A stretch of 64,000 bases of DNA from an uncultured Methanosarcinales archaeon (GTDB lineage: Archaea; Nanobdellota; Nanobdellia; Woesearchaeales; CAYMBN01). Location: NCBI GenBank assembly GCA_964388715.1, contig CAYMBN010000006.1:1-64000 (forward strand), read 5' to 3'. A program made the position numbers and the translations under genes. Shown one piece after another: positions 1-64,000 of the stretch. Each line of letters starts with the position of its first letter. Position 1 is the first letter of the stretch. Under the pieces are notes generated by a model. It was not told where the DNA came from. It worked only from the letters and a program-made list of their open reading frames with translations, and did not search any database.

Positions 1-1
1 A

Positions 2-904
2 GAAGCATTGAAAGTTGTTAGACCTTCTGCTATGAGAGAGGTTTTAGTAGAAATTCCAAATGTTAAATGGGATATGATTGGTGGGTTAGAACAAGTTAAA
101 CAAGAGTTAAAGGAAGCTGTTGAATGGCCACTTAATTTTCCTGAAGCATTCAAAAGATTAGGTATAAAACCACCAAGAGGAGTTTTACTTTATGGTCCAC
201 CTGGTACTGGAAAGACTTTGCTTGCTAAAGCTGTTGCAAATGAAAGTGATGCTAACTTTATCCTTGTTAAAGGGCCTGAAATATTAAGTATGTGGGTTGG
301 TGAGTCTGAGAAAGGTATAAGAAAGATTTTTAAAAAAGCAAGGCAAACTTCACCTTCAATTATATTCTTTGATGAGATTGATGCGATTGCACCAAGAAGA
401 GGTGCTGCTGTTGATAATAAAGTAACTGAAAGGGTTGTTAATCAAATACTTACTGAGTTAGATGGTTTAGAAGAATTACAGGATGTTGTTGTGATTGGTG
501 CAACTAATCGTCCTGATATAATGGATCCTGCTTTGTTAAGACCAGGTAGGTTTGATAGAATTATTTTAGCTAGTGTTCCTGATGTTAAAGGAAGGGAAGA
601 AATATTTAAAGTACATACTGCAGAAATGCCTTTGAAAAATGTTGATATTAAAAAGTTAGCTGAAGTTACAGAAGGTTATGTTGGTTCTGATATTGAAGCA
701 TTATGTAGGGAAGCTGCAATGTTAGCTTTAAGAAGGGATATGAAAGCAAAAGAAGTTACACAAAAAGATTTTGAAGAAGCACTTGAAAAAGTAAGGCCAA
801 GTGCAACAAAAGAGATTGAAGAAGCGTATAAGAAGTTAAAGGATCATTTTACAGCTGCTAAAGGAAAGCAAATGAAAGAAGAAAAACCTAGTTATATGGG
901 TTAA
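2..904 (+). CDS. cdc48: Cdc48/VCP-family AAA+ ATPase, C-terminal (D2) part; gene starts upstream of the window
   Basis: [10 protein letters not shown] linker, Walker A GPPGTGKT, Walker B FFDEID, SRH ATNRPD...LLRPGRFD; frame open to the window edge. Confidence 0.95.
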
Positions 905-909
905 CGATA

Positions 910-1302
910 TTAAATTTGTTCTTTCAATTCTTTATAAAATTCAGAAAGACTAAACTTTTCATAAGCTTCAACTATTTTTCTCAAACCATGTTTAAATTTA
1001 TCAACAATACTTGCTTCTGATTGTTTTACACTAGGTAAATATTCAACATGTTTAACAGCAATTGGAGAAGAGCTTCCAAATTCATAAACAGTAGCCTCTC
1101 CATCACGAGGAATCAAATACTCAATTCTATTCAACAACTCTTTAGAATAAACTCTCTGTGATAATCTTAAAGTCTTTGTTTCAGGATTATATTCATAAGG
1201 ATTAACAACTGGTACTCTAGCATCCACATAAGACATTAAAACAATATCCATTGCATTAGGATCAATTCTCATTTCCATTGGTCCTTCACTCATTCCAAAC
1301 AT
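910..1302 (-). CDS. hypothetical protein
   Basis: 130-aa ORF filling the gap between cdc48 and the divergent Nif3 gene; no motif recognised. Confidence 0.6.
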   Translation of the reverse strand: MFGMSEGPMEMRIDPNAMDIVLMSYVDARVPVVNPYEYNPETKTLRLSQRVYSKELLNRIEYLIPRDGEATVYEFGSSSPIAVKHVEYLPSVKQSEASIVDKFKHGLRKIVEAYEKFSLSEFYKELKEQI

Positions 1303-1390
1303 TTTAAAGAGTAAAAAGAGTCTATTCTTTAAAAATTTTATTATAATACAGAATAAAATTTATAAATGGATATCCTATTTTCTCTTTAAA

Positions 1391-2143
1391 ATGGCAGAAC
1401 TGAAGAAGATTGTGGAGTTTATGGATAAATGGCTTAAGGTTAGTGAGATTGAAGACTCTTCTTGTAATGGGTTGCAGGTTGAGGCATGTGGTGATGTTAT
1501 TAAGATAGGGTTTGCTGTTGATGCTTGTTTAGAGGTTTTTGAGAAAGCAAAGAATGCTGGTTGTAATCTAATTGTTGTACATCATGGGTTACTCTGGGAT
1601 AAGTTGCATTCAATTACAGGATTGTTTGCTAAAAGGATTAGGTTTTTGTTACAAAATAATATTGGTTTATATGGAATACATCTACCTCTTGATAAACATA
1701 ATAAGTTAGGTAATAATATTCAGTTGTGTAAATTGTTTAGATTGAATAATATAAGAGAGTTTGGAAATTATAGAGGAAGTAATATTGGGTTTTCAGGAGA
1801 ACGTGAGAATGAAGTTGATGTTGAAGATTTTGTTAGGGAAGTTGAGGAAAAGTTAGGTACAAAATGTAGATTGTTGAAATTTGGTAAAGAACAAGTTAAA
1901 AAAATTGGAATTGTGAGTGGTATGGGTTGTGATGCTGTTGAAGAAGCAGGTGAAAAGGTTGATGTTCTTTTAACTGGTGAATCAAAGTTATCTGCGTATC
2001 ATATTGCAAAAGAAGCGAAAACTAATGTTATTTATGCTGGGCATTATGCAACAGAAACATTAGGATTAAAAGCTTTGATGGAGTTTGTTAAGGAAAAGTT
2101 TAATATACAAGTAATCTTTATAGATAATAAGGTAGATTTTTGA
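1391..2143 (+). CDS. Nif3/YbgI-like dinuclear metal-centre protein
   Basis: NGLQVE, VHHG, HLPLD.H and GHYATE motifs. Confidence 0.92.
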   Translation: MAELKKIVEFMDKWLKVSEIEDSSCNGLQVEACGDVIKIGFAVDACLEVFEKAKNAGCNLIVVHHGLLWDKLHSITGLFAKRIRFLLQNNIGLYGIHLPLDKHNKLGNNIQLCKLFRLNNIREFGNYRGSNIGFSGERENEVDVEDFVREVEEKLGTKCRLLKFGKEQVKKIGIVSGMGCDAVEEAGEKVDVLLTGESKLSAYHIAKEAKTNVIYAGHYATETLGLKALMEFVKEKFNIQVIFIDNKVDF

Positions 2144-2742
2144 AAATGATGAAGTGTGTTGATTGTGGTTCTGATAATAAGGATGATTCTAAATATTGTG
2201 AACAGTGTGGTGCAAAATTACCTAAAACAGAAAAATCAACAAAAAAACAAATTAGTTTTGTACTGAAGAGAAGATTGTTTCCTTTTAGTGCTTTATATGA
2301 TGTTTATGATGAAAGAAATCAGTTAGTTTATATGGTGAAATTTAAGTTTAGGGGTTATGAAATATTAAATAAAAATAAAGAACTTGTTTTGAAAGTCAAA
2401 ACAAAAAAATTAATACAATTTAAACCTGAATATGAAATATTTGAAGTTAATAGGAAAATAGGTTCTGTTAAAGCAGTATTAAGGTTTATGAAGCTGGAAT
2501 ATGATATTATGGATGTGGATGGAAGAGTTATTGCAGATGTTATTGAAAGGAGAAAGTTGTTTAAAAGGTCAACGTTTATATTTAGATGGGATCAAAAAGA
2601 ACAGATTGGTGCTTTAATTCATAATATATGGGGTAGAAAGTATCTTCTTGAGTTGGATACAAGTAAATTGAATCAAAATCTTGGATTAGCTGCTTCTGTG
2701 GTTCTAGCTTCAAAAATAGCAAAAAGATATAATAATCATTAA
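2140..2742 (+). CDS. zinc-ribbon + LURP-one/scramblase-like beta-barrel protein
   Basis: N-terminal CxxCG...YCxxCG ribbon, then repeated beta-strand pattern ending in a hydrophobic helix. Confidence 0.6.
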   Translation: MKMMKCVDCGSDNKDDSKYCEQCGAKLPKTEKSTKKQISFVLKRRLFPFSALYDVYDERNQLVYMVKFKFRGYEILNKNKELVLKVKTKKLIQFKPEYEIFEVNRKIGSVKAVLRFMKLEYDIMDVDGRVIADVIERRKLFKRSTFIFRWDQKEQIGALIHNIWGRKYLLELDTSKLNQNLGLAASVVLASKIAKRYNNH

Positions 2743-2779
2743 TAAGGTTTATAAATACAAAAATAATAATATATTCAAA

Positions 2780-4075
2780 ATGGCAAAACCAGGTGATCAT
2801 GTAAAAATTAGTACTTCTGAGACAATTATTGAAGGAACTCTTATGCCTTCTGTTCATAAAGATACTGTTATTGTTAAACTTGATAATGGATATAATCTTG
2901 GTGTGAGCGGTAGTAAGATTAAGAAGATTGAGGTTGTTAAGGTTCATAAAGAAGTAAAAGGAAAGGCAAAGAAAGTTAAACAAGATCAAAAATTACCTAA
3001 GATTTCTATTTTACATACAGGTGGTACAATTGCTTCTAAGGTAGATTATAAAACAGGTGGTACAAAACCACAGTTTAGTCCTGAAGAATTGCTTGCAATG
3101 ATACCTGAGATTAAAACAATTGCTCATATCAAAAGTAGGCTTGTTAGGAATATTTGGTCACAAGATATGAGATTTGCTCATTATAATCTTATTGCAAAAG
3201 AAATTAAGAAAGAAATTGATCATGGTGCAAAAGGTGTTATTGTTTCGCAAGGTACTGATACAATACATTATACAGCAGCTGCATTGAGTTTTATTTTAGA
3301 GGATTTACCTGTGCCTGTTTTAGTAGTAGGTGCACAAAGGTCATCTGATAGAGGTTCAACTGATGCACATCTTAACTTGATTAATGCTGCTTATTTTATG
3401 GCAAATACTAATTTTGCAGAAGTTGGAATTTGTATGCATGAAAATTCTGATGATAAGGATTGTTTGATTTTGCCTGGAACTAAGGCTAGGAAAATGCATA
3501 CAAGTAGAAGAGATGCTTTTAGACCGATTAATACAAAACCATGGGCAAGAGTTAATTATAAAGAGAAAAAAATTAGTTATATTAAGAAAAGTTATAAGAA
3601 AAGAAATGATGCAAAGATTAAATTAATGTTGTTTAGTGATAAAATTAAAGTTGCTATTGTAAAACAACATACTAATATGTTTGCTGAGCAGTTTAAGTTT
3701 TATGAAAAATATGATGGATTGGTAATTGAGGCTACAGGGCTTGGATGTTTGCCAATAAGTGAAAAAGATGAAATTACAAAAGAATCTGGTAAGATATTTA
3801 AAGTTTTGGAAGGGATGATTAAGAAAGGTGTTATTGTTGTTGAATCACCGCAGACTATTTATGGAAGAATTAATATGAATGTTTATGAAGATCAAAGACA
3901 TGCACAAGATATTGGAATTCTTGGAAATTTATCTGATATGACAACTGAAACAACTTTTGTTAAATTAGCTTGGTTACTAAGTAATTTTAAAAAGAATGAA
4001 GTTAAAGATTTGATTAGTAAGAATTTGAGAGGGGAAATTTCTGGTAAAACTGAATCTGATACTTTTTTGATATAA
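2780..4075 (+). CDS. gatD: Glu-tRNA(Gln) amidotransferase subunit D
   Basis: KLDNGYNLG N-domain, TGGTIASKVDY, GTDT, GAQRSSDRGS, RKMHTSRRDAF. Confidence 0.95.
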   Translation: MAKPGDHVKISTSETIIEGTLMPSVHKDTVIVKLDNGYNLGVSGSKIKKIEVVKVHKEVKGKAKKVKQDQKLPKISILHTGGTIASKVDYKTGGTKPQFSPEELLAMIPEIKTIAHIKSRLVRNIWSQDMRFAHYNLIAKEIKKEIDHGAKGVIVSQGTDTIHYTAAALSFILEDLPVPVLVVGAQRSSDRGSTDAHLNLINAAYFMANTNFAEVGICMHENSDDKDCLILPGTKARKMHTSRRDAFRPINTKPWARVNYKEKKISYIKKSYKKRNDAKIKLMLFSDKIKVAIVKQHTNMFAEQFKFYEKYDGLVIEATGLGCLPISEKDEITKESGKIFKVLEGMIKKGVIVVESPQTIYGRINMNVYEDQRHAQDIGILGNLSDMTTETTFVKLAWLLSNFKKNEVKDLISKNLRGEISGKTESDTFLI

Positions 4076-4076
4076 A

Positions 4077-4649
4077 ATGATATTATCAATAATAGAATTA
4101 ATTGATATTGTAATTATGACTGCTTTTGTGGGTTATATATTCATGGATTTCTTTAAACCACATGCTAGGATGGCTTATACTGATCCTGTTTCATATTATC
4201 AAAAACAAGGTTTTGATTGGCACAGTTTTAAGTTTGCTGCAATGGTAACTGCTCCTGCAATAATATTTCATGAGTTTGCACATAAAGCAGTTGCATTAAG
4301 TTTTGGAATTCAATCTGTTTTCAGAGCAGCGTATTTCTTTTTATTTTTAGGAGTTGTTTTGAAAGTAATGGGAAGTAATTTCATATTTTTTGTACCTGCA
4401 TATATTGCACATGCAAGAACAACTGCATTAAATAGCTCAATGATTGCAATAGCTGGACCATTAATGAATCTGGTGATCTTTCTGATTGCTTTTATTGTTT
4501 TGAAAAAGGTTAATTTAAAGAAAAGTTCAATTGCGTTTTGGGCATTGACAAAAAGAATTAATTTGTTTTTGTTTATATTTAATATGTTACCTATTCCAGG
4601 ATTTGATGGATATCACTTTTTTAGTGGATTGATAAGTGCTATATTTTAG
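4077..4649 (+). CDS. M50-family intramembrane metalloprotease (site-2 protease-like)
   Basis: HEFAH zinc motif, AGP and FNMLPIPGFDG motifs, TM helices. Confidence 0.9.
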   Translation: MILSIIELIDIVIMTAFVGYIFMDFFKPHARMAYTDPVSYYQKQGFDWHSFKFAAMVTAPAIIFHEFAHKAVALSFGIQSVFRAAYFFLFLGVVLKVMGSNFIFFVPAYIAHARTTALNSSMIAIAGPLMNLVIFLIAFIVLKKVNLKKSSIAFWALTKRINLFLFIFNMLPIPGFDGYHFFSGLISAIF

Positions 4650-5071
4650 AAATCTTTCATGTATTCTTTCATCTTTTTGACATATTCTTTTACTTCTGCA
4701 ATTACTTTGTCATTAACCATGTTTTCTTTTGCATAATTAATAATGGGCCTTACTGATTCTATCTTTATGCCAAAACGTTCCATCCATTTATGCCTAGAAA
4801 ACATCCATAAATGAAAATCACCAGTAGTATCTTCGTTTTGAATTAAATAAACAACATTTATTCCAAGTACTTCTTTCATACCTTTTCTCATTTTACAAAG
4901 TAATTTAGAAAATTCTTGTGCTTCTTCATCTGTAAATTCTGCAACTGATTTTATCTTCCTTACAGTTGCAATAGAAAAAAAACCAGGAATAGGAACTTCC
5001 CAATCTTGATGAATATCAAAAAGTTTTGTTACAATTACTTTATCATTTGGGAATATATTTTTACTTGTCAT
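4646..5071 (-). CDS. HIT-like nucleotide hydrolase family protein
   Basis: QDWEVPIPGF and degenerate HIT region FHLWMFSR; size fits. Confidence 0.6.
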   Translation of the reverse strand: MTSKNIFPNDKVIVTKLFDIHQDWEVPIPGFFSIATVRKIKSVAEFTDEEAQEFSKLLCKMRKGMKEVLGINVVYLIQNEDTTGDFHLWMFSRHKWMERFGIKIESVRPIINYAKENMVNDKVIAEVKEYVKKMKEYMKDF

Positions 5072-5342
5072 CTTTCAACTTTTTAACAACTTTCTTAAAA
5101 GCTTCAACTTGTTTTTCAGTTAAATTTTTCCACTTAACATATTTTGCTTTTATGTCACGAAGAAAAGCATTATCTTTATAGAACTCCTCAGGAATATCAA
5201 ACATCTTTTTCATCTTAGGATCTTTAATCTCACCTTTCATATCATGTTTTTGACAATCATAACACAAAGCATATCTTTGCCTATGGGAAATTAAAACATA
5301 ATTCTTTTTGCATCTGTAACATAATTGTTTATATTTTGGCAT
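5061..5342 (-). CDS. small Zn-finger hypothetical protein
   Basis: CYRC...CYDC pairs. Confidence 0.7.
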   Translation of the reverse strand: MPKYKQLCYRCKKNYVLISHRQRYALCYDCQKHDMKGEIKDPKMKKMFDIPEEFYKDNAFLRDIKAKYVKWKNLTEKQVEAFKKVVKKLKDDK

Positions 5343-5419
5343 TATGTATGATTAATTAGTAGTTATTTAATAATGTTTTTGTCAAAAAACATAAAAACCC
5401 TGGATTATTCCTGTTTTGT

Positions 5420-7087
5420 ATGGGGAAATTTAGTACTAATTATGGAATTCCTGATGGATATTGTTTAGGTAAAACAAATTATATTGTTATAACAGGTGGA
5501 GTTCTCTCTGGACTAGGTAAAGGTGTTGTTATTTCTTCAATTGGTAAGATTTTACAAGCACAAGGTTATTCTGTGACAGCTATTAAAATTGATCCTTACA
5601 TTAATATTGATGCGGGAACAATGAGACCAACTGAACATGGTGAAGTGTGGGTTACTGAAGATGGTGGTGAGATTGATCAGGATTTAGGTAATTATGAAAG
5701 ATTTCTTGATATTAATTTAGGAAAAGAACATAATATTACAACAGGACAGATTTATCTTAATGTAATTAAAAAAGAAAGAGCAGGAGAATATCTTGGAGAA
5801 GATGTTGAAGTTATTCCACATATTCCAGAAGAAATTAAAAGAAGGATAAGGAAAGTTGCGTTTGATACAAATTCTGATTTTGTTCTTGTTGAAGTTGGTG
5901 GTACAAGTGGAGATTATCAAAATGTGTTGTTTTTAGAGGCTGTAAGGGAAATGAAGTTAGAGGATGAAAAAGTATTGTTTATCCATGTTGCTTATTTACC
6001 AATTCCAAAACATATTGGTGAAATGAAAACTAAACCAGCACAACATTCTGTACGATTTTTAAACTCAGCAGGTATTCAACCAGACTTTTTTATTGGAAGA
6101 AGTGAAATAGAACTTGATGAACCTAGAAAAAGAACACTTTCATTTACCTGCAATATTAAGATGGATCAAATTTTTTCAGCACCTGATATTGATTGTATTT
6201 ACAAAGTTCCTTTGGTGTTTGAAAAACAAAGGTTTGGTGAAAGAATATTATCATCTTTTAAGTTACCATATAAAGATGGAACATTACATAAATGGAAAAG
6301 TTATATTGAAAAAGTTGATAATATTGAAAAAGAGGTAAAGATTGCGATTGTTGGAAAATATTTTGATGTTGGTAAGTTTACATTATCTGATTCATATATT
6401 TCTGTGATTGAAGCAATTAAACATGCGTGTTGGTATAATAATGTTAAACCTATAATTGAATGGTTAGATTCAAAAGAATTTGAAAGGGATTCTGAGAAAG
6501 TAGGAATTTTAAGAGGGTTTAATGGAGTAATTGTTCCAGGTGGTTTTGGTAGTAGTGGTGTACAAGGTAAAATTAATGTTATTAAATATTGTAGAGAAAA
6601 TAATATTCCTTACCTAGGTTTGTGTTATGGAATGCAACTAGCAGTTATTGAATTTGCAAGAAATGTTTGTGGGTTAAAAGAAGCAAACTCCACTGAGATT
6701 GATGAGAGTGCAAAATATCCTGTAATTTGTATCTTACCGGAACAAAAAAAGAATATTGAACTAAATAAGTATGGTGCTTCAATGAGACTTGGTGCGTATA
6801 AAGCAACATTAAAGCAAGGTACAAAAGTGTGGGAACTATACAAGCAGAAAGAATATGCTAGTGAAAGACATAGGCATAGGTATGAGGTTAATCCTGAGTA
6901 TGTTCAACAGTTAGAGGAAAAAGGTCTTGTTTTTTCTGGTTTTTCACCAAGTAAAAGGTTGATGGAGTTTATGGAATTGCCTAGTAATAAGTTCTTTGTT
7001 GCAACACAAGCACATCCTGAGTTTAAGTCAAGACCACAGAAACCAGCACCATTATTTGATGGTTTTATTAAGGCTGGACTTGAGTAA
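5420..7087 (+). CDS. pyrG: CTP synthase
   Basis: TGGVLSGLGKG, KIDPYIN, HGEVWV, KTKP.QHSV, GLCYGMQ, ERHRHRYEVN, HPEF. Confidence 0.98.
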   Translation: MGKFSTNYGIPDGYCLGKTNYIVITGGVLSGLGKGVVISSIGKILQAQGYSVTAIKIDPYINIDAGTMRPTEHGEVWVTEDGGEIDQDLGNYERFLDINLGKEHNITTGQIYLNVIKKERAGEYLGEDVEVIPHIPEEIKRRIRKVAFDTNSDFVLVEVGGTSGDYQNVLFLEAVREMKLEDEKVLFIHVAYLPIPKHIGEMKTKPAQHSVRFLNSAGIQPDFFIGRSEIELDEPRKRTLSFTCNIKMDQIFSAPDIDCIYKVPLVFEKQRFGERILSSFKLPYKDGTLHKWKSYIEKVDNIEKEVKIAIVGKYFDVGKFTLSDSYISVIEAIKHACWYNNVKPIIEWLDSKEFERDSEKVGILRGFNGVIVPGGFGSSGVQGKINVIKYCRENNIPYLGLCYGMQLAVIEFARNVCGLKEANSTEIDESAKYPVICILPEQKKNIELNKYGASMRLGAYKATLKQGTKVWELYKQKEYASERHRHRYEVNPEYVQQLEEKGLVFSGFSPSKRLMEFMELPSNKFFVATQAHPEFKSRPQKPAPLFDGFIKAGLE

Positions 7088-7133
7088 ATTTTCCGCAATA
7101 TATATAAATAATCAGCTATTTTTAGGGGTTAAT

Positions 7134-8084
7134 ATGGAGCAAAGTGAAGATAGGGGGGCTGAAACTAGTGATATTCAAGCTAGTGAGAGTTCTGAACAAA
7201 CTAGGTTAACTGAAGAACCTGTAAAGGAAGTGGTTCAACCTGAGGTTAAGCCTTTTGAAGAAAAGAAAGTAGAGGAAAAAAAGGAAGAACCTAAGGTTGA
7301 GAAGAAAGTGGAAGTTCCTGTAATTAAAGAAGAGCCTAAGCATGAAGAAAAGCATATTCATCATAAACATCATGTTCACAAAGAACGTAAAAAGATTAAT
7401 TTAAATGTAAAAGAGATATATAAACACAAATATAAACAATTATTATGGATTCCAGCTATATTATTAATTCTTGCTTTAGTACAAATTAGTGTTCAAACAG
7501 CAATGACAGGAGATTTTGTTAATAAAGGGATTTCTTTGAAAGGTGGAACAACAATTACTATCCCTGAAAAAACCTATGATGCAAAAGAGTTACAACATTT
7601 TATAACTTCTAAATTTAATAATATGGATGTTAATGTGAGAGCGTTGACAAGAGGGGGTAGAAATATAGGATTAATTGTAGAGTCTGACATACAAAGTTAT
7701 GAAGATATTGATAGTTTGGTTAGTGCTATTGGAGAAAAAACGGGTGGATTAACTAAAGATGATTATTCAATTGAACAAATGGGCCCTAGTTTAGGTGCAA
7801 GTTTCTTTAAAGAAACTTTTAGAGCAATTATATTTGCATTTATTTTTATGGCTATTGTGGTATTTTATTATTTTAGATTACCTGCTCCTTCATTAGCAGT
7901 TATATTGGCTGCATTTTCAGATATTGTTGTTACTGTTGCTATATTTAATTTACTTGGATTTAAATTATCAACTGCTGGTGTTGCAGCATTTTTAATGTTA
8001 ATTGGTTATTCTGTTGATACTGACATTCTTTTGTCAACAAGAGTACTAAAAAGAAGAAGAGGTAGAGTGCTAGACAGGGTTTAA
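7134..8084 (+). CDS. secF: protein translocase subunit SecF, N-terminal part (ends at in-frame TAA 8082-8084)
   Basis: GISLKGGT, GPSLG and AAFLMLIGYSVDTDILL motifs; ATG at 7134 follows TATA at about 7099-7107. Confidence 0.88.
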   Translation: MEQSEDRGAETSDIQASESSEQTRLTEEPVKEVVQPEVKPFEEKKVEEKKEEPKVEKKVEVPVIKEEPKHEEKHIHHKHHVHKERKKINLNVKEIYKHKYKQLLWIPAILLILALVQISVQTAMTGDFVNKGISLKGGTTITIPEKTYDAKELQHFITSKFNNMDVNVRALTRGGRNIGLIVESDIQSYEDIDSLVSAIGEKTGGLTKDDYSIEQMGPSLGASFFKETFRAIIFAFIFMAIVVFYYFRLPAPSLAVILAAFSDIVVTVAIFNLLGFKLSTAGVAAFLMLIGYSVDTDILLSTRVLKRRRGRVLDRV

Positions 8085-8090
8085 AATAAA

Positions 8091-8282
8091 ATGAAAACTG
8101 GTCTTACAATGAGTGCAACCACTATATCTGCAGTTGTTATTGCACTTATCTTTACACAATCTGAGGTTTTAAGAGAAATTATGATCATATTATTTATCGG
8201 TTTATTAGTTGATTTAATTAATACATGGATACAGAACGCAGGATTATTGCGTTGGTATTGTGAAAAGAAGCGTATACATTAA
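8091..8282 (+). CDS. secF: SecF C-terminal fragment (last two TM helices), same frame as the upstream part
   Basis: KTGLTMS.TT and GLLVDLINTWIQNAGLL are the archaeal SecF C-terminal motifs. Confidence 0.8.
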   Translation: MKTGLTMSATTISAVVIALIFTQSEVLREIMIILFIGLLVDLINTWIQNAGLLRWYCEKKRIH

Positions 8283-8283
8283 A

Positions 8284-10023
8284 ATGCGAAAACTAAAAAA
8301 AATATTTACAAGTGCAAGGGTTATTGTACTTTTGATTTTTTTAGTGTTAGCTATTGTTGTAATTCGTCCTAATCCGTGGAATAGTGGAGCTTCAATTAGG
8401 AATGTGGTTAAAGAGTCTGCAGCTTCTTTTGCTGAGATTAAAAATCCTGAAGCTGGTGCAAGTCCAATGAGTGCGGAAAGGATTATTGCTATAAATAATA
8501 AACCTGTTGAAAATGCTTATGATTATTATATGTTAACTAAAGATCTTCCAGTAAATAAAACACTGCTTATTAAGACAAATAAACAGCTTTATAGAGTTGT
8601 TACAAAATCATTGATTGATGTTACTGTTTTACCTGAACTTGTTGATAAAGAAGAGAGTTATATTGAATTAGTTAACAAAACATTTGTGAATGAAAGTACA
8701 AATGAAACTTATGTTGAAGAGGTTGAGGTTAATCAAACAAGAATTGTAAAGATTAATAAAACAATTGAAAATGTTATTGGTACTGAAGATGTTGGGTTAA
8801 GAGTTTATGATGCTCCTACAACTAATATAAGAAAAGGTCTTGATTTGCAAGGTGGTACAAGAGTTTTATTACAGCCTGAAAGAGAACTTACTAAAGATGA
8901 GATTGATACATTAATTGATAATCTTAAACAAAGGTTGAATGTTTATGGTTTAAGTGATATTGTTGTTAGGGAAGTTGGTGATTTAAGTGGTAATCAATAC
9001 ATTTTGATTGAGATTGCTGGTGCAAATGAGCAAGAGGTTAAAGAGTTAATTGCAAAACAAGGTAAGTTTGAAGCAAAGATTGCTAATAGTACTGTTTTTA
9101 GGGGTGGACAAGATATTACTTATGTATGTAGAAGTGCTGATTGTTCTGGTATTGATCCTAATTCTGGTTGCGGTGCTACAAATGATAATCAATGGGCTTG
9201 TAGATTTAGGTTTTCAATTAGTTTAACACCTGAGGCAGCTCAAAGACAAGCTAATCTTACACAAAATCTTAATGTGATAACAAAAAGTGGGAATGAATAT
9301 CTTGATCAAATGTTAATATTATATCTTGATGATAGTCAGGTTGATGAACTTAATATTGGTGCTGATTTAAAAGGACAAGCTGTTACTGATATTGCAATAT
9401 CTGGTTCTGGTGTTGGTGCTAATAGGCAGGAAGCAATCTTACAATCACTTGAAAATATGAAAAGGTTACAAACTATACTTATTACTGGTAGTTTGCCTGT
9501 AAAAACTAATATTGTGAAAACAGATTCTATCTCACCTGTACTTGGTAAAGAGTTTGTTAATAATGCATTACTTATTGGATTGTTTGCTGTGTTAGCAATT
9601 GGTATTGTTGTTTTTGTTAAATATAGAGTTATTAAAGTTGTTCTTCCAATGGTACTTGCTTCTGCCTCAGAAATTGTAATTTTGTTAGGTGTTGCTTCAT
9701 TGATTGGATGGAATCTTGACCTTGCTGCAATTGCAGGTATTATTATTGCAGTTGGTACTGGAGTAGACCATAAAATAGTTATTACAGATGAAACATTAAA
9801 AGGAGAAGGGGAAATATTTACAAACTGGAAAGAACAAATTAAAAAAGCGTTTTTTATAATTATTGCGGCATATTTTACAACTGTTGTAGCAATGTTACCA
9901 TTATTATTTGCAGGTGCTGGTATGTTAAGAGGGTTTGCACTTACAACAATTATAGGAATTTCAATTGGAGTATTTATATCAAGACCTGCGTATGCTAAAG
10001 CTATTGAGATTATACTTAAATAA
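8284..10023 (+). CDS. secD: protein translocase subunit SecD
   Basis: GLDLQGGTRVLL, RLNVYGLSD, GSLP, AVGTGVD, LRGFALTT. Confidence 0.95.
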   Translation: MRKLKKIFTSARVIVLLIFLVLAIVVIRPNPWNSGASIRNVVKESAASFAEIKNPEAGASPMSAERIIAINNKPVENAYDYYMLTKDLPVNKTLLIKTNKQLYRVVTKSLIDVTVLPELVDKEESYIELVNKTFVNESTNETYVEEVEVNQTRIVKINKTIENVIGTEDVGLRVYDAPTTNIRKGLDLQGGTRVLLQPERELTKDEIDTLIDNLKQRLNVYGLSDIVVREVGDLSGNQYILIEIAGANEQEVKELIAKQGKFEAKIANSTVFRGGQDITYVCRSADCSGIDPNSGCGATNDNQWACRFRFSISLTPEAAQRQANLTQNLNVITKSGNEYLDQMLILYLDDSQVDELNIGADLKGQAVTDIAISGSGVGANRQEAILQSLENMKRLQTILITGSLPVKTNIVKTDSISPVLGKEFVNNALLIGLFAVLAIGIVVFVKYRVIKVVLPMVLASASEIVILLGVASLIGWNLDLAAIAGIIIAVGTGVDHKIVITDETLKGEGEIFTNWKEQIKKAFFIIIAAYFTTVVAMLPLLFAGAGMLRGFALTTIIGISIGVFISRPAYAKAIEIILK

Positions 10024-10035
10024 GAGAGGTGTTTT

Positions 10036-10422
10036 ATGACTAAGACAAGGCTTAGTTCAATTGTCATAATAATATTTATGACTATATTAACTTCTGCTGC
10101 ACAGTTTTTTTATAAAGCTGGTGCAAATAGACTTGAGTTTGATCTTATTAGTATAATTACTAATTATCATATTATTTTTGGACTTGTTTTGTATGGAACA
10201 GGAGCAATATTAATGTTAATTGCTCTAAGGTATGGTGAGGTTAGTGTATTATTTCCTATAATCGCTACAAGTTATATTTGGGTTAGTTTAGGTGGAAAGT
10301 ATTTTTTTAATGAACCAATTGGAATAATTAAATGGATTGGAATTTCTGTTGTGATACTAGGTGTGTCAATATTAGGGTATGGTAGTCAAAAGGGTAGTGT
10401 TAAATACACTGGAGTGGTATAA
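10036..10422 (+). CDS. EamA/DMT (ArnE/F-like) 4-TM transporter subunit
   Basis: 4 TM helices, GEVSVLFP, FFNE motif. Confidence 0.8.
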   Translation: MTKTRLSSIVIIIFMTILTSAAQFFYKAGANRLEFDLISIITNYHIIFGLVLYGTGAILMLIALRYGEVSVLFPIIATSYIWVSLGGKYFFNEPIGIIKWIGISVVILGVSILGYGSQKGSVKYTGVV

Positions 10423-10773
10423 ATGGAAACACCAATTTGGACAATAATTGTAACATTAATTGCGTGTTTTATAGGTGCATTTGGACCTATGTATTTGAAA
10501 AGAGCTTCTGGTAAATTATCGTTTAATATTATTGAATTGATTAAGAATAAGGATTTGATTATTGGAATATTTTTGTATGGGATTGCAACTATTATATTTA
10601 TACCTGCGCTTAAGTTTGGACAATTGTCTGTTTTGTATCCGTTGGTTGCGACAACTTATATGTGGAGTACTTTGATTGCAATTAAGTTTTTAGGAGAAAA
10701 AATGAATAAGTTTAAATGGATTGGAATTATTGTAATTATCATTGGAGTAAGTTTGATTGGAATTGGTGCTTAA
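10423..10773 (+). CDS. EamA/DMT (ArnE/F-like) 4-TM transporter subunit, paralog of the upstream gene
   Basis: GQLSVLYP, FLGEK..KWIG; tandem pair typical of heterodimeric DMT transporters. Confidence 0.8.
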   Translation: METPIWTIIVTLIACFIGAFGPMYLKRASGKLSFNIIELIKNKDLIIGIFLYGIATIIFIPALKFGQLSVLYPLVATTYMWSTLIAIKFLGEKMNKFKWIGIIVIIIGVSLIGIGA

Positions 10774-10774
10774 G

Positions 10775-11452
10775 ATGAAAACATGGTTAATATCACTTGG
10801 TGGATCAATAATTGTTCCTGATAAGATTAATATTGGATTTCTAAAGAAGTTTAAGAAAATGATTATTAATTTTGTTAAGAAAGGTAATAGGATTATTATT
10901 GTAACTGGTGGAGGCCGTACTTGTAGGGTTTATCAAGGTGAAGCTAAAAAATTGAATAAAACAAAACAAGTTGATCTTGATTGGGTTGGAATAATGGCAA
11001 CAAGATTGAATGCAGAACTTATTAAAGTAATGTTTAAGGAATATGCTTATGAAAAAGTTGTTTATAATCCACATAAAAAGATTAAAACAAAGAAAAAGAT
11101 AATTATTGCTGCTGGTTATGTGCCTGGATGTAGTACTGATAATGATTGTGTATTATTGGCTAAAAGTTTTAAGGCTGATACTGTGGTTAATATGTTTGAT
11201 TTGTATTATGTTTACAATAAAAATCCTAAAAAGTATAAAGATGCTAAACCTTTAAAAGAAGTTTCATGGAAAGAATACAGAAAGATAATTGGAGATAAGT
11301 GGGAAGCTGGAAGACATACTCCTTTTGATCCTGTTGCTGCGAAGAATGCGCAAAGGTTTGGGATGGAAGTTGTGATTGTAAAAGGTACTGATTTGAAGAA
11401 TTTTAAGAATTTGTTGAATGGGAAAAAGTTTAAGGGGACTGTGATAAGATGA
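10775..11452 (+). CDS. pyrH: UMP kinase, archaeal type
   Basis: SLGGS, GGG.T.R.YQ, D.VGIMATRLNA, STD, PFDPVA, GTVI. Confidence 0.93.
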   Translation: MKTWLISLGGSIIVPDKINIGFLKKFKKMIINFVKKGNRIIIVTGGGRTCRVYQGEAKKLNKTKQVDLDWVGIMATRLNAELIKVMFKEYAYEKVVYNPHKKIKTKKKIIIAAGYVPGCSTDNDCVLLAKSFKADTVVNMFDLYYVYNKNPKKYKDAKPLKEVSWKEYRKIIGDKWEAGRHTPFDPVAAKNAQRFGMEVVIVKGTDLKNFKNLLNGKKFKGTVIR

Positions 11453-11955
11453 GCATATTAACAAAAAAAGAGGTTTTGAAGGAGATTAAGAAAGGGAATA
11501 TTAAGATAACTCCTTTTAGGAAAAGTAATCTTGGTCCTGCTTCTTATGATTTGACACTTGATAATAAATTTAGAAAGTTTACAACCGATAAGATTATTGA
11601 TATAAGAAATAATACTAATTATAAAAAGTATACTAGAGCGTTTACAGCAAAAACAGTTTTGTTACATCCTGGAGAATTTGTACTTGGAGTTACTAAAGAA
11701 AGAATTAAGTTGTCTAAAGATATTTGTGGATGGTTATCTGGTAGGTCTAGGTTTGCTCGTTTAGGATTGACAGTACATATTACAGCTAATTTTGTACAGC
11801 CTGGTATTAATAATAAACAGGTTTTGGAAATTAGGAATTTAGGTAGTTCTGTGCTTAAGTTGAATCCTGGGACAAAGATATGTCAGATTATATTTCAAAG
11901 AACAGAAGGTTCTTCTAAATATAAAGGAAGGTTTGCAAGACAAAGTAGTGTTTAA
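11449..11955 (+). CDS. dcd: dCTP deaminase
   Basis: PASYDLTL, GRSRFARLGL.VH.TA, LEI.N, ICQ. Confidence 0.92.
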   Translation: MSILTKKEVLKEIKKGNIKITPFRKSNLGPASYDLTLDNKFRKFTTDKIIDIRNNTNYKKYTRAFTAKTVLLHPGEFVLGVTKERIKLSKDICGWLSGRSRFARLGLTVHITANFVQPGINNKQVLEIRNLGSSVLKLNPGTKICQIIFQRTEGSSKYKGRFARQSSV

Positions 11956-12293
11956 GATTCTTCTACATTATTTTCAATTAGTTTGTCAAGGTCTCCTTGT
12001 GTTTCTGCTTCAGAATTAGTTTCAATTTGTTTGATTTTAGATTCTTGTTTTTGAGTAGTTTCCTGTTGTTTTTCTTTAGAAACCCAACTTTCTTTACCAT
12101 CCCAAGTATCATCACCGCTACCAGCAAAATTAACTTTAAGCCAAACTTCTTTACCACAGTTACATTTGATTCCTTTATAGTGTTGATGACCTGAGAAATG
12201 TGATTTCCAGCCAAAGGTTTCCTCTAGATTATTCTTACAATACGGGCAAGTAAATCTTACTTCCTTTGAATCCATATTATGATGATGTTCCAT
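11952..12293 (-). CDS. Zn-binding hypothetical protein
   Basis: CPYC...CNCGK, GSGDD.W, acidic tail. Confidence 0.65.
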   Translation of the reverse strand: MEHHHNMDSKEVRFTCPYCKNNLEETFGWKSHFSGHQHYKGIKCNCGKEVWLKVNFAGSGDDTWDGKESWVSKEKQQETTQKQESKIKQIETNSEAETQGDLDKLIENNVEES

Positions 12294-12415
12294 GATAAAT
12301 GAGAATCAAATTGGATTTATAAATTTAATGGAAAGTTGTCGTAGTTGTTCCGGTGTCTAAAACATAACGTTAAATTTATATAATACTAATATTTTGAGGT
12401 TATAAAGGTGTTTAG

Positions 12416-12970
12416 ATGTATGAAATTACAATTCTAGGAAGAGGCGGGCAAGGTGCTAAAACAGCTGCTTTGTTCTTAGCTGAATCTGCTCTTACAGGAG
12501 ATAAATATATTCAGGCATTTCCTGAGTATGGGCCAGAAAGAGCTGGTGCGCCTGTGATGGCATATGTTAGAATAAGTGATAAACCCATTACAATACATTC
12601 TGCTGTTGTACATACTGATGTTTTTGTTGTTATTGATGATACTTTAATTGGGCAGATAGATGTTAAAGAGAAATTGAAAAAAGATGGTGTTTTGATTGTT
12701 AATAGTGAAAAAAGTTCTGAAGAGATTAAAAAGATATCTAAATTTGCCGGGAATGTTCATGTAGTTGATGCTACTAGTATTGCAATTGATCTGTTTGGTA
12801 AAAATATTCCAAATACACCAATGCTTGGTGCTTTAGTTAAGATAACTAATGTTGTTAAACTTGATATTTTGAAAAAGAATGTTGAAAAAAAGTTTTTAGG
12901 AAAGTTGGGGAAGGATATTACTAATAAAAATATACAAGCAATTGATCGTGCTTATAAAGAGGTTAAATAG
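12416..12970 (+). CDS. porG: pyruvate/2-oxoacid:ferredoxin oxidoreductase gamma subunit
   Basis: GRGGQGAKTA, FPEYGPERAGAP, PNTPMLGAL. Confidence 0.93.
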   Translation: MYEITILGRGGQGAKTAALFLAESALTGDKYIQAFPEYGPERAGAPVMAYVRISDKPITIHSAVVHTDVFVVIDDTLIGQIDVKEKLKKDGVLIVNSEKSSEEIKKISKFAGNVHVVDATSIAIDLFGKNIPNTPMLGALVKITNVVKLDILKKNVEKKFLGKLGKDITNKNIQAIDRAYKEVK

Positions 12971-13245
12971 TGAAGAAAAAAACTCATAAAGAAATTCCAA
13001 TTGGTGGATTGATAACAGAAGCAGGTAATTCTGCTAAATTTAATACTGGTAGTTGGAAAGCTTTTTTGCCTGTAAGAGATGAAAAAAAATGTACTCAATG
13101 TTTACTTTGTTGGTTATATTGTCCTGACATGGCTATTAAAGTTAAAAATGGTAAAATACAAAAGTTTGATGAATTTCATTGTAAAGGATGTGGAATATGT
13201 GCAAAGGAGTGTCCTGTGAAATGTATTAAAATGGTGAAGAAATGA
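12970..13245 (+). CDS. porD: pyruvate:ferredoxin oxidoreductase delta subunit (2x[4Fe-4S])
   Basis: TGSW, CTQCLLCWLYCPD, CKGCGICAKECP. Confidence 0.95.
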   Translation: MKKKTHKEIPIGGLITEAGNSAKFNTGSWKAFLPVRDEKKCTQCLLCWLYCPDMAIKVKNGKIQKFDEFHCKGCGICAKECPVKCIKMVKK

Positions 13246-14402
13246 AAAAATTAATCAAAGCGTTAACAGGAGCAGAAGCTGTTGCAAATGCAATGCGACA
13301 AATTAATCCAGATGTAGTAGCTGCATTTCCGATTACTCCACAAACACCAATCATGCATGCATTTTCAAAATATGTTGCTGATGGTGATGTTGATACTGAG
13401 ATGATTCTTGTTGAATCTGAACATTCTGCAATGTCAGCTGTTGTTGGTGCAGGTGCTGCTGGTGTAAGGACAATGACTGCGACAAGTTCAAATGGTCTTG
13501 CGTTAATGCATGAGATTGTTTATATTGCTGCATCATCAAGATTACCTATTGTAATGCCTGTTGTAAACAGAGCATTAAGTGGGCCTATTAATATTCATTG
13601 TGATCATTCTGATACAATGGCTGAGCGTGATTCTAGTTGGATACAAATTTATTCTGAGAATGCACAAGAAGCTTATGAAAATACATTGTTAGCTTTGAAG
13701 CTGGCTGAGAATAAGGATGTTTTGTTACCTGTTATGGTTTGTATGGATGGTTTTATTACAAGCCATTCAATGGAAAGGGTTGAATTGTTGGAAGATGGAA
13801 TTATTAAGAAGTTTATTGGAACATACAAACCAAAACATAGTTTGCTTAATACTGAAAAACCTTTCACATTTGGACCATTAGATTTTTTTGATTATTACAT
13901 GGAACATAAAATGCAACAAAAGATTGCAATGAAGAATGCTAAAAAGGTTTATCTTGAAGTTGGAAAAGAGTTAAGTAAGATAACTGGTAAAAATTATGGT
14001 TATTTTGAAGAATATAAACTTAAAGATGCTGAATATGTTATTGTTACTATGTCTTCAACAGCTGGTACAACTAAGTTTGTTGTTGATGAATTAAGAAAAA
14101 AAGGAGAAAAAGTAGGATTGCTTAAGTTAAAATTGTTTAGGCCATTTCCTGGTAAAGAGATTATGAAAGTTTTATGTAAAAAAAAAGTTGTTGCTGTGCT
14201 TGATAGAAGTGATTCGTTTGGTGCAGAGGCACCGTTGTTTGTTGGAATCAAGTCTGCAATGTATGACTGTGATGTTAAATTACAAAGTTATGTATTTGGA
14301 CTTGGAGGAAGAGATATTAATCCTGAAATGATTGAAGAAGTGTTTGATGATTTGGAGAAAAATAAATTTAGTGAAGAAAGTGTTTATTTAGGTGTAAGAT
14401 GA
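13242..14402 (+). CDS. porA: pyruvate:ferredoxin oxidoreductase alpha subunit
   Basis: FPITPQT, ESEHSAMS, PINIHCDH, FRPFP, GLGGRD. Confidence 0.95.
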   Translation: MKKLIKALTGAEAVANAMRQINPDVVAAFPITPQTPIMHAFSKYVADGDVDTEMILVESEHSAMSAVVGAGAAGVRTMTATSSNGLALMHEIVYIAASSRLPIVMPVVNRALSGPINIHCDHSDTMAERDSSWIQIYSENAQEAYENTLLALKLAENKDVLLPVMVCMDGFITSHSMERVELLEDGIIKKFIGTYKPKHSLLNTEKPFTFGPLDFFDYYMEHKMQQKIAMKNAKKVYLEVGKELSKITGKNYGYFEEYKLKDAEYVIVTMSSTAGTTKFVVDELRKKGEKVGLLKLKLFRPFPGKEIMKVLCKKKVVAVLDRSDSFGAEAPLFVGIKSAMYDCDVKLQSYVFGLGGRDINPEMIEEVFDDLEKNKFSEESVYLGVR

Positions 14403-15319
14403 ATTTAAAAGAATTTTCAAAACAAGAGGATAAATTGATTGGTGGACATAGACTTTGCGCTGGTTGTGGTGCACCAATTGTTGTAAAAATGGTACTTAGT
14501 GCTATAAAGGATATGAATGTTGTAATTGCAAATGCAACAGGATGTTTAGAAGTTGCTACAACTATTTATCCGTTTACTTCTTGGAAAGTTCCTTGGATAC
14601 ATAATGCTTTTGAGAATGCAGCTGCAACTATTTCTGGAGTTGAGACTGCATATAAAGTTATGAAGAAAAAAGGTAAAATAAAAAAGGACATTAAATTTGT
14701 TGCGTTTGGTGGTGATGGTGGAACTTATGATATTGGATTACAAAGTTTATCAGGTGCAATGGAACGTGGACATAATTTTGTTTATGTATGTTATGATAAT
14801 GAAGCTTATATGAATACTGGAATTCAAAGGAGTAGTGCAACACCATATGGGGCTGCTACTAATACTGCACCAGCTGGTAAAGTACATCAAGGTAAAGAGC
14901 AATTTAAAAAAGATCTTGTTAGTATTGCTGCAGCACATCATATTCCTTATGTTGCGCAAGCAATAATATCTGATTGGAATGATTTAATGAAAAAGGCGCA
15001 GAAAGCGTTTAATGTAAAAGGACCTGCTTTTCTTAATGTGTTATCTCCATGTCCACTTGGTTGGCGTTTTGCATCTGATCAAAGTGTTGAGATTGCAAAA
15101 TTAGCTGTAAAAACAAGGTTTTGGCCATTGATTGAGTGTGAGAATGGAAAATGGACATTAAATAAGGATGTTACTAATCCTTTACCAATAATTGAATGGA
15201 TTAAGCCACAGAAAAGGTATAAACATTTATTAAAACCAGAGAATAAAGGTATAATTGAGAAGATTCAAAAGCATGTTGATTCTGAATGGGAAAGGATTAA
15301 GAAACTGTGTTCTAACTAG
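14399..15319 (+). CDS. porB: pyruvate:ferredoxin oxidoreductase beta subunit (TPP-binding)
   Basis: GHRLCAGCG, ATGCLE, GGDGG.YDIG, DNEAYMNTG, SPCP. Confidence 0.95.
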   Translation: MNLKEFSKQEDKLIGGHRLCAGCGAPIVVKMVLSAIKDMNVVIANATGCLEVATTIYPFTSWKVPWIHNAFENAAATISGVETAYKVMKKKGKIKKDIKFVAFGGDGGTYDIGLQSLSGAMERGHNFVYVCYDNEAYMNTGIQRSSATPYGAATNTAPAGKVHQGKEQFKKDLVSIAAAHHIPYVAQAIISDWNDLMKKAQKAFNVKGPAFLNVLSPCPLGWRFASDQSVEIAKLAVKTRFWPLIECENGKWTLNKDVTNPLPIIEWIKPQKRYKHLLKPENKGIIEKIQKHVDSEWERIKKLCSN

Positions 15320-15349
15320 TAATCTTTTAAAATTAAAAATTTTAAACGA

Positions 15350-15384
15350 TTTGGAAATCTTTTTGATTTCCAAAACTTTATAAA
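15350..15384 (+). promoter_or_regulatory. 10-bp inverted repeat abutting the nop5 TATA box
   Basis: TTTGGAAATC-TTTTT-GATTTCCAAA (15350-15374), then TTTATAAA (15377-15384) about 24 nt before the ATG. Confidence 0.6.
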
Positions 15385-15407
15385 TAAACCACCTATAAGA
15401 GGTATTT

Positions 15408-16274
15408 ATGGGGAAATATTTATTCACAAACTCACTAGGTAGCTTTGTATTTGATGAAAAGCTTAAACTAGTTGATAAAGGAGAAGAGAAAAAGCTTAGT
15501 AAGAAGTATAAGGATGCTATTAAAACAGATGATCCAAAAATTGTAAATGGGATCTTGAGATTATTTAAAGAGCAAGCTAAGAAGTTTTATGAGCCTAATT
15601 TAAAGTTTACAAAGCAGAAAGTAAAGGATTCTGTTAATTCTGATAATTTGGTTGTGCAGACAATTGATAATATTGAAGAAATTGATAAAGCTGCTAATTT
15701 ATTGGTTAAAAGGTTAAGAGAATGGTATGAACTTTATAATCCAGAGTTTTCCAAAGGTATTGCATCACATGATAAATTTGTTGAATTGATTCTTGAAAAG
15801 GTGAGTAAGAAGAAGAATTCAATGGGTGCTGAGTTAAGTAAAGAGGATTTAAAGCCAATAATGTCTTTAGCTAAGAAGATTAATGAGTTGTATAAGTTTA
15901 GAGAAGAACAGAAAAAATATCTTGAAAAGATTATGAAAAATAATTATAAGAATCTTACAGCTGTTGCAGGTGTTTTGATTGGAGCAAAATTGTTAGCGCA
16001 TGCTGGTTCATTGAAAAAATTAGTGTTATTTCCTGCTTCAACAATACAATTGTTAGGAGCTGAAAAGGCATTGTTTAGGCATATTAAAACAAAAGCAAAA
16101 TGTCCTAAATATGGATTAATTGTAAATCATCCTATTGTCTCTCAAGCCAAGAAGAAAGGTAAAGCTGCAAGAGCTGTAGCTGATAAAATTAGTATGGCTG
16201 TTAAAATTGATTATTTTAAAGGGAAGTTTATTGGTGATAAACTAAGGAAAGGTTTGGAGAAAAGGTTTGGATGA
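15408..16274 (+). CDS. nop5: Nop5 (Nop56/58) box C/D sRNP core protein
   Basis: RLREWY...PE, PASTIQLLGAEKALFRH, PKYG, GKAAR. Confidence 0.93.
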   Translation: MGKYLFTNSLGSFVFDEKLKLVDKGEEKKLSKKYKDAIKTDDPKIVNGILRLFKEQAKKFYEPNLKFTKQKVKDSVNSDNLVVQTIDNIEEIDKAANLLVKRLREWYELYNPEFSKGIASHDKFVELILEKVSKKKNSMGAELSKEDLKPIMSLAKKINELYKFREEQKKYLEKIMKNNYKNLTAVAGVLIGAKLLAHAGSLKKLVLFPASTIQLLGAEKALFRHIKTKAKCPKYGLIVNHPIVSQAKKKGKAARAVADKISMAVKIDYFKGKFIGDKLRKGLEKRFG

Positions 16275-17758
16275 AAACTGAACAAATCATCAAAAAGTTT
16301 GCTCTTGATAAGACAACTTGGACATTTAAAGGATTTCATGGTCTTCCATTTACATTTTATTATATTGGTTATGGGTCATTGAAGTGGTGTAAAAAGTTTT
16401 ATGGTGATCAATGTAAAAAGTCTATGTTCTTTGCAAGTAAAGATTATATAAGATGGTATTGGCCTGATGAAGATATGAGACGATTGAGAAAGTTACTGAT
16501 TAAAAATGTAAATAAAGATGATAATTATTTAAAAAAGATGAGAACAGATTGGGCAAAAAAGCTCAGAGAATTTAATAAAGTTTTAGAAAAGATAAGTAAA
16601 ACAGACTTAAGTAAACTTAATGATAAAGAATTGCTAGAGTTATATGATGAGTTTCTTGTTAAATATATGGAAGAGTTTGGCATTGTTATGACTGTTCAAG
16701 ATGCTTTTTCAATGTATTCTTCTGAGTTTTTAGAGCCTGCCTTTGTAGAAGTTTTGGAAAAACAAGATAAATTAGACAAATTTACTTATTATTATACTAA
16801 ATTACTTTCACCTGTTGAAGATTCATTTATTTCAATTGAAAAGAAGTCAAGGCTAAATATTTTGAAGGAAGTTGAGAAGAATGGTTTTGACTCAGATAAA
16901 GTAAAAAATATACTTAAAGAACATCAAAAAAAGTTTTTTTGGGTTAGAAATAACTATGCAAAACAGCCTGTTTTGGATGTTAAGTTTTTTGTGGATGAAA
17001 TAAAGAATATGATTAAAGAAGGTGTTAAGGCTGAGAAAGAATTGAAAAAGATGGATGATGAAATTAAAGAGATTGTTGAGGAAAAAAAGAAGATAATAAA
17101 GGAGCTTAAGTTAAGTAAAGAGTTTGTTAATTTGATTAAAATAACTGAAAATTTTAGTTATATTCAAGATGAAAGGAAAAAGTATGTTCTTATTGCAAAC
17201 CATTATCAAAGATTGTTTATGAAAGAGATTTCCAAAAGAAAGAAATTGCCTATTAAGATGGTTGAATATCTTGTTTATCCTGAAATAAAGCAAAGAATGT
17301 TTGACAAACAAAAGTTGAAGAAAAGGTATGATTCTTGTGTATGTATACAGGATGATTCTGGTTTTTATGTTTATGAAGGAGAAGAAGTTGATAAATTACA
17401 TGATAAATTGTTTGGTTCTGATAAAGATAAGAATATTACTGAATTAAAAGGTTTATGTGCTTCAAAAGGTAAAGCAAGAGGTACTGTTAAGATTGTCCAG
17501 AAAACACATGATTTAGTTAATTTCAAAGAAGGAGATATTTTGCTTTCTTCCATGACAAGGCCTGAGATGGTTGTTGCTATGAAAAAAGCAGCTGCAATTG
17601 TAACTGATGAAGGTGGAATCACTTCACATGCTGCGATTGTTTCACGAGAGTTGGGTAAACCATGCATAATTGGTACAAAGAAAGCAACAAGTGTGTTTAA
17701 GGATGGTGATATTGTTGAAGTTGATGCTGATAAAGGAGTTGTAAAGAAAATAAAATGA
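16271..17758 (+). CDS. helical domain + C-terminal PEP-utilising mobile (phospho-His swivel) domain protein
   Basis: TDEGGITSHAAIVSRELGKPCIIGT...VEVDADKG; no ATP-grasp or TIM-barrel domain. Confidence 0.88.
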   Translation: MKTEQIIKKFALDKTTWTFKGFHGLPFTFYYIGYGSLKWCKKFYGDQCKKSMFFASKDYIRWYWPDEDMRRLRKLLIKNVNKDDNYLKKMRTDWAKKLREFNKVLEKISKTDLSKLNDKELLELYDEFLVKYMEEFGIVMTVQDAFSMYSSEFLEPAFVEVLEKQDKLDKFTYYYTKLLSPVEDSFISIEKKSRLNILKEVEKNGFDSDKVKNILKEHQKKFFWVRNNYAKQPVLDVKFFVDEIKNMIKEGVKAEKELKKMDDEIKEIVEEKKKIIKELKLSKEFVNLIKITENFSYIQDERKKYVLIANHYQRLFMKEISKRKKLPIKMVEYLVYPEIKQRMFDKQKLKKRYDSCVCIQDDSGFYVYEGEEVDKLHDKLFGSDKDKNITELKGLCASKGKARGTVKIVQKTHDLVNFKEGDILLSSMTRPEMVVAMKKAAAIVTDEGGITSHAAIVSRELGKPCIIGTKKATSVFKDGDIVEVDADKGVVKKIK

Positions 17759-19038
17759 AAGCTGAAGAAGTTAAGGAAAAAATTAGAGAATTAACATGGG
17801 AAAAATGGCTTCAGAGACACTTTGATCCGTTAGTAACTTCATTTTTTACAGAAGGATTTTATGAAAAATCATTTGAAAAAATAGGAATTCCTAATATGAA
17901 AGGTAAAGCGTCATTATTTCAGGAAAGTGTTTGGTATGAAAGTAAAGAAGTATGGGCTCATGCTGTTGAACTGTTAGAAGTTTATTTAAAGAACCATACA
18001 ATGTTGGATGTATCAAATTTACTTGAAAAATTTTATGAACAAAAAAAGAAACATATTCAATATCTTGTTAAACAAAACGGAAATCCTATTGAGAATTTAA
18101 AGGAGATTTATGAAATTTTAAAATCATGTACAACATTCATATGGGTAGCACATGCATTAGAACAAGTTTTCATGAGAAGGCTAAAACAGGAAGTTCCAAA
18201 ATATGTTAAGAAAGATGTTGATAAATTTATAGGAGATGCAAGTTTTCCAAAGAAAAAGAATGTAAACATGTTAATGGAAGAAGCAATGCGAAAAGGTGAA
18301 GATCCAGAAAAGATTGTTAAAGATTATGGGTGGGTAAAAGTTCGTTGCACTTTTGAAGAACCTTTTAGTGTTGATGATATTAAAAAGTTAATAAAGGAAT
18401 TAAAGCCAACTAAAACAGTAAAAAAAGTAGATATACCTAAAGAACTTCAACCTTTATTTAATGATGTACAAGAGCTAGTATATTTTCGTACTGCAAGAAC
18501 AGATATTTTTTATGAACTTTTGTTTTTATCACGACCGATCTTTAAAAGAGTAGCTGAATTTTACAAAATACCATTTTCTGAATTTCCTTATTACACTGTT
18601 CAAAGTTTAATTAATGGAAAACCTAAAAAGTTTGGGAAAAAATATTCGTTTGCACAATATGAAGATAATCATTATTTTGGGGAAGAACCTATTTTGGAGG
18701 ATGAAGTAGTTAAAGAAGTTGATTATGTAAAAGGAACTGTTGCATATAAAGGAATAATAAAAGGTATTGTAAAAATTGTTAGAATAGAAACAGAATTAGA
18801 TAAAGTAAAACAAGGAGATATCTTAGTGACACAAATGACTTTCCCTTCTTTTATCACTGCTATGCATAAGGCATCTGCATTTGTGACAGATGAAGGTGGA
18901 ATTACGTGTCACGCTGCAATTGTTTCACGGGAAATGCATAAACCATGCATAATTGGTACAAAAATTGGTACAAAGGTTTTTAAAGATGGGGATTTGGTTG
19001 AAGTTGATGCTGATAAAGGTATTGTGAGGAAATTATGA
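17755..19038 (+). CDS. helical domain + C-terminal PEP-utilising mobile (phospho-His swivel) domain protein
   Basis: TDEGGITCHAAIVSREMHKPCIIGT...VEVDADKG. Confidence 0.88.
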   Translation: MKAEEVKEKIRELTWEKWLQRHFDPLVTSFFTEGFYEKSFEKIGIPNMKGKASLFQESVWYESKEVWAHAVELLEVYLKNHTMLDVSNLLEKFYEQKKKHIQYLVKQNGNPIENLKEIYEILKSCTTFIWVAHALEQVFMRRLKQEVPKYVKKDVDKFIGDASFPKKKNVNMLMEEAMRKGEDPEKIVKDYGWVKVRCTFEEPFSVDDIKKLIKELKPTKTVKKVDIPKELQPLFNDVQELVYFRTARTDIFYELLFLSRPIFKRVAEFYKIPFSEFPYYTVQSLINGKPKKFGKKYSFAQYEDNHYFGEEPILEDEVVKEVDYVKGTVAYKGIIKGIVKIVRIETELDKVKQGDILVTQMTFPSFITAMHKASAFVTDEGGITCHAAIVSREMHKPCIIGTKIGTKVFKDGDLVEVDADKGIVRKL

Positions 19039-19694
19039 AACAAACAAAATTTCCAGGTATATTTGAAAAGAAAGGAAAACTTTACACTAGAAGTCTAATT
19101 AAGGGTAAGAAGGAATTTAGAGAAAAAATTGTTAGAGAAGGTAAGATTGAATATAAAGAATGGGATCCGAGGAGAAGTAAACTTGCTGCTGCTATTCTAA
19201 AAGGACTTAATCAAATAGGTATTAAAGAAGGACATGTTGTGCTTTATTTAGGTGCTTCACATGGTTATACACCTTCATATATTTCTGATATTATTGGTAA
19301 AGGAGGTTTTATGTTTGCACTTGATTTTGCACCAAGAGTTGTGCGAGATTTAGTATATGTTTGTGAGCAGAGAAAAAATATGACTCCTTTGTTATCAGAT
19401 GCAAATCAACCAATGAGTTATGCTGATAAAGTAACCCAGGTTGATGTGATCTATCAAGATATTGCGCAAAGAAATCAAGCAGGAATATTTTTGGATAATA
19501 TTGATTATTTTTTGAAACCAGAAGGATTTGGTATTCTTGCTGTTAAATCAAGAAGTATTGATATTGCTAAAAAGCCTTTTCAGGTTTATCAAGATGTTAA
19601 AAAAGAATTAGAGAAAAAGGTTACAATAGTTGATTTTAGAAAGCTTGATCCATTTGAAAAGGATCATTGTTTGTTTGTTGTGAAGAAGAAATAA
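19035..19694 (+). CDS. flpA: fibrillarin rRNA/tRNA 2'-O-methyltransferase
   Basis: WDPRRSKLAAAI, VLYLGA, YQDIAQ.NQ, KSRSID, LDPFEKDH. Confidence 0.95.
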   Translation: MKQTKFPGIFEKKGKLYTRSLIKGKKEFREKIVREGKIEYKEWDPRRSKLAAAILKGLNQIGIKEGHVVLYLGASHGYTPSYISDIIGKGGFMFALDFAPRVVRDLVYVCEQRKNMTPLLSDANQPMSYADKVTQVDVIYQDIAQRNQAGIFLDNIDYFLKPEGFGILAVKSRSIDIAKKPFQVYQDVKKELEKKVTIVDFRKLDPFEKDHCLFVVKKK

Positions 19695-19707
19695 AAAAAT
19701 TTATATA
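19694..19707 (+). promoter_or_regulatory. BRE/TATA promoter of the Cys leader-tRNA-Cys unit
   Basis: A-run then TTTATATA (19700-19707), about 24 nt before the ATG at 19731. Confidence 0.7.
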
Positions 19708-19730
19708 TTAGCATAAATTTCTAATTAGTT

Positions 19731-19760
19731 ATGAAACAAACAATAGATTGTTGTTGTTGA
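19731..19760 (+). CDS. putative cysteine-sensing leader peptide MKQTIDCCC
   Basis: ATG AAA CAA ACA ATA GAT TGT TGT TGT TGA, at leaderless spacing from the TATA and directly upstream of tRNA-Cys/cysK/cysS. Confidence 0.7.
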   Translation: MKQTIDCCC

Positions 19761-19789
19761 ATTCTTTCATTGTTTTAGTTTTAACTCTA

Positions 19790-19914
19790 GGGAGTGTTGC
19801 CAAGCGGCTAAATTTTCAAGGCTAGGTTTTCAAGGCTAGGGCGGTCGGCTGCAACCCGACTAATCAAGGGTTCGAGACGTTTATTCTAAAGACGCGAAAT
19901 TCCCTTCACTCCCT
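19790..19914 (+). tRNA. tRNA-Cys(GCA) with two non-canonical introns (19812-19839 in the D arm, 19877-19900 in the T loop)
   Basis: Acceptor GGGAGTG/CACTCCC + U73; anticodon arm GTCGG-CTGCAAC-CCGAC; T stem AAGGG/CCCTT; removing both BHB-bounded inserts restores a canonical cloverleaf. Confidence 0.92.
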
Positions 19915-19982
19915 TCTTAACAATGAAAGGTCAAAAAAGCAAAACTTAATAAATAATCTAAACTAAAATAGAGGTAATCAAA

Positions 19983-20903
19983 ATGCAAAAAGCGAGATTA
20001 TTACAATTGGTTGGAGGAACTCCTGTAGTTAAATTAACTAGAGTTAATAATACAAAAGCCAAAATATTTGCAAAACTTGATTCCATGAATCCAAGTGGTA
20101 GTATAAAAGATGTTATGGCATGGTACATGATGCAAAGGGCAGAAGAAAAAGGTCTTCTAAAACCTGGCCAGAGAATAATTGAAGTTACAACAGGAAATAC
20201 TGGAATAGCTTTCGCAATGTTATCTGCAATAATGGGATATAAATTTACAGCAGTTATGCCAGAACATATGTCAAAAGAAAGAATGCAAATGATGCGAGCT
20301 TTTGGTGCAGAATTGGTTTTAACATCTGAAAAAGAGGATGTTGCAGGTGCTATTAAAAAATATAATGAATTAGTTAAGAAAAATCCAAATGCATGGTTCC
20401 CAAGACAATTCCAAAACAAAGATAATGTAAGAGCACATATGGAAATAACAGGTAAAGAAATCCTTAATCAGATTTATGATAAGATTGACGCTTTTGTTGC
20501 AGGAGCAGGTACAGGTGGAACAATAATGGGTACTTCAAAAATATTAAGAAAAGCCTATCCAAATATAAAGATTGTTGCTGTTGAACCTGCTGAATCAGCT
20601 GTGTTGTCAGGGAAAGAGCCTGGACCGCATGGAATCCAAGGAATTGGTGAAGGTTTTATACCTGATCTTTTAGATCCAAAACAACTTGATGAAGTTATTG
20701 TAATCAAAACTGAAGATGCAAAGAAAATGGCTGCGCGTTTAGCAAAAGAAGAAGGGATATTATGTGGAATTAGTTCAGGTGCAAATGTGTTAGCATCATT
20801 ACAAATTGCAAAAAAACTTGGAAAAGATAAGGTTGTTGTTACTGTTATACCTGATAGAGGGGAAAGATATTTAAGTATGGATTTTTTAGGTGGTAAACAA
20901 TGA
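19983..20903 (+). CDS. cysK: cysteine synthase (O-acetylserine sulfhydrylase family, PLP)
   Basis: NPSGSIKD, TTGNTGIA, GAGTGGT, HGIQGIG.GF.P, GISSGAN, PDRGERYLS. Confidence 0.92.
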   Translation: MQKARLLQLVGGTPVVKLTRVNNTKAKIFAKLDSMNPSGSIKDVMAWYMMQRAEEKGLLKPGQRIIEVTTGNTGIAFAMLSAIMGYKFTAVMPEHMSKERMQMMRAFGAELVLTSEKEDVAGAIKKYNELVKKNPNAWFPRQFQNKDNVRAHMEITGKEILNQIYDKIDAFVAGAGTGGTIMGTSKILRKAYPNIKIVAVEPAESAVLSGKEPGPHGIQGIGEGFIPDLLDPKQLDEVIVIKTEDAKKMAARLAKEEGILCGISSGANVLASLQIAKKLGKDKVVVTVIPDRGERYLSMDFLGGKQ

Positions 20904-22303
20904 CACTAAAATTATACAATACTTTTACTAGAAAAAAGCAAGAGTTTAAACCGATTAAAAAAGGAGTTGTTCATATGTATACCTGTGGTCCTACTGTCTA
21001 TGATTATGCACATATTGGAAATTTTAGAGCTTATGTTAATTATGATATCCTAAGAAGATATCTTAAATTTAAAGGGTTTAAAGTAAAACAGGTCATGAAT
21101 ATCACAGATATAGATGATAAAACAATAAAAAAATCACAAGAAGAAGGAAAATCAATAAAAAAATTTACAGAATTCTATGAAAAAGAATTTTTAAAAGATC
21201 TAAAAGCACTTAATATAGAAATGCCTGAAATTATGCCACATGCTTCAGATCACATTAAGGAAATGGTTGAATTAATTCAAAAATTAAGCAGAAAAGGTTA
21301 CACATACGAAGCAAATGGTTCAATTTATTTTAAAATTTCAAAATTTAAAGATTATGGAAAACTAGCAAAGCTTGATATGGAAAGTCTCAAAGAAAATGCA
21401 GATGGTAGACTTGCTGATGCTGATGAATATGAAAAAGAAGATGCACGTGATTTTGTATTATGGAAAGGATATAACAAATCAGATGGAGGTGTTTTTTGGA
21501 ATCCAATAATTGGAAAAGGTAGACCTGGTTGGCATATTGAATGTTCTGTAATGTCAATGAAATATCTGGGGAAAACATTTGATATTCATACTGGTGGTAT
21601 TGATTTAATATTTCCACATCATACAAATGAGATTGCGCAATCAGAAAGTGCCACTGATGAGAAGTTTGTTAATTATTGGATACACAATGAACATTTACTT
21701 GTTAACAACAAAAAAATGAGTAAATCACTGGAAAATTATTTCACTTTAAGAGATTTGTTAAAGAAAGGGTATAAACCAATTGCTATTCGTTATCTTTTAC
21801 TTTCAGCGCATTATAGGCAAAAACTTAATTTTACATTAAAAGGTATTGAAGCAGCTGAAAAAACAGTACAAAAGTTCTATGATTTTATTGATAAGTTAAA
21901 AGAATATAAGGATGGAACAGATAATTCAAAAATTAACAACATTCTAGAAAAAACAAAATCATCTTTTGAACAAGCAATGGATGATGACTTAAACACATCA
22001 AAAGCACTAGGAATAATCTTTGACATGATGAGTGAGATTAATAAATTATTGATGAAAAAAGATATGAATAAGAAAAATGCAGAAAAAGTATTGAAGGTTA
22101 TGAAAGAGTTTGATCTTGTTCTTGGTGTTATGGAACATAAGGAAGAGAAGACTCCTAAAAAAGTTATTGATCTTATTGAGAAAAGGGAGGAAGCTCGTGA
22201 AAAAAAGGATTTTAAGATTGCTGATAAGATTCGTGAAGAGATAGGTAAGTTGGGTTATATTATTGAGGATACTAAAGAAGGAGTAAAGTGTAAGAAAAAA
22301 TGA
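20900..22303 (+). CDS. cysS: cysteinyl-tRNA synthetase
   Basis: CGPTVYD..HIGN, GRPGWHIEC, DLIFPHH.NE, KMSKS. Confidence 0.97.
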   Translation: MTLKLYNTFTRKKQEFKPIKKGVVHMYTCGPTVYDYAHIGNFRAYVNYDILRRYLKFKGFKVKQVMNITDIDDKTIKKSQEEGKSIKKFTEFYEKEFLKDLKALNIEMPEIMPHASDHIKEMVELIQKLSRKGYTYEANGSIYFKISKFKDYGKLAKLDMESLKENADGRLADADEYEKEDARDFVLWKGYNKSDGGVFWNPIIGKGRPGWHIECSVMSMKYLGKTFDIHTGGIDLIFPHHTNEIAQSESATDEKFVNYWIHNEHLLVNNKKMSKSLENYFTLRDLLKKGYKPIAIRYLLLSAHYRQKLNFTLKGIEAAEKTVQKFYDFIDKLKEYKDGTDNSKINNILEKTKSSFEQAMDDDLNTSKALGIIFDMMSEINKLLMKKDMNKKNAEKVLKVMKEFDLVLGVMEHKEEKTPKKVIDLIEKREEAREKKDFKIADKIREEIGKLGYIIEDTKEGVKCKKK

Positions 22304-22734
22304 TATTTATTGGAAGTGATCATGCTGGGTTTGAGGAAAAGGAAAGAATAAAAAAGTTTCTTATTGATAATGGTTATGAAGTAGAGGATTGTGGGCCATT
22401 AGAATATGATAAAGAAGATGATTATCCTGACTTTGCATTAAAAGTTGCTGAGAAAGTTAGTGAGAGTGGTGAGAAAGGTATTTTGGTTTGTGGAACAGGA
22501 CAAGGTGTTTGTATTGCTGCAAATAAAGTTCCTGAAATAGTTGCAGCTTTGTGTTGGGATAAAGAGTCTGCGGTACATGCAAAGCAGCATCTTAATGCTA
22601 ATATTATTACTTTTTCTGCTAAGATTGGTTGTGGAGAGGAGATTGTTAAAGCTTGGTTAGATGAGAAGTTTAAAGAGCATGAAGAAAGGCATACAAGAAG
22701 ATTGAGTAAGATTAAAGAGATTGAGAAAAGATAA
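22300..22734 (+). CDS. rpiB: ribose-5-phosphate isomerase B family
   Basis: GSDHAG, DYPD, CGTGQG..IAANK, RH.RR. Confidence 0.93.
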   Translation: MIFIGSDHAGFEEKERIKKFLIDNGYEVEDCGPLEYDKEDDYPDFALKVAEKVSESGEKGILVCGTGQGVCIAANKVPEIVAALCWDKESAVHAKQHLNANIITFSAKIGCGEEIVKAWLDEKFKEHEERHTRRLSKIKEIEKR

Positions 22735-23343
22735 TTATTCTGAAAGTTTTGGTAAGTAATTTAGTTTTTTTCTAATGAAATCAAACAAATAAAGTTTTAT
22801 AGTTTCATTTTTTTCAGTTTCTCTATTAGAGTTTCCTCGAATTGTTTCAGATTCAACTGAAAGGATTGTTTCAAAAAATAATCTTAAATACTCATCACGA
22901 TAGGAATAAATAGTATCAACAATATCTAATTTTTCTTTTTCTGTAAGGAGAATACCTGGAATATAATCAATATCAAAGTGGATTTCTTCTTCAGAATAAT
23001 TGTATGGAGGTAAAAAATGAAGATTTGAAAGAATTTCCTTCTTCTGATTAGGAGTAGGATTATAAGAAAGAATGAATCTTTTTATTTCTTTTTCATTAAA
23101 GTCATAAACAACAATAAAATTAAAATCTAATTCATCAGCTCTAAATGAACTTTGATTATAATAAGAAAATTCAACTGCAGGATATTGTTTACCATCAACT
23201 GTTACATTTCTTTCACTACTAGACATTATATCTTCAAGGCAAATTTTTCTTATTGATTTAATATTAATAGCATGAACTACATCACCCAGTAAAGAAGAAG
23301 ATAATACACCAGCCGCGAGAAGTAAACATAAACTTTTACGCAT
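22735..23343 (-). CDS. hypothetical secreted protein
   Basis: N-terminal signal-peptide-like MRKSLCLLLAAGVL...VHA. Confidence 0.6.
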   Translation of the reverse strand: MRKSLCLLLAAGVLSSSLLGDVVHAINIKSIRKICLEDIMSSSERNVTVDGKQYPAVEFSYYNQSSFRADELDFNFIVVYDFNEKEIKRFILSYNPTPNQKKEILSNLHFLPPYNYSEEEIHFDIDYIPGILLTEKEKLDIVDTIYSYRDEYLRLFFETILSVESETIRGNSNRETEKNETIKLYLFDFIRKKLNYLPKLSE

Positions 23344-23354
23344 GATAACATCAC

Positions 23355-25808
23355 TTAGATCTCAATCCCTATTTGTACTAAATCAATAGAACAAGGTATG
23401 TCTACTTTATCGCCAAATTTGATTTCTTTTGCATGTGTTGTTGCTTTAAGGTCTTCTAGTGCTTGTTCAATTAATTCTTTATCTTTTTTACCACATTTAA
23501 TTGTTAAGCATTTTATTTCTTGTTTTAGTGACATCTTTTTCTCTGATTTGTACTTTCTTACTGTTGAAATTACCTCAGCTATTAAATCACCTGCTTTTTC
23601 AATGTTTTCATTAATGAATTTTTCGTTGAATTTTGGCCATTGTGAAATATGAATTGATTTATGAGCATCTTTTTCATTGAAATAAAGATGATAAATTGAT
23701 TCTGTGATGTGTGGCATGATTGGAGCAAAGAGTTTTAAAACATCTAAAACTGCTGTGTACAAAACATATTGTGCACTTTTACGTGCTTCTTTGCCACGTT
23801 TGTCTGGATTATAAAGACGGTCTTTGATTATTTCTAAATATAAGTCACATAAAGTGTGCCAGAAAAAGTTTTCTGTTTCTGACCTTGTTTTTGCATATTC
23901 ATATTTGTTAAACGTGTTTGTACTTGCCTTGATTATATTATGAAGTTTGCACAGTAACCATTGATCTACTAATTCTAATTTTTTTGGTTCTTTATTGTCA
24001 AAATCTTCAAGGTGCATAATTGCAAATTTGCTTGCATTCCAGAGTTTTGTGATTGTTTTTTGTGCTGTAACAAGATCTTTTTCTTGATAAGGTAAATCAT
24101 CACCTAATTTTGAACCAGCTGCCCAAAATCTTAAACAGTCTGCACCATATTTTTCAATAACTTCCTGTGGTTCAACAACATTACCAAGTGATTTTGACAT
24201 TTTTTTACCATGTGGATCTTGTGCATGGCCACTGATAACAACATCTTTCCATGGTTTTGCTTTATAATGTAAGTGTGATTTAACAACTGTGTTGAAAAGC
24301 CAAAATGTGATAATGTCATGTGCTTGAGGTCTTAGTGACATTGGATAAAGTTTTTTGAAAATTTTGTGATCTTTAAATAATTCAACAGCTAATCTTGGTG
24401 TTAGTGAGGAAGTTGCCCAGGTATCAAGTACATCTTTTTCAGGAACAAATTCTTTACATTTACATTTTGGACATTCTTTAACAGGAGGGTTATCTTTTAA
24501 TGGATCAACAGGTAGATCTTGTTTTTTTGCTAGAATAACTTCATCACATTTTTTACAGTACCATACTGGAAATGGTATCCCAAAAAATCTTTGCCTTGAA
24601 ATTAACCAATCCCATTGAAGACCTTTTACCCAATGATCATAACGTGATTTCATATGTTCAGGATACCAGTTAAGTTCTTTTCCCCACTTTAACATTTCAT
24701 CTTTAAGATCAAGGTATTTGATAAACCATTGTTTTGAATGTAAGAATTCTATCTCGGTTTTACAACGTTCGTGAACATTAACAGCGTGTTTAATTGGTTC
24801 TTGGCTTAGTAAAAGTCTATTATCTTTAAGATCTTCAATAATCATCTTACGTGCTGTTGCTATTGACATTCCTTTGAACTTTCCTGCTAATTCTGTCATT
24901 TTTCCATCATGTGTAATTGCTGTTTTAATAGGTAAATTATGTGCTTTTTGCCATTCCATGTCTGTTTGATCACCAAAAGTACAACACATTACAATACCAG
25001 TCCCTTTTTCAGGATCAGCACGTTCATCAGGCATGATAGGTACTTCATAATCAAACAAAGGAACTTTTGCTTTTTTTCCTTTTAATTTTTGGTAACGTTT
25101 ATCCTCAGGATGGTAAAATACTGCAACACATGCAGGCAATAATTCTGGACGTGTTGTTGCAATTATGAGATCTTGTTCTTTTTTATCTGTTTTTACTTTG
25201 AATATAATGTCATTAAAAAAAGAGTCAAGTTCTTTATCTTCACATTCAACTTGTGAAATACCTGTTTGACATTCAGGACACCACATACATGGTGCTTCTT
25301 TTCTATATTCACGGCCTATTTCATAGAGTTCAATAAATGATCTTTGTGATATTGCTTGACAATGTGGATTTATTGTATCATAAAAAATACTCCATTCACA
25401 ACTCATACCAATACGTTTCCAATCTGCTATATATTTTGGTCTTAATTCCTTATCAAGTGTTTCAAGACATAGTTTAACAAATTCTTGTCTATCCATGTCA
25501 TGTGCTTTAACACCTTTCATTTGTTCAATTAAACGTTCTGTTGCTACACCATTGTTGTCGGTACCAAAAGGATAGAAAATGTTTTTGCCAAGCATTCTTT
25601 GAAATCTAACAATGAAATCTTGTTGAGCATATGAAAATGCGTGACCTATGTGCATCTTACCACTTACAGTTGGGGGTGGTGTGTCAATTGAGTAAATTTC
25701 AGCATCTGAATCTGGGTCAAATTTGAATATTTCTTTATCTTCCCAATATTTTTCCCATTTAAGTTCTTCTTCTTTGAAATTATAATGTTTTGGTAGTTCT
25801 TTTCCCAT
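23355..25808 (-). CDS. valS: valyl-tRNA synthetase, archaeal type
   Basis: DTPPPTVSG.MHIGH, DWLISRQR.FG, DTWATSS, RPQAHDII, KMSKS. Confidence 0.96.
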   Translation of the reverse strand: MGKELPKHYNFKEEELKWEKYWEDKEIFKFDPDSDAEIYSIDTPPPTVSGKMHIGHAFSYAQQDFIVRFQRMLGKNIFYPFGTDNNGVATERLIEQMKGVKAHDMDRQEFVKLCLETLDKELRPKYIADWKRIGMSCEWSIFYDTINPHCQAISQRSFIELYEIGREYRKEAPCMWCPECQTGISQVECEDKELDSFFNDIIFKVKTDKKEQDLIIATTRPELLPACVAVFYHPEDKRYQKLKGKKAKVPLFDYEVPIMPDERADPEKGTGIVMCCTFGDQTDMEWQKAHNLPIKTAITHDGKMTELAGKFKGMSIATARKMIIEDLKDNRLLLSQEPIKHAVNVHERCKTEIEFLHSKQWFIKYLDLKDEMLKWGKELNWYPEHMKSRYDHWVKGLQWDWLISRQRFFGIPFPVWYCKKCDEVILAKKQDLPVDPLKDNPPVKECPKCKCKEFVPEKDVLDTWATSSLTPRLAVELFKDHKIFKKLYPMSLRPQAHDIITFWLFNTVVKSHLHYKAKPWKDVVISGHAQDPHGKKMSKSLGNVVEPQEVIEKYGADCLRFWAAGSKLGDDLPYQEKDLVTAQKTITKLWNASKFAIMHLEDFDNKEPKKLELVDQWLLCKLHNIIKASTNTFNKYEYAKTRSETENFFWHTLCDLYLEIIKDRLYNPDKRGKEARKSAQYVLYTAVLDVLKLFAPIMPHITESIYHLYFNEKDAHKSIHISQWPKFNEKFINENIEKAGDLIAEVISTVRKYKSEKKMSLKQEIKCLTIKCGKKDKELIEQALEDLKATTHAKEIKFGDKVDIPCSIDLVQIGIEI

Positions 25809-25859
25809 AATACACTAGAAAATCAGTTGCTTATATTTAAATGTTAAGGAAAAAAGAGA

Positions 25860-28307
25860 TTATTCTTGAAGTGCATCTTTAATGATAGTGTAAACCTTTG
25901 GGTATAGGTCTGTGTCTAGGATTTGTGTGTGGAGTGTGTCTAGTTTTGAGCATGTACCGTTAATTAGGTAGTTTTTTGCATTCTCAAGTTCTGCGTTTTG
26001 TTCAAAAACTACACCATCTCCTATTTCAGTGTCCATTATACAACCAGTACCTATTATGGAATGCATTGGGATGTCTGGTTGTTTACCTATGCTTAATTTG
26101 TTCATGAATAAACTGTCTGAATTCATGTCTCTGCATTCAAGTTTTTCACCTATAATTGGACAATAATCAGCTGTACTTCCTTGAATTCCTTTGTTAGGAG
26201 TGGCAATTGTAATTAATTTGTGAATATTATGGTTTTCAAAGATTTGCATGTATCGTCTTGCAACTAATCCACCCATACTGTGTGCAATAATTGTTACTTT
26301 TGGTTTTTTTGTTTTAAATTGGATTGTTTCAATTAATTCTTTTAATCTTAATGCATAGGTGTTTATGTTCTCACTTTTTGTTTGTACAACTATATAGTTT
26401 TCTGGTTGTTTGAAAATGTCAAAATAGTAGCTTGCTTTGATTGTTACTGGTACATTTGGTAAACCCCATATGCCTGGTGTGTCAAAACCTGTGTAAAGTG
26501 AGATTGCTCCTGCATTAAGGTATCCATCTTGTTCAAGTTTTCTTTGGATTTTGTTAAATGCATCTAAACTGTAGTCTGCTGAAGTGTCTTTGTTGAATGC
26601 GTGGCCGTGTATGAATACTATAGGAAACATTTTTGGGTTATTGTGGCATTTATCAGTTGTGCAACATTCTTTACATTCACTGAAAACACAACAAATTGGT
26701 TGAGGATTTTTGAATGTGATGTTAAGTGGGATTGAAGTGCTTTTTTGTATGGTGATTTTGTTGGTTTGGATATTCTGGATGTCTAATGTGTTTATTATTT
26801 TACAGGCTTTTGGTTGGTTTTCAATTAGTTTTGTTGTTAATATTGGGGATAGGTTGTATTGAGAGTAATTGCCTGTTGTAGCTAGTGGTTTTTGTGTTAA
26901 TATTTCTTTAATTAATTCTGTATTTTGAGAATTTCCAGGAACTTGAGTTAGATAATTGTTGATTATATTCTGTTTTAGATTATTGAATTTTAGAGAAATG
27001 TTATCTGAAAATACTGTTGTGTTTGGATAGTTTTGAGCAGAAGAAATATTTTGAATTGAAATGTTTAATTCTTTGTACAGGTTTCTTAGGTTGTTTATTT
27101 TAGAGCAAGTTTGATTTAATTCAAAGGTTGTTTGATCTGAATGTTCTTGTATTGATGGATGTTGGATACAATTGCCTGTTAAATTACAGATTAAGTCATA
27201 GTTTACGTTGAGTGAGAGTTCTTTCTCAAGAGCTTGTTTTTTTGTTACTTCTTTTATTGAGAAAGAAAGAGAAGTAATAATACTCGCTACTTCCCTTATA
27301 CTATTTTGTTTTAGAGTGAAATCATTTTTTGTTTGAAATATGCTAATTACTTGATTAAATTTTTTGATAACATCATTTATTTGTGTGATTAGGCTTTCAT
27401 TGATTGTAAATTGGTTTTTAAGTTGTGTTAGTTGATCTTTTACTGTGGTTAAATCAGTAATAAGTAAGTTGTATTGATTTATTTTGTTTGATAAATTATT
27501 GTTTAGTTCTGAAAATCGTGCTTCTATTTGGGTTATGTCTGAATTTGCTTTGTAGAATCCTTTTTCAAGTTTGAAATAATCTTGTTGATCCCATGTTTCT
27601 TGTAAATCTTTTACATTTTCTAGTAGTTTTGAAGATATGTTTTTTATTTCTAGATTTTCTTTGATTATTTGGTTTATATTGAGTGTTTGGTTTAGTTCTT
27701 GGATTGCTTGATCAATTACAACTTGCTTTCCATGAAGGTTACTTTGTCTTTTTAATAAAAAACCAATTAATTCATTGAGTTTGTTTTTTAATTCTTTTTC
27801 TGCTTCTGTTAAACTTCTATTAACAATTATAAGGATATTTCTTGTAGTTGGCACTTCACTTGTGTGACAAAGTAGTGATCTTATACTATGGCAATCCATG
27901 GAAAATTTGTATAAATCAATACCTGTTCCAATATTTGTTGATTTTATTAAATAATTTCTTTTAGAAGCTTTACCAGGGATAAGTTTGAAAGTTTCATTTT
28001 TTAGGATTTGGTTGTCATTAATGTTAGTAAAAGTTGATTCACATTGTGCTGTGCAAAAAGGGTTTGTAGTAACTTTTGCTTTAAATGTGATGTTTTCTTC
28101 TTGATTGTGGATAAGTGGGAGAATTTCCTTGTCTACTTCAAGTTTAACTATAATATCATTACCTAGAAGGAAATTAACAAAAAGGTAGATTTTTGCTCCT
28201 GAAGCTGTGAAAAGAAGAATTATTAAGAGGATTATTAAAATATAAAGAATTTTGTGTTTTTTAGAGAAAGGTATCTTTTCAACTATTTTAACCATCTTTT
28301 TTGCCAT
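25860..28307 (-). CDS. membrane-anchored protein with coiled-coil stalk and C-terminal alpha/beta hydrolase (lipase/PGAP1-like) domain
   Basis: N-terminal TM; PIVFIHG, AHSMGG nucleophile elbow, TPNKG, GDGVV, late His. Confidence 0.82.
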   Translation of the reverse strand: MAKKMVKIVEKIPFSKKHKILYILIILLIILLFTASGAKIYLFVNFLLGNDIIVKLEVDKEILPLIHNQEENITFKAKVTTNPFCTAQCESTFTNINDNQILKNETFKLIPGKASKRNYLIKSTNIGTGIDLYKFSMDCHSIRSLLCHTSEVPTTRNILIIVNRSLTEAEKELKNKLNELIGFLLKRQSNLHGKQVVIDQAIQELNQTLNINQIIKENLEIKNISSKLLENVKDLQETWDQQDYFKLEKGFYKANSDITQIEARFSELNNNLSNKINQYNLLITDLTTVKDQLTQLKNQFTINESLITQINDVIKKFNQVISIFQTKNDFTLKQNSIREVASIITSLSFSIKEVTKKQALEKELSLNVNYDLICNLTGNCIQHPSIQEHSDQTTFELNQTCSKINNLRNLYKELNISIQNISSAQNYPNTTVFSDNISLKFNNLKQNIINNYLTQVPGNSQNTELIKEILTQKPLATTGNYSQYNLSPILTTKLIENQPKACKIINTLDIQNIQTNKITIQKSTSIPLNITFKNPQPICCVFSECKECCTTDKCHNNPKMFPIVFIHGHAFNKDTSADYSLDAFNKIQRKLEQDGYLNAGAISLYTGFDTPGIWGLPNVPVTIKASYYFDIFKQPENYIVVQTKSENINTYALRLKELIETIQFKTKKPKVTIIAHSMGGLVARRYMQIFENHNIHKLITIATPNKGIQGSTADYCPIIGEKLECRDMNSDSLFMNKLSIGKQPDIPMHSIIGTGCIMDTEIGDGVVFEQNAELENAKNYLINGTCSKLDTLHTQILDTDLYPKVYTIIKDALQE

Positions 28308-28391
28308 AATGGATAGAAAGAAAAAAGAATATTTAAAAGCTTCGTAAAGATAGGGAAAAAATTAATAAATCTGTGATTTTTAAGTGTTAGT

Positions 28392-29603
28392 ATGGCAATT
28401 CCGTGGACAAAAAAATATCAACCTAAGAAGATTAAGGATATTCTTGGACATGAGTCTGAGATGAAGCAGTTAAAGAAGTTTGTTGAGGATTTTAAGAAGT
28501 CTAAGAAGAAGGCTGTTATTATCTATGGGCCAAGTGGAAGTGGGAAAACAGCTGCTGCTTATACTTTGGCAGAGAGTGTTGGTTATGAAATTATTGAAGT
28601 AAATGCTTCTAATTTTAGAAATCCTGAACAGCTTAAAAATAGTGTAGGTGCTGCTTCTAAACAGATGAGTTTGTTTTCTAAAGGTAAAGTAATTTTAATT
28701 GATGAAGTAGATGGTTTATCAGGGAGAAAAGATAGAGGTGGTATTAAAGAAATGATTAAGTTGATTGATAATAGTGCTTTTCCAATAATTCTTACATCTA
28801 ACAATCCGTGGAATACTAAGTTTGCTACATTGAGGAAAAGATGTGAAATGGTTCAGTTTAGATCTTTAGATTATAATACTGTTTATGAATTACTTAAGAA
28901 TATTTGTGAAAATGAAAAAATTAAATATGATGATTATTCTCTGAAAAGTTTAGCTAGAAGAGCTGGTGGGGATTTAAGAGGTGCAATAACTGATTTGCAG
29001 TTATTAACAAATAAAGATAATATGCTTGATAAAAATAGTCTTGATGAATTGTCTGGAAGAGCGCAGACAGAATCAATGTTGTCTGCGTTAGTTAAAATAT
29101 TTAAAACAACTGATCCTAATATTGCAAATAGAGCTTTGGATAATGTTAATGAGGATCTTAATCAAGTTATGTTATGGATTGATGAAAATTTACCTATTGA
29201 GTATGATAAACCTAAGGATTTAGCTGAGGCATATGATAAATTATCACGAGCAGATGTTTTTCGAGGTAGAATTAGAAGATGGCAACATTGGCGTTTTATG
29301 GTTTATATGAATAATCTTTTAACAGCTGGTATTGCTGTTAGTAAAGATGAAAAAAAGCATGGTTTTGTGCAGTATAAACCAACGTCTCGTCTATTGAAAT
29401 TATGGTGGGCAAAGCAAAAGAATATTAAGAAGAAGGCAATTGCTGCAAAAATAGCAGAACATACACATTCTTCTGTGAAAGAAACTATTAAATCAGCTCT
29501 TCCTTATTATAAAGTAATTTTTAAGAAAAATAAAGAAATGAGTGCAAAGATTGCTAAACAACTTGATCTAAATAAGGATGAAGTTGCTTGGTTAAGGAAG
29601 TAA
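28392..29603 (+). CDS. rfcL: replication factor C large subunit
   Basis: W..KY.P, GPSGSGKT, EVNAS, LIDEVDG, GDLRGAI.DLQ, WIDEN. Confidence 0.93.
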   Translation: MAIPWTKKYQPKKIKDILGHESEMKQLKKFVEDFKKSKKKAVIIYGPSGSGKTAAAYTLAESVGYEIIEVNASNFRNPEQLKNSVGAASKQMSLFSKGKVILIDEVDGLSGRKDRGGIKEMIKLIDNSAFPIILTSNNPWNTKFATLRKRCEMVQFRSLDYNTVYELLKNICENEKIKYDDYSLKSLARRAGGDLRGAITDLQLLTNKDNMLDKNSLDELSGRAQTESMLSALVKIFKTTDPNIANRALDNVNEDLNQVMLWIDENLPIEYDKPKDLAEAYDKLSRADVFRGRIRRWQHWRFMVYMNNLLTAGIAVSKDEKKHGFVQYKPTSRLLKLWWAKQKNIKKKAIAAKIAEHTHSSVKETIKSALPYYKVIFKKNKEMSAKIAKQLDLNKDEVAWLRK

Positions 29604-30548
29604 TTATTTCTTAAAAGTTGTTACTGGTCGTGATTGTGTGAGGTATATTTTTCTTCCTTCAACAGCCCATTCTATGTCTTGTGGAAATTTATAGTGTTTT
29701 TCTACTTTTTTACCAAGTTCTGCTAATTCTGTTATTTCATGGTCAGTTAAAACTTGTTTTTCTGGATCAGGGATGTTTTTTCTTGTGTTTTCTCCTGTTT
29801 CTTCATCTCTGAAAAGGCCCCATTCTTGTTCATTAACTGTTTTTTCTTTTATGTTAAGAGAATGTTTGTTAACAATGTATAAGTCTGGGTTGATGCTTCC
29901 TGAGACTACTGATTCACCTAATCCAAATGCTCCTTCAATTATGATTTCATCTTCACTGTTTGTAACTGGGTTAACAGAAAATAGAACTCCTGCTTTGTCT
30001 GAATTAACCATTTTTTGTATAACAACTGCAATGAAAACTTCTTCGTGTTTAAAGTTGTTTTTTTCTCTGTAATAGATTGCACGAGCAGTAAATAATGATG
30101 CCCAACATTTTTGAGTAGCTTCAACAACGTTTTTTGCACCTTTTACATTAAGGAATGTTGCTTGTTGTCCTGCAAAACTTGCATCTGGTAAGTCTTCTGC
30201 TGTTGCAGATGAACGTACTGCTACAAAAGTGTCAATCAAATCGTAGTTTGTGATTGTATCTTGTTTAATCTCTTCTGGCATTTCTGCGCTTGTGATAATA
30301 TGTTGAATTTCATTAGAAGCTTTTTGCAGTGCTTCAGTATCTTCAACATCAAGATCAGCTAATTTGTCAAATATTTTTTTTTGTATTCCTGTTCTTTCTA
30401 AGAAAAGTTTGTAAGCGTCTGCTGTAACAACAAAACCTTCTGGAATTGGAAAGTCTGCGTTGAATAGTTCACCAAGGTTAGCTCCTTTTCCACCTACAAT
30501 TGGAATATCTTTCTTGCTTAAATCTTTAAACCACATTATATTTTGCAT
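29604..30548 (-). CDS. stand-alone PEP synthase/PPDK N-terminal ATP-grasp domain protein
   Basis: VGGKGANLGEL, AVRSSATAEDLPDASFAGQ, GLGESVVSG, DIEWA, QSRPVT then stop; lacks the His and PEP/pyruvate domains. Confidence 0.92.
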   Translation of the reverse strand: MQNIMWFKDLSKKDIPIVGGKGANLGELFNADFPIPEGFVVTADAYKLFLERTGIQKKIFDKLADLDVEDTEALQKASNEIQHIITSAEMPEEIKQDTITNYDLIDTFVAVRSSATAEDLPDASFAGQQATFLNVKGAKNVVEATQKCWASLFTARAIYYREKNNFKHEEVFIAVVIQKMVNSDKAGVLFSVNPVTNSEDEIIIEGAFGLGESVVSGSINPDLYIVNKHSLNIKEKTVNEQEWGLFRDEETGENTRKNIPDPEKQVLTDHEITELAELGKKVEKHYKFPQDIEWAVEGRKIYLTQSRPVTTFKK

Positions 30549-30583
30549 GATTATCACCTTTATATCTTATTTGGGATTTGTTT

Positions 30584-33571
30584 TTATATTTTTCTAATAA
30601 TTCCTTTGTTTGCATCGACTTCTACTAAATCATTATCTTTGAAGACTTTAGTGGCTATTTTTGTGCCGATGATGCATGGTTTACCTAATTCTCGGCTTAC
30701 GATTGCTGCGTGGCAAGTTATCCCACCCATGTCTGTAACTATTGCAGCTGATTTTTTCATTGCAACAACAATTTCAGGATCTGTCATACGTGAAACTAAT
30801 ATATCTCCTGGGTTCATTTTGTGTAAATCCTTAGGATGATTAATAATCTTTACTGTTCCTTTGGCATAACCACCTTTTGCGCAATAACCTTTGATTTCAT
30901 TTACATTGAGATTAACTTTTTCTTCTCTTATAAGATTAATTTCTTTTACAAATTCTCTAGCTTTATCTCCAACAAAAACTTTAGTTTGACCATTTTCAAA
31001 GTATATGAAACTGTATTTGTAACGTTCTTCTAGTTCCTCTTTGTTAAACTTTTTTCCTAAAAGAAATGGTTTGATTTCCCAAGGTAAGGTAAATCTTAAT
31101 AGATTTAAGTTAATCTTTAAACGTTTTGCAATTTCTTTTAATAAACCTTCAGCAGCATAAAATCCAAAAAATAATGCGTCTTTGCTTGATGCTTTAACAT
31201 CAATTGATTCTTCTGCAAGTTGAATTAATTTTTTGTGTTTTTCATCAAGATTTAGTTTTCTAAGAATCTCTTTTTTTTGTTTTTTGATTGTCTCTGGTTC
31301 TTCTAATAGTTTTTTTAGTTCATTTTGTAAAATCTGTTTATCTTGAGTAAGTAAATCTTTCATTGATTTAATAAAATGTTCATCATTCCATGCTGGACCA
31401 GTAAGTCCGTAAGGTAACCATTTATAGTTATCAATGTGCTTTCTTAGTTTTTGTTTGATTTGTTGTGACGTTATATTTTTTTCTGACTTTAATTCAATTG
31501 CAAGTTGTAAAAATTCTTCTTTTTCAAGACGAGGAAAATTCTTTTTAAGTGGTGTTGAGAGAATAGCAAAAGTAGCACTAGGTTCTAGATTGAGTTTTTG
31601 TTTTTTTATTTGAGAATTTAAATAGTTAAGCATGTATTTAGTAAATACTTCGTAATATGTTTCCATTATCCAAATTGGTGCTCTTCTTTTGTGAGAAGAA
31701 TTATGTAATAATTCAAATTGTTTGTATAAATCCGCTAGTTCTTGATTAGTTTTATTAGTGAAATCTGTTTTTAGTAATTCTTGGCTAAAATCAAGCAATT
31801 GTTTTCCAAATTTTTCAATATCTTTGTTGACCTGATTTAATTTATCTGGGTTGTTTAAAATGATTTTTAAGTAATCTTCACCTAATTTTTTCCATTCTTT
31901 TTGTACAAAAACATAATTACCTTTTCCTTTAATGAATTCTGTACCATCAACTTTAAAATTTAATAGGCCTAATGATTCCATTTCTGAAGTAATACTTCTA
32001 AGTGGAGAAGCAGCAAATAAGTAATGTGTCATTTCAGCTTCCTCAACAACAAACCAGTTATCTTTTACTTTAATTTTTTTTACTGTTCCATTTGTTGCTT
32101 CTACTTCTACTTCTTCTCCATCTTTTAACACGTGTGTTGCAATTTTTGTACCTATTACACAGGGTGTTTGTAATTCGCGGCTAACTATGGCTGCATGACA
32201 TGTAATTCCACCCATATCTGTTATAATTGCTGCTGCTTTTTCCATTGCAGGCACTAAATTAGGATTTGTTGAATGTGAAACCATTATATCCCCTTTATTC
32301 ATTTTAAAGATTTCTGATGTGTGGTTTATTACCTTAACAGTACCTTTTGCATAACCTTGATAAGCACAACTTCCTTTTAACTCAGAAACATTTTCAATTT
32401 TTTTAGCATCCTTGTACAAATCATTAAACTTTTTTTCAGCTTCTTCGCCAACTAAAAAAGTTTCTTTTCCATTAAGGTCAATCATATATAATCCCTTGTC
32501 AAATCTTTGTTTTAAAATTTCAGAATCATATTCACCTGTTTCAAGTGCTTTAATTAATTCTTCTGGTAGAAAGTATCTTACTTCATCTAAAGTTGAGTTG
32601 AGTCTTTTTGCAACCTCCTCTAAAAAAGGAGTTATAACATAGCAAGCAAAATAAGTTACATCTTTTCTGTAACCTTTAATAAATACTGTTTCTGATAATG
32701 CCTCCATTATCAATTGATTATACTTGTTAAAATCTAATTTTTTTATTAAAGCTTCTCTTGTTTTAGATAAAGATTTTTCGTATTCTAGCTTTGCTTTTAT
32801 TGTTTCAGCGGTTTCTTCTTCTAACATTTGTTTGAGTTTAACTAAAAAGTAATCAATATCCCAAGCGGGTCCTTCATACATGTAAGGTAACCAAAGATAT
32901 TCTTTATAATGTTCAAATATAGCATTATAAATTTCAGGTTTTTTAGATTTTAATAATTTAAGATCTTTTTGCTTAATAATTTCACAAACTTCTTTATCTT
33001 GATAAATTTTAATAAATAATTGGTTCAATTCCTTTTCTTCTTTTTTCAAATAACTTGATTCTGTAGGAGTTGATAATAAAACAAAAGTTTTAGTGGGATT
33101 AATATCTAACCCTTTTTCTTTAATTCTTTTATCAATAATTTGTTTTGCAAAAGTTGTTAAGTATTCATGTTCAAATTCAAGCATGTTTCCAAAAAAACCG
33201 TATCCATGTACAGGTGCATAGTGATGATAATATTTTTTATATAAATCAGCTAATTCATTGTTTGTTAATTTACTAAAATTCACTCGTCTTAAACTATCAC
33301 AAAACTCTTTCCAATCATTAGAATATTGTTTTAATTCTTTGTTTATTTTTTTATACCATTTAGGATCTGACTTGAGTTTATTAAATATTTCTAAAGCAAC
33401 TTTACCAAATCTTTCTTTTGGGTAAATTATTGTAATTCTTCTATGTTTATAAAAAACTGCACAATTTAATCTTAGTTTATCTTCCCAAATAGTTGAATAC
33501 CTAAGATAACCCACTGTTTGCATAGGAAAAATCCCAAATATTTTTTCGAATAAAAACCATTCTTGTTTCAT
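30584..33571 (-). CDS. tandem double (helical domain + phospho-His swivel domain) protein
   Basis: Two TDMGGITCHAAIVSREL motifs (mid-protein and C-terminus); both helical halves share T..LLSTP/AILSTP and Y.WLPY...GPAW. Confidence 0.9.
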   Translation of the reverse strand: MKQEWFLFEKIFGIFPMQTVGYLRYSTIWEDKLRLNCAVFYKHRRITIIYPKERFGKVALEIFNKLKSDPKWYKKINKELKQYSNDWKEFCDSLRRVNFSKLTNNELADLYKKYYHHYAPVHGYGFFGNMLEFEHEYLTTFAKQIIDKRIKEKGLDINPTKTFVLLSTPTESSYLKKEEKELNQLFIKIYQDKEVCEIIKQKDLKLLKSKKPEIYNAIFEHYKEYLWLPYMYEGPAWDIDYFLVKLKQMLEEETAETIKAKLEYEKSLSKTREALIKKLDFNKYNQLIMEALSETVFIKGYRKDVTYFACYVITPFLEEVAKRLNSTLDEVRYFLPEELIKALETGEYDSEILKQRFDKGLYMIDLNGKETFLVGEEAEKKFNDLYKDAKKIENVSELKGSCAYQGYAKGTVKVINHTSEIFKMNKGDIMVSHSTNPNLVPAMEKAAAIITDMGGITCHAAIVSRELQTPCVIGTKIATHVLKDGEEVEVEATNGTVKKIKVKDNWFVVEEAEMTHYLFAASPLRSITSEMESLGLLNFKVDGTEFIKGKGNYVFVQKEWKKLGEDYLKIILNNPDKLNQVNKDIEKFGKQLLDFSQELLKTDFTNKTNQELADLYKQFELLHNSSHKRRAPIWIMETYYEVFTKYMLNYLNSQIKKQKLNLEPSATFAILSTPLKKNFPRLEKEEFLQLAIELKSEKNITSQQIKQKLRKHIDNYKWLPYGLTGPAWNDEHFIKSMKDLLTQDKQILQNELKKLLEEPETIKKQKKEILRKLNLDEKHKKLIQLAEESIDVKASSKDALFFGFYAAEGLLKEIAKRLKINLNLLRFTLPWEIKPFLLGKKFNKEELEERYKYSFIYFENGQTKVFVGDKAREFVKEINLIREEKVNLNVNEIKGYCAKGGYAKGTVKIINHPKDLHKMNPGDILVSRMTDPEIVVAMKKSAAIVTDMGGITCHAAIVSRELGKPCIIGTKIATKVFKDNDLVEVDANKGIIRKI

Positions 33572-33619
33572 TTTTACTAGATTAATGTATTTTATTATTT
33601 AAATATTGTTTGTGAAATG

Positions 33620-33829
33620 TTATTCAAACCGCCAACCACATTTTTGGCATGGTTCTAATTTACTGTTCATGATATTATTGCATTCTCTACATCTTAATAT
33701 GAAGTCAACTTTAATACCATTTTGCCAAATGTTAAAACCACAATGAGGACATTTCTTGACATCGTAATCGTCATCTATAACATTATTACAACGTTTGCAC
33801 CTTCTTAAGTAATGGTTCCAAAGTTTCAT
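33620..33829 (-). CDS. double zinc-ribbon small protein
   Basis: Four CxxC pairs in 69 aa. Confidence 0.7.
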   Translation of the reverse strand: MKLWNHYLRRCKRCNNVIDDDYDVKKCPHCGFNIWQNGIKVDFILRCRECNNIMNSKLEPCQKCGWRFE

Positions 33830-33831
33830 TT

Positions 33832-33984
33832 TTAAACATCATCCCTATATTGATCTATGATGTTAAAACATTGTGTGCAAACTACCATGAATACATTAAA
33901 TACAGGATCTACTGTTACATGGTCCATTATTGTATTACCACATTTTGGGCAAGTGTATTCTGGTTTTGATGGAATTTTGATCAC
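33832..33984 (-). CDS. zinc-ribbon microprotein (about 50 aa, not in the ORF track)
   Basis: VIKIPSKPEYTCPKCGNTIMDHVTVDPVFNVFMVVCTQCFNIIDQYRDDV*; fills the gap between co-oriented neighbours; start codon uncertain. Confidence 0.65.
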   Translation of the reverse strand: MIKIPSKPEYTCPKCGNTIMDHVTVDPVFNVFMVVCTQCFNIIDQYRDDV

Positions 33985-33989
33985 CTTTT

Positions 33990-34181
33990 TTAGATTGCTA
34001 GTTTAAAACCACTAGGACTAACAAAATGATTATGGCCTGTTCTTAGGAAAAGTGTTTTTTCCTTGTATTCTTTTGTGATTGGATCTTTATATCTATGTTT
34101 TGCTGAAAAGTTTATTCCTTTAACTAATTCAATTGCTTGTTTAATTTCAATTTCCACAAATGAATCAAGTGTTTTTTTCAT
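33990..34181 (-). CDS. small hypothetical protein
   Basis: 63-aa ORF heading the small-gene run; TATA-like element about 27 nt upstream. Confidence 0.55.
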   Translation of the reverse strand: MKKTLDSFVEIEIKQAIELVKGINFSAKHRYKDPITKEYKEKTLFLRTGHNHFVSPSGFKLAI

Positions 34182-34274
34182 GTTACTACTTAGCAGTCCA
34201 TTATGATATATAAAATCTAGTTGTAGTGGTTCACTATGACAAAGTTTATATATTAGTATAACCTTATTTAATAC

Positions 34275-35027
34275 ATGAAATTGGCTGTTTTACAGAAAGT
34301 ATTGTCAAAGAATGAGGCGTTGGTTTATCTTAAATTGTTAAGGCTTGGAAATGCCTCAGCAAGCCAAATAATTGATGCTACAGGGCTTCACAGGGCGAAT
34401 GTGTATGATGCTCTTGACAGATTAGCTATAAAAGGGCTTGTAAGTAATGTGATAAGAAAGAACAAGAATTTCTTTGAAGCTGCTCATCCTGGCAAGATAA
34501 TTGAAATTCTTGAGGATAAGAAAAAGGTAATTGATGTTGATGAAGAAAATATTAAAGCAGTAATGCCTGAATTAGAGCTTGACTTTAATATGATAAAGGA
34601 AAGGCAGGAAGTACATTATTATAAAGGCAAAGAAGGGCTTAAAACACTTTATGATGAAATATATAAAGGGATTAAACCAAAAACAAAGATGTATGCAATT
34701 GGTGCTATGGGTACAATGCGAGATATCTTTAAGTATAGTTTCAAATCAAAGTGGCTTAAAATGGCTGAGAAAAAAAATGTTAAATTTCATATTTTATATT
34801 ATAGTACAGCAAAAAAAATCCCAAATCTTAGATTTAGTAAAAATCTTGCAATAAGGTTTTTGCCAGAATCTGTAAAATTAACACCCTCAACAACTTATAT
34901 TTTTGAGAATAAGTTTGCAATTGTATCTCTTGATACTATGATTGGAGTACTAATAGAAAATAAAGATATTGTAAGTGTTTATAAGAGTTATTTTGAATTG
35001 ATGTGGAGTGTTTCTGAGGAGAATTAA
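34275..35027 (+). CDS. TrmB-family transcriptional regulator
   Basis: LSKNEALVY..LL wHTH, R.NVYD.L.RL..KGLV, Y.GKEG.K, PLD-like C-domain ending YFE.MW. Confidence 0.88.
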   Translation: MKLAVLQKVLSKNEALVYLKLLRLGNASASQIIDATGLHRANVYDALDRLAIKGLVSNVIRKNKNFFEAAHPGKIIEILEDKKKVIDVDEENIKAVMPELELDFNMIKERQEVHYYKGKEGLKTLYDEIYKGIKPKTKMYAIGAMGTMRDIFKYSFKSKWLKMAEKKNVKFHILYYSTAKKIPNLRFSKNLAIRFLPESVKLTPSTTYIFENKFAIVSLDTMIGVLIENKDIVSVYKSYFELMWSVSEEN

Positions 35028-35743
35028 GCTGCTTCTGCTTCTTCACTGCCTTCATCTGTTTCTTCTGAGTTTTCTTGGTATACTGATTCAAATGGTTTTT
35101 CAGATTTTTCTTTTGGAGATACCTGCACTGTCATTCCCTTGTATGTTACTTTGATTACTTTTTTTCCGTCTTTATTTTCAATGTTAATAACATATTCTTC
35201 TCCTGTGTCAAAAGTGCCTCTAATACTATTTAAATTTCTTTTGCCAAGATATTTTATAAGTGAAGCTTCTACAACAGGTGAGTGACTTACAACAGCTGCA
35301 TAAACTTTTCCATTTAGTTTATCGGATTTTTTAATTATGTCTTCAATTACACTAATTATTCCGTCTCCTGAACTAGGAGATCTGTCAAGAATCTTTTGAC
35401 ATAATTCAGTATTTGACATAGGATTTCCGCTTAATTTTCTTTTTTTCTCTTCTCTTTTAAGATCATCTGGAAAAGGAGCAGGATTTAATCTGTTATCTTG
35501 TCTGTAATTTGAAGCCAAGCCAGCACCTTTGTAAATATTATCAATTGATTGTCTTGTCCTAAACTTCTGAGAATGATAACCAAGAACATGATTACATTGA
35601 TTAATTTCATATTCTAAGTTTTTTCCAGTATTATAAGCATCTTGAAGGCCTGATTTGGAGAGTTTATCAAGAGATTCTTTAGTAACAGGATCTTTTGCTT
35701 TATCATAATGCCTTCTGACTGAAATTATGGTTTGGTATGCCAT
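35024..35743 (-). CDS. histidine phosphatase (phosphoglycerate mutase-like) superfamily protein
   Basis: N-terminal RH, LS..G, S...RT.Q, VVSH. Confidence 0.6.
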   Translation of the reverse strand: MAYQTIISVRRHYDKAKDPVTKESLDKLSKSGLQDAYNTGKNLEYEINQCNHVLGYHSQKFRTRQSIDNIYKGAGLASNYRQDNRLNPAPFPDDLKREEKKRKLSGNPMSNTELCQKILDRSPSSGDGIISVIEDIIKKSDKLNGKVYAAVVSHSPVVEASLIKYLGKRNLNSIRGTFDTGEEYVINIENKDGKKVIKVTYKGMTVQVSPKEKSEKPFESVYQENSEETDEGSEEAEAA

Positions 35744-35867
35744 ATTAAGCCTATATAATTCTAAGTATTTAAACTTTTTGATTTTTTACTACTATTAAGT
35801 GATATTTTAGGTTGAGCTTTGTTGTGATTGTTTATCGAGAAAAATTTAAATACTAAAAAAGTAATAT

Positions 35868-36056
35868 ATGTCTAAAATGATTAAAAAAATCAATTTAAAG
35901 ATATCACCTGTTGAGTTAGCTAAGAAACTTGATCAAGCTAAAAAGGAAGGAAAAGATTATATTGAAGTTGTTACAGAAGAAGGTAATAAAGTAAGGATCT
36001 CTTTAAAAGATAAACATGGCATGCAAGCTGTTACTAGATATGATAGAATGGATTAG
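35868..36056 (+). CDS. small hypothetical protein
   Basis: 62-aa ORF with TTTAAATA upstream. Confidence 0.55.
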   Translation: MSKMIKKINLKISPVELAKKLDQAKKEGKDYIEVVTEEGNKVRISLKDKHGMQAVTRYDRMD

Positions 36057-36883
36057 AGACCTAAGAAATTAATTACATTATGAGTAACATAAGCTTCTAT
36101 ATATGCTGCTATTAGCAGCATTACTACTGCAATAAAGAATATTACTAATGCATCTGTGATGATTTGGGTGAAACGTTTTGAAAATATCTTTTCTCTTAAA
36201 GTAGCTGTTGATACAACTCCACCTGATAAGGCTACAAGAAAATATGCAACTGCTTCTGCAAATAGATGTGGAAGTACTGCAATTAAAGTTATAAAAAAGT
36301 AAACAAATGGGTTTCTATTGCCAATAATGGCAGCGTTTTTAGCTATTAGTCCAAAGATAACACCCCAAACCGAAGCATTCCATGTTAAAATTAAAATTGC
36401 ACCTGCACCATAAATAAAAGAAGCAACAAGACAGATTATTAAAATTTTAAAGTTGTGGGTAAAAACAATATTAAATGTACTTGGTGAAGCTGCTCTTCCA
36501 ACTTCTCCAACTATTTGTATCTGATCTGCAAAAATTCTACTTGTAGCCATATTAGGTAAAACTATTGAGAAAAATGAAAATGTGAGAAGTATACCTAAAA
36601 ATAAGTAAAGGTAAATTTTAGTAATATTTTTATGCTCTTTGAAAAGGTGAATAAGATTAAAAGTACTATCTCTTGCTTCTTCATTTTCTTCTATAATTAG
36701 GAGTTTGTTTAGTGAAGGAAGTATAAGTAAGGATGTAAAAGCAATCGCAATTAAACCAGGATCATCTGGAAATAATAACATTGCTGAGAAAATACCTAAA
36801 ACAGAGTATGCTATTCCAAGAAGAATTGAATAGTAAGGTTTTTTTGATATCCATTTTACAGGGTAAATTTGTTCTAATACCAT
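36053..36883 (-). CDS. SpoIIM/DUF95-family membrane protein
   Basis: multi-TM; YGAGAILILTWNASVWG, LPH..E, AAYIE. Confidence 0.8.
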   Translation of the reverse strand: MVLEQIYPVKWISKKPYYSILLGIAYSVLGIFSAMLLFPDDPGLIAIAFTSLLILPSLNKLLIIEENEEARDSTFNLIHLFKEHKNITKIYLYLFLGILLTFSFFSIVLPNMATSRIFADQIQIVGEVGRAASPSTFNIVFTHNFKILIICLVASFIYGAGAILILTWNASVWGVIFGLIAKNAAIIGNRNPFVYFFITLIAVLPHLFAEAVAYFLVALSGGVVSTATLREKIFSKRFTQIITDALVIFFIAVVMLLIAAYIEAYVTHNVINFLGL

Positions 36884-36886
36884 TTT

Positions 36887-38407
36887 TTATTTTTTTAGTT
36901 TGCCTGATTTTTCAAATTTTTCTTCTTGATTAAGTAGTTTTGTTAAAACTTCTTTTAAGTCTTTTATTTTTACTCTTATTTGTTTTGTAGTGTTGCGATC
37001 TCTAACAGTCACACTTTTACTTTTTGAAGTGTCAAAGTCAATTGTAATACCATAAGGAATGCCTATTTCATCTGCTCTGGCATAGCGTCTACCAATTGAA
37101 CCACCTTTGTCAAATTGTGTTGTAAAGTGTAATTTGAGTTCTTCGTGGACTTTTTTTGCATCTTTTTCCAGTTTGTTAACAAGAGGAAAGATGCCTAATT
37201 GAATTGGAACAAGTGAAGGATGGAGTTTTAATACAATATTTCCTCTTTTTTTATCATCATTGTAAGCATCATACATAAAAATTAAAAAAGCTCTATCAAC
37301 TCCCTGTGAAGGTTCTGCCGCAACATAGGGCACAATCTTTTGTTTGGTTTCCTCATCATAAACAGAAATATCTTTTTTACTTACTTTTATGTGTTGGTTA
37401 AGATCATATTGAGTACGGTCTGCATTACCATGGATTTCTTTCCAACCAAATGGAAAATTGTATTCAATATCAAAGCATGCTCCTGCATAATGTGCAAGTT
37501 CTTGTTTTTTATGTTCTCTTAATCTTAGATTAGCTGGTTTTACTCCTAAATCTAAGAACCATTTATAATTTAATGCAAGCCAATAAGCATGCCATTGTGT
37601 TGCTATTTTTTTTGTCATTATTTCTTTTATTGTTACTTGCTTATGTTTTGGTAATTTTTTTTCTTGATCTTTTTCAGTTAGAAGATTTACCTTCATATTT
37701 TGAACTTTTTTTAGGAGTGGGCAATTGTTGATTTTATCTGGATGAACAAAATATTCTATTTCCATTTGTTCGAATTCTCTGCTTCTAAACAAGAAATCTC
37801 TTGGAGAAATTTCATTTCTAAATGCTTTACCAACTTGTGCAATACCAAAAGGAAGTTTCATACGTGCATTGTCATGTACTAATTTAAAGTCTGCAAAAAT
37901 TAATTGTGCTGTTTCAGGTCTTAAATAAGCAATACTATCTTCTTTTTCTAATGGACCAACATATGTTTTAAACATAAGATTGAATTTTCTTCCTAAACCA
38001 AGTTTACTTTTACATTTTGGACAATCTATTTTTTCTTTTTGTATTGTCTTGTTTATTTCTTCTACTGACATTCCATCTGTAGATATGTTAAGTTTGTCTT
38101 CAATTAAGAAGTCTGCCCTAAAACGATTTTTACATTTTTCACATTCAAGCATAACATCTGTAAATGAAGAAACGTGACCAGAAGCTTCCCAAATTTTTTT
38201 ATGAGTTATGATTGAACCATCAATTCCAACAACATCATCTCTTTGATGTACAAAAGTTTTCCACCAATGTTGTTTGATATTGTTTTTTAGTTCAACTCCT
38301 AATGGGCCAAAGTCCCAAAAACCTGCTAAAGAACCATATATTTCTGAGTCCTGATAAACAAATCCTTTTTTCTTACAAAATGTAGCCATTTCTTCTATAT
38401 TAAGCAT
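36887..38407 (-). CDS. glyS: glycyl-tRNA synthetase (alpha2 type)
   Basis: LRPETAQ, GKAFRNEISPR, REFEQMEIE, LAHY, EPSQGVDR, SIGRRYARADEIG. Confidence 0.97.
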   Translation of the reverse strand: MLNIEEMATFCKKKGFVYQDSEIYGSLAGFWDFGPLGVELKNNIKQHWWKTFVHQRDDVVGIDGSIITHKKIWEASGHVSSFTDVMLECEKCKNRFRADFLIEDKLNISTDGMSVEEINKTIQKEKIDCPKCKSKLGLGRKFNLMFKTYVGPLEKEDSIAYLRPETAQLIFADFKLVHDNARMKLPFGIAQVGKAFRNEISPRDFLFRSREFEQMEIEYFVHPDKINNCPLLKKVQNMKVNLLTEKDQEKKLPKHKQVTIKEIMTKKIATQWHAYWLALNYKWFLDLGVKPANLRLREHKKQELAHYAGACFDIEYNFPFGWKEIHGNADRTQYDLNQHIKVSKKDISVYDEETKQKIVPYVAAEPSQGVDRAFLIFMYDAYNDDKKRGNIVLKLHPSLVPIQLGIFPLVNKLEKDAKKVHEELKLHFTTQFDKGGSIGRRYARADEIGIPYGITIDFDTSKSKSVTVRDRNTTKQIRVKIKDLKEVLTKLLNQEEKFEKSGKLKK

Positions 38408-38524
38408 AATTAAACACCTTTTAAGAGTATATTATTGGTTGATATTTATATAGGTTTTGGAAATTGAATTTTTGATTTCTTAAATTTTAATAGTAAAGTT
38501 TATATATAACTATATCTTTCTTAT

Positions 38525-38580
38525 TTCTGAATTACTGAAAATTGAATATTATTGTAAAAAGTATTTTCAGAAAATCAGAA
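38525..38580. repeat. 18-bp inverted repeat (16/18 paired, 20-nt spacer) between the TATA box and the AbrB start
   Basis: TTCTGAATTACTGAAAAT (38525-38542) / ATTTTCAGAAAATCAGAA (38563-38580). Confidence 0.7.
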
Positions 38581-38747
38581 TGAAAAAGCCTAAAGTTGTT
38601 CAATGTGATGTGAGAGGACAGATTGTTATACCTAAATCCCTTAGGGAAAAGCTTAGGATAGATGATGGTACAGCGTTCTGGATTTATGATTCTGATAATG
38701 AACATATTGTGTTAAAAAGAATTGCTAAACCAAAGATTAAAAAATGA
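38580..38747 (+). CDS. AbrB/MazE/SpoVT-family DNA-binding protein (55 aa, not in the ORF track)
   Basis: MKKPKVVQCDVRGQIVIPKSLREKLRIDDG...IVLKRI; ATGA overlap with the subtilase gene. Confidence 0.88.
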   Translation: MKKPKVVQCDVRGQIVIPKSLREKLRIDDGTAFWIYDSDNEHIVLKRIAKPKIKK

Positions 38748-39817
38748 AAATTGGAAAGATGAAATTTGAGAAAAAAGAAGTGATTGTTTATGGTATTTTG
38801 ATTGTTCTTCTTACTGCTCTTGGTTTTTATCTTAATAATATTTTGCCTGGACGTTATGCTGGGAAAGGTTATTTCACACCTTATGAAGAATTAGGAGTTT
38901 CTGAACAAGGGAGTTTTGGAGCAATTAGGGGACAAGGTATTCCTGTTGAAGCTATTAAGGTTTTTGATGCATTTAATTTAAAGGAAAAGATGGATTATGT
39001 TAAAAATATGGATGTTAATGTTAAAAAAGCTGCTGGTTTTATCAATAAGATTGATCCATTATTGATGAATGTTTCTTTTTTACAAACAGAAGGTTATTTG
39101 CAGAATAATAAGATTACTGTAATCATTTTAAATGAAAATAAAAAACAATATGCTAATCCTAATGTGAAAGTAAAAAGAAAGTTAAGTCTTATTGATGGTT
39201 TTTCTGCTGAGATTGAGTTTAATCAATTAGGAGAAATTTCAAGATCTGGAGATGTAAAATCAATTTATCTTAATCAAGTACAAAAATTACCAGATCCTTT
39301 AGATGATGATGAAATAGAAGAAGATAGGACAAGTGATAATAGAAATGAATTAATTAAAAGCCAGTTTGCTTGGTCACTAGGGTATGATGGAGAAGGTGTT
39401 ACTGTTGCTGTGCTTGATACTGGTGTTGATAATAATCATCCTGATTTAGGTGAAAGAGTAATTGCAGAAGAATCTTTTATTGAAGGAGAAGAACCTAGTG
39501 ATGGGCATGGGCATGGAACACATTGTGCAACATTGGTTGCTGGTTCTGGTGTTGCTTCAAATGGAAAGTACAAAGGAGTAGCTCCTAAAGCATTTATTAT
39601 GAATGGAAAGGTTTTGAGTAATGGTGGAAGTGGTTCTGATGACGGTATTATTGCTGGTATTCAATGGGCTATTGATAATGGTGCCGATATAATCAGTATG
39701 AGTTTAGGTGGTGATCCTACAGCAGGATTAAATGATGCTTTAACAATTGCTGCAAATAGGGCAATGGAAAGAGGGGTTGTGATGGTTATTGCAGCTGGAA
39801 ATAATGGATGGTATTGA
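38744..39817 (+). CDS. S8 subtilase N-terminal half (TM/signal, propeptide, catalytic Asp and His, oxyanion Asn; no catalytic Ser)
   Basis: VAVLDTG (39416), HGTH (39512), SMSLG, AAGNNG (39800), then WY*. Confidence 0.9.
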   Translation: MKIGKMKFEKKEVIVYGILIVLLTALGFYLNNILPGRYAGKGYFTPYEELGVSEQGSFGAIRGQGIPVEAIKVFDAFNLKEKMDYVKNMDVNVKKAAGFINKIDPLLMNVSFLQTEGYLQNNKITVIILNENKKQYANPNVKVKRKLSLIDGFSAEIEFNQLGEISRSGDVKSIYLNQVQKLPDPLDDDEIEEDRTSDNRNELIKSQFAWSLGYDGEGVTVAVLDTGVDNNHPDLGERVIAEESFIEGEEPSDGHGHGTHCATLVAGSGVASNGKYKGVAPKAFIMNGKVLSNGGSGSDDGIIAGIQWAIDNGADIISMSLGGDPTAGLNDALTIAANRAMERGVVMVIAAGNNGWY

Positions 39818-42800
39818 TGATTAAGAAAAATAATATTAAAATTTGTATTTTGGTTTTGATGTTATTATTAATATTATTTTTATCAGGTTGTGCAATATTA
39901 GTTGGTTCACCTGGTGAAGCTAAAAAAGTTATCTCTGTGGCTGCTTCAAAACATGATAATACAATTGTATTGTTTAGTAGTAGGGGTCCTAGTAGATTAG
40001 GTTATCAAAAACCAGATATAACTGCGCCAGGTAATTTAATTATTGCAGGAAGAGCAGCTGATACTAATTTAGGTGGAGATAGGGATGAAGAATATGGAGA
40101 TTATTATACAAAGATTTCTGGGACATCAATGGCAACACCACAAGTAGCTGGTGTGTCTGCTTTATTGATTCAAGCATATAAAAAGTTGTATGGAACAAAG
40201 CCAAGTGCTGAGTTAATTAAAACAGCTATATTAAAAGGTGCTGATGATTTGTATATTGATGGGCTTGAATATGATCCATTACATCAGGGTGCTGGTTTAA
40301 TTAATGTTGAAAAGTCACTTAATTATATATTAAGTCAGGAACCAATAATGTCTTCTTCACCTGATAAGTGGTTTGCAAAAAAGTTGACAACAATTTCTGA
40401 AAGAGAAACTAATTTAGGTGAACCAATGTATTCAATTGGTTTGTTACCTGGTGATTTTGTATTTCAAAAGTTTATGTTGTTTTCTGGTCAATCACTGCCA
40501 AGTATAAGTTTAACAGGATCAAGTGATTGGATTAAAATAAATCAACAATCAAGTGTTAATTTAGGAGATATAAGTGAAAATGAACAAAAAGAGTTTGATG
40601 CTTATGTAATTATTCCTGAAGGTGCTGTTGCAGGAGATTATAATGAAAAGATTAATGTTTATTCTGATAATCAATTGTTGTTAGAAATTCCTGTGATAAT
40701 TAAGGTTGCAGAAAATTTAGGTGATGTAACTGATGAACTTGACTTTTCACAAGGAAAAGGTTATTATTATTTTAGTGTTCCTGAGAATGCATTTTTATTA
40801 GAGGTTAATGCTACAACAAATGATTATGATTTTGAATTAGAACATGATTGTTTGAATATGTATATTTATGATCCATCCTCATATATTTATGATTTTGAAG
40901 ATTATTATTATGGTGATTATTCAAAATCATTTGAAGATAATATTACAAATGATTGGATAAGTCTTAATAATCCTTCAAGTGGAAAATATACACTTGTTTT
41001 GGATAATATGCTTTGGGATGAAGATTATGATGAAAGAATTGTTAGGCCAGAGTTTAAGTGTGATAATATTAATGTAGATGGTTCGGTAAAAGTATATGCA
41101 ACAAAAATAGAACCGTTGAGTATTTCTTCAACACTGATTGAGGGAGGAAATGAAAGTTTTGTTATTAATGTTGAGAATAATGGTGCAGAATTGAGTAGTG
41201 TTTCTATAATTGGTTTTTGTGGTGATATTGAAAAGGATTATGAAGCACATAGTTTAGATCTTGTTGAAGGAAATCTTTATGATGTACACTATGGTGACTT
41301 TGAGGAACAAGGTTATATTGGAGAGATTTTGTTTAATGTAAGTGATGGTACAAGAAAATTAGGAATAGATGTAGCAAAAACCGAGGATCATCCTACTGTT
41401 GTTAATTTATATGATCCAAATGGTAATCTTGTTATGTGGGGTGCAAATAGTCCTAAAAGTCCACCTGAAACAACACATGAAGTAGAACTTCCAGATGTTT
41501 TAAACCCTATGCCTGGGGAGTGGAAGGTTGTTGTTTTGAATTCAGATGTATATGAAGATTATAATGCTGGAGCTGTAACAGTTATTGTTGATATTAAAAA
41601 GGATATTGGTTTGGAATGTGATTATTTAGAATTGGGACAGGTTGACTTTGATAGTGTTGGAGTGGGAGAAACAAAACAATTTAAAATTACTTTATTATAT
41701 CCTGATTCTACAAGGAAAGGTGCTGTTACAATTTTGACTGATAAAAGGAATTTTGAAGTTCCATTAACAATTATTCCTAAAAAAGAAGCAGAGACTGAGA
41801 GTGAACTTAAGTTAAGTGAGGATAATTGGAATTATGTTTGGTTAGATATGCCTAATAATGTTATTGATACAACTTTAACAATTACAAGTCCTTTTTTAAG
41901 TAGTGATTTTGACTTAATATTAAGTGCAGAGAAAACAGAAGATATTGGAAAAATTAATTCAAGAGTTTTGCATAAAAGTTTTGAAAGTTATGAATTAGAA
42001 AATTATAACCATGTTAGTGGGCAAAGTGAAAAATTAGAATTATTTCAAGATTCAAATGGTGATGGAATTATTGGTATTCCAAAATATAAATATGGTGACT
42101 CATTTTATAGTTCATTTGATGATGATCAAGATGGTTTTGTTGATGGTGTTTATAGTAGTGGTGGACATGGTTGGGAAAATTATTTAGAAAGTGGTGAACA
42201 AAATAATGTTTCATTTAATCAGATTTCTTTTTATGTAGGTGATATTTCTCCTGTTGAAGAGTATGGTATTGCTACAATGTACTCTAATGGATTTATGTAT
42301 TATATTTTATTTCCAAAAAATTCTGATGATGATGAAGATGTGGATAGAGTGTATATTGATTTTGATTTGAATAATAATTTTACTGATGAAACACCGTTGT
42401 ATGAAGAGGATGTGTTTTATATTAATGAAACCAAGTATAAAATAAAGGAGATAAACATTAATTCATGGTATGAAGAGGATGATGATACTGGAGAAGAAAC
42501 AAAAGTTGTTTATGGAGTAGTGAGGATTTATGAATTAAAAGAGATATATGTAGGAGATATCTCAAGTAATTATGGTTATGGTGCTGGAAAAGATCATCCA
42601 TTTGATGGGATGTATATGGTGCCTTTTGATAATAATAATACTATTTATTTTGATTTTGATGGTGATTTTAACTTTTCAAATGAAACAGGATATCAAGTTG
42701 GAGAGGAATTTAGTTATGGTGATAATAATTATGTTGTTAGGGAGATTACAATTTACGAATATGATGATGATGATGAAACAGGTTATATTGGTTATAATAG

Positions 42801-45800
42801 GGTTGAGGATGCGTATGTTGGTAATTTATCTGTGGTTGATAATTATATATTTACAGAAGATTGGTTTGGAGACCATTATAGGATGATAATTCCTGTAGAT
42901 GAAAATTATAATTATGATGAACCAATATATGTTGATTTTGATAAGGATTTGAATTTTAGTGATGAAACACCACTTTATTTAGGAGATAAAATAAGTGAGG
43001 AACTAGGATATAAAATTATATTTACAGATATTGATAAAGGACATATGGATAATTTAACAATGGAAGTTTGTGATAGATGGGGTTGGTGTTGGGAAGATTA
43101 TAAGTATTTATATTTTGGTGTTGAAGGTACTATTAAAAAAGAAAAATATCAAGGTACTGAGATTAGAAGGTTAAATATTAGTGGAGAAATTTATTATTTA
43201 CTTGATTTTTATGATTATTTTTATATTGATGTTAATGATGATAAGGATGTTTTAGATGCTTATGAAGGACAGGTATGGGATGGAGATGTTTTTTCTGATA
43301 AGTATGGAAATAAATATTTGTTTGATGAAGATAATAATGAAGTTAAAAAGCTTGAAGCTGATAATGAATATAATTTACAATTAAATCCAAGGCAGTGGAA
43401 AGCTTCTCTTAAAGCAAAATCTATTAGGAATGATAAAGGACTGGAGGTTGTTAGCGATGCAATAAGTAGTCAAAGTGAAGAGATAAGAATTGAAAATAGT
43501 GGTAATACAGAATTACAACTAAAGATCCCAATTAAATCAGGAGATGCAACAATTAAATTGCTTGGAAGTAATGGTAGTGGTGGGTTTGATACTATTGGTG
43601 GAGATGACCATCATGATGAAGGATTGTTAACAGCTGTTGGTACTTATCCTAGTGCTGTTTGGAATGAAAGTTATGAAGCATTAGTTGTTAGTTATAGTGA
43701 TGGTTTATCAAAGGGTGAGAGTTATTTAGTTGAAGTAAGTAAGATTGATGATACTGATGGTGTAACATTTAAGAACTCAGTTACTGCGGATAAATGGGAA
43801 AATAGGAAAGATGGTGATTTTAATGTTGGTAATGCTGTACTAACTTTGTCTGATATTAATGAAACATATGGAACTGTAACAATAACTGCTGGAGATAATA
43901 CTTATTTTGATAGAGTTATCAGTAGGGAAGGATATACAGTTTTTTTACCTATAGAAAGTAAAGAACTTACTGGAGTGACATTCATAAATTTGTCTTCTAA
44001 TCCAACAACATGGACCCTACGTGTGGTAGAAAAGGCAGAAAATTATCCGGTTGTTGAAGATAGGGAAATTATTGATATTACACTTGGACATGCTAATTCC
44101 AAAACTTCTGTTGTTAGTGTAAACGGTGATTGGAGTAGTTATGATGATGCTGATGGAAATTATGAATATGTAGGAATAGTTGATTCTAATATTGAAACAA
44201 GGGTATATTATGATACAGATCCTGATCAAGATACTGTGAGATTAGAATATGTTGAGGCAAGTGGTGAAGCAAGTGATGAGGTTGAGTTTGTGGTGAATGT
44301 TGATGATATTCAGAATGTTAAAAGTTATAATTTAGTTGTTCAAAATCTTGAGAGTGTGCCTCCTGTTGTGATTAATACTATTTATTATAATGTTAAGATT
44401 GAGAATAAAGATGGTATAAAGAATGTTGATGGTTTGGAAACTGATTTTACTGATGAGATTAATATTGGACATCTTATAAGAGATGGAGTAAATAATATTA
44501 CAATTAGTTTCTTAAATCAAGAGGGAGTTGCTACTGCTTATAATACAAGAGTTTATGTTCATGAGATTGAACAGTATGAAGCTAATGTTGATATTGCACT
44601 TGAACACAATCTTTTACCGTGGTCAATTGAATTAAATCTTAACAAGGATGTAATAGGAGACGCTTCTGAATTAGAATATACTTTGAGTGTTGAAAATAAT
44701 AAAAATGATAGTTTAAGTGTTGATTGTGATTTGAAGATTGTTGATGAATTAGGTAACACCAAGAGTGGAAAACAATTGGGTTTTAGTGTTGATTCTAATA
44801 CTAGCAAGGAGAAAGTTGGAGAGTTTATAGATTTTCCTCAAAAGATAGGGCATCATTATGTAATAACTAAATGTAAAGATTTAGAGGAGAAAACTGCTAC
44901 TGATATAAAAGAATTTACAATAACAGGAGATGTTAATATGAATGTTATTCTTGATAAGAATGTTGTTGGAGTTAATGAAGTATTAAATTATAAGATTATA
45001 TTAAGTAAAGTTGTGACTGAGGAAATTACAGGAGATGTTGAGATTATTATTGGTGGAAAGAGGATTTATAAAAGTAATGTTGAAGTGCCAAGTGTGGTCG
45101 AAGAAAGTGTTATGCTTGATCAAAAACCTGGAGAGTATGATGCTGAGTTTAAATTTATTCATAGTGGTAAGAGTTTTAAGGTTGTTAAACCAATTGTGAT
45201 TTTGAGTCAAGTAATGATGGAAGATATTGATGGTGATGGTATTCCTAATCATCTTGATGATGATGATGATGAAGATGGTATTCCTGATAGCCAAGATAGA
45301 ATAAGGGGAAATCTTAGTCATATAAAAGGAAATGTTGATAATATTAGGGTAAAGATTGGTGCAAGTTCAGATTTAATAAATACTGCAAGTACAGTACAAA
45401 GAGTAAAAATTGAAGATGGTAATGATACTCTTGTTGAGTTTGATTATGATTTTAGTAATGAGTTAGCACTTGATGAAGTAAAGATTGAAAAAGAGGTTAG
45501 TGGTGATAGTAAAGGCAAACTTCTAATTAAAGGAATTAATTTGAGTAGTGGTACTAAGACTGTTTATTTAAGTAGGATCAAAGCAAATGATTTAATATGT
45601 ATTAAAGATGTTGAAATTGATTCATTAGATGAAATCTCTGGAGGTTGTAATGCTAATGGTGAGTTTAAAATTACATGTGATGGAACAATACAAAATGGAT
45701 ATAATTGTAGTGTATTAAATAATACTTATAAAATTACTGGATTAAATCATTCTGGTATTGTTGAATATGAAGTGCCTCCACAACCTCAACAACCAGCTTC

Positions 45801-46590
45801 AACACCAACACCAGCAGGAAGTGGTGGAACTGGAGGAGGAAGGATACAACCTAGAACACATGAAGTGGATTATTCAGGTAAGGAAATGACTATTACTTTA
45901 AGATATCAAGATGACATTATAATTGAAAAAGGTGGTAAAGAATATCTGATTGAATATAGAAGAGTTAATAGACAAAATATAAAATTAATAGTTGAAGAAA
46001 CAACAGGTGTTTTATTTGAAATTGGGGAAACAAATCCTATTGATATTGATAATGATGGTATTGATGATTATGATGTTACATTAGAAAGAGTTACATCAAG
46101 CAAAATAATCTTTGATTTTGTTAAGAAGACTGTTGTTGATAGAGACGAAGAAACTAAAGTTGATACAAAAGTAGAACCTATTGATGATGATCAAGAGGTA
46201 GATACTGAAATGGGATATGTGTCTGTAACAGATGAAGAAGAAGTCGAGGTGGAAGAAGAAAGTGATTGGCCTTATTATGTTGTAGGGGTTGTTGTCTTGC
46301 TTATTATATTGTTTGTATTGTTTGCTGTTATTAAGAAACATAAGAATAAAAAAGTACTTTCTCAAATGGATCAACCAAAACCAATGGTTCCTCAAACTAA
46401 ACCAATATCTCGGCCAATTAAACAAGTGGTTGCTCCTGTTAAAAGGTTTAGGTATAAGGAGTCAGAAAAGTTAGCACCAATAGTAAAACAATTGCTTGGT
46501 CAGGGTTATGATAAAGTACATATTAAGGTTGGCTTTATGAGAAAAGGATGGCCTGAAAAATATATTGATGATGTTTTGGATAATATTTAA
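39817..46590 (+). CDS. giant surface protein: lipobox signal, S8 subtilase C-terminal half (catalytic Ser), Ig-like/Ca-binding repeats, C-terminal TM
   Basis: LFLSG-C (Cys codon 39889), GSPG, FSSRGP, KPDITAPG, SGTSMATPQVAG (Ser 40126), QGAG; DxDxDG repeats; TM near 46270-46330. Confidence 0.88.
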   Translation: MIKKNNIKICILVLMLLLILFLSGCAILVGSPGEAKKVISVAASKHDNTIVLFSSRGPSRLGYQKPDITAPGNLIIAGRAADTNLGGDRDEEYGDYYTKISGTSMATPQVAGVSALLIQAYKKLYGTKPSAELIKTAILKGADDLYIDGLEYDPLHQGAGLINVEKSLNYILSQEPIMSSSPDKWFAKKLTTISERETNLGEPMYSIGLLPGDFVFQKFMLFSGQSLPSISLTGSSDWIKINQQSSVNLGDISENEQKEFDAYVIIPEGAVAGDYNEKINVYSDNQLLLEIPVIIKVAENLGDVTDELDFSQGKGYYYFSVPENAFLLEVNATTNDYDFELEHDCLNMYIYDPSSYIYDFEDYYYGDYSKSFEDNITNDWISLNNPSSGKYTLVLDNMLWDEDYDERIVRPEFKCDNINVDGSVKVYATKIEPLSISSTLIEGGNESFVINVENNGAELSSVSIIGFCGDIEKDYEAHSLDLVEGNLYDVHYGDFEEQGYIGEILFNVSDGTRKLGIDVAKTEDHPTVVNLYDPNGNLVMWGANSPKSPPETTHEVELPDVLNPMPGEWKVVVLNSDVYEDYNAGAVTVIVDIKKDIGLECDYLELGQVDFDSVGVGETKQFKITLLYPDSTRKGAVTILTDKRNFEVPLTIIPKKEAETESELKLSEDNWNYVWLDMPNNVIDTTLTITSPFLSSDFDLILSAEKTEDIGKINSRVLHKSFESYELENYNHVSGQSEKLELFQDSNGDGIIGIPKYKYGDSFYSSFDDDQDGFVDGVYSSGGHGWENYLESGEQNNVSFNQISFYVGDISPVEEYGIATMYSNGFMYYILFPKNSDDDEDVDRVYIDFDLNNNFTDETPLYEEDVFYINETKYKIKEININSWYEEDDDTGEETKVVYGVVRIYELKEIYVGDISSNYGYGAGKDHPFDGMYMVPFDNNNTIYFDFDGDFNFSNETGYQVGEEFSYGDNNYVVREITIYEYDDDDETGYIGYNRVEDAYVGNLSVVDNYIFTEDWFGDHYRMIIPVDENYNYDEPIYVDFDKDLNFSDETPLYLGDKISEELGYKIIFTDIDKGHMDNLTMEVCDRWGWCWEDYKYLYFGVEGTIKKEKYQGTEIRRLNISGEIYYLLDFYDYFYIDVNDDKDVLDAYEGQVWDGDVFSDKYGNKYLFDEDNNEVKKLEADNEYNLQLNPRQWKASLKAKSIRNDKGLEVVSDAISSQSEEIRIENSGNTELQLKIPIKSGDATIKLLGSNGSGGFDTIGGDDHHDEGLLTAVGTYPSAVWNESYEALVVSYSDGLSKGESYLVEVSKIDDTDGVTFKNSVTADKWENRKDGDFNVGNAVLTLSDINETYGTVTITAGDNTYFDRVISREGYTVFLPIESKELTGVTFINLSSNPTTWTLRVVEKAENYPVVEDREIIDITLGHANSKTSVVSVNGDWSSYDDADGNYEYVGIVDSNIETRVYYDTDPDQDTVRLEYVEASGEASDEVEFVVNVDDIQNVKSYNLVVQNLESVPPVVINTIYYNVKIENKDGIKNVDGLETDFTDEINIGHLIRDGVNNITISFLNQEGVATAYNTRVYVHEIEQYEANVDIALEHNLLPWSIELNLNKDVIGDASELEYTLSVENNKNDSLSVDCDLKIVDELGNTKSGKQLGFSVDSNTSKEKVGEFIDFPQKIGHHYVITKCKDLEEKTATDIKEFTITGDVNMNVILDKNVVGVNEVLNYKIILSKVVTEEITGDVEIIIGGKRIYKSNVEVPSVVEESVMLDQKPGEYDAEFKFIHSGKSFKVVKPIVILSQVMMEDIDGDGIPNHLDDDDDEDGIPDSQDRIRGNLSHIKGNVDNIRVKIGASSDLINTASTVQRVKIEDGNDTLVEFDYDFSNELALDEVKIEKEVSGDSKGKLLIKGINLSSGTKTVYLSRIKANDLICIKDVEIDSLDEISGGCNANGEFKITCDGTIQNGYNCSVLNNTYKITGLNHSGIVEYEVPPQPQQPASTPTPAGSGGTGGGRIQPRTHEVDYSGKEMTITLRYQDDIIIEKGGKEYLIEYRRVNRQNIKLIVEETTGVLFEIGETNPIDIDNDGIDDYDVTLERVTSSKIIFDFVKKTVVDRDEETKVDTKVEPIDDDQEVDTEMGYVSVTDEEEVEVEEESDWPYYVVGVVVLLIILFVLFAVIKKHKNKKVLSQMDQPKPMVPQTKPISRPIKQVVAPVKRFRYKESEKLAPIVKQLLGQGYDKVHIKVGFMRKGWPEKYIDDVLDNI

Positions 46591-46650
46591 TTCTGTTTTA
46601 TACGTAAAATATATAAATAACACATTAAAATCTTTATTAAAGGTGATCAT

Positions 46651-47016
46651 ATGGCAATAAAAGATTTAAAAGCAAGAGAAGGTAATGTGAATATTGTACT
46701 TACCATCACAAATAAAGGTGATGTAAGAGAATTTAATAAGTTTGGTAAAACAGGTAGAGTATGTAATGCTACTGCTAAAGATGAAACAGGAACAATAAAA
46801 TTAACTTTATGGAATGAAGATATTGATAAAGTTAATATTGGTGATAAAATTAAAATGGAAAACGGTTGGGTTGGTGAATGGCAAGGAGAACTTCAATTAT
46901 CAACTGGTAAGTTTGGTAAGATGGAAGTTGTTGGAAGTGATGCATCAGTTAGTGAAGAACCAACTGAAACTAAAGAACCAGCAGCTCCTGTAACAGAAGA
47001 AGAAAAAGTTGAGTAA
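46651..47016 (+). CDS. single OB-fold ssDNA-binding protein (SSB/RPA) with acidic tail
   Basis: DETGTIKLTLWN, NGWVGEWQGELQLSTGKFG. Confidence 0.88.
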   Translation: MAIKDLKAREGNVNIVLTITNKGDVREFNKFGKTGRVCNATAKDETGTIKLTLWNEDIDKVNIGDKIKMENGWVGEWQGELQLSTGKFGKMEVVGSDASVSEEPTETKEPAAPVTEEEKVE

Positions 47017-47062
47017 ATAAGTAGAAAGTTTTATAAATTAAATTAAAAGTAATATTGTTTAT

Positions 47063-47166
47063 GGGAACATAGCTCAGACTGGGAGAGCACTACGCTGAAG
47101 ACGTAGGTGTCCTGGGAAGTTAATTGGAATACAATTAACTCAGGAATTCAAATCCCAGTGTTCCCA
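47063..47166 (+). tRNA. tRNA-Phe(GAA) with a 30-nt intron at position 53/54 (47117-47146)
   Basis: GGGAACA/TGTTCCC acceptor, GCTC/GAGC D stem, CTACG-CTGAAGA-CGTAG, CTGGG/CCCAG T stem; TATA at 47030-47037. Confidence 0.95.
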
Positions 47167-47278
47167 TTTTTTAATCTTCTATATCTTTTTATATTATAAA
47201 TAAGGATTATATGATATCTTCTTCACTTTGTTTTGAAAATAAATAAATTTATAAATCTAAACTTCAAAATAATCTATC

Positions 47279-48514
47279 ATGGGGAAATATGTTAACATAA
47301 TACATAAAATTGCAACTGCTTATTGTAGGAAACATCCTGAAAGAGGGCTTACTTTTGTATGTGATGGTAATAAAAAAAGTTTTGGATCAAAAAATACCCA
47401 TACAATCATTTTTAGAAATGCTGAAAAAACCTGGAAACAAATTTTAAAAGGAGGAAGCATAGCACTAGGAAACACTTATATTGAGAATAAATGGGATGGT
47501 GATTATAAAGATATACCTTTTTTTTTAGAGTTTATGTTAAATATTTTAGAAGATAAAACTTTGATTAAAAATCTTTCGTTCTATGATAAACTAAGTATTG
47601 TATTAGCCTTAAAAAAATCAGTAACTAAAAGTTCTGGATATTCTCATGAAAAGAATATAAATTCACATTATTCACTTGAATTTGTACTTTCAGATATAAA
47701 TGCGTCAAATAAGTTTTTTTTCCCTGTATTAAGTAAGGATTTTCCAGTATATTCTTGTGGTTTATGGGAAACTGGAGCGAAAAATCTTGAAGAAGCACAA
47801 CTTGAAAAATTTAAATTATATGCTAAACTCTTAAATCTAAAAAAATCAAAAAAATTAATTGATTTAGGATGTGGTTGGGGGATACAATCACTTTGGTATG
47901 CAAAAAACTTGGGAGTTAATGTTACTTTGGTAACCTTATCCAAAGCTCAAGCAAAATATATTCAAGACATTGTAAAAAAAGAGAATTTGCAAAATTTGGT
48001 TACTTTAAAATTAATGGATATGATGGATGTAGATAAGTTAAATAAAAAATATGATGCTATCATTTCTTTAGGTGCAATCGAACATATAGAAGATTTTAAT
48101 ACATTATTTAAAAAAAGTCGTTCTATACTAAGTTCTAATGGGATTGCCTTATTTCATACTATGTTTAATCATATTCATCATGATTTTGATGCTTGGAATA
48201 GTATTTATATGTGGCCCGGGGTTCAAATACCCTCAAGGCAAAGATTATTAGGTTCCTTAACAAAATATTTTGAAAACGTTTCATTCACACCATATAAAAA
48301 AGGTTCTTATTCTAAAACATTTAGGTGCTGGCTAGATAATTTTGTTAAAAATGAAAAAAAATTGCTTAATATACTTGACGAAGCAAATCCTAGTGGAGAT
48401 AATAAAAAGTTTATGAGAAAATTTAAATATTATCTTATGTGTTGTGTTTCAGCTCATAATGTATATATGGATGTTGGTTATGCATTATGTTCCAGTAAAC
48501 GTATTGAGAGATGA
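47279..48514 (+). CDS. cfa: cyclopropane-fatty-acyl-phospholipid synthase-family SAM methyltransferase
   Basis: NI.SHY, YSCG.W, LEEAQ..K, DLGCGWG, TLS..Q, GAIEH, YYLMCC. Confidence 0.78.
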   Translation: MGKYVNIIHKIATAYCRKHPERGLTFVCDGNKKSFGSKNTHTIIFRNAEKTWKQILKGGSIALGNTYIENKWDGDYKDIPFFLEFMLNILEDKTLIKNLSFYDKLSIVLALKKSVTKSSGYSHEKNINSHYSLEFVLSDINASNKFFFPVLSKDFPVYSCGLWETGAKNLEEAQLEKFKLYAKLLNLKKSKKLIDLGCGWGIQSLWYAKNLGVNVTLVTLSKAQAKYIQDIVKKENLQNLVTLKLMDMMDVDKLNKKYDAIISLGAIEHIEDFNTLFKKSRSILSSNGIALFHTMFNHIHHDFDAWNSIYMWPGVQIPSRQRLLGSLTKYFENVSFTPYKKGSYSKTFRCWLDNFVKNEKKLLNILDEANPSGDNKKFMRKFKYYLMCCVSAHNVYMDVGYALCSSKRIER

Positions 48515-48560
48515 GTAAAAAATAGTATAATTAAGTAATAAATGCTATGTTTACTTCTTA

Positions 48561-50720
48561 TTAAACATTAATACTTTTCATTATTGTCATGGCGAGAAGG
48601 TTGAAGAGGATTATTACTGCTAATGATATTATTGTGTAGAGTACTGTTCCGTTAATTAGATTTTTTCCAAGGTTGTATTTTTCAGAAAGTTTATCAGAAC
48701 CGTTTTCTATTCCGTTTACTAATATTGTTAAGATATAAATTATTTGTACTACGTAAAGTCCTACTATTAATTGGAAAAAGTAGGTTGGGATACCATCTCC
48801 AAACATTCCACCTAAAGAAGGTGCACCTATTTGAGTTCCTGCTGCTTTTGAAGAAAGAGCTGTAACTTGGGTTGCTAGTTTACCTAAAATAGTTGTAATC
48901 ATTGAAGTTATACCAATAACAATGCCTGCAATGACTGGAGTGAGAAATTTTATTTGTGATTTCATTGAAGATATTATGTCTGCCATTAAATCTTTTAGTC
49001 TTTCATTGACCTTGTGAATTTCTTTAATGTATCGTGAAATGCTCATGAGAGCTGCTGCTGCAACTTTTGGACCTTTTTTTATTCCTTCAACTAAAACTTT
49101 CATTGAACTTTCAATTAAGTTAGAAGGAAATGCTGTTAGTGCACCTTGTTTTGGATTAAATATAGCATTTTTGACACTCATACCAAGCCTGACTATGTTT
49201 TGTGAAACTAAATTAAAAAAACTTCCTGAGACAGTACCTTCCATTATAGCACCAACTTTGCCAAAAGCAATTTCTGCAGGAAGACCATCCCCAATCCTAT
49301 TACCAAGTTGGAATATTCCCGAAGCAAATTCTTTTTCAAGTTCTTTTGCACGTTTTCTTATCCTAATTATATTATTTGAACGAAGTTTGTAATATAAACC
49401 TAAAGAAAGACCTATTGAAAGAGGAATTGCTAGTCCTAAAATAGAAGCACCTAAACCATAAGGTCCAATTATTTCTTTGGTTTTTATGCTTTCTTTGTAT
49501 TCTAATAGTTTAAAATCGTTTGTTACAATGTTCATGTCAAAGTTAGGATTAAGAAAGTGCATGATTAGTGGGCTTAGTCCTATCATTAAAATTATAATGA
49601 AAACGAATATGCTTATAAAGATAGGGTTAATTTTAATTTCAATTCCAGATAGATTTACAATGACACTTTTATATTTTTTTAGTCCAGGATTGTCACGAGA
49701 TATGTCTGTATCTCCATAACCTGTTGGACGTTTGCTAAGGATTGTTTTACCTAAATAATAAACACCTATTGGCAATAAGATGTTGTAAAGCATTGATATG
49801 TGATACCATTCTACGTTTTCCATGAAAGAAACGACTAAAGGGAGAATAACTAAACCAAGGATAGGTAAAATAATTCCAAGCATGTGTAACATTGTTATTG
49901 GACTTTTTAGATTGTGTGCATAATGTAACATTTTTTCATATGTCTCTGTTAACATTACTGAAAGGGATTTGTCAAGAAGGCCTATACGTCTTGATTCACT
50001 TGATTCAAACAATGAACTTTCTACCAAGTGAAATGCTTCAATAAATTCAATATTCCATTTTCTCCATGTTTCAAGATAAATGTCAAGAGATTCTTTAATT
50101 GATTCATATTTTTCTGTTTCAACATCCCATAAAACTTTTTTTAAGTCAAAAGCTAATGGTGGTGAAAGATGTTCTGCTGCAAAATTGATTGCATTTTCAA
50201 GGTTTGAGGTGTGACGCATATAGGTTACAACATAAAAAATGCATAGAACCATTTGATTGCTTGCTTTCATACGCCAATTGTTTGCTAAGAAAAGTGGGAT
50301 TTTTGAAAATGGTACAATTAGGATTAAACCAACAAGTATAAAAAAGAATACAAAGAAAAAACTTTGTAATAAAAGAAAGCTGAATATAGAACCAAAAAAT
50401 GCAATAAGCATTGGAAATAATATTGCAAAACTCATTGCACCTGTAGGAGTCATATTTAAATGACATATATTGATTGCTTCTTGAAGATCAGGGATTTTCT
50501 TTTTATCTGGTTTTATTCTAAGAAGTTTTTCACTAAATTTACATAATTTTTCGTAAGTAGACAAATGTTTTGGCAGATTATCCTTTTTAAAGTCGAGATA
50601 TTCTTTTGAAGAAATTGGGTGTGAAATCACTTTGTCGAGGTCTACATTAAGTTTTCTTTGTAGTTTATTTTTATATTTAATAAGAAGTTTTTCTATTTCT
50701 TTATCTTTTTGTGTAGTCAT
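48561..50720 (-). CDS. type IV pilus/Tad platform membrane protein (TadC/ArlJ-like, two T2SSF-type halves)
   Basis: multi-TM; ELEKEF...QLGNRIGDG.P.E; ATGA overlap with the upstream ATPase. Confidence 0.8.
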   Translation of the reverse strand: MTTQKDKEIEKLLIKYKNKLQRKLNVDLDKVISHPISSKEYLDFKKDNLPKHLSTYEKLCKFSEKLLRIKPDKKKIPDLQEAINICHLNMTPTGAMSFAILFPMLIAFFGSIFSFLLLQSFFFVFFFILVGLILIVPFSKIPLFLANNWRMKASNQMVLCIFYVVTYMRHTSNLENAINFAAEHLSPPLAFDLKKVLWDVETEKYESIKESLDIYLETWRKWNIEFIEAFHLVESSLFESSESRRIGLLDKSLSVMLTETYEKMLHYAHNLKSPITMLHMLGIILPILGLVILPLVVSFMENVEWYHISMLYNILLPIGVYYLGKTILSKRPTGYGDTDISRDNPGLKKYKSVIVNLSGIEIKINPIFISIFVFIIILMIGLSPLIMHFLNPNFDMNIVTNDFKLLEYKESIKTKEIIGPYGLGASILGLAIPLSIGLSLGLYYKLRSNNIIRIRKRAKELEKEFASGIFQLGNRIGDGLPAEIAFGKVGAIMEGTVSGSFFNLVSQNIVRLGMSVKNAIFNPKQGALTAFPSNLIESSMKVLVEGIKKGPKVAAAALMSISRYIKEIHKVNERLKDLMADIISSMKSQIKFLTPVIAGIVIGITSMITTILGKLATQVTALSSKAAGTQIGAPSLGGMFGDGIPTYFFQLIVGLYVVQIIYILTILVNGIENGSDKLSEKYNLGKNLINGTVLYTIISLAVIILFNLLAMTIMKSINV

Positions 50721-52996
50721 TTTATGTTTTTCTTTTTTACTTCTCTTTTTAACCACTCATTCCAATTAAAAAATATTCTTTTATTATCAAGGTGACCAAT
50801 TTCTTTTTTACTTAGGTCACATTGTAAGTGGAACATATCATTAGCCTTGATTACAAAAGGTGCTTCTAGTAGTTCCATATCTTTGATTTTGTTAGCATAT
50901 TTAACAAGTGTTTCTTTTGTTTTTGCTCTTAACTGAATGTTTGACCAGATTGCGTCCCAGTTGCCTGCAAATTCTTTTATATTTCCAGCTATGTTTTTTA
51001 ATATATCAGATTCTCCATTAATTAGAGAATCACTTGCTTCAAGCTTATCATTATTGACTTCGTATTTCATTAAGTCAACAAAACCTTTCTCAAGTATTGG
51101 ATCTTGCTGCCAGAATTTTCTTACTTCTGTTATTTGTGTAACCCTTCTTACACGATTTATTCCACCTGCAGTCCTTATAGGGTTTGCAACTACTACAATG
51201 TCGGTTGCTTTGAAACTTGTCTTTGGTACACCAATATCATTAACAACCCTATCAAAAACACCGTAAGGTGATTCAGCGTGGATTGTTCCTGCAACTATAT
51301 TAGCTGCTGCTCCAACTCTCATTGCTTCGTAAAGTGATTTTGCTTCATCACTTCTAACCTCACCAACTATTAAAGCAGAATCTCCTAAACGAAGTGTTGA
51401 TCTTATACCTTCTGTGGCACTTACTTCAGCAGAACCTTTTGCGAGTGCACCTGCAACCTTAAGCGGTTGTATGTTAAAACCTAATTTTCTTAATGAAGTT
51501 GTTGGAAGTTCTAATGTATCTTCTATTGTAATAACTCTATAACGTCTCATTATTTCTACCATGAGACTACCAAGTAAAGATGTTTTACCACTACTCCTAG
51601 TTCCTGCAATTAACATTGTTCTTGTTCCGTCAACAAGGAAGCTGAGTAAACCAGCTGCTAAAGGAGTTAACATTTTTACGTTCATGAATAATGGAAGTGT
51701 CCATGGTTTATCTCTATGACGTCTAAAAGAGAAAGCAAGACCATAAGGATCAAGAGGTTGTGTAATTGCAGATACTCTTGCACTTGCACTAGGAAGAAGT
51801 AATTCTGTGTCAAGGATTTGGTTTGCTTCGTCTAAAGGTCGACCAGATATCATTCTTAGTTTAGAAGCCCAGCTTTCTGCTTCTGTATTTGTAGGAGTTA
51901 TATTAGTAAAACAATCACCATAATCCTGGTGTACAACAAACATTGGAATTTGGCCAAGTGGAGAGTTGATTGATATATCTTGAATCTTTTCATCATTTAG
52001 TAATACTTCTATTAATCCAAATCCAACTGTGTATCTAACTAATATTTCTGTTAATTCATCTATCTCTTTTTCACGCATGTTTATTTTTCTGTGCTCAACT
52101 AATTCTTCTATTAAATCATGGCCTACATTGTAGAAAACTTCTCTCATACGTTTTGGGTCAACAAATTCAGAGCGTTTTGGTTTATGTTCTGCCATTATCC
52201 TTCTTGCTGTATCTAGTATTTCATACTTTTCTTCTGTTAATGTGAATTCTGGTGGCATTAGATGGTATAAATAACGTGTTGAATTAGGAAAAGAAAAGAT
52301 TGTTACTTCTGTATTGCCAACAGAATAATTGTCAAGCTCTTCTCCGTTGGTTGGATAAGACGCCATTAGTTTTGTGAACATAAAGTCTGGTTTTACTGTT
52401 GGAGAAAATATTTGTCTATATATTGTTCTGTCACCAATTTTGTAACCTGCTAGGTTTGGTTTTGCAATCTTTATTAGAGCTGTTTTTTCAAATTGATCAA
52501 TTAAAAATTTAAGAATTGATATAAATTTTTCAATACAGGCGTGGCATCTTTCATCAATTAGATTTTGGAGGTTTATTTTTTCTTTTCTCAATAATCTTTT
52601 TACCTCAACATAACTGCCAAGAGGATCAGTTTTCATTAATCTAAATAATAAATTTTGTATTTTAGTGTACCTTGTATTATAACAACGTGTGCAACCTTCA
52701 ACAAAAGTGCCCATGCTGTGGTAAGAAAGTAATGTTTTTTGTTTAAGTAAACGGTTGTATAACTTAGATATTTCAGCTAATAGTTGTGTTTGGTGAAAAT
52801 CATATTCAAAATCACGTTTTTGAGTAAAAATTATTTTAGTAACATTACCTGCTTCGGCAAGAATTTCAATTGTTTTTGCCATGACAGTAGGATTATCTTC
52901 AATACTTGGTAAATAAAGAAGTTTTTCGCAATCTATTCTAAGGATATTTTCGTCTCCTTCACGAATAATCTCATAATCCCATAACTTTGGTTTCAA
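50717..52996 (-). CDS. type II/IV secretion ATPase (VirB11/TadA/ArlI-like)
   Basis: GTRSSGKTS, ITIEDTLEL, LRLGD..L.VGEVRS.EA, GTIH. Confidence 0.9.
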   Translation of the reverse strand: MKPKLWDYEIIREGDENILRIDCEKLLYLPSIEDNPTVMAKTIEILAEAGNVTKIIFTQKRDFEYDFHQTQLLAEISKLYNRLLKQKTLLSYHSMGTFVEGCTRCYNTRYTKIQNLLFRLMKTDPLGSYVEVKRLLRKEKINLQNLIDERCHACIEKFISILKFLIDQFEKTALIKIAKPNLAGYKIGDRTIYRQIFSPTVKPDFMFTKLMASYPTNGEELDNYSVGNTEVTIFSFPNSTRYLYHLMPPEFTLTEEKYEILDTARRIMAEHKPKRSEFVDPKRMREVFYNVGHDLIEELVEHRKINMREKEIDELTEILVRYTVGFGLIEVLLNDEKIQDISINSPLGQIPMFVVHQDYGDCFTNITPTNTEAESWASKLRMISGRPLDEANQILDTELLLPSASARVSAITQPLDPYGLAFSFRRHRDKPWTLPLFMNVKMLTPLAAGLLSFLVDGTRTMLIAGTRSSGKTSLLGSLMVEIMRRYRVITIEDTLELPTTSLRKLGFNIQPLKVAGALAKGSAEVSATEGIRSTLRLGDSALIVGEVRSDEAKSLYEAMRVGAAANIVAGTIHAESPYGVFDRVVNDIGVPKTSFKATDIVVVANPIRTAGGINRVRRVTQITEVRKFWQQDPILEKGFVDLMKYEVNNDKLEASDSLINGESDILKNIAGNIKEFAGNWDAIWSNIQLRAKTKETLVKYANKIKDMELLEAPFVIKANDMFHLQCDLSKKEIGHLDNKRIFFNWNEWLKREVKKKNIK

Positions 52997-53119
52997 TAAA
53001 AAACACCTCTCTTTTTAGTATACTACTCATGAATACTCCACAAAGTATAATAAAGGTAAATACTAAATACTAAAAAATTAATTAAATATTTAAACTTTTA
53101 GGTAATAATACTAATTAAA

Positions 53120-53530
53120 ATGGCTAATACAAAACAAAAAGGGTTATTTCATCATTCTTCGCAACCAGATACTGTTTTGGTTAACTTTAATAATCAAATC
53201 AATGATGTAAGTAGAAGATTAAGAATACTTGAAGAAAGGTATACTAATATAAGAAGAAAGGGTCAAGTTGTTGAACAAAATATGCTGTCAGAAAATAAAA
53301 AAGTTAATACAGAAATCAAAACTGTGAATTCTGATATAAGTGATTTGAAACGGGGAATAGCTGAACTTAAATCAAAGATGATGTTAATAGTGAAAGAATT
53401 GCAACTTTGTGCTAAAAAAGAGGATGTACAAGTACTTGAAAAATACATTAATTTATGGGAACCTATTAACTTTGTTACATCTAATGAAGTCGAGAAGATT
53501 GTTAAGAGTATGATAGAAAAGTTTAAATAA
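53120..53530 (+). CDS. coiled-coil hypothetical protein
   Basis: heptad pattern; LEKYINLWEP motif. Confidence 0.75.
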   Translation: MANTKQKGLFHHSSQPDTVLVNFNNQINDVSRRLRILEERYTNIRRKGQVVEQNMLSENKKVNTEIKTVNSDISDLKRGIAELKSKMMLIVKELQLCAKKEDVQVLEKYINLWEPINFVTSNEVEKIVKSMIEKFK

Positions 53531-53564
53531 GTATAATATAATAAATATATAAAAAGGTGATTAG

Positions 53565-54224
53565 ATGGCTCTTTTTAAGAAAAAAGCAAGTGCAGGGGAG
53601 TTTGAGAATGATATTTTTAAACCCTCTTCAACAGAAGGTTTACCAACAGATCTTGTTCTTGCAATGAAGAAACAAGGACTTTCCAATAATCAAATTGTTC
53701 AAAATCTTCAAAGAGAAGGATATACTTCTGAACAAATATTTGATGCTATGAATCAAGCTGATTTAAAGTATGGTGTTAAAGATATTTCAACTCAGGATGT
53801 TAATACTGGATCTGAACCAGATAAAAGTCAATTTGAACAACCACAACCAATGCCACAACAAGCTGTTCAAGCACAACAACCATATTATGAGACATCTTCT
53901 GATAAAGAAAGGATAGAAGAGATAGCTGAGGCTATTATTGATGAAAAATGGGCTGATTTAATTAAAAATGTTGATAAAATAGTAGCTTGGAAAGAAAAAA
54001 CAGAAGCTAAAATAACTAGAATTGAACAAGAATTTGCAGATTTAAAACATAACTTTGATAATCTAAATAAAGCTATTATTGGTAAGATTAATGATTATGA
54101 TAAAGGACTTGCTAATGTTGGAACTGAAGTAAAGGCATTAGAAAAAGTGTTCCAAAAAGTATTGCCAACATTAACTGAAAATGTTAATGAATTATCAAGA
54201 ATTACTAAGAAAATCAAGAAGTAA
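53565..54224 (+). CDS. hypothetical protein with small helical N-motif and C-terminal coiled coil
   Basis: QGLSNNQIVQNLQREGY motif, Q/P linker, IEEIAEAIIDEKW coiled coil; GGTGA RBS. Confidence 0.78.
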   Translation: MALFKKKASAGEFENDIFKPSSTEGLPTDLVLAMKKQGLSNNQIVQNLQREGYTSEQIFDAMNQADLKYGVKDISTQDVNTGSEPDKSQFEQPQPMPQQAVQAQQPYYETSSDKERIEEIAEAIIDEKWADLIKNVDKIVAWKEKTEAKITRIEQEFADLKHNFDNLNKAIIGKINDYDKGLANVGTEVKALEKVFQKVLPTLTENVNELSRITKKIKK

Positions 54225-54227
54225 AAA

Positions 54228-54770
54228 TTAAGGTTGTTTACTTACTTCTCCTGCCATTAATTTTATTGTAAATACACAGATTAATAAAACAAAAATTAAT
54301 CCAAGTAGTTTTGGATGAAAAAAGCTTGTCCAAAAACTTTGTTCAAATCCTTCTGTGGATCCAGTAGTTGTTTCTGTAAGGTCCATAAGTCCACCACCGT
54401 AAACATTTGCAAGTGCAATGACTAAGATTAATATTGAAAAAGTGATAATCCAATACATAACAGATTTATCTTTAACTGCTTCTCTTATTTTAGCATCTTC
54501 TGTACCAAATATTTTAAAAATAAGTAGTAAGAAGATTAAAAATATAAATACAAGAACAAACCAAGGAACCATTTGTTTAATAACTTCCATTACATTTCCT
54601 GAAAATAGTGCGAAAACTCCTACACATAAACCAATTAGGATATTAATACCTTGATTTTTACCAAGAAATCCTGTAAATTGTAGTATTGCATATACAATTA
54701 ACCAAACAAAAATAAAACCAAAAATGGTTGTTAGGTTTTGTAATAAACCAAGATCAATTAAAGTAGCCAT
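54228..54770 (-). CDS. multi-TM membrane protein (paralog 3 of 3)
   Basis: FIFVWLIVYAILQFT..LG.N..IN motif shared with neighbours. Confidence 0.75.
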   Translation of the reverse strand: MATLIDLGLLQNLTTIFGFIFVWLIVYAILQFTGFLGKNQGINILIGLCVGVFALFSGNVMEVIKQMVPWFVLVFIFLIFLLLIFKIFGTEDAKIREAVKDKSVMYWIITFSILILVIALANVYGGGLMDLTETTTGSTEGFEQSFWTSFFHPKLLGLIFVLLICVFTIKLMAGEVSKQP

Positions 54771-54771
54771 T

Positions 54772-55380
54772 TTACTTTTTTCCGCCAAAATAGTTTCCAA
54801 TATCGTTCACAAGGTTACCCATTCTCACTGCGCCTTCACCTTTAGTGTCTGGTTTAGTGATATACCAGATAATTACACCAAATATTAGGACCATGATTAT
54901 TATAGCTACCGAATCTGAACCAAAGAAATTGTTAAACCAACCCCATGATCCTTTACGTCCCCACCATCCTGCTGCGCCACCAAAGATGTAGATAATAATT
55001 ATAAAAGATGCTATTGCTATCCATCCTGATAATGAAGCACCAAGCCATCTTGATTCTGCTCCAAATAAACCAATTAGGATTAATAACATAACAAATGCTA
55101 CTGCTACAATTGATACATTAGGTAATGCTTTATTCAGCATTTCAACAACATCTGTTCCACCTGGATAAGAGCCTGTAACGTGTGGAATTACAACACTAAG
55201 TGCTAAAACTAGTGCGATTACAACGTTAAAATTCTTTTTTCCGTCACCTAAAATTTTGGTTTTTTGCAGTATTGCAAAAACAATTGTGAATATTAATAAA
55301 AAAGGTAATAGAACATCTGTTAGGCCCCAAGATTCAAGCATTTTCATGAAACCTTCAAGTTGATAAGCATTTGATGGCAT
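54772..55380 (-). CDS. multi-TM membrane protein (paralog 2 of 3)
   Basis: G..DVLLPFLLIFTIVFAILQKTKILG. Confidence 0.78.
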   Translation of the reverse strand: MPSNAYQLEGFMKMLESWGLTDVLLPFLLIFTIVFAILQKTKILGDGKKNFNVVIALVLALSVVIPHVTGSYPGGTDVVEMLNKALPNVSIVAVAFVMLLILIGLFGAESRWLGASLSGWIAIASFIIIIYIFGGAAGWWGRKGSWGWFNNFFGSDSVAIIIMVLIFGVIIWYITKPDTKGEGAVRMGNLVNDIGNYFGGKK

Positions 55381-55401
55381 TTACAACACCTCTTTTCATA
55401 T

Positions 55402-55980
55402 TTATTTTTTTGAGGAAACAGCACTCCTCTCTTTTGGATTTATTATATATATCATAAATAAAATTACGACAATAACTAGGATAACTGAACCAGCTAATTT
55501 ACCTGTCATCCAGTGGTCTTCTAAATATTCCCAGAACCATTCTAGCCACGATTCTCCGCTTTTAGTAGGGATGGCATGTAAAAATATAATTACAATTGCA
55601 ATGAACATAATAATCATGAAAAACTTTCTCCAAGGTCCTTCAAGGAAAACATCTTCACCTTGTCTATAAAATGAACCAATTAGTAAAAGGAAACATATTG
55701 ATAATAAAAGTAATATTACAATATTTCCAACTGCTTCATTAATAGCTGAAACAAGTCTTGTTGAGGCAACAACAATAAATGCAATAACAAAAGCAATCAT
55801 TGCATTAAGGTTTTTCTTTGTGTATTCTTTGCCATCAAAGGTATCTACTCCTAAAATTTTGGTTTTTTCTAGTATTGCAAATACCATTGTAAAAACAAGA
55901 ATAAAAGGTAGAATTACATCGTATACACCTATATCTTCAAAAAATTCAATAATACTTCTAAACACCGTCTCTTTTACCAT
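55402..55980 (-). CDS. multi-TM membrane protein (paralog 1 of 3)
   Basis: G.YDVILPFILVFTMVFAILEKTKILG. Confidence 0.78.
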   Translation of the reverse strand: MVKETVFRSIIEFFEDIGVYDVILPFILVFTMVFAILEKTKILGVDTFDGKEYTKKNLNAMIAFVIAFIVVASTRLVSAINEAVGNIVILLLLSICFLLLIGSFYRQGEDVFLEGPWRKFFMIIMFIAIVIIFLHAIPTKSGESWLEWFWEYLEDHWMTGKLAGSVILVIVVILFMIYIINPKERSAVSSKK

Positions 55981-56061
55981 TATTCTTTATTTAATATAAT
56001 TGTGGTATTTAAAGGTTTCGGTTTAGAAATGTCGGAAATTTTTAACAAAAATTTATGAGCA

Positions 56062-56102
56062 TTCTCAAAAACACTCATTGAGTTTTTGAGAAGATTTATA
56101 AA
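56062..56102 (+). promoter_or_regulatory. inverted repeat abutting the translin-aspS TATA box
   Basis: TTCTCAAAA-AC-ACTCA-T-TGAGT-TTTTGAGAA (56062-56092), then TTTATAAA. Confidence 0.55.
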
Positions 56103-56126
56103 TAAGCACGGTAATCTTATAATAAA

Positions 56127-56705
56127 ATGTTAAATAAAAAGGATCTAAATGAGATGAAAGCTGAGATGGCTAATTTTGATTTAAATAGAGAAAAGGTTAT
56201 TAAGAAAGCAAGAGACGTTATTAAATTAAGCAAAAAGATTATTTATTCTATTCATAGGAATAATATTGATGAAGGACTTATTAAGGAAATTAAAAAAGAG
56301 AAAGAAGAACTTGAAAAGTATATAAAAAAGAATAAAGGGTTATATTATGAAGGTTCTTTTAAAGTTGCTATACAAGAATATGTTGAAGCAATGCTTTATT
56401 ATGGATTTGTGAAAAGTAAGAAGGTTTTTTCAAGAAAAGAGCTTGAAGTACAAAGTTATTATTATTTGCTTGGATTATGTGATTTAAGTGGTGAACTTGT
56501 AAGAAGAGCTATACATTCTGCTACAGCTGGAAAATACAAAGATGTTGAGGTCATTAGAAATCTCGTTGATGACATTTATGGTACTTTACTTGAATTTAAT
56601 ATAAGAGAAAATGAATTAAGGAAAAAATTTGATTCAATTAAATATGATATTAAAAAACTTGATGATCTTAATTATGATTTGAAAGTTAAAAGAAAAGTAA
56701 AATAA
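56127..56705 (+). CDS. translin/TRAX-family protein
   Basis: RE..IK..RD....SK..I...HR, QEYVEA, YLLGLCDLSGEL.R, LRKK.D. Confidence 0.9.
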   Translation: MLNKKDLNEMKAEMANFDLNREKVIKKARDVIKLSKKIIYSIHRNNIDEGLIKEIKKEKEELEKYIKKNKGLYYEGSFKVAIQEYVEAMLYYGFVKSKKVFSRKELEVQSYYYLLGLCDLSGELVRRAIHSATAGKYKDVEVIRNLVDDIYGTLLEFNIRENELRKKFDSIKYDIKKLDDLNYDLKVKRKVK

Positions 56706-56718
56706 TAAGGGTGTTTTC

Positions 56719-58440
56719 ATGTTAAGAACTCATACTTGTGGTGAACTTACCAAAAAGAATATTGGTAAAAAAGTTGAATTATGTGGTTGGTTAGATAGTA
56801 AAAGAGAACATGGGAATGTTACTTTTGTTAATTTAAGGGACCGATATGGTGTAACACAGGTTGTTTTTAATGAAAGTGTTCGTGACCTTAAAAATGAGTT
56901 TGTTCTAAGAGTTAAAGGTACTGTTAAAAAAAGGCCCGAATCTAATAAAAAATTAAAAACAGGTGAAATTGAAGTTGAAGTTAATAGTTATGACATTCTT
57001 AATAAGTGTGATGTTTTACCTCTTGATTTGAGTGGACAAGTTGAATCTACAGAAGAAACAAGAATGAAGTATAGGTATCTTGATTTGAGAAGACCAGAAA
57101 TACAAAAGTTTTTTGTGATAAGGGATAAAGCAATACTTAGTGCAATGAATTTCATGAATAATAATAATTTTATTCATCTTGAAACACCTTTATTAGTTAA
57201 GGCAACACCAGAAGGAGCTAGAGATTATATTGTTCCAAGTAGAGTTAATAAAGGAAAATTTTATGCATTGCCTCAAAGTCCACAGTTGTATAAACAAATT
57301 CTTATGGTTGCTGGTTTTGATCGTTATTATCAAATTGCTCGTTGTTTAAGAGATGAAGATTTAAGATCTGATAGACAACCAGAACATACACAAATTGATA
57401 TTGAAATGAGTTTTATTGAAGCAGAAGATTTATATAAATTAGTTGAAGGTTTAATGAAAGCTATATTTAAAGAGGGAATTGGTTTTGATGTTAAAGTTCC
57501 ATTTAAGAGATTTACTTATGATGAAGCAATGAATAGATTTGGTTCTGACAAGCCCGATATAAGATTTGGTTTGGAGCTTGTTGATGTTTCCGATATAATG
57601 AAAAAAAGTGAATTTGGAATTTTTAAATCAGTGATTGAGTCTGGTGGAAATGTTAAATGTATTAATGCAAAAGGTTGTGGAAAATTTTCAAGGAAAGAAG
57701 TTGATGAACTTGAAAAAGTTGCTAAAACATACCATGCAAAAGGTTTGGTTAGAATTAAGATGATTGATAAGTTAGAAGGAACAGTTGTGAAGTTTTTTAG
57801 TGAGAAAGTACAAAAAGAATTAATTAAAAAAACTGAGGCAAAAAATGGAGATTTGTTACTGTTAATAGCAGATAATTTTAAGACTTGTTCAGAAGCTCTT
57901 GGACAAGTGAGAATATTTTTAAGAGATAAACTTAATCTGATTAAGAAAGAAGAGTTTTCATTTTGCTGGGTTGATAATTTTCCATTATTTGCTTGGAATG
58001 AAGAAGAAAAAAGATGGGAACCAGAACATCATATGTTTACAATGCCACAAAAAGAATTTATTAAAGATTTTGAAAAAAGACCTGGTAATGTAAAAGGTGT
58101 TTTATGGGATTTAACATTAAATGGAATTGAACTTGGCTCTGGTTCAATACGTGTTTCTGATCCAGTATTACAAGAGAGAATAATGAATTTTATTGGACTT
58201 CCTAAAAAAGAAGCTCATAAAAAGTTTGGTTTCTTGCTTGATGCTTATAAGTATGGTGGACCTGTACATGGAGGAATTGGTCTTGGTTTTGATAGAATGA
58301 TTGCATTAATGTGTGGTTTAACTGATATAAGAGAAATCATTTTGTTCCCTAAAAATAAGGATGCGGCATGTTTAATGGATGATTCTCCTGGTGAAGTTGA
58401 TAGAAAACAGTTAGATGAAGTTGGAATAAAATTAAAGTGA
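56719..58440 (+). CDS. aspS: aspartyl-tRNA synthetase, bacterial type (with GAD insertion)
   Basis: MLRTHTCGEL, YRYLDLRR, TPEGARDY, LPQSPQ, RDEDLR.DRQPE, GGP.HGGIGLG.DR; 573 aa. Confidence 0.96.
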   Translation: MLRTHTCGELTKKNIGKKVELCGWLDSKREHGNVTFVNLRDRYGVTQVVFNESVRDLKNEFVLRVKGTVKKRPESNKKLKTGEIEVEVNSYDILNKCDVLPLDLSGQVESTEETRMKYRYLDLRRPEIQKFFVIRDKAILSAMNFMNNNNFIHLETPLLVKATPEGARDYIVPSRVNKGKFYALPQSPQLYKQILMVAGFDRYYQIARCLRDEDLRSDRQPEHTQIDIEMSFIEAEDLYKLVEGLMKAIFKEGIGFDVKVPFKRFTYDEAMNRFGSDKPDIRFGLELVDVSDIMKKSEFGIFKSVIESGGNVKCINAKGCGKFSRKEVDELEKVAKTYHAKGLVRIKMIDKLEGTVVKFFSEKVQKELIKKTEAKNGDLLLLIADNFKTCSEALGQVRIFLRDKLNLIKKEEFSFCWVDNFPLFAWNEEEKRWEPEHHMFTMPQKEFIKDFEKRPGNVKGVLWDLTLNGIELGSGSIRVSDPVLQERIMNFIGLPKKEAHKKFGFLLDAYKYGGPVHGGIGLGFDRMIALMCGLTDIREIILFPKNKDAACLMDDSPGEVDRKQLDEVGIKLK

Positions 58441-59484
58441 TTTTCCTTTCTTGATTTTTTCCCTTAACCTTTCCATAAATTTTTGCATATAGTAAAGATT
58501 ATGGTAAGATTTTAAGATGTATGCATTTGGTTCGTTAATTTTTGTTAAGTAACGGATGTATGCTCTGCTGTAGTTTTTACAAACAAAGCAGTTGCAGTTT
58601 GAGTCAATTGGTTTTTTATCATTTTGGAAGGCTTTGTTTGTGATTTTAAGAATCCCTTTACTTGTTAACATGAAATTGTGTCTTGCAACTTGTGTTGGAT
58701 AAACAGAGTCAAAACAATCAATACCTTGTTTTACTGCTTGAATAATATCATCAGGGTGACCAATACCCATTGTGTAACGTAATTTATTTTCTGGTAATAA
58801 AGAAGTTGTTTTCATTGAGTCATATGTCTTTTTTTGTGGTTCACCTATTGCTAAACCACCAAGTGCGTAGCCGTCAAAGTCTAGTGATGTTATTTGTTGG
58901 ATGGATTTTTTTCTGAGGTCTTTATGGAATCCTCCTTGGCAGATTCCAAAAAGTAGTTGTTTCTTGTTTTTATGGAATTGTTTACAGAGTTTAGCCCATT
59001 CATAAGTTTTGTTTAATGAGTAAAGTACTTGTGATCTGTTTTGGTTTGGTAGTGGCATTAAGTCAAGAACCATTGCAATATCACTTGCTATTGTGTTTTG
59101 GTTTTGCATACATTCTTTTGGAGTTAATAAATGATGTGAACCATCGAAAGGACTTTTGAAATGAATGCCTTTATCTGTTATCTTTTGACAGAAATCTCTT
59201 ATTACTTGGAAACCGCCTGAGTCAGTGAAGATTATGTCTTTGTAGTTCATGAATTTGTGAAGTCCACCATGTTTTTTTATTAGTTGATTTCCTGGTTTTA
59301 ATGAAAGAAGAAGAGAGTTTGCTATGATTGCTTTTGCGCCGATTGTATTAAGTTGTTCTGATAGAACATGTCTTGGAGCTGCTTTTGTTGCAACTGGCAT
59401 AAAAAAAGGAGTTTCTATCTTCTTGTTGTTTACTTTGAATATTCCTGTACGTGCTTTACCTAAGTTGTGAGTGATTTTTAGCAT
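58432..59484 (-). CDS. tgt: tRNA-guanine transglycosylase, bacterial (queuosine) type
   Basis: TP.FMPVAT, TDSGGFQV, F.SP.DGS, QGG, GGLAIGE, MGIG, FDSVYPT, CxCxxC..HNL; no archaeal C-terminal PUA extension. Confidence 0.9.
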   Translation of the reverse strand: MLKITHNLGKARTGIFKVNNKKIETPFFMPVATKAAPRHVLSEQLNTIGAKAIIANSLLLSLKPGNQLIKKHGGLHKFMNYKDIIFTDSGGFQVIRDFCQKITDKGIHFKSPFDGSHHLLTPKECMQNQNTIASDIAMVLDLMPLPNQNRSQVLYSLNKTYEWAKLCKQFHKNKKQLLFGICQGGFHKDLRKKSIQQITSLDFDGYALGGLAIGEPQKKTYDSMKTTSLLPENKLRYTMGIGHPDDIIQAVKQGIDCFDSVYPTQVARHNFMLTSKGILKITNKAFQNDKKPIDSNCNCFVCKNYSRAYIRYLTKINEPNAYILKSYHNLYYMQKFMERLREKIKKGKSL

Positions 59485-59489
59485 AGAAA

Positions 59490-59936
59490 TTATACCTCAT
59501 CTAGGACAACCAGTGTTTGTGTTCTATCAACACCATCTATATTACGGAGGGTCCTTGTAATAAAATTATTTAATTCTGATATGTTTGTTGTTCTTAGTTT
59601 AATAATGATATCTGTTTCACCTGTTACCATATCAACTGATTCAACATAAGAATTTTTCTTTATTTTAAATGCAATATCTTTTTGTTCTAGCTTTTTACCT
59701 GATTTTAAGGTATAATCAACTGTTACAAAAATGTATGCACAGATTGTTTTACCAAGTTTTTCATGATCAATATTAATTGTAAAGTTTTTTATGATACCTT
59801 GCTGAGTTAATCGTTTAATTCTGTTGTGTACTGTTGTAATTGGAAGGGAAACTTTTTTAGAAATTTGACTAGTAGTAAGTTTTGCGTTATTTTTTAATAC
59901 GTCTAAAATTCTTAAATCTTTTCCATCTATTTTCAT
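59490..59936 (-). CDS. Lrp/AsnC-family transcriptional regulator
   Basis: D..D..IL..L, TTVHNRIKRL..QGII, VTGETD, RAM domain. Confidence 0.93.
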   Translation of the reverse strand: MKIDGKDLRILDVLKNNAKLTTSQISKKVSLPITTVHNRIKRLTQQGIIKNFTINIDHEKLGKTICAYIFVTVDYTLKSGKKLEQKDIAFKIKKNSYVESVDMVTGETDIIIKLRTTNISELNNFITRTLRNIDGVDRTQTLVVLDEV

Positions 59937-60043
59937 ATAATGGAATAATATTCCATATTTTATAAATTTTTTGGTATTTTTTTGTATATATTTTCATTTT
60001 AAAAAAGATAGTTTTAAATATAATGGGTGAATTCTGAAAACCA

Positions 60044-60145
60044 ATGAAAAAATCAAAAAGAAAATTAAAACCATTGTTCAGGCTAAAGAGAAAAGCTTGC
60101 CTGAAAGCACTTTTTCTAGATCAAAATCTTTTGAATAATAATTGA
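60044..60145 (+). CDS. putative asparagine-sensing leader peptide (33 aa, ends NLLNNN)
   Basis: MKKSKRKLKPLFRLKRKACLKALFLDQNLLNNN-TGA; TTTAAATA at 60013-60020 about 24 nt upstream; precedes asnS. Confidence 0.55.
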   Translation: MKKSKRKLKPLFRLKRKACLKALFLDQNLLNNN

Positions 60146-60242
60146 GATGTCTGTTTTTATCAGATCAATGTATTTTTTCAATAAAGTTTTAGAACCATCA
60201 AGCAGAGCTTGAGGTTTCTAAACGGTTTCGACCCTGTCGAAA
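60141..60242 (+). promoter_or_regulatory. structured leader between the uORF and asnS (hairpin + T6 tract, two further hairpins)
   Basis: ATTGA..TCTG/CAGA-TCAAT then T6 (60173-60178); TTTAGAA..TCAAGC/GCTTGA..TTCTAAA (60188-60222); TTTCGAC/GTCGAAA (60226-60242). Confidence 0.55.
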
Positions 60243-60287
60243 ACTTTATATAATATAAAACTAAATAAAATCATAATTGGTGAAAAA

Positions 60288-61580
60288 ATGAAATTTGTTA
60301 GTATACAAGAAGCAATGGATAAAGGAAAAGGCAAAGTCTCTATAAGAGGTTGGGTTTATAGAGAAAGAAAAAGTAGCAAATATGCCTTTATTATACTTAG
60401 AGATAGCTCTCACACTATTCAATGTGTGTTTGATGCAAAGAAATTTGGAAAAAGGTGGAAAGATATTGATAAAATACTTATTGAGTCTGCTATGGAAATA
60501 AGTGGACAGATAAAAAAGGATGACAGAGCACCAACAGGTTATGAAATTCACGCAGAAGATTTTAGAGTAGAACATTATGCAGAACCATTCCCAATTGTAA
60601 AAGATCAAAGTCCTGAGTTTTTAGCTGATAAAAGACATTTGTGGCTAAGAAGTCAGAAAATGATTGCTATTATGAAAATACGATCAACTATTTTTGGTGC
60701 AATCCATGATTATTTTAGAAAACAAGGTTTTTATGAATTTCAGAGTCCTATTTTTCAGCCAACCCAATCAGAAGGTGGTTCTACTGTTTTTACTGTACCT
60801 TATTTTGGTGATAAAGTTTATCTAGCACAAACATGGCAATTACAAGCTGAAACAGCTATCTTTGCATTAGAAAAGATTTATTGTATTGCTCCTAGTTTTA
60901 GAGCAGAGAAATCAAAAACTTCACGTCATTTAACAGAATATTGGCATGCTGAAATGGAAATGCCTTGGTGTAAGTTTGAGGATTTGCAAGATCATGGTGA
61001 AGCATTGGTTAAACATGTTGTTAAAGACGTTCTTAAGAAACATAAAAAAGATTTGAAAACATTGAAAAGAGATATTAAAAAGTTAGAACCTGTTGTTAAA
61101 AAACCATTTTTAAGAATAACTTATGATAAAGCATTGAAGATTCTTAAAGATAAATGCAAGATGAAGGTTGAATGGGGTAAAGATTTAAGAACAATTGAAG
61201 AAGAAAAATTAACTAAATTGTATGATGTGCCAATAATTGTAACTGATTATCCAAAAGTTGTTAAAGCGTTTTATATGAAAGAAACTCCTGGGAAATCTAA
61301 GTGTGTGCAAGGGTTTGATTTTTTAGCACCAGAAGGATATGGTGAAATAATTGGTGGATCACAAAGAGAAGAAGATATTGAAAAAATTAAGAAAAGGTTA
61401 AAAGAGCAAGGTGAAGATCCTAAAGATTATGAATTCTATCTTGATACTCGTCGATATGGGTCAGTGCCACATGGTGGATTTGGTTTTGGAGTAGAAAGAG
61501 TCATTGCATGGGTGTGTGGTCTTGATACAATTAAAGATGCAATAGCATTTCCAAGGACAATGGTTAGGTATAAGCCTTAA
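60288..61580 (+). CDS. asnS: asparaginyl-tRNA synthetase
   Basis: RHLWLR, YLAQT.QL, SFRAEKSKTSRHLTEYW, GEIIGGSQRE, RRYGSVPHGGFG.GVER. Confidence 0.93.
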   Translation: MKFVSIQEAMDKGKGKVSIRGWVYRERKSSKYAFIILRDSSHTIQCVFDAKKFGKRWKDIDKILIESAMEISGQIKKDDRAPTGYEIHAEDFRVEHYAEPFPIVKDQSPEFLADKRHLWLRSQKMIAIMKIRSTIFGAIHDYFRKQGFYEFQSPIFQPTQSEGGSTVFTVPYFGDKVYLAQTWQLQAETAIFALEKIYCIAPSFRAEKSKTSRHLTEYWHAEMEMPWCKFEDLQDHGEALVKHVVKDVLKKHKKDLKTLKRDIKKLEPVVKKPFLRITYDKALKILKDKCKMKVEWGKDLRTIEEEKLTKLYDVPIIVTDYPKVVKAFYMKETPGKSKCVQGFDFLAPEGYGEIIGGSQREEDIEKIKKRLKEQGEDPKDYEFYLDTRRYGSVPHGGFGFGVERVIAWVCGLDTIKDAIAFPRTMVRYKP

Positions 61581-62788
61581 TTATTACTTACCAACATTTC
61601 ATCTACTTCTGTAAGGAGTCTTTTTTCGAAGTCTGTTACTCTTTCTCCTTCTTTTCTTTCTGTGTTGAGGTGAGTTATTAGTTCTTTTGTTAAAGTGATT
61701 TCTTTTTCGCGTTCTAAGAAAGAAACTTGGCCTAAGTGTTCTTTTATGATTGAATCTTCAAGCTCGTCGATGTTTTTGGTATCAATCTTGATTTCTTCAA
61801 ATTCTTTTGTTTTGAGTGCATTGGTATTTTTCATTAAAAAATAAGCTCCTTTCCCATAAATAATCCTATAAATTTCTTTGAAATCAATGTCAGACACTTT
61901 GCCACTTTCTAAAGTTCCTTTTAATCTTAACGATACAATTGTGTTGATGAATTCTTTATCTTTAACTTTGCCTAGTAGTTCAACTTTAACTTGTTCAGGA
62001 GTTAAATGATTACAATCAAGTTCAATATGTTCATGATTCTTAATTGTAATTGGTTCATATCTAAGCTGACCATTATCATAAATATAAAACCCGCCCCTTT
62101 CTAGTTTTTCAAGTTCAGCAAAATTGTTTGGAAATAATGGGCCAGGGTAAACAATGTTTTTGTAGTTTTCCAAAGATATGTCTTTTACAATATGTACATG
62201 ACCCCCAGCATAATAATCAAAGTTTTTTGGTAGAAATGAAATAGGAGCTGAAGCCATTTTTTCAAGTTCTTTTGGTTTTAATTCTGTTATAGCTGTGTGA
62301 AACATGAAAATCTTAAAACCTTGTTCTGATTCAAGGTTTTCTCTAATAAGATTTTCATAATATTTTCTTTCTAACATTCCCCTTTTCCCTAACAAACCTG
62401 TAATTTTGACATTTGTTTTTGAATCAACTGTGAACTTAAGTTTAAGTTTTTCATCAATAACTTCTCCTTTCACAACATTTACAAAAAGTCCTGCATTTTC
62501 TAAAACATCGACGACGGTTTTGCCACTTGGACTGAAATCGTGGCTGCCAACAATGCCATAAACAGGAATATTTTTATCTTTTAATTTTTTTAATTTGAGA
62601 ACAACTCTTTTTAAGTGATCTATTTGTGGAAGAGACGTGTTGAACAAGTCACCACTTATTAAGATGAAATCTATATTTTCTTCAATACATTTATCAACGG
62701 ATTTTTCAAAAGCTTGTAAACTAATATCTTTTAATCTAGGATCTCTCCACGATCCAATATGACAGTCAGCTATGTGTGCAAATTTCAT
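61577..62788 (-). CDS. mre11: Mre11/SbcD DNA repair nuclease
   Basis: AD.HIG, SGDLF, GSHD, FH, GGHVH, YPG. Confidence 0.9.
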
Positions 62789-63999
62789 AATTTAACACCA
62801 TTAAAATCTGTTTGGAATTTATTTTCTTTTGTTTTTTCCTTTTTTTCTATTAATTCATCAAAGAAAGGTATCTTGATAGGGATTGCAAATCGTGCAAAGT
62901 TGCTTGTTATGATTGCTTCACCTTTATCAAGAGACGCAATGTTTCTATTGTCTGAGCTTAGATCTTGTGCAGCTGACTCTATTATTGCTTGACGTTCTGG
63001 TGCCATTTCTGTTCCAAGGATTATCTTTGTGTTCATGTTTGCTAATATTGGGCGAGGGATTAAACTTGGTAATTGAGTTATTGCTGTTAAACCAACTTTG
63101 AATTTACGCCCTTCACGAGCAATTGTTGAAAAGATATTTGAACCACGTTCAAGTGCATCTTTGCCTAGCACACGTGGTGCTTCCTCAAGTACAATTGAAA
63201 TAACTGGTTTGTTATCAAGTATACCGTCAATTTTATAATGTTTATATCTGTAAAATATTTCATTTGCAATCAAACTTCCGACGAGGATTTCAACTGCGCC
63301 ACCAAAACTGGAAGTGTCAATAATAACAACTTTTCCTTGTTCAAGTTCATTACAAATATCACTTATTGTTGTTTCACCTGCTGCTAAATCAAATATTCCT
63401 TTACAAAATACTTGTGATCCATTAAATTCAAGATTAAGTAATGAGAGCATTCTTCTTTTTAAAACTGCAAGTGTTCCTTCAAAGAATTCAACATTTAGCG
63501 GTTTTTCTAAAATAATAGCTTCAATCCATTTAATACCATATTCACGGTAATATGCATTCATTGCTTGTTGTTGTGGATCTGACCAATTGACAACACCTTC
63601 AAAATGTTGCGGTTTAATGTTTTTTATGTTAATTTTAAGTGTTTTTGTACCAACAGGTGCATTTTTCGGAGTGTAATAAATTACATTTTCTTTTTTTTCA
63701 TGATCTTTTAAACCAACTTTATTACGACCGTAATATTCATCATGGGGATCAAGAACTAAAACACCACAATAATTTTGGTTGATTATGTTCCATAACATCA
63801 CTTTTAATAATACACTTTTTCCTTTACCAGTTGTGCCTGGAATAAGAATATGGTGTGAAAATACTTTTTCTCCATCGAGGTTTATGTCAACATCCATTAT
63901 TTTACTTCCTGAACGTAACTTGCCAATAAAAATAGGATTATTAGGTTTGATTAAAAATTTAAGATCATTTTCAGTTATAGCTCTTACTTCTGAAAAGAA
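62785..63999 (-). CDS. herA: HerA-family helicase/translocase (5' end beyond the window)
   Basis: [31 protein letters not shown]...ITQ.P; frame open to the window edge; overlaps mre11. Confidence 0.9.
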
Positions 64000-64000
64000 T

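Follow-up and report, generated by a model that had tools for sequence, protein, structure and literature searches.

A short ORF ending in three asparagine codons downstream of an asnB-like promoter, upstream of asnS in a DPANN archaeon: a possible asparagine-sensing leader

In the stretch of DNA analysed here (64 kb, hereafter the window), which comes from a DPANN, Woesearchaeota-like archaeon, the gene for asparagine–tRNA ligase is preceded by a 33-codon ORF that closes on three consecutive asparagine codons, raising the question of whether translation of this ORF could report the supply of charged tRNA-Asn to the downstream gene. In bacteria, the sensing of charged tRNA by leader peptides is textbook knowledge. 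In archaea, transcription and translation are coupled, and transcription termination is unlike that of bacteria; a functional leader ORF for Asn or Cys would therefore reveal how ribosome position can be read out in the absence of bacterial hairpin terminators. We found no archaeal leader-peptide attenuator in the literature searched, and the prior for such a mechanism is therefore low. As argued below, the ORF may encode a leader peptide that senses asparagine, for which archaea offer no described precedent, although such a role is unproven.

The genes, promoters and translation signals of the locus are the following.

59490–59936, minus strand: gene for a regulator of the Lrp/AsnC family, 148 aa, probably leaderless, with a TATA-to-ATG gap of 22 nt
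59940–59956, unstranded: palindrome ATGGAATAATATTCCAT with the core TGGAA-N5-TTCCA, located between the TATA box and the start codon of lrp and a candidate operator for AsnC/Lrp
59962–59969, minus strand: TATA box TTTATAAA of lrp/asnC, 22 nt from the ATG at 59936, conserved in alignment A2
60013–60020, plus strand: TATA box TTTAAATA of the distal promoter, P1, aligned with the second TATA of L034, L059 and L073
60044–60145, plus strand: 33-codon ORF of leaderless geometry, MKKSKRKLKPLFRLKRKACLKALFLDQNLLNNN, with Asn codons at 60134–60142 and the stop at 60143–60145
60245–60252, plus strand: TATA box TTTATATA of the proximal promoter, P2, with a 35-nt gap to the asnS ATG, of the Shine-Dalgarno (SD)-type class
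60279–60283, plus strand: Shine-Dalgarno sequence GGTGA of asnS
60288–61580, plus strand: asnS, asparagine–tRNA ligase, 430 aa (NCBIfam NF003037, 497.8 bits, cut-off 414)

The synthetase carries the Pfam tRNA-synt_2 and OB-fold domains and is 66–79% identical to AsnRS of Woesearchaeota/Nanoarchaeota; the AsnRS proteins P0001 and P0002 are 100% and 79% identical to it, respectively. The assignment of the divergent gene to the Lrp/AsnC family, made in the earlier note, was borne out by Pfam matches to AsnC_trans_reg (PF01037, 6.9e-15) and an HTH_AsnC-type domain (PF13404, 4.8e-10); matches to the NCBIfam LysM, AsnC and Lrp models were all below cut-off. A divergent Lrp homologue lies upstream of asnS in 21 of 80 loci from relatives, and asnB, asnA or an AsnA-like gene stands between the two in 11 of these 21. 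Judging from this gene order, the regulator gene is part of a conserved asnC / asparagine synthase / asnS cluster. No asparagine synthase is encoded elsewhere in the window, and a search of 59900–60320 with 18 neighbour proteins of the relatives (tblastn) gave only noise (best E 0.073), so that a remnant of a deleted asnB or asnA was rejected.

The palindrome adjoining the lrp start is the only match to TGGAA-N4-7-TTCCA in the window, a count that is not significant by itself because 45 of 100 shuffles contain at least one match. Its position is conserved in L034, L059 and L073, and it recurs as TGGAACA.ATGTTCCA in L006, L007, L013, L021, L024, L028, L031 and L040; altogether, both the window and 11 loci read have TGGAA-N5/6-TTCCA next to the start of lrp. 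These alignments point to a conserved palindromic candidate operator in the control region common to lrp and P1. The cluster and its operator are a useful annotation result whatever the role of the ORF.

The homology extends to the distal promoter. In alignment A2, positions 59925–60025 are homologous with L034, L059 and L073 over the operator palindrome, the lrp TATA and a second TATA, and the second TATA of L034 and L059, which aligns with the box at 60013, precedes asnB. On this alignment, the promoter at 60013 is the homologue of the relatives' asnB promoter and therefore probably responds to asparagine through AsnC. Both TATA boxes reported in the earlier note are in place, and its caveat that an inducible upstream promoter might be superimposed on a basal one is strengthened, since P1 aligns with an asnB promoter that has an AsnC box and the box at 60245 belongs to a normal SD-type promoter, with its 35-nt gap and GGTGA. 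As asnS has its own complete promoter and Shine-Dalgarno sequence, its expression does not need the distal transcript; a TATA near asnS is retained in the relatives.

Downstream of the TATA at 60013, no homologue of the sequence was detectable in the relatives. Searches with the leader (60021–60287) against the 80 loci and the window yielded at best a 15-nt match with E 0.013 (blastn-short) and E 8.8 (nhmmer), alignment with the leaders of L016 and L055 was unconvincing, and a neighbour ORF in L073 proved unrelated to the leaders. Most relatives have only ~40–150 nt upstream of asnS, and the leader is therefore lineage-specific. The conservation of an Asn-run ORF upstream of asnS, which the earlier note had proposed to look for, was not observed: the run is missing in 74 of 75 relatives, and in the exception, L049, it overlaps an AT-rich, TATA-like stretch.

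The ORF itself is as first described, spanning 60044–60145 and ending AAT-AAT-AAT-TGA; its four Asn codons are all among the final six, and the 27 codons before these contain no Asn. When the local 351 nt are modelled as a first-order Markov chain, the probability that the last three codons are all Asn is 2.3e-4 and that of NNN anywhere in the ORF is 3.1e-3; the run, for which a chance estimate from local composition had been called for, is thus above chance at the ORF end. The six frames of the window contain 1007 ATG ORFs with a minimum length of 5 aa; nine of these end in a homo-triplet, one of them NNN* and one CCC*. The gap between the end of the P1 TATA and the ATG at 60044, estimated earlier at about 24 nt, measures 23 nt, within the 22–25 nt of the leaderless genes of the window, versus 33–35 nt in its SD-type genes. 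An ATG follows 32 of the 151 TATA-like motifs in the 64-kb window at 21–26 nt, and manual sorting of the TATA list against the ORF list left only two of these 32 that are intergenic, open an ORF shorter than 40 aa and are not tRNA starts, namely NNN* before asnS and CCC* before tRNA-Cys, cysK and cysS. These comparisons support the view that, in its geometry, the 60044 ORF matches leaderless ORFs that are translated.

The second member of this pair, MKQTIDCCC*, is the sole other short intergenic ORF of the window with the geometry of the Asn ORF, and the likeness between the two that had been remarked on from the sequence holds throughout: TATA, 23-nt gap, ATG, three cognate codons, TGA. It heads a unit in the order short ORF, tRNA-Cys, cysK, cysS. 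Further examples were sought at other synthetase genes and rejected, as valS and aspS have only 51 and 13 nt upstream and the sequence upstream of glyS holds no Gly-run ORF by eye. In the intergenic DNA of the relatives, 10 of 1131 short ORFs end in a homo-triplet, with no visible link to the (unannotated) downstream genes.

In the 80 loci of the relatives, there are 23 intergenic short ORFs of leaderless geometry, five of them before asn genes (L016, L055, L079, L045 and L071). Asn falls within the last three codons in all five, versus 4 of 14 other ORFs (p = 0.011, one-sided Fisher test), and it occupies 6 of the 15 terminal codons of the five ORFs versus 0 of 82 other positions; this terminal signal consists of one or two codons per ORF, in five ORFs in all. 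The L055 ORF ends AAT-AAT-TGA, 34 nt upstream of asnA. In L079, tRNA-Asn(GUU) and then asnB come after the short ORF, an arrangement that parallels the short ORF, tRNA-Cys, cysK and cysS of the window. The leader-ORF reading is also favoured by a contrast among tRNA genes: the tRNA-Phe of the window and the tRNA-Leu and tRNA-Thr of L003 start without a leader at the predicted transcription start, whereas the two tRNAs inside amino-acid clusters have leaders of 58–59 nt that open with ATG.

How far these observations carry beyond coincidence has to be weighed against a simpler explanation, which we consider a serious contender although we do not expect it to be correct. AsnC alone would control the distal promoter, P1 would be a relic of an ancestral asnC/asnB arrangement, the Asn triplet would be a product of chance in AT-rich DNA, and a meaningless 33-codon ORF would be read because the transcripts happen to begin at its ATG. 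In favour of this explanation are the homology of promoter and operator, which is solid, the lack of conservation downstream of the TATA and the relatives' asnB promoters, which mostly have short leaders and no short ORF. In addition, the two strands of the window together contain 13 copies of AATAATAAT versus 7.8 expected, and 127 homo-runs of at least three residues, six of them Asn, are found among its 1010 short ATG ORFs. The putative terminator parts, described below, are all within chance. However, AsnC-only control requires two coincidences in a single 64-kb window, where both ORFs of this kind end in three codons cognate to the downstream aminoacyl-tRNA synthetase (aaRS), and it leaves the terminal Asn enrichment in the relatives unexplained.

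Two further features lie between the ORF and asnS.

60157–60178, plus strand: U-rich stretch 3' of the stop, comprising T5 at 60157–60161 and T6 at 60173–60178, possible oligo-T termination sites with a putative role
60181–60249, plus strand: Y-shaped structured element, 69 nt, −22.9 kcal/mol, z = −4.72, with none of 200 shuffles as stable; it consists of a closing stem (60181–60187/60243–60249), a long hairpin (60188–60222) and a second hairpin (60226–60242)

The earlier note placed the stop codon in a hairpin arm followed by T6. The T6 is present at 60173–60178, but neither it nor the hairpin rises above background: the hairpin (60131–60181; 60125–60185 as the region holding the stop codon and the T6) folds at −8.1 kcal/mol (z = −0.44), a value equalled by 55 of 200 shuffles, and the T6 is not above chance because runs of at least six T are common in coding sequence, where 60.7 kb contain 54 of them on the sense strand, or 0.89 per kb. 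Similarly, the inverted repeat TTCAGGC/GCCTGAA exists at 60077–60105, but the stability of its stem does not exceed chance (z = −0.84, 38 of 200 shuffles). A terminator scan returned one terminator-like match, at 60226–60242, which is followed only by T3, and an intrinsic terminator in the sense of a stable hairpin with a U run was not found between the ORF and asnS. Nor was a mutually exclusive antiterminator set by ribosome position: forcing 60119–60152 or 60044–60160 to be unpaired leaves the downstream structure as it is. With the stall footprint unpaired, the Y element is unaltered and the Shine-Dalgarno region pairs as before; no duplex that hides this region was found within reach of the ribosome. 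The possibility that the U6 tract masks the asnS start from a distance was rejected, as the 9-bp pairing of 60172–60180 with the asnS start region (60281–60289) is not significant (182 of 2000 shuffles) and lies outside the stall footprint.

The stems at 60188–60222 and 60226–60242 are another matter. They are present as first noted and more stable than shuffles (60184–60246, −21.4 kcal/mol, z = −4.29, with 0 of 200 shuffles as stable), and the Y element that includes them is the only part of the leader clearly more stable than shuffles. Its minus strand is equally stable (z = −4.26), at its 3' end it runs into the BRE/TATA of P2, and both of its arms are near-perfect palindromes with 3-nt loops (AGA and CCU). 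We found no further copies in the window or the 80 loci and no Rfam family for the element, and the two palindromes as repeated operator sites were rejected, neither being above expectation in the window. A tRNA-Asn or tRNA-like element in the leader was likewise rejected, since 59900–60350 gave neither a T-box nor a tRNA match at E ≤ 10 and ARAGORN predicted no tRNA. Searches for known RNA families returned nothing at E ≤ 10 except junk matches with E ≥ 1.2, and a weak C/D-box-like match on the minus strand (17.2 bits, cut-off 60) was dismissed.

In the reading that we favour, tentatively and with a confidence that falls somewhat short of even, a distal promoter linked to AsnC and followed by a leader ORF that senses Asn is superimposed on a basal proximal promoter. 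Basal asnS expression would come from the proximal, SD-type promoter (TATA 60245), and the distal promoter (TATA 60013) would fire from the control region that it shares with the divergent AsnC/Lrp gene. The distal transcript is predicted to begin at or beside the ATG at 60044 and to undergo leaderless translation into the 33-residue peptide, and we propose that its three terminal Asn codons sense charged tRNA-Asn. The time that the ribosome spends on the last codons would then set the share of distal transcripts that pass the U5/U6 tracts and the Y element into asnS. The layout of the locus, the homology of the promoter, the leaderless geometry and the unlikelihood of the codon run are shown by the results above; we infer the firing of the promoter, the translation of the ORF and the stalling, together with the direction of the effect and the molecular step at which it would act.

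Two other explanations were weighed against this reading. The first, which we regard as improbable, makes the ORF a separate small gene: the TATA at 60013 would drive a short transcript of ~115–205 nt, ending at the U tracts or the Y-shaped element and yielding a small basic peptide or a small RNA without any effect in cis on asnS. The promoter is complete, the ATG is leaderless in position, the U5/U6 tracts lie 12–33 nt past the stop, the very stable structure (z = −4.7) could shield a 3' end, and asnS has its own promoter. Moreover, archaeal RNA polymerase is reported to terminate in vitro at oligo-T tracts of 5–6 T (PMC2253867), and a T6 directly follows the tRNA-Phe gene of the window. The weak point is the product: the 33-aa peptide has no Pfam family, a search of 1.84 billion representative proteins gave no homologue of it at E ≤ 0.001, and a conserved small protein was rejected on these 0 matches, a negative that is itself weak because short peptides are poorly represented. 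Furthermore, the region has no Rfam family and is not conserved in the relatives, and a separate gene leaves the confinement of the Asn codons to the end of the ORF unexplained. The second explanation, that the Y element (60181–60249) and not the ORF is the regulator, as a DNA operator over the BRE/TATA of P2 or as an RNA to which AsnRS or tRNA binds, as at thrS operators or T-boxes, has in its favour the stability beyond that of shuffles, the palindromic arms and the contact with the proximal TATA, but is very improbable given the lack of an Rfam match (T-box and tRNA included), loops that are not anticodon-like, palindromes that do not exceed expectation in the window and the absence of the element 5' of asnS in the relatives inspected.

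The proposed leader-ORF mechanism has partial counterparts in known systems. In Escherichia coli, asnC and asnA form a divergent pair in which AsnC activates asnA and asparagine relieves the activation. The present locus resembles this pair in having an AsnC/Lrp-family gene divergent from an asparagine gene and a palindrome in the common control region, and relatives carry asnA or asnB at the equivalent place. Unlike in E. coli, the adjacent target is asnS, no asparagine synthase is present in the window and the response of the regulator to asparagine is a prediction; E. coli has no counterpart of the proposed additional layer, the leader ORF. Among bacteria, ribosome-mediated transcription attenuators include trpL, hisL and, for an aminoacyl-tRNA synthetase, pheM upstream of pheST, which illustrates that a synthetase operon can be controlled by a leader peptide. 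Like these, the Asn ORF would encode a leader peptide with a run of consecutive codons cognate to the regulated gene; unlike in these, the terminator/antiterminator hairpin pair is not above chance. Archaeal termination is reported to rely on U tracts and aCPSF1/FttA, not on hairpins (PMC8716108, PMC7515710 and PMC2253867).

The closest likeness is to the mycobacterial 'Cys ribulon' of polycysteine leaderless short ORFs (Canestrari et al., bioRxiv 10.1101/834739). Its ORFs are defined by at least two consecutive cognate codons (bioRxiv 10.1101/834739), and the present ORF has three. In both cases, a short ORF, here predicted from its geometry to be leaderless, is or would be the first reading frame of the transcript, at least two consecutive codons for one amino acid lie 5' of genes for the metabolism of that amino acid, one design occurs at several loci per genome (here Cys and Asn), and evolution appears to be fast and independent per locus. 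The differences are that the Cys ribulon is bacterial, whereas the host here is an archaeon with TATA/BRE promoters; that its stalled ribosome opens a duplex hiding the Shine-Dalgarno sequence of the next gene, whereas none was found within reach of the ribosome here; that the downstream gene here is an aminoacyl-tRNA synthetase with its own promoter; and that the cognate codons here are the very last before TGA.

If the leader-ORF mechanism is true, it would show how genome-reduced DPANN cells, probably reliant on imported amino acids, tune their synthetases. A wider form of it is conceivable, though we hold it to be less likely than not: in DPANN archaea, transcription units that supply an amino acid to translation would be headed by leaderless short ORFs that are sensed by the ribosome and have final codons cognate to that amino acid. 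The model units may be short ORF(CCC*)-tRNA-Cys-cysK-cysS of the window and short ORF-tRNA-Asn-asnB ... asnS of L079, and the Asn ORF of the window may be a reduced form left after the loss of tRNA-Asn and asnB. In this wider form, the ORFs would be the first amino-acid-sensing leader peptides reported in Archaea and would couple a tRNA, a biosynthetic enzyme and a synthetase to one sensor.

The window has a G+C content of 30.4% and comes from a DPANN archaeon, whose AsnRS shares 66-79% identity with proteins carrying the names Woesearchaeota or Nanoarchaeota; other products encoded in it are fibrillarin, Nop56, Mre11, HerA and RFC. The asnS gene (NCBIfam score 497.8 bits, cut-off 414) and its divergent Lrp/AsnC-family neighbour are separated by 351 nt that hold all leader features. 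On re-reading the window sequence, every sequence feature claimed for this gap in the earlier note was present. What the note observed is genuine and in part exceeds chance; the mechanism it proposed, Asn-tRNA-dependent stalling that controls termination before asnS, has only partial support. The features are as follows.

59490-59936, minus strand: Lrp/AsnC-family gene, divergent neighbour of asnS
59940-59956: palindrome TGGAA-N5-TTCCA, common to the alignment of the window with relatives' loci L034, L059 and L073
60013-60020, plus strand: distal TATA, TTTAAATA
60044-60145, plus strand: 33-codon Asn ORF, MKKSKRKLKPLFRLKRKACLKALFLDQNLLNNN, starting with ATG at 60044 and ending AAT-AAT-AAT-TGA
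60173-60178, plus strand: T6
60181-60249, plus strand: Y element, a 69-nt fold (-22.9 kcal/mol, z = -4.72)
60245-60252, plus strand: proximal TATA
60288-61580, plus strand: asnS

The improbable aspect of the Asn triplet is its position, not its existence. Under a first-order Markov model trained on the local 351 nt, the probability that the last three codons are all Asn is 2.3e-4, and that of an Asn triplet at any ORF position is 3.1e-3. As a sequence, AATAATAAT is not rare in the window (13 copies versus 7.8 expected). The six frames of the window contain 1007 ATG ORFs with 5 aa or more, nine of which close with a homo-triplet; the Asn ORF is the sole one ending in three Asn codons, and the sole one ending in three Cys codons is MKQTIDCCC (19731-19760), the Cys ORF. 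Window genes fall into two promoter classes, with 22-25 nt from the TATA end to ATG (leaderless) or 33-35 nt plus a GGTG Shine-Dalgarno motif. The gap is 35 nt with GGTGA for asnS and 23 nt for both the Asn and Cys ORFs, which share one design: TATA, 23-nt gap, ATG, terminal cognate triplet and TGA. An ATG lies 21-26 nt behind 32 of the 151 TATA-like motifs on both strands of the window; sorted by hand against the ORF list, about half of these are starts of long genes, about ten are intragenic and one is a tRNA start, and only the Asn and Cys ORFs are intergenic and shorter than 40 aa.

Four new facts are the strongest: a conserved asnC / asparagine synthase / asnS cluster, the inherited distal promoter, the promoter spacing that the Asn ORF shares with the Cys ORF, and a modest but independent terminal-Asn signal in relatives that includes a short ORF/tRNA-Asn/asnB unit. 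Relatives were represented by 80 asnS loci (66-72% identity) from one GTDB genome scan with AsnRS alignment. The divergent Lrp/AsnC gene was confirmed, and 21 of these loci have a homologue of it in opposite orientation upstream of asnS. In 11 of the 21 an asparagine synthase lies in between: asnB in nine (Pfam Asn_synthase plus GATase in the four tested, 65-87% identity to the L034 AsnB in the others), asnA in L016 and, in L013, a class II enzyme resembling AsnA. E. coli has an asnC-asnA pair, of which this arrangement is an archaeal counterpart. The cluster, in which the AsnC/Lrp regulator is transcribed away from asnB or asnA and asnS comes next, corresponds to window region 59490-61580, and the window contains neither an asparagine synthase nor a detectable remnant of one.

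Positions 59925-60025 align clearly with L034, L059 and L073, the loci with the closest Lrp (55% identity), the common parts being the lrp start, the palindrome, the lrp TATA, a T run and a second TATA. The latter is the window's distal TATA and precedes asnB in L034 and L059. Because homology runs through this second TATA and ends directly past it, the distal promoter is, judged from the alignment, inherited and linked to an AsnC box, and the sequence downstream of its TATA is new. More distant loci retain TGGAACA.ATGTTCCA and both TATAs, and the palindrome TGGAA-N5/6-TTCCA beside the regulator's start is conserved across relatives. Two tandem promoters precede asnS, in line with the earlier suggestion of an inducible promoter on top of a basal one. 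In long leaders before asnB, L034 (1201-1257, ending EADYRNFK) and L059 (1155-1214, ending ESDYRNFN) have in common a motif conserved either as a short ORF or at the nucleotide level, the shared DNA being CTGATTATCGGAATTT.

The space upstream of asnS in most relatives is ~40-150 nt, TATA included, and therefore the long leader of the window is lineage-specific. Conservation of an Asn-run ORF was not borne out: among ATG ORFs within 350 nt upstream of asnS, an Asn triplet or a terminal Asn pair was found in 1 of 75 loci, L049 (MEAIKICLDLNSNPNSNN-stop), where the AT-rich end may just as well represent the TATA of asnS. When the 80 loci were searched with the promoter rule of the window (a TATA pattern, an ATG 21-26 nt behind it, 45 codons or fewer, an intergenic position), 23 short ORFs were recovered, five of which precede asparagine genes.

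L016: ending LFLDN, before asnA
L055: ending AISNN (AAT-AAT-TGA), 34 nt before asnA (Pfam AsnA, 2e-96)
L079: ending RLNRL, before asnB
L045: ending FPNRY, before asnS
L071: ending YSIIN, before asnS

Asn occurs within the last three codons in all five, compared with 4 of the 14 remaining ORFs that have 4 aa or more (p = 0.011, one-sided Fisher test), or in 6/15 versus 4/42 terminal codons (p = 0.015), and at 0/82 non-terminal positions of the five, in a small sample where Asn runs comprise one or two codons, never three. One control, in L003, is actually the beginning of a tRNA gene, and its removal gives 5/5 versus 4/13 (p ~0.015, hand calculation). The relatives, an independent data set tested with the window's rule, carry a modest terminal-Asn signal. 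In L055 (1296-1400), the short ORF MAIKTAFQSECKLAIAISNN-stop has leaderless geometry, no TATA separates it from asnA, and asnS follows asnA.

Two of the short ORFs are followed by tRNA genes. The tRNA genes of the window considered here are these.

About 19790-19913, plus strand: unannotated tRNA-Cys(GCA), D loop and T loop each interrupted by a non-canonical insert
47063-47166, plus strand: tRNA-Phe (GAA, by eye), with a TATA gap of 23 nt and T6 directly 3'

The tRNA-Cys, downstream of the Cys ORF and with U at the discriminator position (read by eye), was missed by ARAGORN and Rfam in its raw sequence and called as tRNA-Cys(gca) by ARAGORN in 1536 of 2016 variants lacking both inserts. A possible 11-bp helix joins leader 19764-19774, which begins 4 nt past the Cys ORF stop, with trailer 19919-19929 (length reached in 30/2000 shuffles), and cysK and cysS follow without a T run. 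Since the tRNA sits between the Cys ORF and cysK-cysS, with this helix and no T run, the locus is suggested to be one unit of short ORF, tRNA-Cys, cysK and cysS. Similarly, L079 (577-740) contains, in order, a TATA, the leaderless short ORF MTRTKYTQKRLNRL-stop, tRNA-Asn(GUU) and asnB, with asnS 2.2 kb downstream. This tRNA (634-721, 12-nt intron, Rfam tRNA 62.8 bits) starts 12 nt after the ORF and was called by ARAGORN with introns allowed, the intron-free mode miscalling it as Val(aac). Both unit tRNAs have 58-59-nt leaders with ATG at the predicted start, whereas ordinary tRNA genes (window tRNA-Phe at 47063, L003 tRNA-Leu and tRNA-Thr) begin at the predicted start without a leader. The tRNA-Phe has an insert in the T-arm region and was missed by ARAGORN (Rfam 44.4 bits).

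The RNA structures proposed around the ORF proved ordinary. The hairpin holding the stop codon and the T6, the proposed terminator, folds at -8.1 kcal/mol (z = -0.44, 55/200 shuffles as stable), the 60077-60105 stem is present but not above chance (z = -0.84), and the whole Asn ORF region has no excess fold stability in shuffles (z = -0.65). Nor is T6 special: the coding sequence (60.7 kb, sense strand) contains 54 T runs of at least six. Forcing the footprint of a stalled ribosome to be unpaired left the downstream fold unchanged, so that constrained folding demonstrated no switch, and base pairing between the U6 region and the start of asnS was not significant against shuffles. That the ORF is incidental is a serious possibility, with which this ordinary folding is consistent; against it stand the terminal cognate triplets of both the Asn and the Cys ORF and the terminal-Asn signal in relatives. 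A separate small gene, for which the ORF's own promoter and leaderless spacing would speak, is improbable, since it would leave the confinement of Asn codons to the ORF end unexplained.

The 60188-60242 stems, by comparison, are exceptionally stable (z = -4.29, 0/200 shuffles). They belong to the Y element, closed by a 7-bp stem (60181-60187 with 60243-60249). The opposite strand is equally stable (z = -4.26), and the element overlaps the BRE/TATA of the proximal promoter. A regulator centred on it is very unlikely, the element having no Rfam match and no second copy in the window or the relatives' loci. Separately, an Rfam search ruled out a T-box or tRNA-like element in the asnS leader.

Our preferred but tentative reading places a leader ORF that senses Asn on top of control by AsnC. 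The distal promoter would respond to asparagine via the AsnC-like protein, and its transcript would be translated from the first base. When charged tRNA-Asn is scarce, ribosome dwell on the terminal Asn codons would lengthen and could alter transcript fate over the next 15-100 nt (the U5 tract 60157-60161, the U6 tract 60173-60178, and then the Y element), thereby setting the share of distal transcription that reaches asnS, while the proximal promoter would supply a basal level. A ribosome stalled on the last codons would span ~15 nt beyond, right behind a polymerase positioned on the U tracts. The equivalent footprint at the Cys locus would cover the helix arm that lies in the leader. Bacterial hairpin logic need not apply, because archaeal termination relies on U tracts and aCPSF1/FttA, according to the available text of PMC8716108, PMC7515710 and PMC2253867.

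The closest analogue in the available literature is the mycobacterial polycysteine leaderless short ORFs (10.1101/834739), which have the logic proposed here, a leaderless sensor ORF with at least two cognate codons at several loci; unlike that system, as far as its available text describes it, the present one is archaeal, and no SD-hiding duplex, the defining element of the mycobacterial mechanism, was found at asnS. With the trp/his/pheST attenuators the leader peptide is in common, but their terminator/antiterminator pair was not found here. A full-text literature search returned no archaeal leader-peptide attenuator in the available portions of the sources; in those portions, a review of archaeal transcription-translation coupling (PMC8116511) lacks the words attenuation, leader peptide and polarity, and PMC2965389 has "archaea" only in its reference list.

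Next to the Lrp/AsnC gene, the window encodes an AspRS of bacterial type that includes a GAD domain (56719-58440, 573 aa) and a 350-aa TGT (58432-59484) that scores 397.8 bits as bacterial queuine-type Tgt versus 159.4 bits as archaeosine TgtA; the order aspS, tgt, asnS is also kept in L014. Elsewhere (16271-19038, 29604-30557 and 30584-33571), several genes near one another code for PEP synthase/pyruvate phosphate dikinase-like proteins in separate or duplicated parts, with split N-terminal and mobile-domain parts and one 995-aa protein carrying two mobile-domain copies.
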